Source of the DNA: Haliotis rufescens
Lineage: Eukaryota
DNA length: 64,000 bases
Direction: 5' to 3'
Assembly: GCF_023055435.1 (NCBI RefSeq)
Contig: NW_025963791.1
Coordinates: 25,730,001-25,794,000 of the forward strand
Shown: positions 1 through 64,000 of the stretch, piece by piece
Layout of the letters: the number at the start of each line of letters is the position of its first letter
Position numbering within the stretch: position 1 is the stretch's first letter
The notes under the pieces: generated by a model
What the model saw: only the letters and a program-made list of their open reading frames with translations
Told to the model about the DNA's origin: nothing
Database searches by the model: none
Program-made: the position numbers and the translations under genes

Positions 1-3000
1 CTTGGGCTGTTTGAAGCTCACCTGGCAAGCTGGAAGAACCTCTGAGGTGCACACTGGCTGTTGTCTTGACGCGCCGAGGAAGCCGCCCATTTTTTCTGAA
101 ATGGGAGAGAGAGTGAATGAAATTGTTCAGCCAAGATGGGGTTTTGCATGGTCAAAGGGATCAGGAGGGGCCTATGCAACAGCCCATGACTGCCTGGGGG
201 GTCCAGGGAGGGGCCACCCCATCATTGTAGACTTAAGACTTTCAGCAGGTTTAAGGGCTCCTATAGCTGCCCTTAAACCTGCTGAAAGTCTTAAGTCTAC
301 ACAAGCTCTTTAAAAAAAGACAGAGAGAAAAAGAATTTTGATTTGATTTTTGACCAGTTTCCTAGGGTGCCTTGGGCTGTTTGAAGCTCACCTGGCAAGC
401 TGGAAGAACCTCTGAGGTGTACACTGGCTGTTGTCTTGACGCGTCGAGGAAGCCGCCCATTTTTTCTGAAATGGGAGAGAGAGTGAATGAAATTGTTCAG
501 CCAAGATGGGGTTTTGCATGGTCAAAGGGATCAGGAGGGGCCTATGCAACAGCCCATGACTGCCTGGGGGGTCCAGGGAGGGGCCACCCCATCATTGTAG
601 ACTTAAGACTTTCAGCAGGTTTAAGGGCTCCTAAAGCTGCCCTTAAACCTGCTGAAAGTCTTAAGTCTACACAAGCTCTTTAAAAAAAGACAGAGAGAAA
701 AAGAATTTTGATTTGATTTTTGACCAGTTTCCTAGGGTGCCTTGGGCTGTTTGAAGCTCACCTGGCAAGCTGGAAGAACCTCTGAGGTGCACACTGGCTG
801 TTGTCTTGACGCGCTGAGGAAGCCGCCCATTTTTTCTGAAATGGGAGAGAGAGTGAATGAAATTGTTCAGCCAAGATGGGGTTTTGCATGGTCAAAGGGA
901 TCAGGAGGGGCCTATGCAACAGCCCATGACTGCCTGGGGGGTCCAGGGAGGGGCCACCCCATCATTGTAGACTTAAGACTTTCAGCAGGTTTAAGGGCTC
1001 CTATAGCTGCCCTTAAACCTGCTGAAAGTCTTAAGTCTACACAAGCTCTTTAAAAAAAGACAGAGAGAAAAAGAATTTTGATTTGATTTTTGACCAGTTT
1101 CCAAGGGTGCCTTGGGCTGTTTGAAGCTCACCTGGCAAGCTGGAAGAACCTCTGAGGTGTACACTGGCTGTTGTCTTGACGCGTCGAGGAAGCCGCCCAT
1201 TTTTTCTGAAATGGGAGAGAGAGTGAATGAAATTGTTCAGCCAAGATGGGGTTTTGCATGGTCAAAGGGATCAGGAGGGGCCTATGCAACAGCCCATGAC
1301 TGCCTGGGGGGTCCAGGGAGGGGCCACCCCATCATTGTAGACTTAAGACTTTCAGCAGGTTTAAGGGCTCCTATAGCTGCCCTTAAACCTGCTGAAAGTC
1401 TTAAGTCTACACAAGCTCTTTAAAAAAAGACAGAGAGAAAAAGAATTTTGATTTGATTTTTGACCAGTTTCCTAGGGTGCCTTGGGCTGTTTGAAGCTCA
1501 CCTGGCAAGCTGGAAGAACCTCTGAGGTGCACACTGGCTGTTGTCTTGACGCGCCGAGGAAGCCGCCCATTTTTTCTGAAATGGGAGAGAGAGTGAATGA
1601 AATTGTTCAGCCAAGATGGGGTTTTGCATGGTCAAAGGGATCAGGAGGGGCCTATGCAACAGCCCATGACTGCCTGGGGGGTCCAGGGAGGGGCCACCCC
1701 ATCATTGTAGACTTAAGACTTTCAGCAGGTTTAAGGGCTCCTATAGCTGCCCTTAAACCTGCTGAAAGTCTTAAGTCTACACAAGCTCTTTAAAAAAAGA
1801 CAGAGAGAAAAAGAATTTTGATTTGATTTTTGACCAGTTTCCTAGGGTGCCTTGGGCTGTTTGAAGCTCACCTGGCAAGCTGGAAGAACCTCTGAGGTGT
1901 ACACTGGCTGTTGTCTTGACGCGTCGAGGAAGCCGCCCATTTTTTCTGAAATGGGAGAGAGAGTGAATGAAATTGTTCAGCCAAGATGGGGTTTTGCATG
2001 GTCAAAGGGATCAGGAGGGTCCTATGCAACAGCCCATGACTGCCTGGGGGGTCCAGGGAGGGGCCACCCCATCATTGTAGACTTAAGACTTTCAGCAGGT
2101 TTAAGGGCTCCTATAGCTGCCCTTAAACCTGCTGAAAGTCTTAAGTCTACACAAGCTCTTTAAAAAAAGACAGAGAGAAAAAGAATTTTGATTTGATTTT
2201 TGACCAGTTTCCTAGGGTGCCTTGGGCTGTTTGAAGCTCACCTGGCAAGCTGGAAGAACCTCTGAGGTGTACACTGGCTGTTGTCTTGACGCGTCGAGGA
2301 AGCCGCCCATTTTTTCTGAAATGGGAGAGAGAGTGAATGAAATTGTTCAGCCAAGATGGGGTTTTGCATGGTCAAAGGGATCAGGAGGGGCCTATGCAAC
2401 AGCCCATGACTGCCTGGGGGGTCCAGGGAGGGGCCACCCCATCATTGTAGACTTAAGACTTTCAGCAGGTTTAAGGGCTCCTATAGCTGCCCTTAAACCT
2501 GCTGAAAGTCTTAAGTCTACACAAGCTCTTTAAAAAAAGACAGAGAGAAAAAGAATTTTGATTTGATTTTTGACCAGTTTCCTAGGGTGCCTTGGGCTGT
2601 TTGAAGCTCACCTGGCAAGCTGGAAGAACCTCTGAGGTGCACACTGGCTGTTGTCTTGACGCGTCGAGGAAGCCGCCCATTTTTTCTGAAATGGGAGAGA
2701 GAGTGAATGAAATTGTTCAGCCAAGATGGGGTTTTGCATGGTCAAAGGGATCAGGAGGGGCCTATGCAACAGCCCATGACTGCCTGGGGGGTCCAGGGAG
2801 GGGCCACCCCATCATTGTAGACTTAAGACTTTCAGCAGGTTTAAGGGCTCCTATAGCTGCCCTTAAACCTGCTGAAAGTCTTAAGTCTACACAAGCTCTT
2901 TAAAAAAAGACAGAGAGAAAAAGAATTTTGATTTGATTTTTGACCAGTTTCCTAGGGTGCCTTGGGCTGTTTGAAGCTCACCTGGCAAGCTGGAAGAACC

Positions 3001-6000
3001 TCTGAGGTGCACACTGGCTGTTGTCTTGACGCGTCGAGGAAGCCGCCCATTTTTTCTGAAATGGGAGAGAGAGTGAATGAAATTGTTCAGCCAAGATGGG
3101 GTTTTGCATGGTCAAAGGGATCAGGAGGGGCCTATGCAACAGCCCATGACTGCCTGGGGGGTCCAGGGAGGGGCCACCCCATCATTGTAGACTTAAGACT
3201 TTCAGCAGGTTTAAGGGCTCCTATAGCTGCCCTTAAACCTGCTGAAAGTCTTAAGTCTACACAAGCTCTTTAAAAAAAGACAGAGAGAAAAAGAATTTTG
3301 ATTTGATTTTTGACCAGTTTCCTAGGGTGCCTTGGGCTGTTTGAAGCTCACCTGGCAAGCTGGAAGAACCTCTGAGGTGCACACTGGCTGTTGTCTTGAC
3401 GCGCCGAGGAAGCCGCCCATTTTTTCTGAAATGGGAGAGAGAGTGAATGAAATTGTTCAGCCAAGATGGGGTTTTGCATGGTCAAAGGGATCAGGAGGGG
3501 CCTATGCAACAGCCCATGACTGCCTGGGGGGTCCAGGGAGGGGCCACCCCATCATTGTAGACTTAAGACTTTCAGCAGGTTTAAGGGCTCCTATAGCTGC
3601 CCTTAAACCTGCTGAAAGTCTTAAGTCTACACAAGCTCTTTAAAAAAAGACAGAGAGAAAAAGAATTTTGATTTGATTTTTGACCAGTTTCCTAGGGTGC
3701 CTTGGGCTGTTTGAAGCTCACCTGGCAAGCTGGAAGAACCTCTGAGGTGTACACTGGCTGTTGTCTTGACGCGTCGAGGAAGCCGCCCATTTTTTCTGAA
3801 ATGGGAGAGAGAGTGAATGAAATTGTTCAGCCAAGATGGGGTTTTGCATGGTCAAAGGGATCAGGAGGGGCCTATGCAACAGCCCATGACTGCCTGGGGG
3901 GTCCAGGGAGGGGCCACCCCATCATTGTAGACTTAAGACTTTCAGCAGGTTTAAGGGCTCCTAAAGCTGCCCTTAAACCTGCTGAAAGTCTTAAGTCTAC
4001 ACAAGCTCTTTAAAAAAAGACAGAGAGAAAAAGAATTTTGATTTGATTTTTGACCAGTTTCCTAGGGTGCCTTGGGCTGTTTGAAGCTCACCTGGCAAGC
4101 TGGAAGAACCTCTGAGGTGTACACTGGCTGTTGTCTTGACGCGTCGAGGAAGCCGCCCATTTTTTCTGAAATGGGAGAGAGAGTGAATGAAATTGTTCAG
4201 CCAAGATGGGGTTTTGCATGGTCAAAGGGATCAGGAGGGGCCTATGCAACAGCCCATGACTGCCTGGGGGGTCCAGGGAGGGGCCACCCCATCATTGTAG
4301 ACTTAAGACTTTCAGCAGGTTTAAGGGCTCCTATAGCTGCCCTTAAACCTGCTGAAAGTCTTAAGTCTATACAAGCTCTTTAAAAAAAGACAGAGAGAAA
4401 AAGAATTTTGATTTGATTTTTGACCAGTTTCCTAGGGTGCCTTGGGCTGTTTGAAGCTCACCTGGCAAGCTGGAAGAACCTCTGAGGTGCACACTGGCTG
4501 TTGTCTTGACGCGCTGAGGAAGCCGCCCATTTTTTCTGAAATGGGAGAGAGAGTGAATGAAATTGTTCAGCCAAGATGGGGTTTTGCATGGTCAAAGGGA
4601 TCAGGAGGGGCCTATGCAACAGCCCATGACTGCCTGGGGGGTCCAGGGAGGGGCCACCCCATCATTGTAGACTTAAGACTTTCAGCAGGTTTAAGGGCTC
4701 CTATAGCTGCCCTTAAACCTGCTGAAAGTCTTAAGTCTACACAAGCTCTTTAAAAAAAGACAGAGAGAAAAAGAATTTTGATTTGATTTTTGACCAGTTT
4801 CCTAGGGTGCCTTGGGCTGTTTGAAGCTCACCTGGCAAGCTGGAAGAACCTCTGAGGTGTACACTGGCTGTTGTCTTGACGCGTCGAGGAAGCCGCCCAT
4901 TTTTTCTGAAATGGGAGAGAGGGTGAATGAAATTGTTCAGCCAAGATGGGGTTTTGCATGGTCAAAGGGATCAGGAGGGGCCTATGCAACAGCCCATGAC
5001 TGCCTGGGGGGTCCAGGGAGGGGCCACCCCATCATTGTAGACTTAAGACTTTCAGCAGGTTTAAGGGCTCCTATAGCTGCCCTTAAACCTGCTGAAAGTC
5101 TTAAGTCTACACAAGCTCTTTAAAAAAAGACAGAGAGAAAAAGAATTTTGATTTGATTTTTGACCAGTTTCCTAGGGTGCCTTGGGCTGTTTGAAGCTCA
5201 CCTGGCAAGCTGGAAGAACCTCTGAGGTGCACACTGGCTGTTGTCTTGACGCGCCGAGGAAGCCGCCCATTTTTTCTGAAATGGGAGAGAGAGTGAATGA
5301 AATTGTTCAGCCAAGATGGGGTTTTGCATGGTCAAAGGGATCAGGAGGGGCCTATGCAACAGCCCATGACTGCCTGGGGGGTCCAGAGAGGGGCCACCCC
5401 ATTATTGTAGACTTAAGACTTTCAGCAGGTTTAAGGGCTCCTATAGCTGCCCTTAAACCTGCTGAAAGTCTTAAGTCTACACAAGCTCTTTAAAAAAAGA
5501 CAGAGAGAAAAAGAATTTTGATTTGATTTTTGACCAGTTTCCTAGGGTGCCTTGGGCTGTTTGAAGCTCACCTGGCAAGCTGGAAGAACCTCTGAGGTGC
5601 ACACTGGCTGTTGTCTTGACGCGTCGAGGAAGCCGCCCATTTTTTCTGAAATGGGAGAGAGAGTGAATGAAATTGTTCAGCCAAGATGGGGTTTTGCATG
5701 GTCAAAGGGATCAGGAGGGGCCTATGCAACAGCCCATGACTGCCTGGGGGGTCCAGGGAGGGGCCACCCCATCATTGTAGACTTAAGACTTTCAGCAGGT
5801 TTAAGGGCTCCTATAGCTGCCCTTAAACCTGCTGAAAGTCTTAAGTCTACACAAGCTCTTTAAAAAAAGACAGAGAGAAAAAGAATTTTGATTTGATTTT
5901 TGACCAGTTTCCTAGGGTGCCTTGGGCTGTTTGAAGCTCACCTGGCAAGCTGGAAGAACCTCTGAGGTGTACACTGGCTGTTGTCTTGACGCGTCGAGGA

Positions 6001-7262
6001 AGCCGCCCATTTTTTCTGAAATGGGAGAGAGAGTGAATGAAATTGTTCAGCCAAGATGGGGTTTTGCATGGTCAAAGGGATCAGGAGGGGCCTATGCAAC
6101 AGCCCATGACTGCCTGGGGGGTCCAGGGAGGGGCCACCCCATCATTGTAGACTTAAGACTTTCAGCAGGTTTAAGGGCTCCTATAGCTGCCCTTAAACCT
6201 GCTGAAAGTCTTAAGTATACACAAGCTCTTTAAAAAAAGACAGAGAGAAAAAGAATTTTGATTTGATTTTTGACCAGTTTCCTAGGGTGCCTTGGGCTGT
6301 TTGAAGCTCACCTGGCAAGCTGGAAGAACCTCTGAGGTGCACACTGGCTGTTGTCTTGACGCGTCGAGGAAGCCGCCCATTTTTTCTGAAATGGGAGAGA
6401 GAGTGAATGAAATTGTTCAGCCAAGATGGGGTTTTGCATGGTCAAAGGGATCAGGAGGGGCCTATGCAACAGCCCATGACTGCCTGGGGGGTCCAGGGAG
6501 GGGCCACCCCATCATTGTAGACTTAAGACTTTCAGCAGGTTTAAGGGCTCCTAAAGCTGCCCTTAAACCTGCTGAAAGTCTTAAGTCTACACAAGCTCTT
6601 TAAAAAAAGACAGAGAGAAAAAGAATTTTGATTTGATTTTTGACCAGTTTCCTAGGGTGCCTTGGGCTGTTTGAAGCTCACCTGGCAAGCTGGAAGAACC
6701 TCTGAGGTGCACACTGGCTGTTGTCTTGACGCGCCGAGGAAGCCGCCCATTTTTTCTGAAATGGGAGAGAGAGTGAATGAAATTGTTCAGCCAAGATGGG
6801 GTTTTGCATGGTCAAAGGGATCAGGAGGGGCCTATGCAACAGCCCATGACTGCCTGGGGGGTCCAGGGAGGGGCCACCCCATCATTGTAGACTTAAGACT
6901 TTCAGCAGGTTTAAGGGCTCCTATAGCTGCCCTTAAACCTGCTGAAAGTCTTAAGTCTACACAAGCTCTTTAAAAAAAGACAGAGAGAAAAAGAATTTTG
7001 ATTTGATTTTTGACCAGTTTCCTAGGGTGCCTTGGGCTGTTTGAAGCTCACCTGGCAAGCTGGAAGAACCTCTGAGGTGCACACTGGCTGTTGTCTTGAC
7101 GCGCCGAGGAAGCCGCCCATTTTTTCTGAAATGGGAGAGAGAGTGAATGAAATTGTTCAGCCAAGATGGGGTTTTGCATGGTCAAAGGGATCAGGAGGGG
7201 CCTATGCAACAGCCCATGACTGCCTGGGGGGGTCCAGGGAGGGGCCACCCCATCATTGTAGA
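1..7262. repeat. 370-bp tandem satellite, ~19.6 near-identical monomers, running off the left edge of the window
   Basis: Exact 370-bp period (ORF starts 2, 372, 742 ... 7032) with only a few substitutions between monomers. Each monomer has a perfect 33-bp inverted repeat (first copy 226-258 / 269-301) around a 10-bp spacer TCCTATAGCT. Confidence 0.99.
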
Positions 7263-8665
7263 CTTTAGACCTTCTGTAGCTTCAAGGGTTTCTGTTGATA
7301 CGCCAAGGAAGCCACCATTTTTTCTCTGAAATGGGAGAGAGAGTGAATGTCATAATAACAATTTACATGAAAAAATTGCACCTTTACAAAAATAGTAGTC
7401 TTGACTGGGACTAAACTTATGTCAAAGCATTTCAAGTTACTTGAGACTTCTGCAATGATTAATACCAACAAATCTGTTTTTATTTCTGATGAAACTGTCA
7501 GATCATGATCAATGCGGTTATGTCTATTTTACCTGGGTTTTTTTAATTTCATGTTGTTCATACTTTTCGACAGATCTTCCATCTTGAGTAACATTAAACT
7601 GCATGTGCTCATATCTAATTAGATCCAATTAGATGCTCATCTATTATTATCTGGAATAATGGAAAATATCATCACTGATCATGTATTATATCTAATTTTA
7701 TTATTTGCCAAATGGTTATTCATAGATGTATATTGAATTTGAAAAATAAATTCCAAACAGATTTTATACAAATAGGGCATCATATCATATATTCTTTTGT
7801 TTGGAGATTAAAGTTGTGTCACTTTAATACATGGAATTGAATTTCATACTTTTTACTTCATTTTCTGTTCAGAATCTGTTCATATGGTTATTTTTATCCA
7901 GAAAGAAGATTGCACATTCCTGAACCTCTGTCTCTCAGACACATTAGAATAAATGGAGAAAGGCAGCCAACTCAAGTCTAGAATGATTTGGCAAGTCCTA
8001 ATTGCCTGAGCCATGGGCCTGATTAATAAACATTGTTCTAGGCACCATTTGGATTTTATTTTATATATTTATATCACAAGCATGATAACTCTTTTTCTGG
8101 GACACCATGTGAATCTACTCCCTGGAATCTTTTCAGGGTTTCGGAAATAAAAAATATATAGTTGCATCTTGTAGTTGACCAACTTTTGCCACACGCAGAG
8201 ATTGCTTTGCTCTTGAATATAGCAGAGATTGCTTTGCTCTTGAATATAACAAGTAGAGAAAGGTATATTGTATAAGTATGGAGCATGATGACAAGAGGTT
8301 TTTAATGTGTTGGATCTGCGAGTAATAGCAAAGACATGTCAATGTTTCGATGAGGGCTAATGTACACCACCGAATGTTTCGGAGTGAGGCGAGTTGGGTT
8401 GACTCTGTAATTCTCGGAACTTTCGATCTGTCCGAAGTCGAGGCTCGCAAATATAGTCCAGCACAATATTCAAAGACACATAAACTACATGTTATATACC
8501 TGATGTAGACATTGTGAGGGAAACATCGTATCGCGCAATGACAGCCGAGACAGCGATGCGTTCGTTAGACATCAACAGCTTTGAGGAAGATAGTGTCACG
8601 TGCATACACAAGCCACGCCCACTCATGAATATTGTAGACTTAAGACCATTGTAGGTTTAAGGGCA
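6928..8665. mobile_element. Putative ~1.7-kb non-autonomous TIR DNA element whose left end is the satellite monomer
   Basis: Left end TGCCCTTAAACCTGCTGAAAGTCTTAAGTCTACA (6928) is the near-inverse of TGTAGACTTAAGACCATTGTAGGTTTAAGGGCA (8633-8665). A degenerate internal copy lies at ~7257-7290. No TSD or transposase recognised. Confidence 0.6.
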
Positions 8666-8799
8666 CAACAGACGTGCACTAGGGGAGAAAGGTCGAGACC
8701 TTTGGCTGGTCTTTGCCTTTTTAGGGTTGTTCTGCTGCTGGAGGTCAGTTACGATACGTTAGCATCTTGAGAGACATGGCGCCCGTATGTTTTCTCGGT

Positions 8800-9257
8800 T
8801 GTACTGTCCAGTGACCCTCCATGGACAATATGGACGCCTCCAGATACGTCCACGCTTATCCAGACAGTCCATCGGGAGAGTCTGGACTCATCTGAAAACA
8901 TCACAAGAGACCATCGGCGATTCCCCCAGTTTCTAAGCTCTAAAACACCATTTGTTTACACGTGGCCGCCGAGAATGCAGATTACATGGATTGGCTCATG
9001 CATGCATACGCTTTCTATAATTCTAATCGTTTGTTCACCATTTGGAACTCGGCTGGCCTGGCGCAAGTGAACAGTTCGATTTCTTAAAGCCTGTTTCTGA
9101 TTCGTCGATCCTGGACTTTAACATTTTGTGTCTCCAGAAACATGTTCCCGCAAATCACAGACAGAGACACATTGAACACGGCTAAATCTCGTTGTGTTCT
9201 GCCAGTTAGAAGCATTCCAAAAGCCCTCAGGCGTTCATCACGTTGTAGACGACGCAT
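8800..9257 (-). mobile_element. Decayed Tc1/mariner transposase fragment
   Basis: N-terminal HTH-like MRRLQRDERLRAFGMLLTGRTQRD, and downstream RRWSLVMFSDESR...RGRIWRRP (Tc1 first catalytic D motif), with frameshifts. Confidence 0.85.
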
Positions 9258-9284
9258 TCCCAATCTGATCACACACGCATTAAA

Positions 9285-9507
9285 GTAGACTTGAAATGAA
9301 ATTGCGTTTAACGTTGTCGTCCAAGATTATTGCACTTATATAGCGACTTGCATGCACGCGTGAATGTGTTTCTGCTTGTACACTTAATGCCGAGCGCCAG
9401 ACAGGGTAACAACAAGTACCATCTTTTGGTATGACGCGGCCTGGGATCGAACCAAGGACCTTCCGCTGTCTGGGCGGACGCACTACCACAAGACCATGGA
9501 GGCGGTC
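9285..9507 (-). mobile_element. tRNA-head SINE, family A (Meta/MESC-like body), internally deleted
   Basis: Matches the full copy at 59600-59940: box B GGTTCGATCCC, body GTCATACCAAAAGATGGTACTTG, tail GACAACGTTAAAC. Confidence 0.85.
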
Positions 9508-11254
9508 ACAAGAGCTTATACGTGTTACTGTGGATAGTGAAACAAACAGAACAATATTTATGGCTCAGTGTGATCTGGCGACCTTCAATTGATGTGTGAA
9601 AATCTAGAATGACCCCAGTATCAATGAACACGCAGGGGTTGCATTCTCCATGGCAATGTTTCAGGTATGTTGGGTTTTGGTTCCAAAAAAGTTCTAACTC
9701 TGGCAGTCATTTTTCAAGGCGCATCTTTCTCCTGACGACCGATCGTTATTTTATTATTTCACGAGCCCTACTTATTTTGGAGAGTATATGACACTTATAA
9801 TCCGACAAATACGACTGTTAAGAAGTGCTAACCAAAACGAAAACTGAATATGGTTGATTTATATATGCACCAATGTAATTTAAAATGTTTCGGTGAAAAA
9901 CAAACATTAATGGTCAAAGGGCAATAACTCTGACATTTGACAGGAAGAATGATCTCCCTTTGACCGTTAGCGATTCTGGTTACACGTTGTTAGCCATAGC
10001 AATCGGAGGCAAACGTTGTAGATAAGAGGGGAAGCTTCGGATTGTGTAACACATATTATTTGTTTGTTACTTGTTTAACGCCGCACTCCACAATATTCCA
10101 ACTATATGAGGGCCTGTAAATAATCGAGTGATTGACATTATGAGTAAATACACGCAATCAACGAAGTCACCAAGCCTGACCACCCGGTCACCTCCTAAAA
10201 TATATTTTGCGACAAGGGGACCAACACAATAGTCTCACCGGGAATCCCCTCGGGGCAGCACATGATAGGGAGTAGCACGCGTCTAATACAGGGAGTAATG
10301 GTTGTCGTTTCTCCAACAGGACTACACAATTGGCATAGCTAACTCCCCTGCAGGGTACTTCTGGCACGATGCATTTTTTCTGGGGGAAATTGGTGCCGAT
10401 TTTCAACCAAAAAAATTGTTTTTCGCGGCTTCGGCGCCATAACTTCTACACCACAAGACCTCGTTATTATTAGTCAGAGAGAGTAATATACGGTCCCGGT
10501 ACAGTATTAGATTGACAAGTAGTCACACTACTAGCAGCATTTGTGTATGACGTCATTTGTATAATATCATGTGTATGACGTCACAACTTTCGGGTGTTCC
10601 GCCATCTTGCCTAGTGAGTAAAGTATGTCCACCAAACACTCACTGTTTGTGGTATATTAATAGAACCCCAAGATTCATGTCTTTGTCTAAGACAGACATG
10701 AAGACCTAAACATTAGAGGTCACTTTACTTTCACTGTCCAGGGATCGTACATTACACAAACTGACCGATAACGAGTTCATGTGCTGAATGTAGGTAATAT
10801 ATGGCCCCCTTTACACACAACCCAGACAGCGAATGCGACTTCTCCTAGGAAACGCTGCCTAGTCAAACCCAAACAGAACTTTTCGGAGAATGTGAAGACT
10901 CCCCAACACCGCAGCCTTCTGCATTACCCAGATTGTCAGAAGGGCTGTATTCCTGACAACAAACCCGACCAGGTTTGTTCACCTTGATAGGCTTGAGGCT
11001 GTGTAAGGGCCTATTCCAATGAATTTTGTATTAATAATTTTCGATAATATATCTACATATTGTGGGTCGTACCATGGATGGACATCTGTGGCGAAGAGGG
11101 TAATAAAATGATCAAGCCACTCCATCATGTCGCTTAAGATACTGTGTTTTTTGCCAAAGCTTGGCATCCACTGACAATGTGTTAGACAGTTTCAATAAAT
11201 TCATTGCAAAATCTACATTTCATATTTACATTTCGATGCAAAATCACTCATTGA

Positions 11255-12116
11255 CGGTTTCGGGTGTGAACTGACTGGTCCTAAGCAGCAATCAGAAAGC
11301 CTTCGGTTTCACTTCTCAGGCCAGCCGACATCCTCCATGCGAAGGACTCCCCAGGGTTGCCTGTCTTCTCTACACACTGCACATAAATGCGATGCAGTGG
11401 TCTTTCAGATAGCCTCTCCCTGAAAAACTGAGTCTGGGTCGATTTGATCTGGCACTTCGCTTGGTTGACACTCATTTCTGTACCGTCCAGCAACAACAAC
11501 AAAATCAACATTGACATTGGGATTATGTCCCACATCCTTGGTTCGTTTAAGAAAACTGTGGAATGTCTTTACATTCTTCATAAGAGGATCAACAGACAAA
11601 TAAATGTGTGCAAAAGTGCACAGTACAATTCTATCATGAAGAGCCTCCACGTTAATCAAACCACGCCCTCCCATTATAATTGGTAAGTATAAGCCATTGA
11701 GGGAAGAGCGGGGGTGGTGGGATCTATTGTCTGACATGATTCTTCGTGTGAGGGTGTCAATACCCTGAATTTCTTGTTTCGTCCAATCAACGAAAAACAC
11801 CAAAAGAATACGAAAGGACGGATACAGCATAAGTATTTGTGACTTTGACTTTATTGCGAGCGTTCCGCTCTGAAGGTTTTCCTTGATATGGGCATTCTGG
11901 AGTTTGTTCCTATCCTGCATCCCACAGTATAGGCCTGACCTTCCACGAGATGGTCAATAACTCCTCCCCCAAGTAATTTGAGTAATACGTTGCCACGTTT
12001 CAGATGAAGATTGTTGCATTTGTCGAGTCCAAAGGACAATATCATTAGACGTGACCCGACAATGAGAATCTGTTTTTCAGTGTGGATCCTCCATTGGCAA
12101 TAAGTTCAAGGTCACC
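11255..12116 (-). mobile_element. Decayed non-LTR retrotransposon RT/thumb region, R4/Dong-like
   Basis: Frameshifted motifs FGLDKC, WTKQEIQGIDTLTRRIM, LYLP..GGRGL, PLH.IY and SETEGFLIAA, typical of R4-clade ORFs. Confidence 0.8.
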
Positions 12117-12117
12117 C

Positions 12118-12155
<38 letters not shown>
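12118..12155. repeat. (TTA)n microsatellite abutting the LINE relic
   Basis: ~12 TTA units read directly. Confidence 0.95.
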
Positions 12156-13065
12156 TATGTTTATGAAATTAAGACATCTGTTTGATGGACTGTTTACGTT
12201 CATTCACAAAGTACATTATCTGCAGCGGACGTAAACGGAAAAATTGGGACCCGACATTGGAGCCAATGTAGCCTCGATTTCATTTATCATGTTTACATGT
12301 CTAACATCGCTACAGTGTTCAGTCCTTAAAACGAAACCTTTAACATGGGATAAACAAAACCAACGCCTCGAAATTGAACTACGGTGAACTTTCATTCTTG
12401 TTAAAAATCTTGGCAGATATATATTAACTTATATGATCATCAGACCTGTAGCAAGGCTAATTTAATTGCTCTTATCAGAGGCAGTATTTTAAACGATATA
12501 TTATCACTGACCTACGTAAGCTCGATCAGCAGTGATACACTATAACTGCGTCAGCAATAAGTGTAAATTGAGCGAATTGCAAATGCGTCATTTACCTCGA
12601 GGCGAGACCCGCGAGTCTGGACCTGCATGTTCTATTTTCGAGACTGGCTTCTATTATGTTTCATTTGCTTGTTCCACGAAAAGTCCATTAATTATTTTAC
12701 AAATTCGTAGCCAGACCAATTCATTTTCCTGTTTTTACGAATTTCATGGTCAATATTGCCAAGAGACAGGATGTAAAAAAATGTTTTTTTTAAAGAATTA
12801 AGGTTCATGTACAACCAACAAAAAAACTATTTTATATGTTGAGTATAGGCTCAACCTTAAAACCCGAAGGTAACTTGTCCTAGCCTCACGGTATGGGTGG
12901 CTACACACGACACACATGCTTGTACATTCATGATCATTGCGAACATCACGAAAACAGATTGCAAACTAGTTTGTGAAGTTAGACATACTGTTGGCTAAAA
13001 ATATAATCGGTATAAGCGCTATTGTTTCAATGAATGATTCAGCCTTTGTTGAATTTACAAATGAT

Positions 13066-13528
13066 TGAGTATGGTTACGCGCAGCTTTTAGCAATATTCC
13101 AGCAATAATCCAGCAATAATCCAGCAATAATCCAGTATATATCACTGTTGGGGATCCGTGAAGATCCGGGGTAGTATAGGTCTTCAGAAACCCATGCTTG
13201 CCGTAAAAGGCGACTATATGCTTGTCGTAAAAGGCGACTAACGGGATCGGGTGGTCAAGCTCGCTGACTTGGTTGATGCATGTCATCGATCCCAATTGCG
13301 TGGATCGATGCTCATGATGTCAATCACTGGATTGTCTGGTTCAGACTCGATTATTTACAGACAGCCGTCATATAGCTGGAATATTGCTGAGTGCGGTGCT
13401 AAGCAACAAACAAACAAAAACAAAACACTGTTGGGAAAACCAGAAATGGGTTTCACACATTGTACCCATTTGGGCAATCCAAACTGGACCTTCGGTGTGA
13501 CAAGCGAACGCTTTCCCTACCGCCCCAG
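13066..13528 (-). mobile_element. tRNA-head SINE, family C, split by a family B insertion
   Basis: Tail half 13066-13152 and head half 13436-13528 rejoin to the family C consensus (cf. 60641-60802). Confidence 0.8.
13153..13425 (+). mobile_element. Family B short retroposon (non-tRNA head), full length
   Basis: 10-bp TSD CACTGTTGGG (13143-13152 / 13426-13435) and an (AAAC)n tail. Confidence 0.92.
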
Positions 13529-14013
13529 TCTTTAAGATTAATGTCATCTGCATTTTTATTTTGACCGAGTGAAATATCCTAGTTACACATACCAGGCACA
13601 TGGGTGAATGAATGTTGTTTAGTGCCCCAGCTAGCCCTATATTTGTACACAGCTATATTCCGACCCCTTGAACTTACTCGACCCTGGAACCGACAAAACA
13701 GTGCTTGATAGCATGAGTGACTAACCGCCTTGGCACAATATAGCGCGTGTCATTTGCATCATTTAATCATTGTTATCTTTTTAACGTTTCCCCCCTCGGG
13801 ATTCATCCGGGGGGGGGGGGGGGGGTTCCCAGGAAGAGCAGACAACATGGGGATCGGGTGGTCAGACTCTGTCATGTGGTTGAGGGACACTCATCTGACC
13901 CCGATGACGTGGGTAGCTCATTCGTTGGTTTGTTTGGTCCCGACTATTTACAGCTGCCGTGACATATTGTTGGAAAATCGTGACTGCGGCGGTTGACAAC
14001 ATTCACTAAATCA

Positions 14014-14251
14014 GACCCCGGAAGATCCTGGGTAGAAAAGATCTCCAGTAACCCATGCTTGCCGTAAGAGGCGACGATGCTTGTCATAACGGGATCGGGT
14101 GGTCAGGCTCGTGCATGTCATCGTATCCCAATTGCGTGGATCGATTCTCGTGATGTCAGTCACTGGATTGTCTGGTCCAGACTCATTTATTTACAGACCG
14201 CCACCATACAGCTGCAATAATGCTGAGTGAGGCGTAAAACAACAAACAAAC
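14014..14251 (+). mobile_element. Family B short retroposon
   Basis: Head, body and tail match the other copies. An older degenerate copy lies at ~13790-13995. Confidence 0.88.
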
Positions 14252-15327
14252 ACAGCCTTTCGACATATAAGGGACTGTTATTTCATAAGTATAAGGTTTG
14301 GTCGAATACGGTCTTCAAATGTTATCTTACATTAGTACAACATCAGCTCCAGAATGTCTACAGTGACATTATCTTGGGCTGTAGACATCATAAAATGATG
14401 GACGATATACGATTGTGTTATTAATTGGTTAAATCAGGAAAGACGCCGGCTTCTGATACAACATAAGTTTCTCTTTTATGTTTACAATAGGCCGCCGTTG
14501 TGTTATTAAACCATATCGTGTTAATGCCTAGCAACTGAGCACCTTTACTTTGCAGTACACATACTTACCGTTTTGCTCTGCGATAGTCCATTATATGTAC
14601 GGAGGTCTATAAATAATCGAGTATGGGTCAAACAAACCAGGGGGTGATGTCATGAACACCGTCCCGGGCCGTCGGGGTACGGTGACACTCAATCAGCCAT
14701 CAAATCACCGAGCACAAGGTTACTTGGAACAGACGTACCCCGGAATAGCAACATGTAGTTAATGGCAGCATTTAACTGCGACAGATTATATTTACCTTAC
14801 CTGAACCAAAAAGATGGATGAATGAGGTGACCTTTTGTTACGATAGATCAGTGTCATAGATGCTTGTCAGTTGATTCATATTCTTTTCCATGTGGAATTC
14901 GAACTATAAGAATTTGACCTTGGAATGATTAGCTATATTTGAGCCGTGGCATCTTGTCATAAATTATTTATAGTTAAGATAGCACGACTGTATTGCATGG
15001 AATGTAGTGTACTAATGTAGCTTTAAAGGTGTATTTAATGTCCTGATGTTTTAAATTAACTGAATTATTTATTATATATTATATATACTGAATATTAGAA
15101 ATAATCTATAATTCTATGCAAGGTGTTTTGAATCACATGCAACGTCTTGGGCTCGGCTGGTTTACTTATTTAAGCGGTTCGATTCACTACATTAGTACAG
15201 TGCGTGAAAGATTGCTGGTGTCTCCCGATGTGACATAGTTAAAATAGTTTAAAAAAAATATGTTTAGTTTAGTTTTGTGTAGGTAAAACTGAGCTCGTTT
15301 ATTCACTATCTTAAGCAACCAGGCACC

Positions 15328-17300
15328 ATGACAAACAGAATCTACCACTTGTCATAACGAACTAATCTGTTGTCCAATCAATCAGTTTTATTCAGTACTT
15401 AAAAGGCCACAGGCCTATAGTACAATGCGTATTTACATGTAGGTGACGTGGTTGTTGTCATGACAAACTAAACTACCAGTTGCCATGACAAACTAAATCT
15501 ACCCGTTGTCATGACAAACAAAACTACCAGTTGTCATGACAAACAGAATCTACCCGTTGTCATGACAAACTAAATCTACCAGTTGTCATAACAAACTAAA
15601 TCTACCAGTAGTCAGAACGAACAGAATCTACTAGTTGTCATGACAAACAGAATCTACCAGATGTCCTAACGAACTAAACTACCAATTGCCATGACAAACT
15701 AAATCTACCAGTTGTCATGACAAACTAAATCTACCAGATGTCATGACAAACTGAATCTACCAGTTGTAAAGACAATCAACCTGTACATTGTATCATGACA
15801 AAATAAATCTACTCGGTGTCCCACCACACTAATCTACCAGGTGTCCCACCACACTAAATCTACCACATGCCCCATCACACTAAAACTACCAGGTGTCCCA
15901 CCACACTAAATATACAGGTGTCCCACCACACTAATCTACCAGGTGTCCCACCACACTAAATCTACCAGGTGTCCTACCACACTAAATCTACCAGGTGTCC
16001 CGCTACACTAAATCTACCACATGCCCCATCACACTAAATCTACCAAGTGTCATAGCACACTAAATCTACCAGGTGTTCCACCACACTAAATATACAGGTG
16101 TCCCACCACACTAAATCTACCACATGCCCCACCACACTAAATCTACCAGATGTCATAGCACACTAAATCTACCAGATGTCCCACCACACTAAATAAACAG
16201 GTCTCCCACCACACTACATCTACCTGGTGTCCCACCACACTAAATCTACCAGATGTCCTACCACACTAAATATACAGGTGTCCCACCACACTTAACTACA
16301 AGGTATCCCACCACACTAAATATACAGGTGTCCCACCACACTAAATCTACAAGGTGTCCTGCCACACTAGATATACAGGTGTCCCACCACACTAAATCTA
16401 CCAGGTGTCCCACCACACTAAATCTACCTGGTGTCCCACCAGACTAAATCTACCAGGTGTCCTACCACACTAAATCTATCAGGTGTCCCGCCACACTAAA
16501 TCTTCCACATGCCCCATCACACTAAGTCTACCAAGTGTCATAGCACACTAAATCTACCAGGTGTTCCACCACACTAAATCTACCAGGTGTCCCACCACAC
16601 TAAATCTACCACATGCCCCACCACACTAAATCTACCAGATGTCCCACCACACTAAATCTACCAGGTGTTCCACCACACTACATCTACCAGATGTCCCACC
16701 ACACTAAATATACAGGTCTCCCACCACACTACATCTACCTGGTGTCCCACCACACTAAATCTACCAGATGTCCTACCACACTAAATATACAGGTGTCCCA
16801 CAACACAAAATCTACCAGGTGGCCTACCACACTAAATATACAGGTGTCCCACCACACTAAATCTACCAGGTGTCCCACCACACTAAATCTACCAGGTGTC
16901 CCCCCACACTAAATCTACCAGATGTCCCACCACACTAAATCTACCAGGTGTCCCACAACACAAAATCTACCAGGTGGCCTACCACACTAAATCTACCAGG
17001 TGTCCCCCCACACTAAATCTACCAGATGTCCCACCACACTAAATCTACCAGGTGTTCCACCACACTACATCTACCAGATGTCCCACCACACTAAATATAC
17101 AGGTCTCCCACCACACTACATCTACCTGGTGTCCCACCACACTAAATCTACCAGGTGGCCTACCACACTAAATATACAGGTGTCCCACCACACTAAATCT
17201 ACCAGGTGTCCCACCACACTAAATCTACCAGGTGTCCCCCCACACTAAATCTACCAGGTGTCCCCCCACACTAAATCTACCAGGCGCCCACCACACTAAA
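15328..17300. repeat. 26-bp minisatellite with two related sub-arrays
   Basis: ACTAAATCTACCAGTTGTCATGACAA units at ~15330-15810, then ACTAAATCTACCAGGTGTCCCACCAC units at ~15815-17300. Confidence 0.97.
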
Positions 17301-17864
17301 CCTAATTTCCCTCCCCCACAGTCGTCACTCTGAACAAGAGTTGGGGGTACTGGGAACCTATTCTGCCCCAGAATCCCACAGGAATGATCCCCGACATACC
17401 TGAATATATCGCAGTTGAAGCCTCCAGTTCCAGCCATGCTGTACTGGTTAAGGTGTATCCAGACACGTTACGTGGAACTCATAACAACTTGAACTGAATC
17501 ATCCAGACAAAATAGTGAGATTAAGTATCAACAATGGCAGAAAAAATCTCCATCACACTAATCAGTATTAAATGTGTTGGAGCTCCGCCATGCAACTCTC
17601 ACTCAGTGTTGATATTATTGTGGTCTCGGCCAGGATGCAGCTCTGGTATTGTAACACCGTATGTGCAAGGTAACAGCTGCCATATCCCCAGCTGTCGTCT
17701 CAGGGGCGTGCCAGTAACATACAGTGTGAAAACAGTTGTGCTGATACGGAATGTTTTAGATATTATGATCAAGGTGGCTGGCAAGGTGACGGAATGACCT
17801 AAAAATACTCCAAAGCACAACTTCTCAATATGCCTTCATCATATTTGTATTTTGGTCGGGATAA

Positions 17865-18139
17865 GTGTGTGAGTTTTGTTTAACGGCGCTTTTAACAGTA
17901 TTCCAGTTATATCGCGGCGTGTCAGCTTAGTGTGGGAGGAAAGCCCGAAGTGATGCAGGTCTCAGGCGTTTACCACTTCGGTGAAACCCAAGAGCGCGGG
18001 TATGGTGCTGACAAACCTAGACACATAATCGGGGTGAACCGGGATTCGAACCCACAATCATAGGTTTCTGGCTGCCAAAGGGACGCAACTCTGCACAGCG
18101 AATCGCGGCGCCTTAGACGACTGGGCCACCCGTGCCCCC
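17865..18139 (-). mobile_element. tRNA-head SINE, family D (tRNA-Leu-like head, long A-B spacer)
   Basis: Minus strand GGTGGCCCAGTCGTCTAAGGCG ... GTGGGTTCGAATCCC, with the shared GCCGTTAAAC + (ACTC)-like tail. Confidence 0.88.
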
Positions 18140-18494
18140 TGGTCTAGAGGAGATACACCAGGGGCCACAGTGTAACTGAAGCGACTATCAGCAATTGTCA
18201 TGCCACATCAACTGATCTAGAAAATGTCAATTTGAGTCATTCAACTAGTGGTTGATAGCATGAGCCACGCTGCGCGTCATTCGGATACAGCGATAGACAA
18301 CCAGGCAGGACATCCATATAGTAACCGCCAGTCTGTAATTTGTGTTAACACCCACAATGATGGAGAACTGGGCGCCCGTCCTTCCCAGAATGGCCCCTGT
18401 TTGCATAAATATGGAACAGTGTGGGCACCATTACCTGTTTTCCAAGCATGGTTTTATCATTCATTTAGCTGCTATAAACCCTTCTTATATGGTG

Positions 18495-18604
18495 GACCCG
18501 TGAAGATTCCAGGGTAGAACAGGTCTTCAGCAACCCATGCTTGCCGTAAAAGGCGGCTAACGGGATCGGGTGGTCAGGCTCGCTGACTTGGTTGATGCAT
18601 GTCA
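18495..18604 (+). mobile_element. Family B retroposon, 3' truncated
   Basis: Starts GACCCGTGAAGATTCC and has one hairpin module. Confidence 0.85.
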
Positions 18605-18806
18605 GTGTCATCATGAATCGTACATAGAAAGAAACAGTTTCCTCCAATGTCAATGCAGTATGCCTTGTTAACTCTAAGGCCAAGGAAAACACAAGCTGTC
18701 TGAAGTTCGATACCTCCAGGAGCCCATTCCACAGGGTTCTCGTCGTCAAAGGCTCTGTGTACAAAGGTTTGTATCACACTTGGAAGCAATGACAACAATA
18801 TACAGA

Positions 18807-19184
18807 TCTATCATGGTGCAACATTTATACAAAGTTTTCATATAATAATTAGATCCACAGCAAGTGTTTTTACAAGTTACCATGGTGTAACATTTATACA
18901 CATTTATTATATAATTATAGAACAGAAAGTAATATATATATTAGAATCCAGGGAAAATACAGATACAAAATATTAGTTTAGTTATAGTGCTTAGTTAAAT
19001 ACAAGAACCGAAACTAATATTTTGTATCTGCATTTTCTCTGGATTCTAATATATATTACTTCCTTTCTATAATCATATTTAAAAAAATGTATACATGTTA
19101 CACCTTTGTAACTTGTAAAAACACTTGCTGTGGATCTAATTATTACATTAAAATTTAGTATGCACCATGATGCACCATGATAGA
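18807..19184. repeat. AT-rich foldback (long inverted repeat / MITE-like)
   Basis: TCTATCATGGTGCA ... TGCACCATGATAGA ends, ~170-bp complementary arms and a ~30-bp loop near 18980-19010. Confidence 0.9.
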
Positions 19185-19185
19185 C

Positions 19186-19475
19186 GACCCGTGAAGATTC
19201 CGGGGTAGAATAGGTCTTCAGCAACCCATGCTTGCCGTAAAAGGTGACTATGCTTGTCGTAAAAGGTGACTATGCTTGTCGTAAAAGGCGACTAACGGGA
19301 TCGGGTGGTCAGGCTCGCTTACTTGGTTGATGCATGTCATCGATCCCAATTGCGTGGATCGATGCTCATGATATTAATCACTGGATTGTCTGGTCCAGAC
19401 TCGATTATTTACAGACCGCCGTCATATAGCTGGAATATTGCTGAGTGCGGTGTTAAACAACAAACCAACCAACCA
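19186..19475 (+). mobile_element. Family B retroposon, full length, three hairpin modules
   Basis: 12-bp TSD ACCATGRTAGAC with one mismatch; (AACC)n tail. Confidence 0.92.
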
Positions 19476-19906
19476 ACCATGGTAGACCCCTAAAGTTTTT
19501 GGGCGGGGGTGAAATGTAGAACAAACAAATTTGTTTGGCCTACAGAAAGTGTGAATCACAACAGCTACTCACATGTTGAAACACAAGTAACGGTACCACG
19601 CGGGGAAATCAATATCAGCACAACACAATCTGGTGCTTTTGCCTTTCAATCGACAACTCATGAGCTGCATCCTTTCAGTGGCAACAAAGGGAAGATTATC
19701 ATCCCTGCGGGTAATATCAATTAGAGCGATTTCATTACTGTTTCATTACTTACTGAATGTGAGGTAATCGAAATCACTCAGTAGGTATATGAGTTAATTA
19801 CCATTGGTAATATCCTCTAAGATGCTGCGTGTACCTGCCCATACTTGCACGAGAAGGGTACAACGGCCCGAGGAGATAAGGATACATAGTCTGCTAGAGT
19901 GAGTAG

Positions 19907-20173
19907 GTTTGTTTGTTTGTTTGTTGTTTAACGCCGCACTCAGCAATATTCCAGCTATATGACGGCGGTCTGTAAATAATCGAGTCTGGACCAGACAATC
20001 CAGTGATTGACATCATGAGCATCGATCTACACAAATGGAATACGATGACATGCATCAACCACGTCAGCGAGTCTGACCACCCGATCCCGTTAGTCGCCTC
20101 ATACAAACATAGTCGCCTTTTATGGCAAGCCCTGGTTGCTGAAGACCTATTCTGCCCCGGATCGTCACGGATC
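19907..20173 (-). mobile_element. Family B retroposon
   Basis: Reverse-complement match over the full length. Confidence 0.9.
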
Positions 20174-21689
20174 TCGTAAAAAGGAATAACGAGTGTGGCA
20201 GAGAATACAGTGACGTCATGGTAACCGATGAGGTCAAAATGGTCTGCAAAACATTGCGCTGCAATTTCACTGTAGTTGTATATATCCTTGGAGATATGTC
20301 TTGATCTCGCCAAAGTCATATCTCCCAGTTAATTTTCGGATGATAAATCAATCTCACGTTTTACGAGCCGCACTGAATGTCGAATAAATGATATTTGATT
20401 GAACTATTGTTTGCGCCTGTCTGCATCAGCGCAACATAAGAAAAGTGTAGGCAATGTAACCAAATAAGGCTAAATAAACGATTCTGCCAGATTTCGTGAG
20501 TGTGGTTTTTCGCCGCTTTTAGCAATATTCCATTAGTATCAGGGAGACACCAGTCGTGGGCTTCACACCATGCGGGGAAATAGGGCATATGCGATACAAT
20601 TCCTTGAGATGTGATACACATGTCGATATCAAGGTTGTTGTCTGATACACATACGACAGATGACGTGCCATTCGCACATCATCTTATGAAATGATCATTT
20701 GACCAACTAAATATATATTTAGTAGATGTGAGAAATCGAAAACACAGTAGTTTGAACCTACTGTAATACAAGCAGGACATAATATATTTTTCAATTATTA
20801 CTTTTTGTTCACACAGTTCCCCCTTATATTATAAACATGGCCTCGTGACACCGTGGCATATTATATGGCGACGCACCGAGCATTACACGTTTATTAGAAG
20901 ATAAACAGTTACGTTTGTTACATTTGCCGAATGTTATTGTCACTCAACGACTGCAAATTCATTTTATATCTGGAGATGTATTTCTTCAACAGTTTGTTTA
21001 CAGATTAACGCCGTTACATCATGAAGATAGTATTCGTGAAATCAGCGTTACTTCTTAAATGTAAACTTGATAGAGGCGTCTATTACTCATGAAATACTTG
21101 CCACCATCATTCAGGACTTCTTCCAGTATGACATCATCCATGTCAAAACCAAAAACTTCCTCATAGGTTCCCAAATTGAAAAATTATCTTCAGATATTTT
21201 GGCTTGTCTTGAGGAATAGTACCGTTCATTTATTCATACCCAGTTAAGAGGCTAATGTGGATTTGTGGGAATAGAAGGCTAATCGGCGAGGTATTGCAAT
21301 ATCAGATTGCGGAACACACAAACTATTGGTTTACAATGTATAATCACACATGATATTGAACACATGCCAACCAACCCCTAATTGCTACTGTATTACAAGG
21401 AGTGCCTGGACAGTTCTAAGCTTAACTGGGAAGAATGAATAGTACACAGTATAGAAGTGGGTGAACAACGGATGGGACTATGTTCATGTTGATAGATAGT
21501 ATTCTATGTGACTGTAAGATGTCATGTAATCAACCAAATCATCCAGTGTGACCACCAATCCATTGAGTCTTCTATTCTCCAAGCATGTGTTGCTGCATAA
21601 GGACCTGTTCTGATTGATATTATGCATCTTCCCGAGGCAAGGGCCTTAAATGTCTATAGAAGTCCAGTATCCACTTATATAGTGACGTG

Positions 21690-21972
21690 ATTGCTCGTGC
21701 ATGCGGCCGCTTGTTGTAGTTGGGACTAATACCGATCTATAGTAATAGCCCACTGAGATACCATGCCACAGTTTAACATGAATACCCCACTCAGACACAA
21801 TATACTAACTCCGAGCCAACCAGTCCTTGTTTTAGCCCCATAATGTCGGGTGCCAGACTGGGTAACATCAAGTACCATCTTTTGAACGTCTTGGTATGAC
21901 GCGGCCAGGGATCGAACCCCTGACCTTCCGCTCTCTGGGCAGACGCTCTACCACTAGACCATGGAGGCGGTC
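21690..21972 (-). mobile_element. tRNA-head SINE, family A
   Basis: Reverse complement of the 59600 copy, including boxes A and B. Confidence 0.88.
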
Positions 21973-22125
21973 AGAAACAGGTGATAAACAAGGACAACGT
22001 CAATTGCTGTTTCAACAAATTTACTAGCAGACATTCTATATACACACAGGCTGACAGTGTCCTTGGAGCAACATCTTGGTGCTAGATGGCCTCACAGCTG
22101 ATCACTGCACACACATCACATATTT

Positions 22126-25100
22126 CTAGTTGTATATTTTCTTATTTGGGTCCACATCAGATGTTCGCACAACTGGAAAATAAAGATCAACTCAATAAAT
22201 GTACTTGTGCAGTCATATTTAAAAAAAGAAAGAAACCAGGCTACACAGCCTGGTGTCATTCCATGGATGTTGTAATTACTGCCCTGTGTGGACACAAGAT
22301 GAAACTGACACAGTGTCTGTGTAGTTAGGGTGATCATTAGCTGCTGCAACAATATCACAAACTTTGATTAAGCACGAAGCCATGCAGGTTTTGAATCACT
22401 TGAATTAAAAAATTTAAAACAAAGTTAGAAGGGGTAGACATGATCATTGGTTCATAAGTTTACTACTCAACTTCTGGATGGGTGTGTGTTCTCCCAAAAT
22501 CAAGTTATGTTGGAATGTTCTAGTCAAAAATGACCTTTGGACAAGTTCATGTAACTCATGGTGTCTGCCTTGCTGTAGTCACTGTCTCAGTTACTATCTC
22601 ATTATACTAGTATTCTTAGGAAGTAACTAGACGTTTCGCCTGACATTTAATTGCAACATCTTTTAAAATATGACAGCTTGTCATGTGAAATCTGGAAAAC
22701 TGATACAAGGGAGATAACTCAACATAGCCTATGATCCATGTGAAGAGCTTGAATTTTCATAAAATACTTCCCACGAGATGCTAATTAGAAATCCATGTAC
22801 GATTTTCTTTACAAACTAACTAGTAGTGCATTGATGGTTTATAACTTTTATACCCGGTAAACCTAAAGTCCCCTTACATGCCTTAGGTACTGCATGAATG
22901 ACCAGTTGACTCACTGAGACTACAGGAAACAACCGGTAGTATTGAGGAGTACTCATGTTTTTAAGGATGACTAAGTCTAAATGTTGCTCAAACAAACCAA
23001 TGAAATTCTAGTTTTGTCAACCAAACAAGCATCAACATTTCTGAGTCACTTGCCTGTTTGTCTTGAAACAGTGAAATCCAGTTTTCTTGTAAAACCTAGT
23101 TACATTTCCACTAATTCAAAAACCCATCACTAACAATCCAGCCATTGACTTGTTTTGTTTGTTTGACACTGTAATATTCCAGCCATATGACGGAGGCCTG
23201 TAAATAATCTGGACTAGTGATTGATATTATGAAAACTATTCACAATAAACAGTTTATCAATGAAATCCTGAGTATGACCACCAGGTACATTTAGCTTCAT
23301 TTCCAGAAATAATGCTGCCCTTAAATTCTCATCTTTACCTGAGTAGGTGTATCTATGTTGATGAGCCGACTCTGTGTCTCTTAACCATATGGTGGCTCCA
23401 ACTCCAAATGAAGCTATACCTGAAAATAATATCATTCATTAAAATTGTTCTGTGAGTCGTATCATTATTTATAGTATTAATAATTCACTACTTTATTCAG
23501 AGAACAGGAAATTCTATGTGAGAGTTAGTAATGGAATGTTGATTAACACAGCAGAAGTATTCCATGTTTACCCATCAATAAACCAGTGATTGAAAGCATG
23601 AGCAACAGCTCATGGATGACACACAGTCAGCCAAGTTCCCATTATTAGAATGGGACTCTTTCAGCAAGCAGAAAAAACTGGAAACATAATCACATATTCT
23701 GACCTGTAATCCTCTCAGGGTCTTATCTTCCCAAGGCAAGAGAGTTCACTAGCCTTTTTATCAAAGTCTTGTTTCCACTCTTGCCACATCAAGCCCACTT
23801 TCGTGTGCTTAATATGATTGGACTATCGTACATATGGATAGTCCAATCAGAGAACTTTTATCAAAATCAACATCAACACATGATCAACGACTGGTACACC
23901 TTAATATGAAAGTGATTTACCACTGCATGTCCTTGTTGACAGGAATATGTCTTTTTCATCTTTTAACTGTTTAAACATCTCAACGATTGCCTATCTTTTT
24001 CTGTCAGGGATGAAGTTGTGAATGGGTCATCGCCTATGGTAGTCGCCATCTTTGTGAAGCTATATAAGATAAGAACTGCGATCTGATTTCTATTACAAGG
24101 GGCACATCTTGTGATCTACGTGAAGGGTGCCAGGGTTGCGCCGAGAAAAGTGGCCTAGATGTGGCAAGGGTAGAAACTAGGCTTTGTGGCTAGTGGATAT
24201 GTTTGCCTCGGGAAGATCTATAGGTCTATGTGACAGAGAAGCTACAGGATATTATTGCATGGCACCCTTAACCATGTATGCTCATATGCTGTAAAGATCA
24301 CATATTTCATGTACTTAACATGCAAAAAGTTTGCTCAGTCACTTTATTTTACATGAAAAGGCATGGTGAACAATAAATAAATTGAATCAGTTAACTTATG
24401 ATCATTCTTGTGATTTGATTGTCAATGGCAAGAGTAAGGTAAGGTAAGAGCAGTCTGTGATGTTAGCCACTGCTTAAGTCCAAAGCGTCCAGAACAACAG
24501 CCTGTTGGACTACTGGAGCATTCTCTGTGGTAGCCTGATTGGTCTAGTAATGTTTTCCTCACATGAATCTGTCATCAACCAGTTGAAACTAATACAGTGA
24601 ACATGGTGAATAGGCAAAATACGTTCTTTGCTACACCATGAATTAAACATAACTGAAACAGAATATTTGTCAAATTAATGCACATTTATGCAGCAGAACA
24701 ATGCAATGGTTCTGAAACTGTACTACTCTAAATAATTAGCAGCCTGTGATTAACCTGAGATACATGCATACAAGTCCCTAAATGATGTACCATAACGGGC
24801 CACTGAACTAACCCAGGGCTTGTGGCTAAATTTTTTTACTATCTGGAATGTCTAGTTGGGTAAAAGTTTTTGGAACAGTCTGCAAGAGTAATACAATTAC
24901 ATAATCTGATCATGTTTCAATCGATTCATTCTGGGGGCTTGTTATTTCTGTTGTACCTCTCTGTCATCTTACAGGGTTGTACCCAAGGAAACAACTGGCT
25001 CAAACCCCAAGACCCTTTACTTCCCGCAACATTGCAGTCTAAACTGAATACAGGCGTGGCATAGTGTCGTCATCATCATCATCATCATCAGTAATAACAA

Positions 25101-27892
25101 TAATTACATTTGTAATGCCTACACTAGATGGATGCTCACAACACTGCATAAAATGGAGGAAAACTCTACTAGGTCATAGATACAAGACAAATAGACGTGA
25201 CACTTGGTGTTGATTTTAAATTTGATAAAAAGAGTGTACAGGAATGTCTTGGGACTGGAAGATTGTTGGAGTTTCTTCTGCTTTCATATTTGATGTGATG
25301 TTTGTTGTTTAACGCCGCACTCAGCAATATTCCAGCTATATGAAGGCAGTCTGTAAATAATCGAGTCTGGACCAGACATTCCAGTGATTGACATCATGAG
25401 CATCGATCCATGCAATTTGGATACAATGTCATGCTTCAACCAAGTCAGCAAGCCTGACCTCCTGATCCCGTTAGTCGCCTCTTACATCAAGCATGGGTTG
25501 CTGAAGACCTATTCTACCCCGTATCTTCACAGGTCGCTTTCACATTTGAAGGGAGATGGTTTCATAGAGCACATGCATTGTAGGCAAATGACCTCTGCCC
25601 AAACTTTGTCAGCTTGGTCTTTGGTAAACAAAGGACATGTTTAATGTAATAACATGATGTCAGAACATGATGTGAACTCCCTGTCATTAAGTGACCTTGA
25701 CCTTAATGATGTAAACATGAGCCATGTGGCTCATCAATAAATTAGGACAGAACAGGTCTGGTAATTTATTATGTACTATAGCAGATGGGGGTATATTGTG
25801 ATAAATTTTGCTTACACCCTGTTCAAACACACACACTATAATGAATTAACAGTCCCTTATATGTGTTAAAGGGCAAGTTCACACGGAAATTAACCTATTT
25901 TTCTTGTACTTTTTCCACATTAAAAGTGTTAACCTAGAAGTGTCATAGACAAAAATATAAAAATATCACAATTAATTAACATATTTTTCGCATTAAAACG
26001 ATTTATATTTTTCACATTTACCAAGTGTTCTATTTCCACAACAAAAACACCATGGCTTATGCCCCTTGCAATATGACGTCATTGGTGCCAATTGATAAAC
26101 ATTATGACGTCATCATGCTTTGTTAGAGCCGCTTCACGTGGTGTAGGTCTAGATGTGTGATTCTAGCGTCTCAGATGCCAGCCAGCATAGTGTTATGCTG
26201 AGTCACCACTGCGCCGGAGTGTGTCGTAGGCCATGTTGTTTTACCGCAAACTGGTACTTGATATCTTTTGCGTTGAGAATAGACAGGGACCCAGTTGAAT
26301 TGGCACCAATTACGTCATAATCTAAGGGGGATAACTCAGGCCTGTTTAGCTCGAAAAACGAAGGCCTCATAACGGCATATCATTTTCACACTATTGTGAG
26401 CTTCCTACTTTCACTGTGAAAAAAATGATCGTATATTTTCAAACACAGATACTAATTAATTCTAAAATTGCGTTTTGTTTAGAAAAAGAAAGAAAGTGAT
26501 TTTTGCGTGTACACTTCCCCTTTAAGGGTGTAAACAGGCAAATATGCAGAAGATTTATCTAAACAGGAACTGGACAATCACTCCTCCCAGAGATCCTTAC
26601 CTTGTATATTTTGGTGGACTCATACCCAAATGTTGGATAACCCATACCCACCCGCACCTAATCAACTGGACAACTCAAAAAGCTTATTCATACACAATGC
26701 AAATTATTTGATTTTAAACATTATTCACTTCTTTTAATTTATTCTTATCTGTAGCAATTACCCGGTTGTGATCTTTGAAAATGTAGATGCTGTGGTGACC
26801 GGATGTGATTTTGAAACAATAGCTTGAATTCCCGAAAATCTGTTTAGCACTTCCAAACTGCTCTGAAAAGTTTTAGCTCTACTGCAAAACATTGATTAAA
26901 CAGAGTAGACACAACTCATGGATAACAACTTCCTTAATTACTATAAAGGCGATGTTTTGGTATAGATCCCTATATTGTTGTCGAGCAAAACAGGTTTTCA
27001 ATTGAGCATGTTGAGATATTGTTTGTTTTGTATTTAATTAACAACACATGGGTAGTCCAATTATCTACTGTGTAGACTTCTTGTTACCTCGACTGACTTG
27101 TAGTACTTATACTAAAACAACATGACAAAGAGTTAAAATAACAAGATCGCTGGAAAAAGATCACTAATTGATGTGTGGGAACTGCTTGTGTGGGACACTG
27201 AATGTGTTAATTGATGCTTAGTCTAAGGGATAATCACAAGTCAAAGAGATAAACACCAATTATCCCAATCAACATAGAGAGTGAAATGTGAATTGAAAAT
27301 AAATGGGTACAGGTCTTCCAAATTTGTGTAAGCATCATCTAGGTTTGTGTATGGGTCCTCCAAATTTGTGTACACTTGGGCCAAATAATATATGAATGCT
27401 CCAACACAGGTATAAATTGGACAGGAATTTTTGTAACAGTTTAGCAATTTTCTGTAGGTACGAATCTCCATGGATCTGATCGTCTAGTATCCTAAACTAT
27501 CTACATTAACACATCTATGGCCTGAAATACCAACCTAATGCACACATGGCTATTGAACCAACCACTTCAGGAATTTCATGCCAGCCTCTTTTGATGAGAG
27601 ATACACCTAGTCAACAACAGAAAAGAGAAACATTATAATTAATATAGAATAATATATTCTCTATATCCTTTAGTAAATGAAGATATTTCAAGGTGAAACA
27701 AAAACTTGGTATCTGAAGCGTTTGCAAAAGTGTCACTCCATAATATGGTGTGCATTCATGACAGTCAGCTCAACTCTCTAACAGTTTTTAAGTTAGAATT
27801 AGAACACTGATAGAACTATATACACTCATTAAAGACTGTTTAATCGTCGCAATTGTTTGTGAGTTACCTTTCGTTGCACTCCTTGCGGCCAT
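22126..27892 (-). CDS. NDUFA3: NADH dehydrogenase 1 alpha subcomplex subunit 3-like (protostome type), 74 aa, 4 exons
   Basis: Exons 27892-27868, 27606-27535, 23419-23339 and 22172-22126, all GT-AG and all phase 1. Product: MAARSATKGVSLIKRGWHEIPEVVGSIAMCALGIASFGVGATIWLRDTESAHQHRYTYSVVRTSDVDPNKKIYN. One TM segment. KRxWxEIP and Y-x-Y-x-V-x-R recall insect NDUFA3, and the all-phase-1 four-exon layout recalls the vertebrate gene (recognition from memory). Confidence 0.8.
23725..24217. mobile_element. MITE with ATCTTCCCGAGGCAA termini
   Basis: Terminal and subterminal inverted repeats. The same terminus occurs at ~21626, ~42196 and ~47535. Confidence 0.75.
25090..25640 (-). mobile_element. 3' remnant of an L2/CR1-group LINE, interrupted by a family B copy (25294-25535)
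   Basis: PKTKLTKFGQRSFAYNA..L*NHLP C-terminal motif and a simple-repeat tail. The family B insert has TSD GCTTTCAYATTTGA. Confidence 0.65.
25870..26521. mobile_element. Kolobok-type MITE
   Basis: TTAA on both sides, AGGG termini, imperfect ~20-bp TIR, and an internal inverted repeat around TGACGTCA / GGTGCCAATT. Confidence 0.8.
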
Positions 27893-28047
27893 TTTGATGG
27901 TCTATTGACACATGCGCACTTTCAACAGGAAGTGGGTCGTTCGGCTTTTATCGGCTAGTTACGGCATTGTGGGTGATACAAATGTATCGTGTGTTTATTA
28001 ACTGATGCGAGAATGTTCCGAATGCAAAACGGAAGTGTTGATAAAAC
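27893..28047. promoter_or_regulatory. Bidirectional promoter, NDUFA3-like / GFER
   Basis: 155 bp between divergent ATGs. NRF1-like CATGCGCA at 27911, ETS-like CAGGAAGT at 27926 and CGGAAGTG at 28030, and YY1-like AA(A/C)ATGGC over both start codons. Confidence 0.75.
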
Positions 28048-31000
28048 ATGGCGGCGCCCATGCCTGATTTTGGTAAACATGATCAGAAATCTAAGAAACC
28101 CTGCAGAACGTGCACCGATTTCACAACATGGATGAAAATGCAAGGGAAAACCCCTAAAAAGGTTAAGATGGAGTATATGTGTTAAATTGTAACATGACAC
28201 AATGGTTGTGGGCATGACTCATCATCAATTTCATCATGCATCAGTTGATGAAAGCTACTGTCAATCATTGATCATTGATGTATTCAACTGTAATAGATTT
28301 ATTCAAAGTGAACTGATTAGAATTATCGACTAAATTATGCACCTGAACATGTTTGACTTAAATTAAAAACTCTAATTCTCACTTACTTAATACCCATTTA
28401 GTACAAGTTACGACCCGTGACGATAACCCATGCTTGTAAGAGGCGAGTAGATGCGGATGACGGGATCGGCTGGTCAGGGTTGCTGACTTAGTTGATGAAT
28501 GTGATCGTGTGACAATTGCGTGGTTCGATGCTCATGATATCAATCAATGGATTGTCTGGTCCAGACTTTATTATTTACCTATCACCGTCAGAAAGATGGA
28601 ATATTGCTGACTGCGGCGTTTAAAAAAATCAAACAAAATTATACACGTTACAGTTTCAGTTCACCAATATCAGGAGACTGTGTGTAACAAGGAGAAGTAT
28701 CCCAAGCAGGAGTGGTCATACTTTTATTTCCGTCTTGGTTTGAATTGTGAAACCGCCTGAAAACTCCGATCGGTACCGGGTATATGGACTCTGGTTAACA
28801 TGGTTAACAGTTCCGGACACAACACTAGATTTCAAGGTGCTGAACTCAGGTTACTGGATGTTTGACATCTCGACCACAACAGTACTCTCTTGTATTATTA
28901 CGGATTTGCTATAGGTTTGGAATATATGTAACATGTAACACATTGTATATATATCAACAAAATTGTGTTGTTTTAAGCAAATTTTGTTTATAATTCATTG
29001 TGATGTGACATCAGAGGATCCAAATGGTCCAATCTAGTCATTACCTCGCTAGTGAATCAGGTAAATGGTTGCTGTGTTCAAAGTTGATAAGATCAATTTT
29101 TGAAACCAGAGAAGTATAAATGCAAGCAGTAGCATAAGGAATGAATGTGGGACACTTTCCATTTTTATACTTTTTCACATTTATAGCATTTAACTGAAAA
29201 AATGTATCTGAAAGTTTTATTGCATTCATAATACTGCTGGCATTTGGAAAATACAACACAGGTTACCTCCCTTGCCTTGCGATTACAAGGTGTGCAGTGA
29301 TAATAATCACTCTTACACATACATCTCTATTGTTGAATCCAGACCTGGTTCAACTATTACAGAATTTTACAGTATCCTTCAGCAGTTTAAAGAAATGAAT
29401 TGATACTGTGCACTTCTGTTAAAGAACTGCAGACTTTGATGAGTAAAATTTCACTTATCTAGAATAATCATGTAGTACAATGAAAATTTACTTAGAAGCT
29501 AATTTCTGTCCTCACTTCAAATGATGTACAGGTCACATTTGACACTATGTATACACACAGGAGGGCTGTGGAGCCGTCATGTTATGTTACATTTTCTCAT
29601 GCCCTTTAATACATATAACATTTATTCATGACCCTCCCATCCCGATAATTTTGTTATTTGATAAAATAGAACAGTATCACACACCCCACCCCCTCCACCC
29701 CCACACCCCAAAAACAAAAAACAAAACAAAAAAACCATACAGTTTAACTCCATTAAGTTTCCACAATAAAGATGTCTTCATGGAGCACAACATAACACGC
29801 TGAGTCCCAGGTTAAAATTGGTTCCCAAATTTTGTTCACCTAATATTCTCAACCTTTATCAACAGATACAGTTTTCTGTATTAATTCAGATATGTTTTTG
29901 CCTGTTTAAGAAAGATGGAGACTTCAGCATCATCTGGCCCTTTTGTTCATGTTCAAGCACCTGAGTAGATTGATACAGTAAACTAGAACAGTACAATAGC
30001 CTAAACCAAGGTTATTTAGTATGACTGTGAACAGTATTTAAATATATCTGGTAAAATTTGAAGTGATACTGAATTATTTATTGATTGAACATGGTTTCAG
30101 GAAGAAACTACCAATTCTGCCCCACTACCAGCTGAGTGCCCTCTAGATCGTGATGACTTGGGTCGGAATACATGGTCATTCCTACACACGATGGCGGCCT
30201 ACTTCCCAGAGTCTCCTTCACAGGTTCAGCAGAAAGAGATGAAGGACTTTGTCCATCTCTTCTCCAAGTACTACCCTTGTGATTACTGTGCTGAAGACCT
30301 GAGGCAAAAGTAAGAGACCTACCTTAATACAGAGAATTCACCCGAGCGCTGTGTTTAATATAAAAAATATTTCCAAGTGACTGGCCATCAGGTCTCACAG
30401 ACTTTGGAAGTGTCCGGCCACAACTCAACAAACTCATCAGGCCCTCATTAAAAAAACTGCAGCTTATTGTGACAAACAAATCGACACACAATTTTACTGC
30501 AAGCCATAATGACCCATACAAATCTGAAACTAGGGGCTGACACAAGACGTCCACGGTCCTATGGGCAGGCGCTTATTTCGAACTTTGACTGAGTGTCTTT
30601 TGATATCAAATATTTCAACACGAGTTGATAAAAGATTAAAACTTTGAGGCTTGCCGCTCAATGAGTGTTTATATATTTGATGTCAAAAGACACAAGGGTG
30701 AGTTTCCATTCATCATCCGAAACCTTCCTTCCAGTTTGTAATAAGTAATAAGCAGTGTCTTGAGTGTGAAAAGCTAACCAGCTTCAGTGGTAGAGAGATT
30801 AGTGATGTCATTTCATGATGGTGAAATGGTAAACAATGACATCACAATGGCTTAGCATTGTGATGCAATTCCACTGTATCTCCCGTGGAAGCCAATCTTG
30901 GGTGATAATTAGATATATTATCTTTAGGAATATACACTTTTCCCCCTATTGTTTACAATGTTCAGGAAGCTGTGATGAAAACTTTGAGCATAATGTATAC

Positions 31001-31858
31001 TAAAATACAGATACATGCCCACATTCTTTAGATAATATGCAAATATGCATTACTACAGCTTTTGACTTAGTTGAATGTGCAGTTATGTCTGCAGTGTTAC
31101 GCCAAACCTGAAAGAATTTGAAAGAATATAGAAGCTGAAATCCAAAAGTCAACCTTGTCCTCATTAACTGTTTTTTACTGATTCCCCTCCGAGAACAAAT
31201 TGTCTTTTCAGAGGTATGTGAAGGTGTAAGAAACTGGACATATGTTTCAAATAATGTAATAATAATGTTACAAATATCTGTAACAAATGTCTAGTTTCGT
31301 GTGCGTTATCTATACAGACTTGAAATTATAAAAAAATGTTTAAACATATTTAAAATCTATCAATAAATAAATGAATATAAATACAACACCTATATAAGGT
31401 ATTCGGTAATGCACAAGAATTTTTAACTTTGTGCTTCGATATGAAAGCTGCATTTGAACTATCCCATATTTTACGAACATTTTGTGAGATTTGATTTGTA
31501 GCCAGTATAATCATAATGCATGTCCTTTGACTTGACAAGTTTAAAATTTGCATTTGCCATTTCGGTACAGATATTCTACAGTTGAAATAACAGAGTGACG
31601 TCACAGCTGTAATAGCTAGATTCAGGAAGTATACAGCAGAGTTTATTTGTTTTGTTAACAAACACATGACATATTTGTTTTTGTTCTTTTCTCAGCCTGA
31701 AGACAAACACTCCTGATACAAGCAATAGACATCAGTTTTCACAATGGCTATGCCGTCTTCATAATGACGTGAATCGCAAACTTGGGAAACCAGAATTCGA
31801 TTGTAGACGGGTTGATGAGCGATGGAAGGATGGATGGAAAGATGGATCATGTGGTTGA
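28048..31858 (+). CDS. GFER: FAD-linked sulfhydryl oxidase ALR/Erv1, 161 aa, 3 exons
   Basis: Exons 28048-28161, 30101-30309 and 31696-31858 (GT-AG, phases 0 and 2). Motifs: KPCRTCTDF shuttle Cxx[33 protein letters not shown] active Cxx[34 protein letters not shown]. Confidence 0.97.
28412..28638 (+). mobile_element. Family B retroposon, diverged, in GFER intron 1
   Basis: Starts GACCCGTG; body and tail match the family. Confidence 0.8.
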
Positions 31859-32192
31859 CGAAGGACAGATCTAGGTTCTTTTAAAAGTGTGATTGAACAG
31901 TTTGGTGTGTTTGTCATTGGTTGACCAGCTGACTGGTGGGCTAGTAATTTGTGTATTCGGATGGCAACAAGAGGAGACTTTGAATCAGAGTATGTTGTAT
32001 AATGTAAATAACAATTGCATCAATAATTCGACAATTAGAAATATAGCTCACAGGATTAAAGATTGATCCTGAAATTGTCTGTTATATGTGGCTTCTCTGT
32101 TCACATCTTCACTGTCATCCAGGTTAGGTATATATACTACCGGGTACTCAAAAGAAGTTAAACATCCAATGTTTTCATATGACTACAGTTAT

Positions 32193-32378
32193 AGGATCGG
32201 ATGGTAAGGCTTACTGACTTGGTTGATGCATGTCATCGTATCCCCACTGCATGGATTTTTGCTCATAATGTCAGTCACTGGATTGTCTGGTCCAGACTCG
32301 ATTACTTACAAATTGCCGTCATATAGCTGGAATGTTGCTGAGTGCGGCGTTAAACAAGAAACAAAACAAACAAAAAAC
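32193..32378 (+). mobile_element. Family B retroposon, 5' truncated, probably in the GFER 3' UTR
   Basis: Body and tail match. AATAAA follows at ~32523 and ~32652. Confidence 0.8.
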
Positions 32379-32858
32379 ACTGATATATTCCTCCTGTTAG
32401 GGTCTATAACTGCAGTATAGATTAACTTAAAATATAATTTGTAATCTCTAGAGAGGTAGTGCCCTTATTAGTGAAGTATTAACCAGAAGTGTTTATCACT
32501 GTGATAGTTCCAATGTGATTGGAATAAAGTATATTCTACTGTTCATGACTGTCCTCTGTGCTGCTTATGTTGCAATGAATGTGAAATGTACTTTTTTTGT
32601 CATGTGTTAGGATGTAAATGCTTTTTTTATATACTTGTTACTGAAAACTGTAATAAAAATGGCATCTATTTTTGTACCTTGGTCCCACAAAGTAATGTTT
32701 ACCTGTACCATGTCTGTTATATACAGCGCCTCATTACTGAATGGATGTCACGATACACAGACAACATGGATCTTTGATCAAGTTAGCGACCATTTATTTG
32801 GCTAGTCTGGGACTGAACACTTTACAATCCACCATTACATCAATCATTTGGTCAACAC

Positions 32859-33103
32859 TGAGTGAGTTTGGTTTAACGCTGTTTGACCAGCATTCCAGTG
32901 TATCACAGCGTGTCTGCCTAACATGGGCGGAAAGCCCCAATTGATGCAAGTCGAAGACGTTTTCCACGGGTATGGTGCTGACAAACCAAGAAACATAATC
33001 AGGGTGGGCCGGGATTTGAACCCACGATCACTGGTTTCTGGCGTGCCCAAGGAATGCAATTCTGAGAATTGCGGCGCCTTAGACGACTGGGCCACCCGTG
33101 CCC
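32859..33103 (-). mobile_element. Family D SINE
   Basis: Matches 17865-18139. A degenerate family A copy follows at ~33185-33440 (+). Confidence 0.85.
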
Positions 33104-34407
33104 TCTGTAAACAATTTCTGTAAGACAAAGTCACTTCACTTTTGAGCGATAATGAAGTATCGCTTTGCCCTTATAGAATACAGAGACTGCCTCCATGGTC
33201 TAGTAGATAGATTGTCTGCCCAGATAGCTGAAGGTTGATGGTTTGATCCCAGGGTGACATCATACCAAACAATGTACAGAGATGGTACTTGTTACCCTGC
33301 CGGCCACTCGGCAGACAAGGCCTGGTTAGCCCCGAGTCAGTATAGTGAGCCTGTGTAGGGTATCCATGTTAAACTATGGTATCTCAGTGGGCTGGCAGTT
33401 GTCCAGACTTGCACACGCATGCATGCACGCACACAATAATCTTGAACATGATAATGAAACCCATTTTTTCAACTCACCTCACTCAAAGAATACATAAGTC
33501 TTGTATGTTTGAAACATTTATTTCCAAAGTATTAAATTACAAAATGAGCATTTTCAAGATTTAACTAAATATGATCCACCTCACGAATAAGATGTTAAGA
33601 GTGAACACATGTTTTGTACATAACTCATACATAGCTTGACATACATGAGAGTATGGTTTTCTGACAAGCAATCATGGCAATAGGTTATGGAATGAAGCAG
33701 GACAATAAACACAGCAAAAATCATCTTCATGTGATATTTGCAAAGCACCCTTTGAATTATGATGTTTCTGATGACAATTATGGCATTCAAGCTTATCAAA
33801 ATCAGATTTTGACTCCGATTCCGTACCTTTCTGTGAAGATGTGATAAACCCTCTAGGTCATGTTAGGTGAACCCTTAGTGAACTCGACCGCCCATTCATG
33901 AGGAAGGTCATGTGGTTTCTTGAACAAATGAATGTCAGCTTTCTAAAAGGATTCTGCTTTATGTCTTCTCTTAAATCTGGAAATTTTAATCTTAAAAGAA
34001 AATCCAATGAAAACACAAATGTTCCCTTGACAGTCAACTGTTTTTGAGTCGGGTGCAATGCACTCGAAAAAAAAAGGATGTATAAAATATCCACATCATG
34101 TATGGTCCAACCTTTATTATACCCCATTTGGGACTACCCGTTTAAATTCCCTTTTAGAGGCATGCTTCGTATCAAGAATTTAGAACCAACTCGGTCATTG
34201 GCTGACTAGACAGCTGACCTGAAGTGACCAATTGAGGGTGTGTGCAATCTTGACAGTTACCATGGTTACAGGTGTTGATTCATAGAAATGATTTGATTTT
34301 AATGACATTTTAACAACATTGGAATTCCTATTTTGTAAACAATAGGCAAGAGAGATCATAAAAGAAGTGATAATACATCAGCAGTTCGTTAGTACTTACT
34401 ACATTGA

Positions 34408-34655
34408 GGTGAGGTGAGGTGAAATGGGGTTTAACGTCGCGTCCAAGATTATTGCACTTATATAGCGACGTGCATGTACGTGTATGTGTTTGTGTGGCTG
34501 CTTGTACTAGTCCGGACTGATGCCGATTTATAGTGCTAGCTCACTGAGATACCATGCCGCAGTTTGACATGAATACCCCACTCAGACACAGTATACTGAC
34601 TCCGAGCCGACCAGTCCTTGTTTTAGCCCCTTAATGCCGAGCGCCAGACAGGGTA
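34408..34655 (-). mobile_element. Family A SINE, 5' truncated
   Basis: 12-bp TSD TACTACATTGAG; (TCACC)n tail. Confidence 0.9.
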
Positions 34656-35906
34656 TACTACATTGAGCAGACTTATGGTAAAAATACTGTGCACAATTGT
34701 GTTTGGGCAGATATAAGACTGCATGCCTATCTTATAGGAAACAAGCTGCCTTGTCTTACAACACCACTGTTACTCATACTAAAACTGCCATACATCTGAG
34801 ACAGGCAGCAATGTGAAATAATTTAGAATATTTTGTGAAAGATATATTAGCACCTTATTCAATTCATCTCACTTTTATGCAACATGTTAAGTCACACGCA
34901 AGGACGAAGAACCTAGCTAATTAGCTATGCATAGTCTAAGGAAAAGATGAACCAGTTCACTTGCATTATTGGTATACAAAATTGTAGGTACATGTACCAT
35001 GGTTTGCCTGGAATACAAATGTTTACCTTGAAAAGGTCTGGAATTCAGACAAAAAATTCCTTGTAAAGCCCTGGAATAAAAATTAAAAAGTAGTTCTGAG
35101 ACAATGGTTTTTGAAAATATTGTGTGTGTGTATGGAAACAGCCTGGATATGGCCTTAATGTGGTGATGACTCTATATTAATCATGTACAGATAGAATACA
35201 TATGATAACCTCATACATATTATAACAAGTTGTCCTGAAACAGATAAACTAGGTCATGACAAGGTCATTATAATTTGTAGTGAAATGGGAATGAATTCAC
35301 TTCTTGTTTGATATTGAATGCTATATCTTTGCCAATTTGACTTTAGTCTTTTTAGTCAGGTTCATCACTTCATATTAGCAAAAGATTGGGTCAAGTGCAA
35401 AGACATTGATTGAATTGAGACATGTAGGTGGTTTATCTGAGCAATATTAGCAGTGGACTATCTTAGTGCATCATGGGGTATATAAAACTATAGGCGTTAT
35501 GATACCCTCAAATACTATCAACATTTACTTTTTACCTGCCCTTTGCACAATTTAGTAGTCTTGGGCTAGTGGACTAGCATGAATTTGGAAGGCTGTACGG
35601 CTGTTTGCAACAGCTAGACTTGACAGGAGTACTGAGTTGGATCTGTGGACAGGACTCCAACCCATGTTGACACGGTGAAACAACTCTACCAGAGGCCACA
35701 AAAGTGACAAATAATGCCTGATAGAGTAGGTTTTCACACAGAAAATATTTTTACCTTCCAGTATTAAAGTGTACAGTCATTGTCAGTGCCCAATGTACAG
35801 TCCCCTATTAATCCTTAATAAGAACCTGTAACTTCCATGAGATCCCTTCTGTTTGTGCATGGCCCTCCAACGGCAGTCCCCCTTCCCCGTCTCTACATCA
35901 GCTGAC

Positions 35907-38021
35907 CTACTTCCCAAGGTCAATCGTCTCCTGCTCGACATGCTCCACTGCACCCCTGCGTACAAGCTGTGGGCGTAAAGATGTCCGCCTTTGTCTATCT
36001 GGTATGTCAGTCTCACTCACATCCTGGGTATCCTGCAAAGTTCATGAATTTCTTCTTTGATTGATTAGAAGTTGGAGTAGTATGTAAGGATAAGAATTTA
36101 GGGATGAACAACTTCTTTATTACAATTCAGAGCGACATTTCGGTGTAGGTTCTAACACCGTTATCCAGCAAGTGATATACAAAGTGTGGTTGACCAGAAT
36201 ATATACAGGTAGGAGGCAATGTTTAAGAAAAGGACATGCTCCCCCTCCTCTCCCATGATTCCTACTTTTACTTTGGAGATAGAGGAGATGCATATCACGG
36301 AATTTATTGTTGACCTCCAGAAGGTGCCCACAGAGTGATAGTGCTTTATTCATACAAACCTCTTTGTCATTGCAGTAGTTATGATCCAGAAAATTGTGTC
36401 ATTGCTATCAACTAACCATCTTCAGTTAATGGATCAGTATAGATTCAAGGGCCCACTTGCACAAAGTGATCTTAGCGCTAAGATGATTGTAACTCCCATA
36501 CATTAACATAGGCATACAATAGTCTTAGCGCTAAGATCGCTTTGTGCAAGTGGGCCCTGGCCCTTGTTCCACCAATTGATCTTAGCGCTGAGATGATCGT
36601 AACTCCCATACTTACTTGAAGTGAAAAAAACGCTTGTAGAACAAGGACCAGGATTAGTAGGCATTGTGATGATCATCCCAAAGAATGCATTTGATCTTGT
36701 GGTTGAATGTTAAAGGTGATGACCTGTCACTCGTGTGTTTAACTGGAAGTCAGTTAGGCTTGTCCTGCATTGACACAGTCAGTGTGGTATGGGTGCCCAT
36801 TCGTCAAAGACACTGCTATTCATAGTGCAGAGCTGTGTCCCTTGGGAATGCTGGAAACCTATGATTGTGGGTTTGAATCTCCGTTCACCCCAATTATGTT
36901 TCAAGGTTTGTCAGCACCATACCTGTGTGTGGGTTTCACCAAATTGGTAATCGTCTTGGGCCTGCATCACTTCAGGCTTTCCTCCCGCATGAAGTTGTCA
37001 TGCCGTGATAAAACTGGAATACTGTTCAAAGCAGCGTTGAACCCAACTCACTCACTCACTCACTCACTCACTCACTTCAATACAAAGGAGAAGACTTACC
37101 ATTATTTCACAGAAATGGCTCGGTGGTTCAGTTTCTGGAGTTGGTAGAATTATTTTCTCTGTAGGGGAAGATAAGATCAGTTCATCATGTTGAGGAACTA
37201 TTTCTCAGATATTTGTTGTACAGGTGGCAGCATGAATTTTACAGTACTAACTGTAACCATGGTAACATGCGGGTATGCCAGTACTAATTATTACTGTAAC
37301 GTTGGTTGTCGTAACTAGTAAATGTAAAGTTGGCATACGACAGCTGTAACAGTTACTTTTTATTGCATCCGAGAAAAGGATCTTGGATTCATTCATTATT
37401 TGACAGAATGGACACTGACCTGCTTCATCATCCAGCTCATCGGGGCAGGTGGTGGTCACCTGACCAGTCTCTTGCACTCCTGAAGATGGAAGGAATTAGA
37501 ATTAAAAGTGCAACATCATGCACATATTTCATACACAGAGGGAGTTCATCTAGGACTTGTACAGACTCACTGTAACACACCACACACGCATGCACACACA
37601 CATACTTGAATGGAAATCTTTTGACATTGTAAATTATTGGTACTTTGAACAAATGAAACTTTACCGAGGCTGAGGAGAAGAAAAAGCAAACACAAAAAAA
37701 TGTAACATTTGAAACAAAAATACAATAAGATGTGCAAGACGACCCACCACCATGCTCTGCTATCCTGTGCAGACGCTCATAGCTGTCCATCGTGGCCTGG
37801 ATGTTCTCGATGACACTTTCACAGAGCCTCCTAATCTTCCTAGGATCCTCCGGGACCGGCGCCTTGCACGTCCTCAGCACCACCGAGCTGTACTCCATCT
37901 CGTCCTGCTTGTTGCTGATCTCAAGGTCAATTTTGCACTTCATCTCCTTGGCCTCTCTGAGGAAGGGCAACAGCTTCCCCTTCAGTTCCTCGCCCAGCTG
38001 CCAAACTGTAGGGGCAGTCAT
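35907..38021 (-). CDS. Uncharacterised ~172-aa protein, 4 coding exons
   Basis: Exons 38021-37748, 37479-37420, 37158-37100 and 36032-35907 join in frame with GT-AG sites (phases 1, 1, 0) and GC-richer coding-like composition. Product: MTAPTVWQLGEELKGKLLPF...RQRRTSLRPQLVRRGAVEHVEQETIDLGK. A likely 5' UTR exon ends near 38377. Confidence 0.75.
36050..36170 (-). mobile_element. Penelope-like pseudo-LTR fragment with hammerhead-type motif
   Basis: Minus strand GGATAA-CGGTG-loop-CACCG-AAATGTCG followed by AATAAA. Related copies at 39486-39616 and ~61625-61700. Confidence 0.55.
36448..36558. mobile_element. Palindromic MITE (PIF/Harbinger-like GGGCCC ends), with a related copy immediately after
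   Basis: AGGGCCCACTTGCACAAAG ... CTTTGTGCAAGTGGGCCCT and internal TCTTAGCGCTAAGA palindromes. Confidence 0.8.
36790..37075 (+). mobile_element. Family D SINE, diverged
   Basis: Body match and (ACTC)n tail. Confidence 0.8.
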
Positions 38022-39485
38022 GTTGCGAGTCAAGCACCGCAATATAGGTTACCGTTTACCTGAAATATGGAAATGTAATTATGTAGGTTGTATGTTTGTG
38101 AGTACATATACTACACATCTATGTGTACGATGTCGCGTCTAGACTGCCCTAACATACGCACGACCGCGTGTGTAACATTGGTCTCGCAGTGGCAGTACAC
38201 AGGCTATGGAGACCGAAGACTCCTATAGGGTAACTGCACACGTGAAGTTAAAACAGAGACCATATTCGATCGGTATATGGTCTCTGGTTAAAACCACTTG
38301 AAGTCCACGATAACACATTTAGGTCAAACTGGTCGCAAGTTAACAAGATGCTACCGATATAATTCGAAATCCTACCTTCTCGGTAGAACGCCAGGATTAG
38401 TTTGAGGACAGAATGTGTATAACACAATACAAAGCCATCGGTCGGCCCACACTAGGGGATTCCCCTTCTCAGTTCGTTGACAAATCTGTAGGCTTAAGGC
38501 TCTCTATAAACACGCTGCGTTGCCCACACACACCATGTAGGAAAACATACAAGCACATGCTTTGTTTACAATCCCTATGCATATAACAACTAAACTTCGA
38601 TCTATTTAGCCTGTGACAGCATCGTGACTGGCTAAGTATAGTATATTATGCAAATGTTTCTAAAAATAGATACCTATGTATACCGACTTTTTGTTTGAGG
38701 TTCATAGTTCAAGTTGATTGACGTCAGAGCTGACGTCAAAGAATCTATTGATAGTGATATTGTTTACCTTTCGTATCTGACAAACAGAAAGGGGATATAG
38801 TACACCCAACGATATCAGCGTGTACTTTGCTCTAATTACAGTTGAGTAAACATATGTTGCCCAATTGTACGAGGTATCTTATCAATGAAGCTAAAACCAG
38901 TACATATTAAACGATTAGTTTATGACGAAAGGTTCGATCATAATTTGATTGTAAATGAAAATGTGGAGTTTTAATGGAGGAATCGCGGTTTTGAGACGCC
39001 CCCCGATATGGTTTACATAACTTCCCAGAAGGTTGCCAGGCAATCTACCACCAGGGGACTCGTCCTCATGCATAACTGGGTACTGTCACAGACATCGACA
39101 TTCTCGTATTATCACAGTTACATCATGATTAATATGATGGAGATATAATACACTGAAAATCGTGGATAACAGACAACAGTATCGGACCAATCGTCTGACA
39201 TACATTTGGTAGTTTTTGCTGCAGCTCATTATTAACATAGGATTGAACATGGCTTGTGCCGTTATCTACTGGGAGCCAGAGATGGACGTCTCATAAACAC
39301 TAACTTGAATATAACTCAAAGTAAATCCCGCACACGCAAACAGTGTAATGATGAAGGATCCCGTTTGAAATTCGCGATCTATGTTCATTCCAAAACGTAA
39401 TAACTTCAAATGTGGCAGTAGTTTTTAGACATTTTGGTAAAATTATCTTGCCCCTCGTTTTGACGTATGTTTTGAACTTCAAATA

Positions 39486-39616
39486 TAAGTAAGGATAAGA
39501 ATTTATGGATGAACAACTTCTTTATTACAATTTAAGAGCGACGTTTCGGTGAAGGTTCTAACACCGTTATCTTATCCTTACTTAGTACTCCAACTTCTAA
39601 ATGCCTATCAAAGAAG
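39486..39616 (-). mobile_element. Penelope-like pseudo-LTR fragment with an inverted terminal segment
   Basis: GATAA-CGGTG...CACCG-AAACGTCG and AATAAA on the minus strand. 39570-39616 is an inverted copy of the family's downstream part. Confidence 0.6.
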
Positions 39617-39624
39617 TTTAAATG

Positions 39625-39720
39625 CAGTAAACTACGGTTATAACGAACTCAAAGGGACCACAAATTTCGTTATATCCGCCAGTTCGTTATAAGCGTGTTC
39701 GTTATAACCGTAGTTTACTG
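39625..39720. mobile_element. pogo/Tigger-like MITE
   Basis: 24-bp TIR CAGTAAACTACGGTTATAACGAAC with TA on the right flank. A second small Tc1-like MITE lies at ~39797-39920. Confidence 0.8.
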
Positions 39721-41211
39721 TACATGTAAAAAGGGATGGTAATTATCAGAGTTAAATCCCCTTCTTGAAATATCCCCATCCGCATCAGTATATATACTAC
39801 TCAAAAGAAGTTAAAGAACACCGATGCTTCATATTACTAAAGTTAATCATGCAATGCCATGACAGGTCAACAATAATAATAATATGAAAGAATCATGTGC
39901 CCTCTAACTTTTTTGAGAAGTATATATGCACCAAAATGTTTTGTTCACTGTGCATTGCATGCGTTATGCCTATTATGAAAACGTGCTTCTTAAGTGTGTT
40001 TTAACGGTTACAGTGTGGATTTATATTTTGAAATAAGGTAAGATATCCAAAGCAAATTCACTTTTGAATTAAGTGCCAATTATTACGGGCCCTTTAACAT
40101 CGATATATCACCATGTATGAAACAGAATTATTTATTTTACGCCGCACATCCTGCTTGGAGTCTTATCACGATATACATGTATACGTGTATGTCTACACGA
40201 GGGCCATATCAGACGTTCACGGATGTAGCCAAACATAAATCTAGTTGCTGTGCTATGTCTAATTTATCAAGATGTCCACTTTCGTCATCAAGGGTGGACA
40301 GATTTTGTATAGTTATATTTTTATCTCAAAATATTAAGCAATTCGCAAAAATAATAAAGTTAGTCACGCGCGTGCAGTCATATATTGTAATGTAACGCAA
40401 TAATGCCAACTGCAGCATATCACGACATCCATTTTAATGCCACACACACACACACACACACACACTATATTTTGGTAGAACAAGTACATATTTCATTTAT
40501 CGTGAATGAATACTAACTTGACGCCGAATCAGCAATGTGACAAAATTATTCACGACGAAACTTGACAGATTAACTGTAGTAGCAGAGAAGAACCCATTAT
40601 TCTTTAACTTCTTTTGGGTCGGTAGTATATATTGTTACAATCAAACCTCATACAAAACACAACACGTTACAACGCGGACATTTAAGAAAGATGGTTGTAT
40701 ATTTGTGGTAGAAGAAACAGCATTCCTGCCACGATTTCGAAGGTGCTGAAAACGGATATTCCGGTCACACGAGGTGCACCTCAAATTGTCATGACTCTAC
40801 GCGCCGCAAACTACTATAACGCCCTGTAACCTGTCTTTGGGATGTTTCGGCATTCGGAAAAATCAACATTTTTGGTGGAGCAATTGAACGCTGCCACATG
40901 ATTTTAAAGATGCACAGTTTGCACGCGCAGCACAACTTTGTTCAAAGTGGTTGTGTTACATGTTCAACATTGTGTTTTGCCACCAGATATTTATTTTGGA
41001 TAAAATATGGTTTGAACACCCAACAGCTAGGAGATCAATTCAAAGTTGATCATCGTTTACTAGGTTCGTGCTCAAAAGGTGATATTGCTGTTATAACACT
41101 ATTGCGTTTTTAATGCTGGCGAGTATGTGAAGAATGTAAGGCGGTTGTACTTATTGTAATACACCCCCTTGAATAGGTTTTCCTCATAAAGAACGTTATT
41201 GGTGTATATTA

Positions 41212-41350
41212 GTACTACTGTTGCCATTACTATATACACTGCTACTTTTACTGCCGTTGCTATTTCTATTGCTGCTGCTGCTACTACTACTACTACTGCT
41301 GCTGCTCCTGGTATTGCCATTGCCATTGCTACTGCTACTGCTACTGCTGT
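41212..41350. repeat. Degenerate (CTR)n trinucleotide microsatellite
   Basis: CTA/CTG/TTG runs, which explain the poly-L and poly-A/T ORFs in the track. Confidence 0.9.
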
Positions 41351-42595
41351 GTTACAGAAAATGCATTTCGTCTTCTCATAAGAACAAAAAAAATGAAGGC
41401 TGGAAGTTGTTTTGGTTACATGTCAAAACGCTAAGAGACACATCTCTGCATGTTGGTTAACGTCTATTAAGGCCGGCGCACAACTTCGGGAATTCCCCCT
41501 TGAACGAGCACACGGTGATGTAACTGAAATTCAAAACTACTTTAAACTCACTCACTCACTCACTCCGGTGGTCGGGCTCGCTGACTTGGTTGATGCATGT
41601 CATCAATCCCAATTGCGTGGATCGATGCTCATGATATTAATCACTGGACTGTCTGGTCCAGACTCGATTATGTACAGACCGCCGTCATATAGCTGGAATA
41701 TTGCTAAGTGCGGCGTTAAACAACAAACCAACCAACCAATCTTGGCTTGATCGTAGCGCAACCAGTGGTTATTACGAGTTATGACCCTTCTATGCCCCTA
41801 CTACTGACCAATCAGATTCCAACTCTCATATCATTTACATTTGCTTCTAACAAAATGACGGCGACCAGTCAAGACGATCTCATCGATCTTCATTGTACTA
41901 AAACGGGCTTTAACTCGCGAAGTGTATCACATCACTTGAGCACCTTGATTAAAAACATGAAAACATTTGGAAAATATCTGTCGACGCCGAGTTGACGGTA
42001 CACATGTTCTGCAAATCCTGCAATCGAATGAATTCGGCGCGGCAGTTGTCATGTTGTTAATAAACCGGGATTTCGATTGGACTATGCATGAACTCGTCAG
42101 TCCTGCGAAAATATTAACTCCTTAATTCCAGCCTAGTTCGGCAATGGTGGAAATTGGACTTTTAAAGTCAGTTAACTCTCTTGCCTCGGGAAGATGATTG
42201 GTATTTGACTTTTGACATTATCCACATTCCACAATAGATAAACTAGCAAGAGTCATTCCAATTCAGGCCCATTATCCATCCTCATTGGTACATTTCCTCC
42301 CCAAAAGCCCATGCCATTACAAAGCTCAAGTCACATTGCTTAAAGTTCAAAGGATAACGTGTAAAGTTCATACACATTCCACATATTGGGTTTGTGAAAT
42401 CACGTGCATACTGCAGTAGAATTTCAAAGCAAATCGTTGATTAACTGATTTATGACCTTATTGTTGTTGTTCGTCCATGAAACACACATAGCAGGCGTTG
42501 TTGAAGATGACTAAACATAGTGAAACTGAATTAAACCGGAAACCTAACCTTCCGGAAATTACTGCCGGGGACGTTTATACAATTTCCGTGTTCCT

Positions 42596-42850
42596 GACCC
42601 GTGAAGATCCGGGATAGAATAGGTCTTCAGCAACCAATGTTTGCCGTAAAAAGCGACTAGGTTTGTCGTAAGAGGCGACTAACGGGATCGGGTGGTCAGG
42701 CTTGCTGACTTGGTTGATGCATGTCATCGTATCCCAAATTGCGTGGATCGATGCTCATGATGTCAATCACTGGATTGTCTAGTCCAGACTCGATTATTTA
42801 CTGACCGCCGTCACATAGCTGGAATATTGCTGAGTGCAACAAACAAACAA
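42596..42850 (+). mobile_element. Family B retroposon, full length
   Basis: Starts GACCCGTGAAGATCC. A 5'-truncated copy also lies at ~41567-41738. Confidence 0.9.
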
Positions 42851-44145
42851 ATATTACCATGTTCCCATTATTCGTAAATCCTGACATTTGTTAATCCGGA
42901 CGATTTCAGTGGGGACCGTCTGGATTAACGGAGTTTCACTTTGTGCCAAATGTGTGTCCTGTGCTTGTGCGGCGTCAGGCAACACACTTACCTTTATATG
43001 CCAACTGTGCGAGTGGCGGTTGCGACCGGTAGATCAGGACATGTTTACCCTTTTCGCGAACACCTGGTGTTATAATTGGTTCCCAGTGATCCATTCATAT
43101 AATTGTAACCACTATTTTGCCTCTAACGCCCATTGAAATCTGTTTCGGCAGGTAATCGAGTCTGATTATTCTCTGGCGTCCAAAATGTGTCCTTGGCCCT
43201 AAAAGGATCCGGGTCATCGATATGCGTTCAGAAGTCGGTAGATCCTTGAGAGACGAGATATTGGATTTCAACGTGTAGTCTTTGTACACAACCCTTCGAG
43301 TCGTCTGCTTGCCACTTCAATCGGCGAAGGCTACAGGTAGAGCACTGCCCTCTAGACATATACAGGTACCTATGTGTATCCCTGATACCTAACCTAGGTG
43401 TAACTGCCTTGCAATATTATAATACTTTGTTACACAGTGGTTTTTGTTTGGTAATATGATCTCTGTTATCTGTCTCAAGATACACCATCCCCAGCCCTCT
43501 CTGCATAAGGACAAGCACTGAGCCTGTTAATGGAATGTCATTTTGTAACTTGAAACTCCACAATCTCTGCTCAAATCCGAGCACATTCTGACCGCTGAAG
43601 GATATAGTATATAAAGTTGTTCAAGGTCCCTGCAATGTTTGTTTAATGACGCCGTGGTGACCTTGACCTTCGATGGTTTGTCGGCATCAACTAAATAGAG
43701 ATATCGCATGTATGCGAAGTTTCTTTTCAAAGGGGTATTGATTAATCATTACTAGTACTTATTCCTAAAACGATGAATTTTAATTGTCATTCATTATCAA
43801 ACAAACAGACCAGATATTCTGTGTGACATGGCTATGACTCATCCCCCACCTCACCCCCACCCCACACACCTCAACCCCACCCCTATTTCTAGTAGTGGTA
43901 CATGATACTGGAACCGAAACAAGAAATGTCACCCTGACACTACTTTGTATACCGTGAATATATATAATTTCATTATAAGAACGAAAAGACAAGACCGGAC
44001 CTTTAAAACAATAACTTATTCACCAATGCACGAATAGACTGAAATAATTACTACTGTATAAAACAAATCTATCAAACAGTACCAATTAGTAGATCTAAAG
44101 TGTAGACACAGTTTATAAAAGCCAGCGTCTATTACTCTCAGAGGC

Positions 44146-44409
44146 GACCCGTGAAGATCCTGGGTAGAATAGGTCTTCAGCAATCCTTGCCTGCCATAAA
44201 AGGCGACTATGCTTGTCGTAAGAGGCGATTAACGGGATCGGGTGGCCAGGCTCGCTGACTTGGTTGATGCATGCCATCGATCCCAATTGCGTTGATCGAT
44301 GCTCATGATGTCACTCACTGGGTTGTCTGGTTCAGACTTTATTTACGGACCACCGTCATGTAGCTGGAATATTGCTAAATGCGGCGTTGAATAACAAACA
44401 AACAAATAA
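44146..44409 (+). mobile_element. Family B retroposon, full length
   Basis: 10-bp TSD TCTCAGAGGC fixes the 5' end at GACCCGTG. Confidence 0.92.
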
Positions 44410-46399
44410 TCTCAGAGGCCGGGCTCGACATTAACTTTGCATGTACACGTGTTTAAGTCATAGAAATATATAGAAGGTATTCAACATCCTCATCCTCATC
44501 CCCATGATGTCGTCTACGACATCCTATTACATGGATAGACGTGAAACACAATCCCTCAACTATACAGTTAAGGATCAAGGTTATGGGTTCTAGTACCAGA
44601 CTCGTCCCGATAATGACCATTCTGCCTACATTATTCCCGTGTTCATGGGTTTGTGAACAACCGACGTGCGTCATGTCCACGGGCTGAGCAACGTTGTGCT
44701 TCCCTCTAATGAGCATGATGTAAGCGAGATACTGGTCGAAGTGGAGCTAAACTAGCTCACTCACTCATAACTCCCACAGCAACCCGAACTCCGTCGTGCC
44801 CGGGAATAGATATGTGTGTGGCAAGCCCGCAGAATGACCCTGCGTAAGGTAGCCATAAATTTCTCTGACAGTATCCAGCAACACGACGCACTCTTGCATG
44901 ACAATATTTCTGACAACTGAATTTGAATACCGACACTCTCTGTCCAATAACTGCCTAAATTAAGGGATTGGGCGATTTAACGACATTGTTAAGGCACGTA
45001 ACTGTCACACTCGATATTCTCAGTTGACCTAAATATAGTTCGCATGACTCATGCCCCGGACACGGTAACGTCAATGCCTTGTTCAATGACGATTGGTTTA
45101 TCGATAAAGCAATCCATAAATACAAACACATTCGATATATCCAATATCATTATCAAAACGTGGAGTGACCTAAAATGGTTGGTATTATGTCGCAAAAGTC
45201 AAATGGAGAACCATCTAGGTCAATGTCTACATGCATGAACGACTTCGGATCAAGACACGCATATATTAGCCAAATAGAAGTCTGATCTCACATTTCACAT
45301 TTTGAGGTATGTTATGTTACGTAAAACAAGCATTTTTCATTCCCATGGTAATATGACATACTTGTCACTGTATAATAATGTCAAAATCAAATAAACAACA
45401 GATGACACTCACTGCTTATGACCATACAGGTGTACGTGACGTCTATATTCCAAGAATGTATTCCAGTTGGGAGTTGTTTCCGTATGAAGAGGGATCTAAG
45501 TCTCCACACGTTTCACTACACCGATAAACTGTTCCATGTCAGAGGTCATGTAGTCACGTGACATGTCGTCTGCTGACGCGGCATGTCATAGATCGTTATG
45601 ATGACATCGGTTCGCGGGATTTATAAACATACGATAATGATGTCTAAACTACAACGTGTCGATCTTTGCAATGGTTTACAACCTTCCGTCGACAAAAGGA
45701 GGATTTTGATAAGGGTAGGTTGGTTTTTAACCAATGAGGACCGACCCGGATGTTTTGGGCATTCTTTAATGAATGAATTTGCGGAGGTTTTATCATGAAT
45801 CGATTGAAAGATTAAAAGGAAAGCGGAAAACATCTCACACACAAAACAGCTCAAGGTTACGTTCATTCAGTACGAAATACATTTTCCTTATATTAATTAC
45901 TTCTCTGTGATATTAAATATTGTCATGGCGAGGCCCCTGAGTATTTTTGGTTAGAATAGATCCCCATTCCCGAGCAACCTATAGTCGTAAGCGGCGACTA
46001 AATGGATCGGGAGGTCACACCCGTAACTTGTTTCATTGTGAATCGTCGTACCCCACTGCACACATGTAATATTGACATGAACTGTTTTTTCTGCTCAAGA
46101 TTCCATTATTTACAGGACGCCGCAATACATCTCTATTATCTAGTGTATCATATCGTCGTGCTATTATGATGTATGATACTATGAAGATTTAATATAACGT
46201 ATAACCCAAGATGCCGTCAACTAAACCAACAAAGCCCATACATCATATCATAATCTTCATTGTAAAGTGCTCTCCCACGTTCATACCCATTTGTATATAG
46301 TTTGACAAAATCCCTTTTATAATATAGCCTTAAAAGGTACACACAAAGTTACACACAATTTCTTGCCTGTAAAATTGATATCCGCGTGTAGCGTGTACA

Positions 46400-47508
46400 A
46401 TTCAAACAAGGTGCGTCAGGCTGTCATTCATAAGTCCGCGAGAGGCTTGTTTCTGGCAATTTCGTCAATAAACCAGACAATTCTGAGGATTTGAATAGCT
46501 ATTGTTTTGCTATTCGTTGACTGCGTTTTACAAAGCTTTATTGTCCGACTCTGCACAAATGTGTGGCTTTGTATACCGAGTCACGCAGCTTGCAATATCG
46601 ACACGTGGCGTTTTGGGGGAAGTAATTATGAGTGCGATATATACAAGAATAATTTATTATATACAAGTAGATAAATACAAGACACTATATATGTGACAAT
46701 CAGCACAATCATTACTTGATCTTATTCTAACATATCGTGACAGACTGAGTCTTGAATAAAGATGGACATAACATACATCATCTCGATGAGATTTAATAGC
46801 ATCATTCACGGCCTTGGACCAGCCTTTCTTATTTATAAATTGACAATTATTGACATAGTTAACAAGTGTATCACTTTGGTTATACTTCTGTACAAGCTGT
46901 AGCATATTATATATCGGAGATTTTCTACTCCATACATTGCATGTAAAACTATCTGTACACATAAATTGACCCATTGAACTAGAACCATTACTTTAAAAAC
47001 ACAGTTATACTTTGATTACATAGCTTTCTTAAGAAGTAGAGTGCTCTTTTATCTATGTAATACTGTAGTGGCATGATGCCGATAGCATCCAATACACCAA
47101 TACTGGGAGTGCGACTGTGTAGTCCCTGAACTTTTTTACAAAATTGACGTTGTAATTGACGTTTATATACTCTTTAAGAGGAAGTTTACCACAAACGCTG
47201 CATCCATAGAGAGCACATGATAAGATTACCATCTCCCAGATACGTGCTGCAGATAAGGGATTCAGACCACCAAAGTACAACCCATTATTATGGTTAGTGT
47301 TGATGAGTACACGTAACTTTTCGCATGCAGATTCTGTACGTTCAAGTGATGATTTATCTATACTAAGATATACACCTGCATATTTAATAGATTTCGTTTG
47401 TGGAACATGCATATCGCCAATTGATACATTAGTGGTTTGAACCTTATTGTTTGGGCATCCAAAGTATAGAACTGCACTCTTGCTTACATTATATTTCAGC
47501 TGCCACAT
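46400..47508 (-). mobile_element. Decayed non-LTR retrotransposon (RT C-terminal/thumb; RTEX-like)
   Basis: WQLKYNVSKSAVL, KYAGV and GLNPLSAARIW...ALYGC motifs, with frameshifts downstream. Confidence 0.75.
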
Positions 47509-48238
47509 ATGAGGCTAAGGTCATCTGACATGGCATCTTCCCGAGGCAAGTGAGTTAACTGGCTTTAAAAGTCCAGTGTGGGTAGAAGGAAGATGCTGAC
47601 ATGGATAAAGTCTTGAATATATACAACAGTAATTAATGAGCAAAGACATAGCACACCTCGTTCATGTAAATACAATACAATGGTGATTAACAATGGGAAT
47701 TAACATCATATAAGTAATGGCCGTTGAGTGATTCTAGAGTCGTACGCCATTCATACCATGGCTACATGGTAATTAACTGTGGCATTAAATGTTCATCCTG
47801 AAGACGGCTGTCCGGAATCGGTCACTATGACATCTTTGCATGTTGCTCGTATACCCTGTTCGCACTGATCTTTCCCTATGCCACCCAGCACTGTTGCATG
47901 TGCACGGCCCAGACCCCAGTATGTTTAGGCTGCGTGATGGCTCGGGAATGATGCTGACATTGTATTTTGGAATGAACAATTATTGACATACAGATATAAT
48001 TGACGTCCCAGTGACGTTAAACCTGTAAAGGAGCCGTTTTAAATCTTATATGGAAATACTAGTATATAAAAAGGATGTTACATGTTACTGTGGGTTGTCT
48101 TGTGGCTTATCAATAGTAGATGGATGTACACGCATTTCTAAGGATAGCTTAGTTTGTAGATAACAAGCGCGTTTTGAATTTCCTCTCCCTACAAAAAGTC
48201 TAATAAATGCAGCGTCGATTCTGGTGGCCATTAAATGT

Positions 48239-51200
48239 TCACTGCTCATGTCTCTTGGGCACTGTCTGTTCCTCCTGCTCGGTGTGCTCCGTAGGGACAC
48301 TTTGTCGTGGGTGTCCATCCCTCAGAGTCAGTCTGTTGCTCAGGGCCGCTGCCGACATCCTCTCCACCAGCTCGTAGTCTCTGACTAACGACAACTGCAA
48401 CACCGTAACGCGAGGTTAGGATACCGGAAGTAATATGGCCGCTATACCAACAGTATGACACACGCAAAAGCGCGGCCTGGCTGGCCTTGGGATGACGTTA
48501 TCTGTATTGTTTAAGGTTCAAGGTCAGTCATATTGGCCAGAGGCAGGCTTTATTTGCAGGGCAATACACCCTGCCGAGGGACAATATGACTGATAGAGCA
48601 TTGATACGCTCAAATCCCGTATTGCCCCTACATTCTCGTATCTAAAGTTAAACAGGTTTTACCGTTCATCCCATTATTTCAGCAGTGTAGCAGGTGACGA
48701 ACGCTAACGATCTGCTAGTTCTATTTAATATTGCTACGTAAGGACGAACCACAATTACGGCTGAGAGAGGTCTGGTAATAGAAGAAGAAGAAAATTGTTT
48801 ATTTTTGTCTCACCCATGGTCACAAAATACATAACACAACAAGATAAAACATGGCCACCCATTCAGGGTTATGAGAGACATTTAACATATAAACAAATTA
48901 TAAATTAAATCACATATTTAAAACATATAAGTATTGGGTCACACGAGCAACCTGCACTTACAATATCAAATATTACCCACGATATAATATCTTAATATAA
49001 CCTGCAATACAATGCTTAAAGACGACCCGCAGTGTAATATTCGGATACAGACCGCTGGAAACAGTGCTTTGTAAAAGTAATAAATTAATATTATATTATT
49101 ATGATATATTTACATCCATACGTCGTCGAAACATCAGGGACACTGGTGCAGCTATAGGCAATGTTGTATCTCCTCGTTTTGCATAAGGTAAACAAACTGA
49201 TTAATTTTGGCTAAATATTTATTTTGGTAATACAGACGCCATATTACGTTGCCTCATTACAAGGTCAACCAGCCCGCAGTGAGACACTGCTGACGGGTAG
49301 GCTAAATGACTAAGTATCAGGTGGTTTGGAGGAGTTACACAGAAAACTCGCTTACATGACATACTCAGAGCCATTGGCAATATGTCGACTAATCTGTAGT
49401 TCGAATCAAGCCGGATCTCTGCCAGAGCTATAAAGTTACATTTTCACGAGTGGGACTGAATACAACAAGAATTAAATTTAAACCATAAATCAATTTTCTT
49501 ACTGGCGGATTGTGGAGCTCATGATCCTGTTCCGCCGTTGTTGTTTCAGCTAAGTGCAGGTCTCCTGCAACAATATCATGAATGTTGTTTCATCAATGTT
49601 GCGCACTCAGCATATTCCATCTTTATCAAGCTACACGTTTCACGTAAATTTCCGGTGTAGGCTGTACACAATCCCCGGGTACAGTATCGTCGTCTCTATT
49701 ATTATGTGTTATTTAGATCAGATAAAATAGCATACCCATACCTTCTGAATTGATCATATAAAAATTAACTTTTCCCGGTTGGCCCCGACTTTCAACATAC
49801 TCTACCCTTCTTGCTGGACTCTTGTTTCAATTAGTTTGTTTTACTGTCGATTCGTGAATAGATGACGGTTCTATCAACATTGAAAACCTCGTCATCCTTA
49901 CCTCCACTCGCTCTGTTACTGGCATGACCGCTGTCAGTTGATGCGACTGAAACACGATCACGAAAACAATATATGTCGACTATTGAGTGAGTGAGTGAGT
50001 TGGATTTTACGCCGCTCTTAACAGTATTACAGTTATATCGGGCCGTGTCAGCTTAATGTGGGAGGAAAGCCCGAAGTGATGCAGACCTCAGACGTTTACC
50101 ACTTCGGTGAAACCCACGAGCACAGGTATGGTGCTGACAAACCTAGATACATAATCGGGGCGAACCGGGTTTCGAACCCACATCATAGGTTTCTGGCGTG
50201 CCCAAGGGAAGCAACTCTGTACAGCGAATCGCGGCGCCTCGACTGTTGAAAAAGCAAAAGAAGAGAGTTACAGTTGGACCGATAAACTGAATACAAGACA
50301 CACACGAAATGACAATTTTACAAGCAGATTATACCTTTCATCTCTGGCATGCACAACGACATATTAGTAGCGAGTGCGTTTGGTTTAACGAAGCTTTGAA
50401 CATTAATTTACCTCACGTCGTGACTGGGAGGTGGGATAGCCTAGCGGTTATATATAGAGTTCGCTCGTCACGCCGAAGCCGCGGGTTCGATTCCCCAAAT
50501 GGGTACAATGTGTGAAGCCCCTTTCTGGTGTCCCCTGCCGTGATACTGCAGGAATATTTTCTAAGAGCAGCGTAAAACTATACTCACTCACGTTGTGAAA
50601 GCTAAACCACTTTCCTACCCAGAGTTCCTTGCGTTCAACCTAGTACCTCTGCATGCGCAATTTCTCATCACATCTTACACAGTCCATTAAAAAAATCACA
50701 TTATGGTTTTCATCTGTTTTATTTTTGAAATGTCTACACATTTACAAAAATAGTGTTTTTAAGTGGTCATCTTTTACTGAGAAAATATCCTGGGGAAACC
50801 AACGGGCATGGGTATGGTGCTAACAAACCGAGGATTATAATCTGGGCGATTCCAGGAATCAACGACCAGCGGATCCTGGAACGGTCAATGGATGTACCTC
50901 TGCACAGCGACAAAGGGCGAAAGAGTGTGAAATTCTAGACCACGTTGGATGCAGAGCAGGTGATAGAGCATTATTATTATTACTCATATCAGTTGTTTCA
51001 AGGTTTATCAGCACCATATCCATGCTTGTGGGTTTCACCGAAGTGGTAAACGTCTTAGACCTGCATAAATTCGGGCTTTCCTCCCACATTAAGCCGACAC
51101 GCCCTGATATAACTGGAATAATGTTAAAAGCGGCGTTAAACCCAACTCACTCACTCACTCATATAAGTGCCAGGGCGTCAGTGAGTGTGTTAAAGGTAGA

Positions 51201-52052
51201 CTTTGCGTCGGCAATATCCCACCCATATAACGACGAGAACAAATCATACATTCATAAAAGACACATTAGAACATTAAGGTAAATATCACCAATTGATTCG
51301 GTGTAAATCAACTGGATAAATGTAAATCATTTCTAGACATAATTCATACATGTATTGTGTATTAAGTGATGAGACTGTATTAATCTGACACCATAAAATC
51401 GAAATACCACTTTCTGTCGGAACTACTTTCGGTATGCTTCAACGTAAACACGCGTGTGCGCGTGATCGCAAGTCAGTCTGGTTGTTATTGAACTTATCGT
51501 GCGAAGTGATTGAAGCGTCATAAAATCTCGTGAGCGTGCCAGATTGTGGCAAATCCAGCTGTGCAGCTGTCATTCAAATTTCGACCACTGTTTCAGATTC
51601 GTTTAATTGAAGTACAGAAGCACCTTACCCGATATTCTAGCACCAACTGCTTGTAGACTCTCGTCTCCACATGACTTGAGAACGCCGGCCACTACTTCGT
51701 CTATGACCCCCTGGAGCTCCCTGCCCAAATCTTGTATGCGCATAGCCCTGGACACAAGTAGGACAGGCCCTGCACTAGCTACACTCTCCGAGTTGGGACG
51801 AGAGTCAATTCCTTCGTCGGACCCAGAGTAACGTTTCCGAGTTTCCCTTTGGTCCTGGTGTAATTTGAGTTTGGAAGCTAACGCTTTATTTGCGCAACAC
51901 TGGTTTAAAAGGATTTCCAAAACTTCTTTGTGTATGCCATCAGCGACATTGTCGTCCCATGCAGACATTGCGTCACCCAATGTTGTCGTCAGATCATCTG
52001 GGTTTACACCTGAATTGTGCATACTTAAGTTAGAATTTGTCACGACCACCAT
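48239..52052 (-). CDS. Uncharacterised ~228-aa protein with DSGxxS-type motifs, 4 coding exons
   Basis: Exons 52052-51629, 49946-49902, 49564-49503 and 48394-48239. All three donors are GTAAG, phases 1, 1, 0, and the joined frame is open. TATA at 52172-52161. The start could instead be the ATG at 52022, and an optional 38-nt exon 49393-49356 is possible. Confidence 0.7.
49984..50245 (-). mobile_element. Family D SINE (duplicated at 52663-52923)
   Basis: Matches 17865-18139. Confidence 0.88.
50990..51156 (+). mobile_element. 5'-truncated family D SINE private to duplicate copy 1
   Basis: TSD ACTCATAT; empty site at ~53663-53672 in copy 2. Confidence 0.88.
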
Positions 52053-52160
52053 GACATATAATAATGCAGAATCGTAAATACCCGAGTAAACTGTGCCCAA
52101 AATAAATGCCGGATTGATTGACGCACCAAAAGATATGTCTTGTACAAAACGCCAGCAGCG

Positions 52161-52172
52161 TGTATATATAAA
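52161..52172 (-). promoter_or_regulatory. TATA box (duplicate at 55109-55120)
   Basis: TTTATATATACA ~110 bp upstream of the ATG, conserved in both copies. Confidence 0.55.
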
Positions 52173-52580
52173 CGCCTGTTCAAACGTAAGAGGAAAATCT
52201 AATGATTACATAATGCCCCCTTTCCAAAAAAACCGTTAATAAGTCTTTGATATATCCCAAAGCTCGGACTTCTTATGTGTTCCATTAAAACAAGAGGGGC
52301 GGTCGGGTAGCCTTGTGGTTAAAGCGTTCGCTCGTCACAATAAGGCGGTACACAATCCCCGGGTACATTATAGTCGTCTTTATTATTATGCGTTATTTAG
52401 ATAAGATAAAATAGCATACCCTTCTGAATTGATCACATAAAAATTAACTTTTTCCGTTTGGTCTTGACTTTCAACATACTCTACCCATCTTGCTGGACTC
52501 TTGTTTCAATTAGTTTGTTTTACTGTCGATTCGTGAATAGATGACGGTTCTATCAACATTGAAAACCTCGTCATCCTTAC

Positions 52581-55000
52581 CTCCACTCGCTCTGTTACTG
52601 GCATGACCGCTGTCAGTTGATGCGACTGAAACACGATCACGAAAACAATATATGTCGACTATTGAGTGAGTGAGTGAGTTGGATTTTACGCCGCTCTTAA
52701 CAGTATTACAGTTATATCGGGCCGTGTCAGCTTAATGTGGGAGGAAAGCCCGAAGTGATGCAGACCTCAGACGTTTACCACTTCGGTGAAACCCACGAGC
52801 ACAGGTATGGTGCTGACAAACCTAGATACATAATCGGGGCGAACCGGGTTTCGAACCCACATCATAGGTTTCTGGCGTGCCCAAGGGAAGCAACTCTGTA
52901 CACCGAATCGCGGCGCCTCGACTCTTGAAAAAGCAAAAGAAGAGAGTTACAGTTGGACCGATAAACTGAATACAAGACACACACGAAATGACATTGTACA
53001 AGCAGATTATACCTTTCATCTCTGGCATGCACAACGACATATTAGTAGCTAGTGCGTTTGGTTTAACGAAGCTTTGAAAATTAATGTTACCTCACGTCGT
53101 GACTGGGAGGTGGGATAGCCTAGCGGTTATATATAGAGTTCGCTCGTCACGCCGAAGCCGCGGGTTCGATTCCCCAAATGGGTACAATGTGTGAAGCCCC
53201 TTTCTGGTGTCCCCTGCCGTGATACTGCTGGAATATTTTCTAAGAGCAGCGTAAAACTATACTCACTCACGTTGTGAAAGCTAAACCACTTTCCTACCCA
53301 GAGTTCCTTGCGATCAACCTAGTACCTCTGCATGCGCAATTTCTCATCACATCTTACACAGTCCATTAAAAAAATCACATTATGGTTTTCATCTGTTTTA
53401 TTTTTTTAAAGTCTACACATTAACAAAAAAAAGTGTTTTTAAGTGGTCATCTTTTACTGAGAAAATATCCTTGGGAAACCAACGGGCATGGGTATGGTGC
53501 TAACAAACCATGATTATAATCTGGGCGATTCCAGGAATCAACGACCAGCGGATCCTGGCACGGTCAATGGATGTACCTCTGCACAGCCACAAAGGGCGAA
53601 AGAGTGTGAAATTCTAGACCACGTTGGATGCAGATCAGGTGGATAGAGCAATACTATTATTACTCATATTAGTGCCAGGGCGTCAGTGAGTGTGTTAAAG
53701 GTAGACTTTGCGTCGGCAATATCCCACCCATATAACGACGAGAACAAATCATACATTCATAAAAGACGCATTAGAACATTACGGTAAATATCACCAATTG
53801 ATTCGGTGTAAATCAACTGGATAAATGTAAATCATTTCTAGACATAATTCATACATGTAAGGTGTATTAAGTGATGAGACTGTATTTATCTGACAACACA
53901 AAATCGAAATACCACTTTCTGTCGGAACTACTTTCGGTATGCTTCAACGTAAACACGCGTGTGCGCGCGTGTGTGTGTGATCGCAACATTCGTCATCAAT
54001 CGCCCCTTTCCGTAACCTGCAACAGGACTCGTCCCCCTATCGATGAATGTTATGTACGAAAATACGACAAACCAATCAGAATGCGCGTATGATTTCAAGT
54101 TCTTCGTCAAAGAATCCCTCAGAAATAATTTTTGATTTTACATATGTCTTGCATATAAGAATATACCAAAGACATAGTTAAGTTCAATCATGCTGTATAA
54201 TTCCACACGTCCCGATGTGCTTTAAATTGCATCTGAAATATATATAATATATGTGGAAAATGTGTGAACCATTACGCAACGAATTGACAATTGTTTGAGG
54301 TATGCCCGTTTGCGCTAAGGCGGAACCCGGTCGCAAAAATGGCCACGAGAGGGGCACGAGTCGCAATTCGGCTTGTCCCGGAATAACACGAGTTGGTCAC
54401 GAATGTGATCGCAAGTCAGTCTGGTTGTTATTGAACTTATCGTGCGAAGTGATTGAAGCGTCATAAAATCGTGCCGGATTGTGGCAAATGCAACAATGCA
54501 GCTGTCATTCAAATTTCGACCACTGTTTAATTGTTTAATTGTTTAATCGTTTAATTGAAGTATAGAAGCACCTTACCCGACATTCTAGCACCAACTGCTT
54601 GTAGACTCTCGTCTCCACATGACTTGAGAACGCCGGCCACTACTTCGTCTATGACCCCCTTGAGCTCCCTGCCCAAATCTTGTATGCGCATAGCCCTGGA
54701 CACAAGTAGGACAGGCCCTGCACTGGCTACACTCTCCGAGTTGGGACGAGAGTCAATTCCTTCGTCGGACCCAGAGTAACGTTTCCGAGTTTCCCTTTGG
54801 TCCTGGTGTAATTTGAGTTTGGAAGCTAGCTCTTTATTTGCGCAACACTGGTTTAAAAAGATTTCCAAAATTTCTTTGTGTATGCCATCAGTGACATTGT
54901 CGTCCCGTGCAGACATTGCGTCACCCACTGTCGTCGTCAGATCATCTGGGTTTACACCTGAATTGTGCATGTTTAAGTTAGAATTTGTCACGACCACCAT
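52581..55000 (-). CDS. Duplicated exons 1-2 of the 228-aa gene (alternative 5' module or partial copy)
   Basis: Exons 55000-54577 and 52625-52581 are intact with splice sites. Nine aa differences from copy 1. Exons 3-4 are not duplicated. Confidence 0.6.
53987..54405 (+). mobile_element. 419-bp MITE with 9-bp TSD (Mutator-like), private to duplicate copy 2
   Basis: CATTCGT...ACGAATG termini, TSD TGATCGCAA, and an empty site at ~51463-51471. Confidence 0.92.
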
Positions 55001-55242
55001 GACATATAATAATGCAGAATCGTAAATTCCCGAGTAAACTGTGCCCAAAATAAATGCCGGATTGATTGACGCACCAAAATATATGTCTTGTGTAAAACGC
55101 CAGCCACGTGTATATATAAACGCCTGTTCAAACGTAAGAGGAAAATCTAATGATTACATAATGATCCCTTTCCAAAAAACCCGTTAATAAGTCTTTGATA
55201 TATCCCAAACCTCGGTCTCCTTTTGTGTTCCCTTAAAACAAG

Positions 55243-55408
55243 TGGGGCGATCGGGTAGCCTTGTGGTTAAAGCGTTCGCTCGTCACGCCGAAGACCCGGG
55301 TTCGATTCCCGACATGGGTACAATGGGTGAAGCCCATTTCTGGTGTCCCCCGCCGTGATATTGCTGGAATATTGCTAAAAGCGGCGTAAAACCATACTCA
55401 CTCACTCA
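55243..55408 (+). mobile_element. tRNA(Asp)-like-head SINE, family C, full length
   Basis: Box A TAGCCTTGTGG, box B GGTTCGATTCC, GTC anticodon-like loop, (ACTC)n tail and TSD CTTAAAACAAGTGG. Other copies at ~50425-50592, ~53104-53270 and ~55450-55683 (-). Confidence 0.92.
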
Positions 55409-56788
55409 CTTAAAACAAGTGGAACACGTGAAACGTATCGATAGTGAAGAGTGAGTGTATGTTTATACGTTTGTCGCTATCCATGCAGGAATATCACGGC
55501 GGTGGGACTCCAGGAATCCACCGTCACTACTCGCATCTCTTCGTAAGCTACATTCGGCCTGTTGGCATGAGTTGGTCATGATCGACCAGGAATTGGCTTC
55601 ACACTCTGTACCAATGTGGAGAATCGAACCCTGCCATTTGGCGTGATGAGCAAACTCTTTAACCACAGGCTATCCCACAACCCGTAACACAGATAAGAGA
55701 CATTTCAAACAAAAGTGTAAAAGTCTTGGTCGAAATGCCTCTCTGAAACTCACAGACGCACGCCACAAACTTACGACAGGCCTGAAACATTCGGAAAAAA
55801 ATTCAATACCCGGCACTTATTTAAGTACTTATAAAAACACATCAAAACCACTCCCTACTGTAAAAGTTGCGTACAATAGCATATTATTAGAACTACTTCC
55901 TTCTTAGTCCTCGACCTACATAGCAATCTATAGTGCTCTACGAACAGTGAATACAGTCTGTTGGCGACACACCTATATACAGGTATTATCAGAGATGTAC
56001 GGATTTGCTACTGTATATTGAAAATCACTTTTTTTACCTCAAAAGCTCAGCCTCCCTTCCCTAATCGCCATACTCCGAGAAAATCTCTAACTCTCTGATG
56101 TATGACTGTGTATCTATATCAGCGTATAACTTCCTTGATATACACCCAATCAAATCACTTTGAAAATGGTCACGTGCGGTGAACATACTCGTCTATATGT
56201 ACCCGTCGTCAATAAGTAAACCACGTGCCGAGAACATATGGGGACAGCAAGGCGAAAGGAACGTTCACATCGTACAACTAGCTGTATACAATCCGTTGCA
56301 TGCAACACCTTGTATCGTCTGAACCTGCAAGTCGGGCCAACTTTTGACGTATGCAATTTGTCGGACGTAAGTTGTACGGCAAAGGATATGTTCCGTCTTT
56401 CAGAGACAAGTTGTACGTTTGCAGTTAGCCAGCCAGGGCAACTATTTCTTCTGAAGAAGTCCAAGATCTTACGAAATCAGAGTTGTATTCAACTGATCAC
56501 TGTGTGAACGCCTAGCTGCATGCCACTTTAATTTATACAACTAAAACCATGCAAAAGTTGTACCAATACCGTGGGATTGCCCTTTAAGGGCGAAACTATG
56601 TTTAGTAGTTTCAGGTGCCTCAGACCAGTGGGCCCTCGTTCTGCAACTATAGGCACATATGAATATAGCTGTTACATTTAATAATGACAGTTTGCTTTCT
56701 ATAACATATTCAAACCCTAGAATTCACACAGCAGTTGCTGTAGTTTAGTTTATAGAATGTCCCGTAACATTATTACACGATAATTACC

Positions 56789-57194
56789 CATTCGTGACCA
56801 ACTCGTGTTATTCCGGGACAAGCCGAATTGCGACTCGTGCCCCTCTCGTGGCCATTTTTGCAACCATCTTAGCGCAAACGGGCATACCTCAAACAATTGT
56901 CAATTCGTTGCGTAATGGTTCACACATTTTCCACATATATTATATATATTTCAGATGCAATTTAAAGCACATCGGGACGTGCGAATTTATACAGCATGAT
57001 TGAACACATTTAACTATGTCTTTGGTATATTCTTATATGCAAGACATATGTAAAATCAAAATTATTTCTGAGGGGTTCTTTGACGAAGAACTTGAAATCA
57101 TACGCGCATTCTGATTGGTTTGTCGTATTTTCGCACATAACATTCATCGATAGGGGGACGAGTCCTCTTGCAGGTTACGGAAAGGGGCGATTGG
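56789..57194 (-). mobile_element. Second, inverted copy of the 419-bp MITE
   Basis: Near-identical reverse complement of 53987-54405. TSD ATAATTACC; 9-bp deletion in one TIR. Confidence 0.92.
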
Positions 57195-57490
57195 ATAATT
57201 ACCATACTGCCAGTGAGGTAAAGTGTGTTGAGATTGCGCTGCTTCAGAACAAGAATCAGGGCAGTGTAGCCCGGGTTTTGTTTCATCACATGGGTAGAAT
57301 GTGTGGAGCTCATTTCTGGTGGCCCCCTTCCTGACATTCCTGGAATATTACCAAAAAGGTGCGGTTTGCAGACAGGATTCTAAGGCGTTCCCGAGATCAG
57401 CAATGAGTCAGAAGAGCAGTAACCCTGCCGTTGATGCCAGAACACCACCTAGAAGATGTGTGGGTACGCGCCCTGGTAGAATTTAGGGTG

Positions 57491-57870
57491 TTGCAATTTT
57501 CAGACTATGTCACTGCGTACTGGGTAGAGGGCAACTACAGCAGAACATCGTGGAACCATTTCAAAACCCAAGGTCAACGTACCACCAACCACGCCGAGGA
57601 ATGACACTCGAATGTAACCTCAACATTAGCATTTCCCCACCCAAACATCTTCAAATTCACCAACATCTTCAAACTCACCAACATCTTCAAATCTGAGCAA
57701 GCCTACACCAAACAATTATATCAAGCTACACGGCAAGGGCAAGCAACGCCCAAAGAAATCTAAATATCGCCAACTAGAACTGAGACTGCAGGCAGAAAAA
57801 AAACAACCTGCAAAACGGAACGAAGACAATTAATGAGAATGCTGATGCATTTTCTTATCTAACTGCCTAG
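57491..57870 (+). mobile_element. Decayed MULE (Mutator) transposase C-terminal region
   Basis: FSDYVTAYWVEG...WNHF...RTTNHAEE*H...HPNIFKF...SEQ matches the MULE RT(N)NxxEGWH...HPN motif. Stops and frameshifts present. Confidence 0.85.
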
Positions 57871-58518
57871 TACATTTCAACTTAGTATCTTGAAATTTTA
57901 ACTTAATATCTTGAAATTTCAAGGAAAAAAGGAAAAAACAAGTGACCCTAAACGACTTCACCATAATGGTAAAGACTCACGACCGGCATCAGTTGGTGTT
58001 TGTCTCCTACTTTCAGCTTCCACTGCCTGATATCACTGAATTAGTGTTAAATGATTTGATAAAGCTAACTCACTTACTCGCTCTAATGAAAGACTGGAAA
58101 AGGAAAGAGCGCCACAGTCAATCACTCAGGCACCCAGTAAAGAATACCATACTGAGTGCATTTGTGCAAATCCCGCATAAACATTAAATATGTATTTGTG
58201 TTGTACAGTCATTCTATAAATACACATACTTGGAAATACCCTGGTTTAACCCGAACTTCCTCCTGCTTAATTAAACAAGGCGATGACTCAGTGCGGAAAT
58301 AGACCGGAGCGCCTTGGTTTTTCCCATCATGGTCACGTAGTACGTTGAAATTCGATTCGTGTAACAGGATAGCCAGATGAACAGTTGTCAAACCGCTATA
58401 TTTACATGTGGCTATGTGTGTATGTGTGAAATAATGAACTAGTTCACAGGCACGAGAGCAAACTGCACTACGAGTTGCAAATGTGACGACACACTCAGAC
58501 ACACCCTGTTGGTTATAA

Positions 58519-58833
58519 CAGGGTATGAAACTCCTAAAAACTTCACAGCCAGACCACAGGACTGGCTAGCTGAAATACTTGCCACCCCTGACCAAAACCT
58601 GCCTGCCCACTATAATCATATGTTTCTCAGGATAAGCTAACGGGGTTTCTTTTTGGTTACATTTTATCATTCATCTTTACATGTGAATTAATGCTTATCA
58701 TCGGGAAATATTTAGAATATTGTCACATATGAAATATAACCCGACCGTCGGGCAGGTGGATTTGAAAATCTGGCAGCCCGAGTTGAAATCAACCCGTCTC
58801 GGACGGTCGGGCAGGCAGGTATTTCGAACACTG
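58519..58833. mobile_element. MITE with CAG...CTG ends (hAT/P-like)
   Basis: CAGGGTATGAAA / TTTCGAACACTG ends with (G)GTTATAA duplicated on both flanks. Confidence 0.65.
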
Positions 58834-59599
58834 GTTATAATTAGAGCGTTCGGTGACATGTATTTTTACCCTTTTGAATGAAACTTTCCCCAGTAGCATA
58901 ACTCATAGGCCGTTTAATATTTCTTAAGAACCTTGAGGTGGACTAAGTGAGTTAAGTCACTTTACACCATATATTGATGAATATTTGCTTATTAAAGAAT
59001 AAAAAGTAATTTGTAATAAAATCCCGCGCTTATTTGTCATGTCACGTTAGAAAAGTGTGCTCAGGGATGTTATTTGTGAAACACATACATCCATTGCTGA
59101 GAGAATGCGAGTTCGTGACGAATGAATACCGCAGTTCATCTCATATGCATAATATGTTATAGTCAATTTATCTCACCACAGTCGTCACAAGCGCAGCAAT
59201 ACGCTCTGAAGAGTGGCGTCCCTTAGGAGTGCCACAACCTACATTCGCCTTGATTTTTTTTCTAGGTTTGTCAGCACAACAACTATTTTTCCATTATGGA
59301 TTACCGCCAAGCTAATATTCCAAATACCAAATATTGGCGGCCCGAGTGACTCGTAGAATTGCTATTTGAAAGACTCTCAAGGATAAATTGGCTTGTGAAA
59401 TGAAAGCATCGTTTAAGTTGTTTGCTTTCGGTGAGATGACATGATTCGATGGATTTTTTTCTTATCTCAAAAGTTCAGTATTTCACTCTGCAATTAGATA
59501 GGAAGTCAAGTTAACCAGCCGGACTCCTGATGCTGCGACGGCCACAAACTCACAGCATAAGGAGTATAATAATAACGCTTTAAGTCCTTAGAGTAAGAG

Positions 59600-59940
59600 G
59601 CCGCCTCCGTGGTTTAGTGGTAGAGCGTCCGCCCGGAGAGCGGAAGGTCCGGGGTTCGATCCCCGGCCGCGTCATACCAAAAGACGTTAAAAGATGGTAC
59701 TTGTTGTGACCCTGTCTGGCGCTCGGCATTAAGGGGCTAAAACAAGGACTGGTCGGCTCGGAGTCAGTTTACTGTGTCTGAGTGGGATATTCATGTTAAA
59801 CTGCGGCATGGTATCTCAGTGAGCTAGCACTATAAATCGGCATCAGTCCGGACTAGTACAAGCAGCCACACACGTACATGCACGTCGCTATATAAGTGCA
59901 ATAATCTTGGACGTGACGTTAAACCCAATTTCACCTCACC
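59600..59940 (+). mobile_element. tRNA-head SINE, family A (Meta/MESC-like), full length and young
   Basis: Box A TGGTTTAGTGG, box B GGTTCGATCCC and a perfect TSD (CC)TTAGAGTAAGAG. Confidence 0.95.
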
Positions 59941-60242
59941 TTAGAGTAAGAGCGAGGGGTAAACTACATCGGCTGACACTGTACACACGGTGCTGTGTCA
60001 TCCCAGCATTGCAAGTTAATTCCAAATCTTACTTTTTATATCCAAACAATGACCGCCAGCGCTGTTGCCTGACCCCAGTGAGAGTAGGGTTGTGTCCGTT
60101 ACACTGCAGCCTAGTCCATTCAAGCGATCTACAATGTATATACAACAACATCCGACTCTGAATCACAACTACTGCTGTCATCTCACCACTAGACATTAAC
60201 GTCCAAATAGGACATATCCAATCAAACGAAATTGCAAATGTA

Positions 60243-60425
60243 TGTTTGTTTGTTGTTTAACGCCACACTCAATATTCCAGCTATATGAGGGCGGTCTGTA
60301 AACAACCGAGAACCAGAAAATTCAGTGGTTTACATCATGAGCATCGATCTACGCAATTGGGATACGATGACATTCATCAACCAAGTCAGCGATCCTGACC
60401 ACCCGATCCCGCGTTAGTTGCCCCT
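60243..60425 (-). mobile_element. Family B retroposon, diverged
   Basis: Body and tail match. Confidence 0.8.
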
Positions 60426-60640
60426 TGCCTGGAAGACATTTCCTAATCTTCGATCAGAGTGGAAAGGGTTTGTCGCATTTATTTAGTTCTTGTATTTCCC
60501 GTTGTAACAAATTAAAATTTACTTTCAATTAAGACATAACGTAGGCCATAACACAAAAAAATAGTTGGCCATAGGCTAGAAAAGTGCCAGGAAGCTTTCA
60601 TCGAGTTATTTTTATAATTCGAGTTAATGAAACTAGAGGA

Positions 60641-60802
60641 GTGAGTGAGTATGGTTTTACGCCGCTTTTAGCAATATTCCAGCAATATCACGGCGGGGGA
60701 CACCAGAAATGGGCTTCACACATTGTACCCATGTCGGGAATCGAACCCGGGTCTTCAGCGTGACGAGCGAACGCTTTAACCACTAGGCTACTCGACCGCC
60801 CC
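60641..60802 (-). mobile_element. Family C SINE, full length
   Basis: TSD AAACTAGAGGA; boxes A and B intact. Confidence 0.92.
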
Positions 60803-61742
60803 TAAAACTAGAGGAAATGAGGTTTCGCTGTGAACATCAGTGTGTGGTCAGAAAAATAAATTGTGTTTGAACTGTGCCCCGTACCCCCTTTTCAAGAAAA
60901 AGCGACCATTTGTGTTAAAAAATACATGGTAAAAGAGTTTCCCCAGGGGGGCAGCGACATCATGTTTAGCTTGTTTTCTATAATCTGAAAACAGTGACAA
61001 AAGTGAAAAAGGGCACCGAAAAATTGACCAGGGTGACTTAGTACAAAACTAACAGCCTTATCGCAACGATGATCGTAAGTCTTAAAGTATGGGAGTTACG
61101 ATCACCGTAGCGTTAGGATCCCTTTGTACAACAACACCCAGTTGGTGTGTGTCGTGACAGAGGCAATCCTATCCTTTGTGAAAGAAGAGGTAGACAGTAG
61201 TCCATTCCATGATATGGTTTAACATCTATTTGTATGTTTCAAAAACTAATGCGTGTCGAAGTTGCGTTGAATCCAAAATTTAAGTGAGCGATTGGAGATC
61301 ACTCTTAGTCCCACGCGTGTCTACCTCAGTGGAGGTGGAAGAAGTGCTCGTAAAATAGCCAATGTGGCGACACCGTCCTTCGAAGAGGAAAGGTCCGCTC
61401 GGATTCGCTGACTAAACAGCATCACAATACTATGTGGCATGTACTAAGAGACAGCGTTTACCCCAATTTGTGCATAATAGGAAATTAAGGTGTAATCCAT
61501 GTGACCAGCGGTTGAAATGTACGGATAATTTGACCGCCTGCATTTATTACGCTTGTCGTGAGATAAAAGAGCACCCGAGTGACCATGAACATATATGACA
61601 GGTGTGTAAATATGGTAGACACAATGTTATGGATAACAACTTCTTTAATACTGTAAAGTGCGACGTTTCGGTATAGATCCTTATACCGTTGTCAAACAAC
61701 TTCGTGTGCACAATTGGAATCCCAGATGTCTACTTCGTGTGC

Positions 61743-61919
61743 GACCCGAGAAGATCTGGGAAAGAATAAGTCTTCAGCAACCCATGCTTGCCGTAGCAGG
61801 CGACTATGCTTGTCGTAAGACAACGTAAATAATCAAGTCTAGACCAGACAATCCATTGATCGATCCACGCCATTGGGATACGATGATATGCATCAAGCAA
61901 GTCAGCGAGCCTGACCACC
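61743..61919. mobile_element. Rearranged family B copy (head +, body inverted)
   Basis: 61743-61820 is head in sense; 61825-61919 is body in antisense; no tail. Confidence 0.85.
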
Positions 61920-61923
61920 ACTT

Positions 61924-62905
61924 CTACTTCTTGGCTGGCTTCTTCACCACCGCCCGCTCTTCCTCCAGCCTCTTCAGTTTCTCCTCCCTCACCTGAAGCT
62001 GATACTCTGCCTTCATTTTCTTGATGAAAAGGCGACGCTTCTTCTCGTCCTTGACAGCTTTGTGCTTTATTTCTTTGTCCAGTTGTTTCCTCTGGACTTG
62101 CTCCACCAACCTGTTTAAAATCAGTTCAATCATGTTTATTTTGGTTTGTTTGTTTGTTTCTTAACGCCGAACTAAGCAATATCCCAGCTGTATGACAGCG
62201 GTCTGTTAATAATCGAATCTGGGCGAGACAATCCCATTGATTGACATCCTCTACGCATCATCAATAGGAATACGATGACATTCACCAACCAAGTGAGCGA
62301 GCCTGACCAACCGATACCATTTGACATTTAATATGGTTTTCTTGAGCCTGGTCCAGACTAGATTATATATAAGCCATCATTTTTCGATTAAATCCCATCT
62401 CTATATATATACATAAATGTTACATGTAGGATCAGGCTGTATCTTATGCTGTTTATTTATGTAAACTTCTTTCTTGAAAAGTCCCATGGTGGGATTCTTT
62501 CCTCAACTGTGATTAGTAATTTACTCGATAACATTATATTTGAAATAATCAGTGACGTATAGAACCACAAATAACCTACTTATCATATCTGAAAACATCC
62601 GCTATGATTTGCTTCTCTTCGGACGTGTAATGACCTCGTAATGGAATTCGCCATAGGCGTCGGGGAGCTCTGCCACGGGGAACAACCCCCTCCACTGCGG
62701 GGACAGAGAAGGCAACTCCTCCGCTTGACTGACGGTCGGGGACCAAACCCTCGTCTCGTAACTGTTGAAGAATCTTCGTCCGTGACAGTCGGGATTTTGA
62801 CGGTGTCACGTAGTACAGCTCGTGAGGACAGTTGATCTTGCCCGTCAGAGCCTCCTCGGGAGATGTCTGCTTGAAAGGCTTAACCTTGGTCTGTTTGCAT
62901 CCCAT
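61924..62905 (-). CDS. Stathmin-domain (STMND1/CCDC198-like) protein, 170 aa, 2 coding exons
   Basis: Exons 62905-62580 and 62110-61924 (GT-AG, phase 2). MGC N-terminal acylation motif, ILQQLRDEGLV...GGVAFSV...RAPRRL segment, then a K/E/R-rich coiled coil. A family B fragment sits in the intron (~62145-62318). Confidence 0.7.
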
Positions 62906-64000
62906 TTTAGACAGATCTGGACGCCCTTGACGCCTCAACCATCGTCCGAGTTTCTACCACAAGAGTAGTAAAGTAATGTGAGGACACTTTGGGCGATTTG
63001 ATGACACAATGAATAAAACACTGGAGAACACACAATGGACGACACACAGGGAGACACACACTAGATGATAAACTGGATGATGACACAGCTGATGCCTCGG
63101 TTTGAGTCCCAGACGTGTCTGGACACACATCTATGTCTGTGATTTTCAATTTGTGTTCATGCGATTATTTCCAAAGCCCTGCATCTTTTATCTACTTTAT
63201 TATCACGTAACTCATATTTCATCTTATTTATTTTAAATCATGTTCGTTTTAGCCCCATCAGGGATCACGGGTGATCAATGCATATGAATGTGACAGCAAC
63301 GAAGTCGTGCTAGCGTCACACCAGGTGTTGTGTCTCAGACAAAAAGAAATATTTATCATCCTAACAAATCGTCACCTCTCTACCCCCTCTTGATAAACTT
63401 CCTGTTACAGTACTTGACAGGGCAGAGGCACATTTGCTGTGTTCGTACAGAAAGCATTACAGCAGAGCTATAATTATATGACTCATATGTAAATAAACAA
63501 TGTGTTTGTGCAACGCGCATGACGATAAAATTATATTTCTGACACGCTGTGCTGGTTTCACTGAATATTCTGCAGATGTTAGGCACGAATAGACATTCAA
63601 TTCAAACATCAAACACTGACTGAAACAAATGGAACGTATGTGTGTGGTATCATCAAAGCTGTGAACGTCCACGGACCCTGTCACTGCAAGCATTATTCCC
63701 GTAGGTTGAAGCGCTGTGAATAGAGAAATGCCCTTATTCTATTTCTCCTTCTTAAACACAGCCTACAGTTAGATTCGTAAATACACTTACTGTCTCAAAG
63801 TCGCCGTAATCCATTATACAGAGTTGCGGTTATTAGACGTTTCAGGATCCGCTGATCATGGGTTCTATTCCTGTGCTCGTATATCCAGACACTCAACCAC
63901 CCACCTGAGATGTGAGGTTCAAACTAGTTTAGCGCGCGGGTTTGGAGGGTATGCCTTCAACCGAAATGGTCTTTACAGAATCCGCTGACTAAAGTCGAAG

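What the first reader, a model, noticed from the sequence alone, without database searches (positions are those of the whole stretch)
1..8665. Satellite made of TIR-bounded units joined end to end: possibly an amplified transposon-circle junction
Seen: re-phased at 269, each monomer is a 360-bp unit that begins GCCCTTAAACCTGCTGAAAGTCTTAAGTCTACA and ends with its exact reverse complement, with units separated by a nearly constant 10-bp spacer. The last unit instead has a degenerate repeat (~7257-7290), runs through ~1.3 kb of unique DNA and ends in a diverged right TIR at 8633-8665. Inference: the array came from the left 360 bp of a 1.7-kb TIR element, either as a mini-element that circularised through a TIR-spacer-TIR junction and was rolling-circle amplified, or by repeated insertion at its own end. 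Satellites derived from transposons are known in molluscs. The unusual part is having the apparent parent element still attached and a perfect end-to-end junction in every unit.
Basis: partly seen in the sequence, partly recalled or inferred. Interest (0 to 1): 0.72.

Follow-up and report, generated by a model that had tools for sequence, protein, structure and literature searches.

The report
Giant satellite-carrying Ginger-like transposon
The repeat array is not a chain of tiny transposons but cargo inside a 49,000-base jumping gene, in what is most likely an abalone, that has an unbroken gene for its jumping enzyme, holds three satellite arrays, sits at many places in the genome and has likely moved recently, so it likely spreads satellite DNA as it jumps.

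Summary
The 370-bp array and its 33-bp palindrome arms are real, but the 1.7-kb parent and the circle-junction story are not supported. The array (21.5 units) is internal to a 48,858-bp DNA transposon that ends at window 8670 and starts 40 kb upstream: 79-bp TIRs (TGT…ACA), a 6-bp target duplication, an intact 15-exon integrase+OTU transposase, and two more satellites (171 and 172 bp). Dispersed copies of 5–59 kb exist; 9 of 15 paired ends have perfect 6-bp duplications. The four youngest copies (0.15–0.31% apart) have the longest arrays. The palindrome arms copy a motif pair from inside the TIR and lack its terminal six bases; no free 360-bp element was found. Six full arrays start and end in the same phase, as expected if two ~190-bp direct repeats were amplified by unequal exchange. 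Two related families in this genome also carry kb-scale satellites. The transposase is closest to Repbase 'Ginger2' oyster entries but fails Ginger2's TSD and zinc-finger criteria; published Gingers are 2.6–7 kb. Whether copies jumped at full present size is not shown. The scan had not noted this before.

The parts
1..8670 (+). Right-hand 8.7 kb of a 48,858-bp TIR transposon (G000:C13:25689813-25738670). Parts left of the window, in C13 coordinates: left TSD GACGTG and left TIR 25689813-25689891; nested ~1.5-kb insert with 7.5 x 172-bp repeats about 25691345-25692878; 94 x 171-bp array 25695042-25711161; 15-exon, 870-aa integrase+OTU transposase gene on the minus strand about 25711478-25725888; start of the 370-bp array at 25729339
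1..7288 (+). 370-bp satellite array, 19.7 units in the window; 21.5 in all, beginning about 660 bp left of the window at unit position 181
226..301 (.). One example of the 76-bp palindrome in every unit: 33-bp arm, 10-bp spacer, 33-bp arm; each arm holds two copies of a ~15-bp motif that also occurs twice in the TIR (TIR positions 7-21 and 24-38)
7257..7289 (+). Degenerate last right arm; resembles the arm version of older subfamilies
7295..7349 (+). Extra diverged copy of unit positions 168-221 (85-87%), likely a remnant of an older ~200-bp direct repeat
7289..8591 (+). Right subterminal region of the element, shared by the dispersed copies; upstream of the transposase gene
8592..8670 (-). 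True right TIR, 79 bp, ends ...GGGCACAACA on the + strand
8671..8676 (+). Right target-site duplication GACGTG

Best explanation
The 370-bp array is an internal part of a 48,858-bp transposon with 79-bp terminal inverted repeats, a 6-bp target duplication and an unbroken 15-exon integrase-type transposase gene, and it likely grew by unequal exchange or break repair between two ~190-bp direct repeats inside the element, not by rolling-circle copying of a mini-element. Shown: the element's ends, duplication, gene, three internal arrays, dispersed copies, and fixed array boundaries (half unit + n units). Inferred: the Ginger-like transposase cuts at TGT...ACA and inserts at N-R-CGT-N; the ancestral element had X-Y-arm / spacer-arm-Z / X-Y-arm' (the 1.5-unit state still seen in older copies), and misalignment of the two X-Y-arm blocks adds 370-bp steps. 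The arms are likely subterminal transposase-binding motifs copied from inside the TIR; the hairpin may raise the break rate. Multi-variant arrays likely travelled with the element (about 28 kb or more by my rough count of shared monomer types) and are reshuffled faster than the backbone mutates.
For: Ends and TSD: 77/79 TIR, GACGTG both sides; perfect 6-bp TSD in 9 of 15 paired copies at unrelated sites, lengths 4.9-59.5 kb. Array inside the element: 19 of 20 upstream stretches of tail copies hold the monomer; of 4 older monomer loci fetched, 3 lie directly beside the element's tail and 1 (L131) lies 28 kb inside from a left end. Same start (unit 181) and same degenerate end in C13, C112, C1, C223a, C2, C135; 1.5-unit state in C104 and C76. 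Gene: rve and OTU; intact spliced frame in 5 of 11 copies; database proteins 97-98% identical, named from Haliotis. Recency: four copies 0.15-0.31% apart over 8.5 kb; in 3 of 4 public runs laid, one contig covers the right flank from 8669 and runs on unlike the element, as an empty site would (fourth run has no cover; letters not seen). Motif: monomer matches TIR 16/18, above all 60 shuffles; older subfamilies show the same changes on both arms, closer to the TIR. Shared monomer variants between sister copies.
Against: 6 of 15 pairs lack a clean TSD (two damaged right ends, three sharing one left flank, one with 2 mismatches). Arrays of sister copies are not collinear: longest exact shared block 616 bp (171-bp array) and 1455 bp (370-bp array), while self-duplications reach 4.9 kb, so much of the present length may have arisen in place. 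Transposase binding to the motif and the repair mechanism are untested. The TIR motif is not significant in the 171-bp monomers of this family or of family B (14/18, p about 0.1-0.3). Arm conservation over the rest of the monomer is modest overall (5.5% vs 7.3% mismatches in 32 non-independent units).
Confidence: 0.82

Rival explanations
1. The element jumps at about 25-30 kb with short arrays; the long arrays grow only after insertion, and older copies have short arrays because they collapsed with age or never grew.
For: Arrays of copies only 0.15% apart are reshuffled and differ 21.5 vs 36.5 (370 bp) and 7.5 vs 35.5 units (172 bp); exact self-duplications of 2.9-4.9 kb inside arrays.
Against: All four youngest copies are 45-59 kb and the copy number rises along the tree's branching order, 1.5-2.5, 5.5, ~10, 15.5, 21.5-36.5 (rho -0.91, n=10, C76 dropped, copies not independent); steady growth in place predicts the reverse. 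Several monomer variants are shared between arrays at different loci. Compatible with the best explanation on everything but the size at the jump.
Confidence: 0.35
2. The first palindrome arose once, long ago, as a right-end/left-end junction (circle or double insertion) that lost its terminal bases, and was later amplified inside the element.
For: Arms are 85% like TIR positions 7-39 and are head-to-head; older arms are more TIR-like; junctions with deleted TIR tips are common in hobo and Bari1 tandems (PMC5932611, passages).
Against: Outside the arms the monomer showed no match to the element's left or right subterminal DNA except the adjacent 55-bp remnant; spacer is not TSD-like; family C's monomers carry TIR motifs with no junction, so motif copying needs no junction.
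Confidence: 0.22
3. One reading: a 360-bp mini-element from a 1.7-kb parent was rolling-circle amplified or inserted repeatedly at its own end.
For: Each unit can be phased as arm...arm with a constant spacer.
Against: No 1.7-kb parent; fixed mid-unit boundaries; none of 6 pattern hits is a randomly flanked arm; spacer length and sequence unlike the TSD.
Confidence: 0.03
4. The copies are segmental duplications or a Polinton/Maverick remnant rather than cut-and-paste insertions.
For: 6-bp TSD and large size recall Polintons; four copies (C583, C76, C104, C82) do share one left flank.
Against: Homology stops at the TIRs with different TSDs in 9 copies; no polymerase, ATPase or capsid family among 115 backbone frames of 52 aa or more; termini TGT, not AG; a Polinton-like integrase from this genome is on a long branch (weakly resolved tree, its place unsure).
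Confidence: 0.02

Closest known systems
Ginger2/TDD DNA transposons, Repbase entries Ginger2-1_CGi, Ginger2-3_CGi, Ginger2-1/2_CySi (PMC2836005 parts 1-2 read; PMC10045372 passages and supplement alignment)
   Same: TGTNR termini, TIR in range, integrase core with the same YILSVIDVFSR-type and PQSQGK motifs; in the supplement the PQSQGK string occurs only in these Ginger2 rows (5 of 5 places, compared by eye); P0024 in my alignment is very close to Ginger2-1_CGi over the core.
   Different: 6-bp CG-containing TSD instead of 4-5 bp AT-rich; no H2C2 finger; OTU domain; 14 introns; 25-59 kb versus 2.7-6.7 kb in the 2010 table. Full Repbase entries were not available, so their lengths and TSDs are unknown to me.
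Ginger1 (PMC2836005)
   Same: TGTNR termini, OTU domain behind the integrase, introns, CG-containing target (CCGG/CCGT versus N-R-CGT-N).
   Different: 4-bp TSD, YPYY, H2C2 and GPY/F motifs, 2.6-7 kb, 0-4 introns.
IS3EU/GingerRoot (PMC6839031, PMC10045372, passages)
   Same: 6-bp GC-rich TSD, no HHCC finger.
   Different: Mostly TA...TA termini, 3.9-12.9 kb, no sequence-specific target, OTU not mentioned (0 hits in PMC6839031).
Tetris foldback element with TIR-220 arrays, Drosophila virilis (PMC4079207, abstract and outline)
   Same: Tandem repeats belonging to the element's terminal region grow into kb-size satellite arrays inside it.
   Different: Tetris is apparently non-autonomous; here the element has an intact transposase and recent copies carrying 8-16 kb arrays.
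Helitron/Helentron-carried satellites of Crassostrea gigas and the Xenopus MITE miDNA4 (PMC8268682, PMC12628747, passages)
   Same: Mobile elements disperse internal satellite arrays; the nested 172-bp insert here looks like such an element.
   Different: Short arrays (about six monomers on average in oyster) in rolling-circle or miniature non-autonomous elements.
Tandem TE arrays from double insertion or rolling circle (PMC5932611, passages)
   Same: Apparent end-to-end junction repeated in tandem.
   Different: There the unit is a whole element and the junction usually holds a TSD; here the unit is a 370-bp internal piece and the spacer is not a TSD.

Membership tests
Ginger2/TDD | TGTNR termini and TIRs of about 45-300 bp | tested here: met
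   TGTTG, 79 bp; definition in PMC2836005
Ginger2/TDD | Integrase core grouping with Ginger2 transposases | tested here: inconclusive
   Motifs match Repbase Ginger2 CGi/CySi rows by eye; those rows could not be put in my tree, which is weakly resolved
Ginger2/TDD | 4-5 bp TSD, AT-rich RTATAY target | tested here: not met
   6 bp N-R-CGT-N in 9 of 15 pairs; related family B 6 bp in 2 of 3, family C 5 bp in 2 of 2. PMC6839031 states 6 bp for Ginger2, in conflict with PMC2836005 and PMC10045372
Ginger2/TDD | H2C2 zinc finger | tested here: not met
   No H2C2 family in any of 16 aligned proteins; no conserved His/Cys upstream of the core
Ginger2/TDD | No GPY/F or YPYY motif | tested here: met
   Neither motif seen in the alignment, by eye
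Ginger1 | C-terminal OTU or Ulp1 domain | tested here: met
   OTU E=6.5e-13; 15 of 16 aligned proteins
Ginger1 | 4-bp CCGG/CCGT TSD | tested here: not met
Ginger1 | YPYY, H2C2 and GPY/F motifs | tested here: not met
IS3EU/GingerRoot | 6-bp TSD and no HHCC finger | tested here: met
IS3EU/GingerRoot | TA...TA termini (TG...CA in 5 of 77 GingerRoots) | tested here: not met
   TG...CA in all three families
IS3EU/GingerRoot | Phylogenetic placement in the IS3EU/GingerRoot clade | not testable with these tools
   Reference sequences exist only in a paper supplement; the PQSQGK motif was found only in Ginger2 rows
Polinton/Maverick | Protein-primed polymerase, ATPase, capsid genes; AG termini | tested here: not met
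   Only rve, OTU and one sub-threshold 'SH' hit among 115 frames (arrays, first 188 bp and the right tail not scanned); TGT termini
Tandem TE array by double insertion | Junction = intact ends separated by one TSD | tested here: not met
   Arms lack terminal 6 bases; spacer 10 bp without CGT
Rolling-circle concatemer of a mini-element | Free monomer element and array ends that vary between insertions | tested here: not met
   No free monomer seen (one search listed only the best part of 351 matches, 201 not shown, and several old loci were not fetched); identical end phases in 6 of 8
Rolling-circle concatemer of a mini-element | Extrachromosomal circles of 370-bp multiples | not testable with these tools
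   needs Circle-seq or 2D gels

The most novel reading that the evidence does not exclude
A lineage of autonomous Ginger-like transposons jumps as 45-60 kb units with no viral genes, and runs a satellite ratchet: the internal monomers are amplified copies of the transposase's own binding motif, so transposase binding and repair of excision breaks lengthen the arrays with each round, and the most active copies become the largest satellite carriers. At least two of three related families in this genome would have evolved such motif-bearing satellites independently.
Probability: 0.3. Interest if true: 0.82.

Novelty: new variant of a known kind. Interest (0 to 1): 0.62.

Why it matters
It shows an apparently active cut-and-paste element about 4-8 times longer than the longest Ginger elements tabulated in the 2010 paper, with a 15-exon transposase and half its length in satellite. 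It gives a natural, dated series (1.5 to 36.5 units across copies 0.15-1.9% apart, with fixed boundaries) in which birth, growth, turnover and dispersal of a satellite can be measured, a long-standing question usually studied in non-autonomous or rolling-circle elements. It also points to an OTU-bearing, 5-6 bp TSD lineage, apparently filed under Ginger2, that does not meet that group's definition, and to database proteins named 'uncharacterized protein' that are transposases. A transposase that moves tens of kb to a defined ACGT-type target could interest tool builders.

Tried and rejected
Circle junction or double insertion as the array's mechanism: rejected. Polinton: rejected. 'All internal satellites carry the TIR motif': only 370-bp (family A) and 206-bp (family C) pass; 171-bp A, 171-bp B, 172-bp and 80-bp do not. 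'Arrays jumped at present length': not shown. Expression: no RNA holder listed and no RNA run was laid on the gene, so it is open. Atlas look-up gave only generic rve clusters. Tree of 58 cores did not finish its careful search; the quick tree has 7 of 53 strong branches (P0055 dropped). Family B copy B57 has no clean TSD. One cross-pairing of two neighbouring elements (62-kb row) was dropped from the 16 paired rows. Genome DNA searches scored only the best 38-40 candidates, so copy numbers are lower bounds. Literature: eight searches listed no paper on giant or satellite-bearing Ginger elements or on this family; Repbase itself, subscription papers and most supplements were not searchable and may hold it.
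Full report
1. Observation. The array is as described: period 370 bp, 19.7 copies over 1-7288, 99% matches. The 33-bp arm is exact at 17 of 19 left and 19 of 19 right positions; the spacer is TCCTATAGCT in 15 of 18 complete units. The junction folds into a 33-bp stem (z -13.5, 0 of 200 shuffles). The degenerate arm at 7257-7289 and the 8633 match are present.

2. The tail is not unique. A search of the own genome with 7340-8665 gave 60 matches from 40 scored of 1453 candidates. Most copies share sequence past 8665 to ...CACAACA (window 8670) and are then followed by N-R-CGT. In 19 of 20 upstream stretches fetched the same 370-bp monomer precedes the tail, from 1 to at least 27 hits. In this locus the array starts only about 660 bp left of the window, at unit position 181, and is preceded by more shared sequence.

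3. The element. It spans G000:C13:25689813-25738670, 48,858 bp, with 79-bp TIRs (77/79, starting TGTTGTGCCC) and GACGTG on both sides. Inside, left to right: a nested ~1.5-kb insert with 7.5 units of 172 bp (array also in C112, C1, C223a, C135; insert absent from C2, C35, C335, C13b), 94 units of 171 bp, a gene on the minus strand, 21.5 units of 370 bp, the tail. About 25 kb of 49 kb is satellite. Pairing left and right ends gave 15 pairs (one cross-pairing dropped): 9 have a perfect 6-bp duplication at unrelated sites (GACGTG, GGCGTT, GGCGTC, GACGTA, TACGTG, AACGTT, CACGTT, AGCGTC, TACGTC), lengths 48.9, 59.5, 45.5, 44.9, 4.9, 28.5, 6.0, 32.8, 28.9 kb; 6 do not.

4. The gene. Pfam finds rve and OTU and nothing polymerase- or capsid-like in 115 backbone frames. 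Database relatives are 97-98% identical and named from Haliotis, so the host is most likely an abalone; more distant rve+OTU proteins are named from a mussel and an oyster. Using P0002 as guide, this copy has 15 exons, 14 GT-AG introns, 870 aa, no internal stop, 846/870 identical; the frame is intact in 5 of 11 copies. The second and third catalytic residues D238 and E273 (35 apart) are invariant in 16 proteins. The 370-bp array lies 3.4 kb upstream of the first coding exon. Expression was not tested.

5. Recency. Over an 8.5-kb backbone block four copies differ by 0.15-0.31%, the others by 0.6-1.9%. The left flank ends in CA-GACGTG, which would explain a start at 8669, so these are likely empty alleles; I could not see the letters, and the fourth run has no cover there.

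6. What the palindrome is. The TIR holds two copies of a ~15-bp motif (positions 7 and 24); each arm holds the same pair, and the motif was found nowhere else in the element. The arms stop short of the terminal TGTTGT. The spacer has a CTA/TAG centre and neither the length nor the CGT core of the TSD. A pattern for an arm preceded by C or G, which should catch about half of randomly flanked ends, gave 6 hits, all a spacer variant inside arrays; of 4 older monomer loci fetched, 3 lie directly beside the tail and 1 lies inside a diverged copy. In older subfamilies both arms carry the same substitutions and are nearer the TIR, so the palindrome predates the expansion and its arms change together. 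Binding by the transposase is my inference from repeated subterminal motifs in other DNA transposons (recalled).

7. How the array grew. In C13, C112, C1, C223a, C2 and C135 (6 of 8 typed) the array starts at unit 181 and ends in the same degenerate arm, giving 21.5, 36.5, 28.5, 22.5, 15.5 and 5.5 units; C104 and C76 have 1.5. The 1.5-unit state is two ~190-bp direct repeats 370 bp apart, the natural substrate for unequal exchange or slipped break repair (inference). Copy number rises along the tree towards the youngest copies (rho -0.91 against nearest-neighbour distance, n=10, C76 dropped, not independent). Sister arrays share variants (152T, 272T, 309A, 366A in C13 and C112; 187A, 361C, 233T+235T in C1 and C223a), so multi-unit arrays were likely carried. 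Against full-size jumping: monomer order is not kept, the longest exact shared blocks are 616 and 1455 bp, and exact self-duplications reach 4.9 kb. Turnover is thus much faster than point mutation, and the size at the moment of the jump is bounded only at roughly 28 kb or more (my estimate).

8. A lineage trait. A protein search found two more families in the genome. Family B (52% identical over the query): 39.4 and 40.1 kb with 6-bp duplications CACGTC and GACGTC, third copy unclear; 171-bp arrays of 19-59 units on both sides of the gene in inverted orientation; backbones 99.4-99.8% alike. Family C (47%): 15.3 and 27.7 kb, 5-bp duplications in 2 of 2, a 912-aa open frame, 206-bp arrays of 6-42 units at both ends and an 80-bp array. 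Family C's monomer matches its own TIR 17/18 and family A's 370-bp monomer 16/18, above all 60 shuffles; the two 171-bp monomers reach 14/18, within the shuffles.

9. Comparison. Read: PMC2836005 parts 1-2 of 5; passages of PMC10045372 (plus supplement search), PMC6839031, PMC6431247, PMC5932611, PMC8268682, PMC12628747, PMC6947457, PMC10294476; part 1 of 3 of PMC3575427; abstract and outline of PMC4079207. It works like a Ginger element (TGT ends, integrase-type transposase). The core motifs match Repbase Ginger2-1_CGi, 2-3_CGi and the CySi entries by eye, but TSD and zinc finger fail Ginger2's definition, and TSD and motifs fail Ginger1's despite the OTU domain, so I call it Ginger-like. Satellites inside elements are known (Tetris, oyster Helentrons, miDNA4), in non-autonomous or rolling-circle elements. 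Eight searches listed nothing on giant or satellite-bearing Gingers; Repbase and unseen supplements may hold it.

10. Verdict. Interest 0.62; the ratchet reading, if true, 0.82 at probability 0.3.

Noticed in passing
G000:C35 from 22673485 (L115-L118, L137), C594 (L119-L122, L135), C57 (L123-L126, L136): Family B: 35-40 kb related transposon with short imperfect TIRs, spliced rve+OTU gene and inverted 171-bp satellite arrays on both sides; three copies 99.4-99.8% alike.
   Followed up: partly
G000:C223 near 49672844 (L127, L128) and C556 near 54283590 (L129, L130, L139-L141): Family C: 15-28 kb, 5-bp TSD, intronless 912-aa frame, TIRs of 21-22 bp sub-repeats that recur in 206-bp satellites; the C223 copy sits inside a 155-bp satellite.
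   Followed up: partly
L034 (element positions 1533-3066): Nested insertion with sub-terminal hairpin, (CGTCGG)n and 172-bp repeats, 4.5-35.5 units among sister copies; Helentron/DINE-1-like by structure (label recalled).
   Followed up: partly
L155-L156 (G000:C605 about 30601850-30611590): Polinton/Maverick-like region (318-aa integrase frame with polymerase-, ATPase- and capsid-like frames, labels by eye); over 100 similar integrase matches genome-wide. Observed only.
   Followed up: no
L059, L066, L067, L069 (C583, C104, C82, C76): Four copies share one left flank but differ on the right: likely segmental duplication or recombination near contig ends.
   Followed up: no
L012/L016 (C223:2625992-2628505): Two element right ends joined tail to tail in inverted orientation.
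   Followed up: no
L134:7356-7867 and L082 (C4:208078-208755): Tandem repeats of the element's TIR region itself (~160-240 bp steps), i.e. end-derived mini-arrays.
   Followed up: no
window 15454-17304: 26-bp minisatellite, about 71 units, strongly strand-skewed.
   Followed up: no
window 51603-52205 and 54551-55153 (-): Two near-identical 200-aa open frames 2.9 kb apart: likely a local duplication of an exon or small gene.
   Followed up: no
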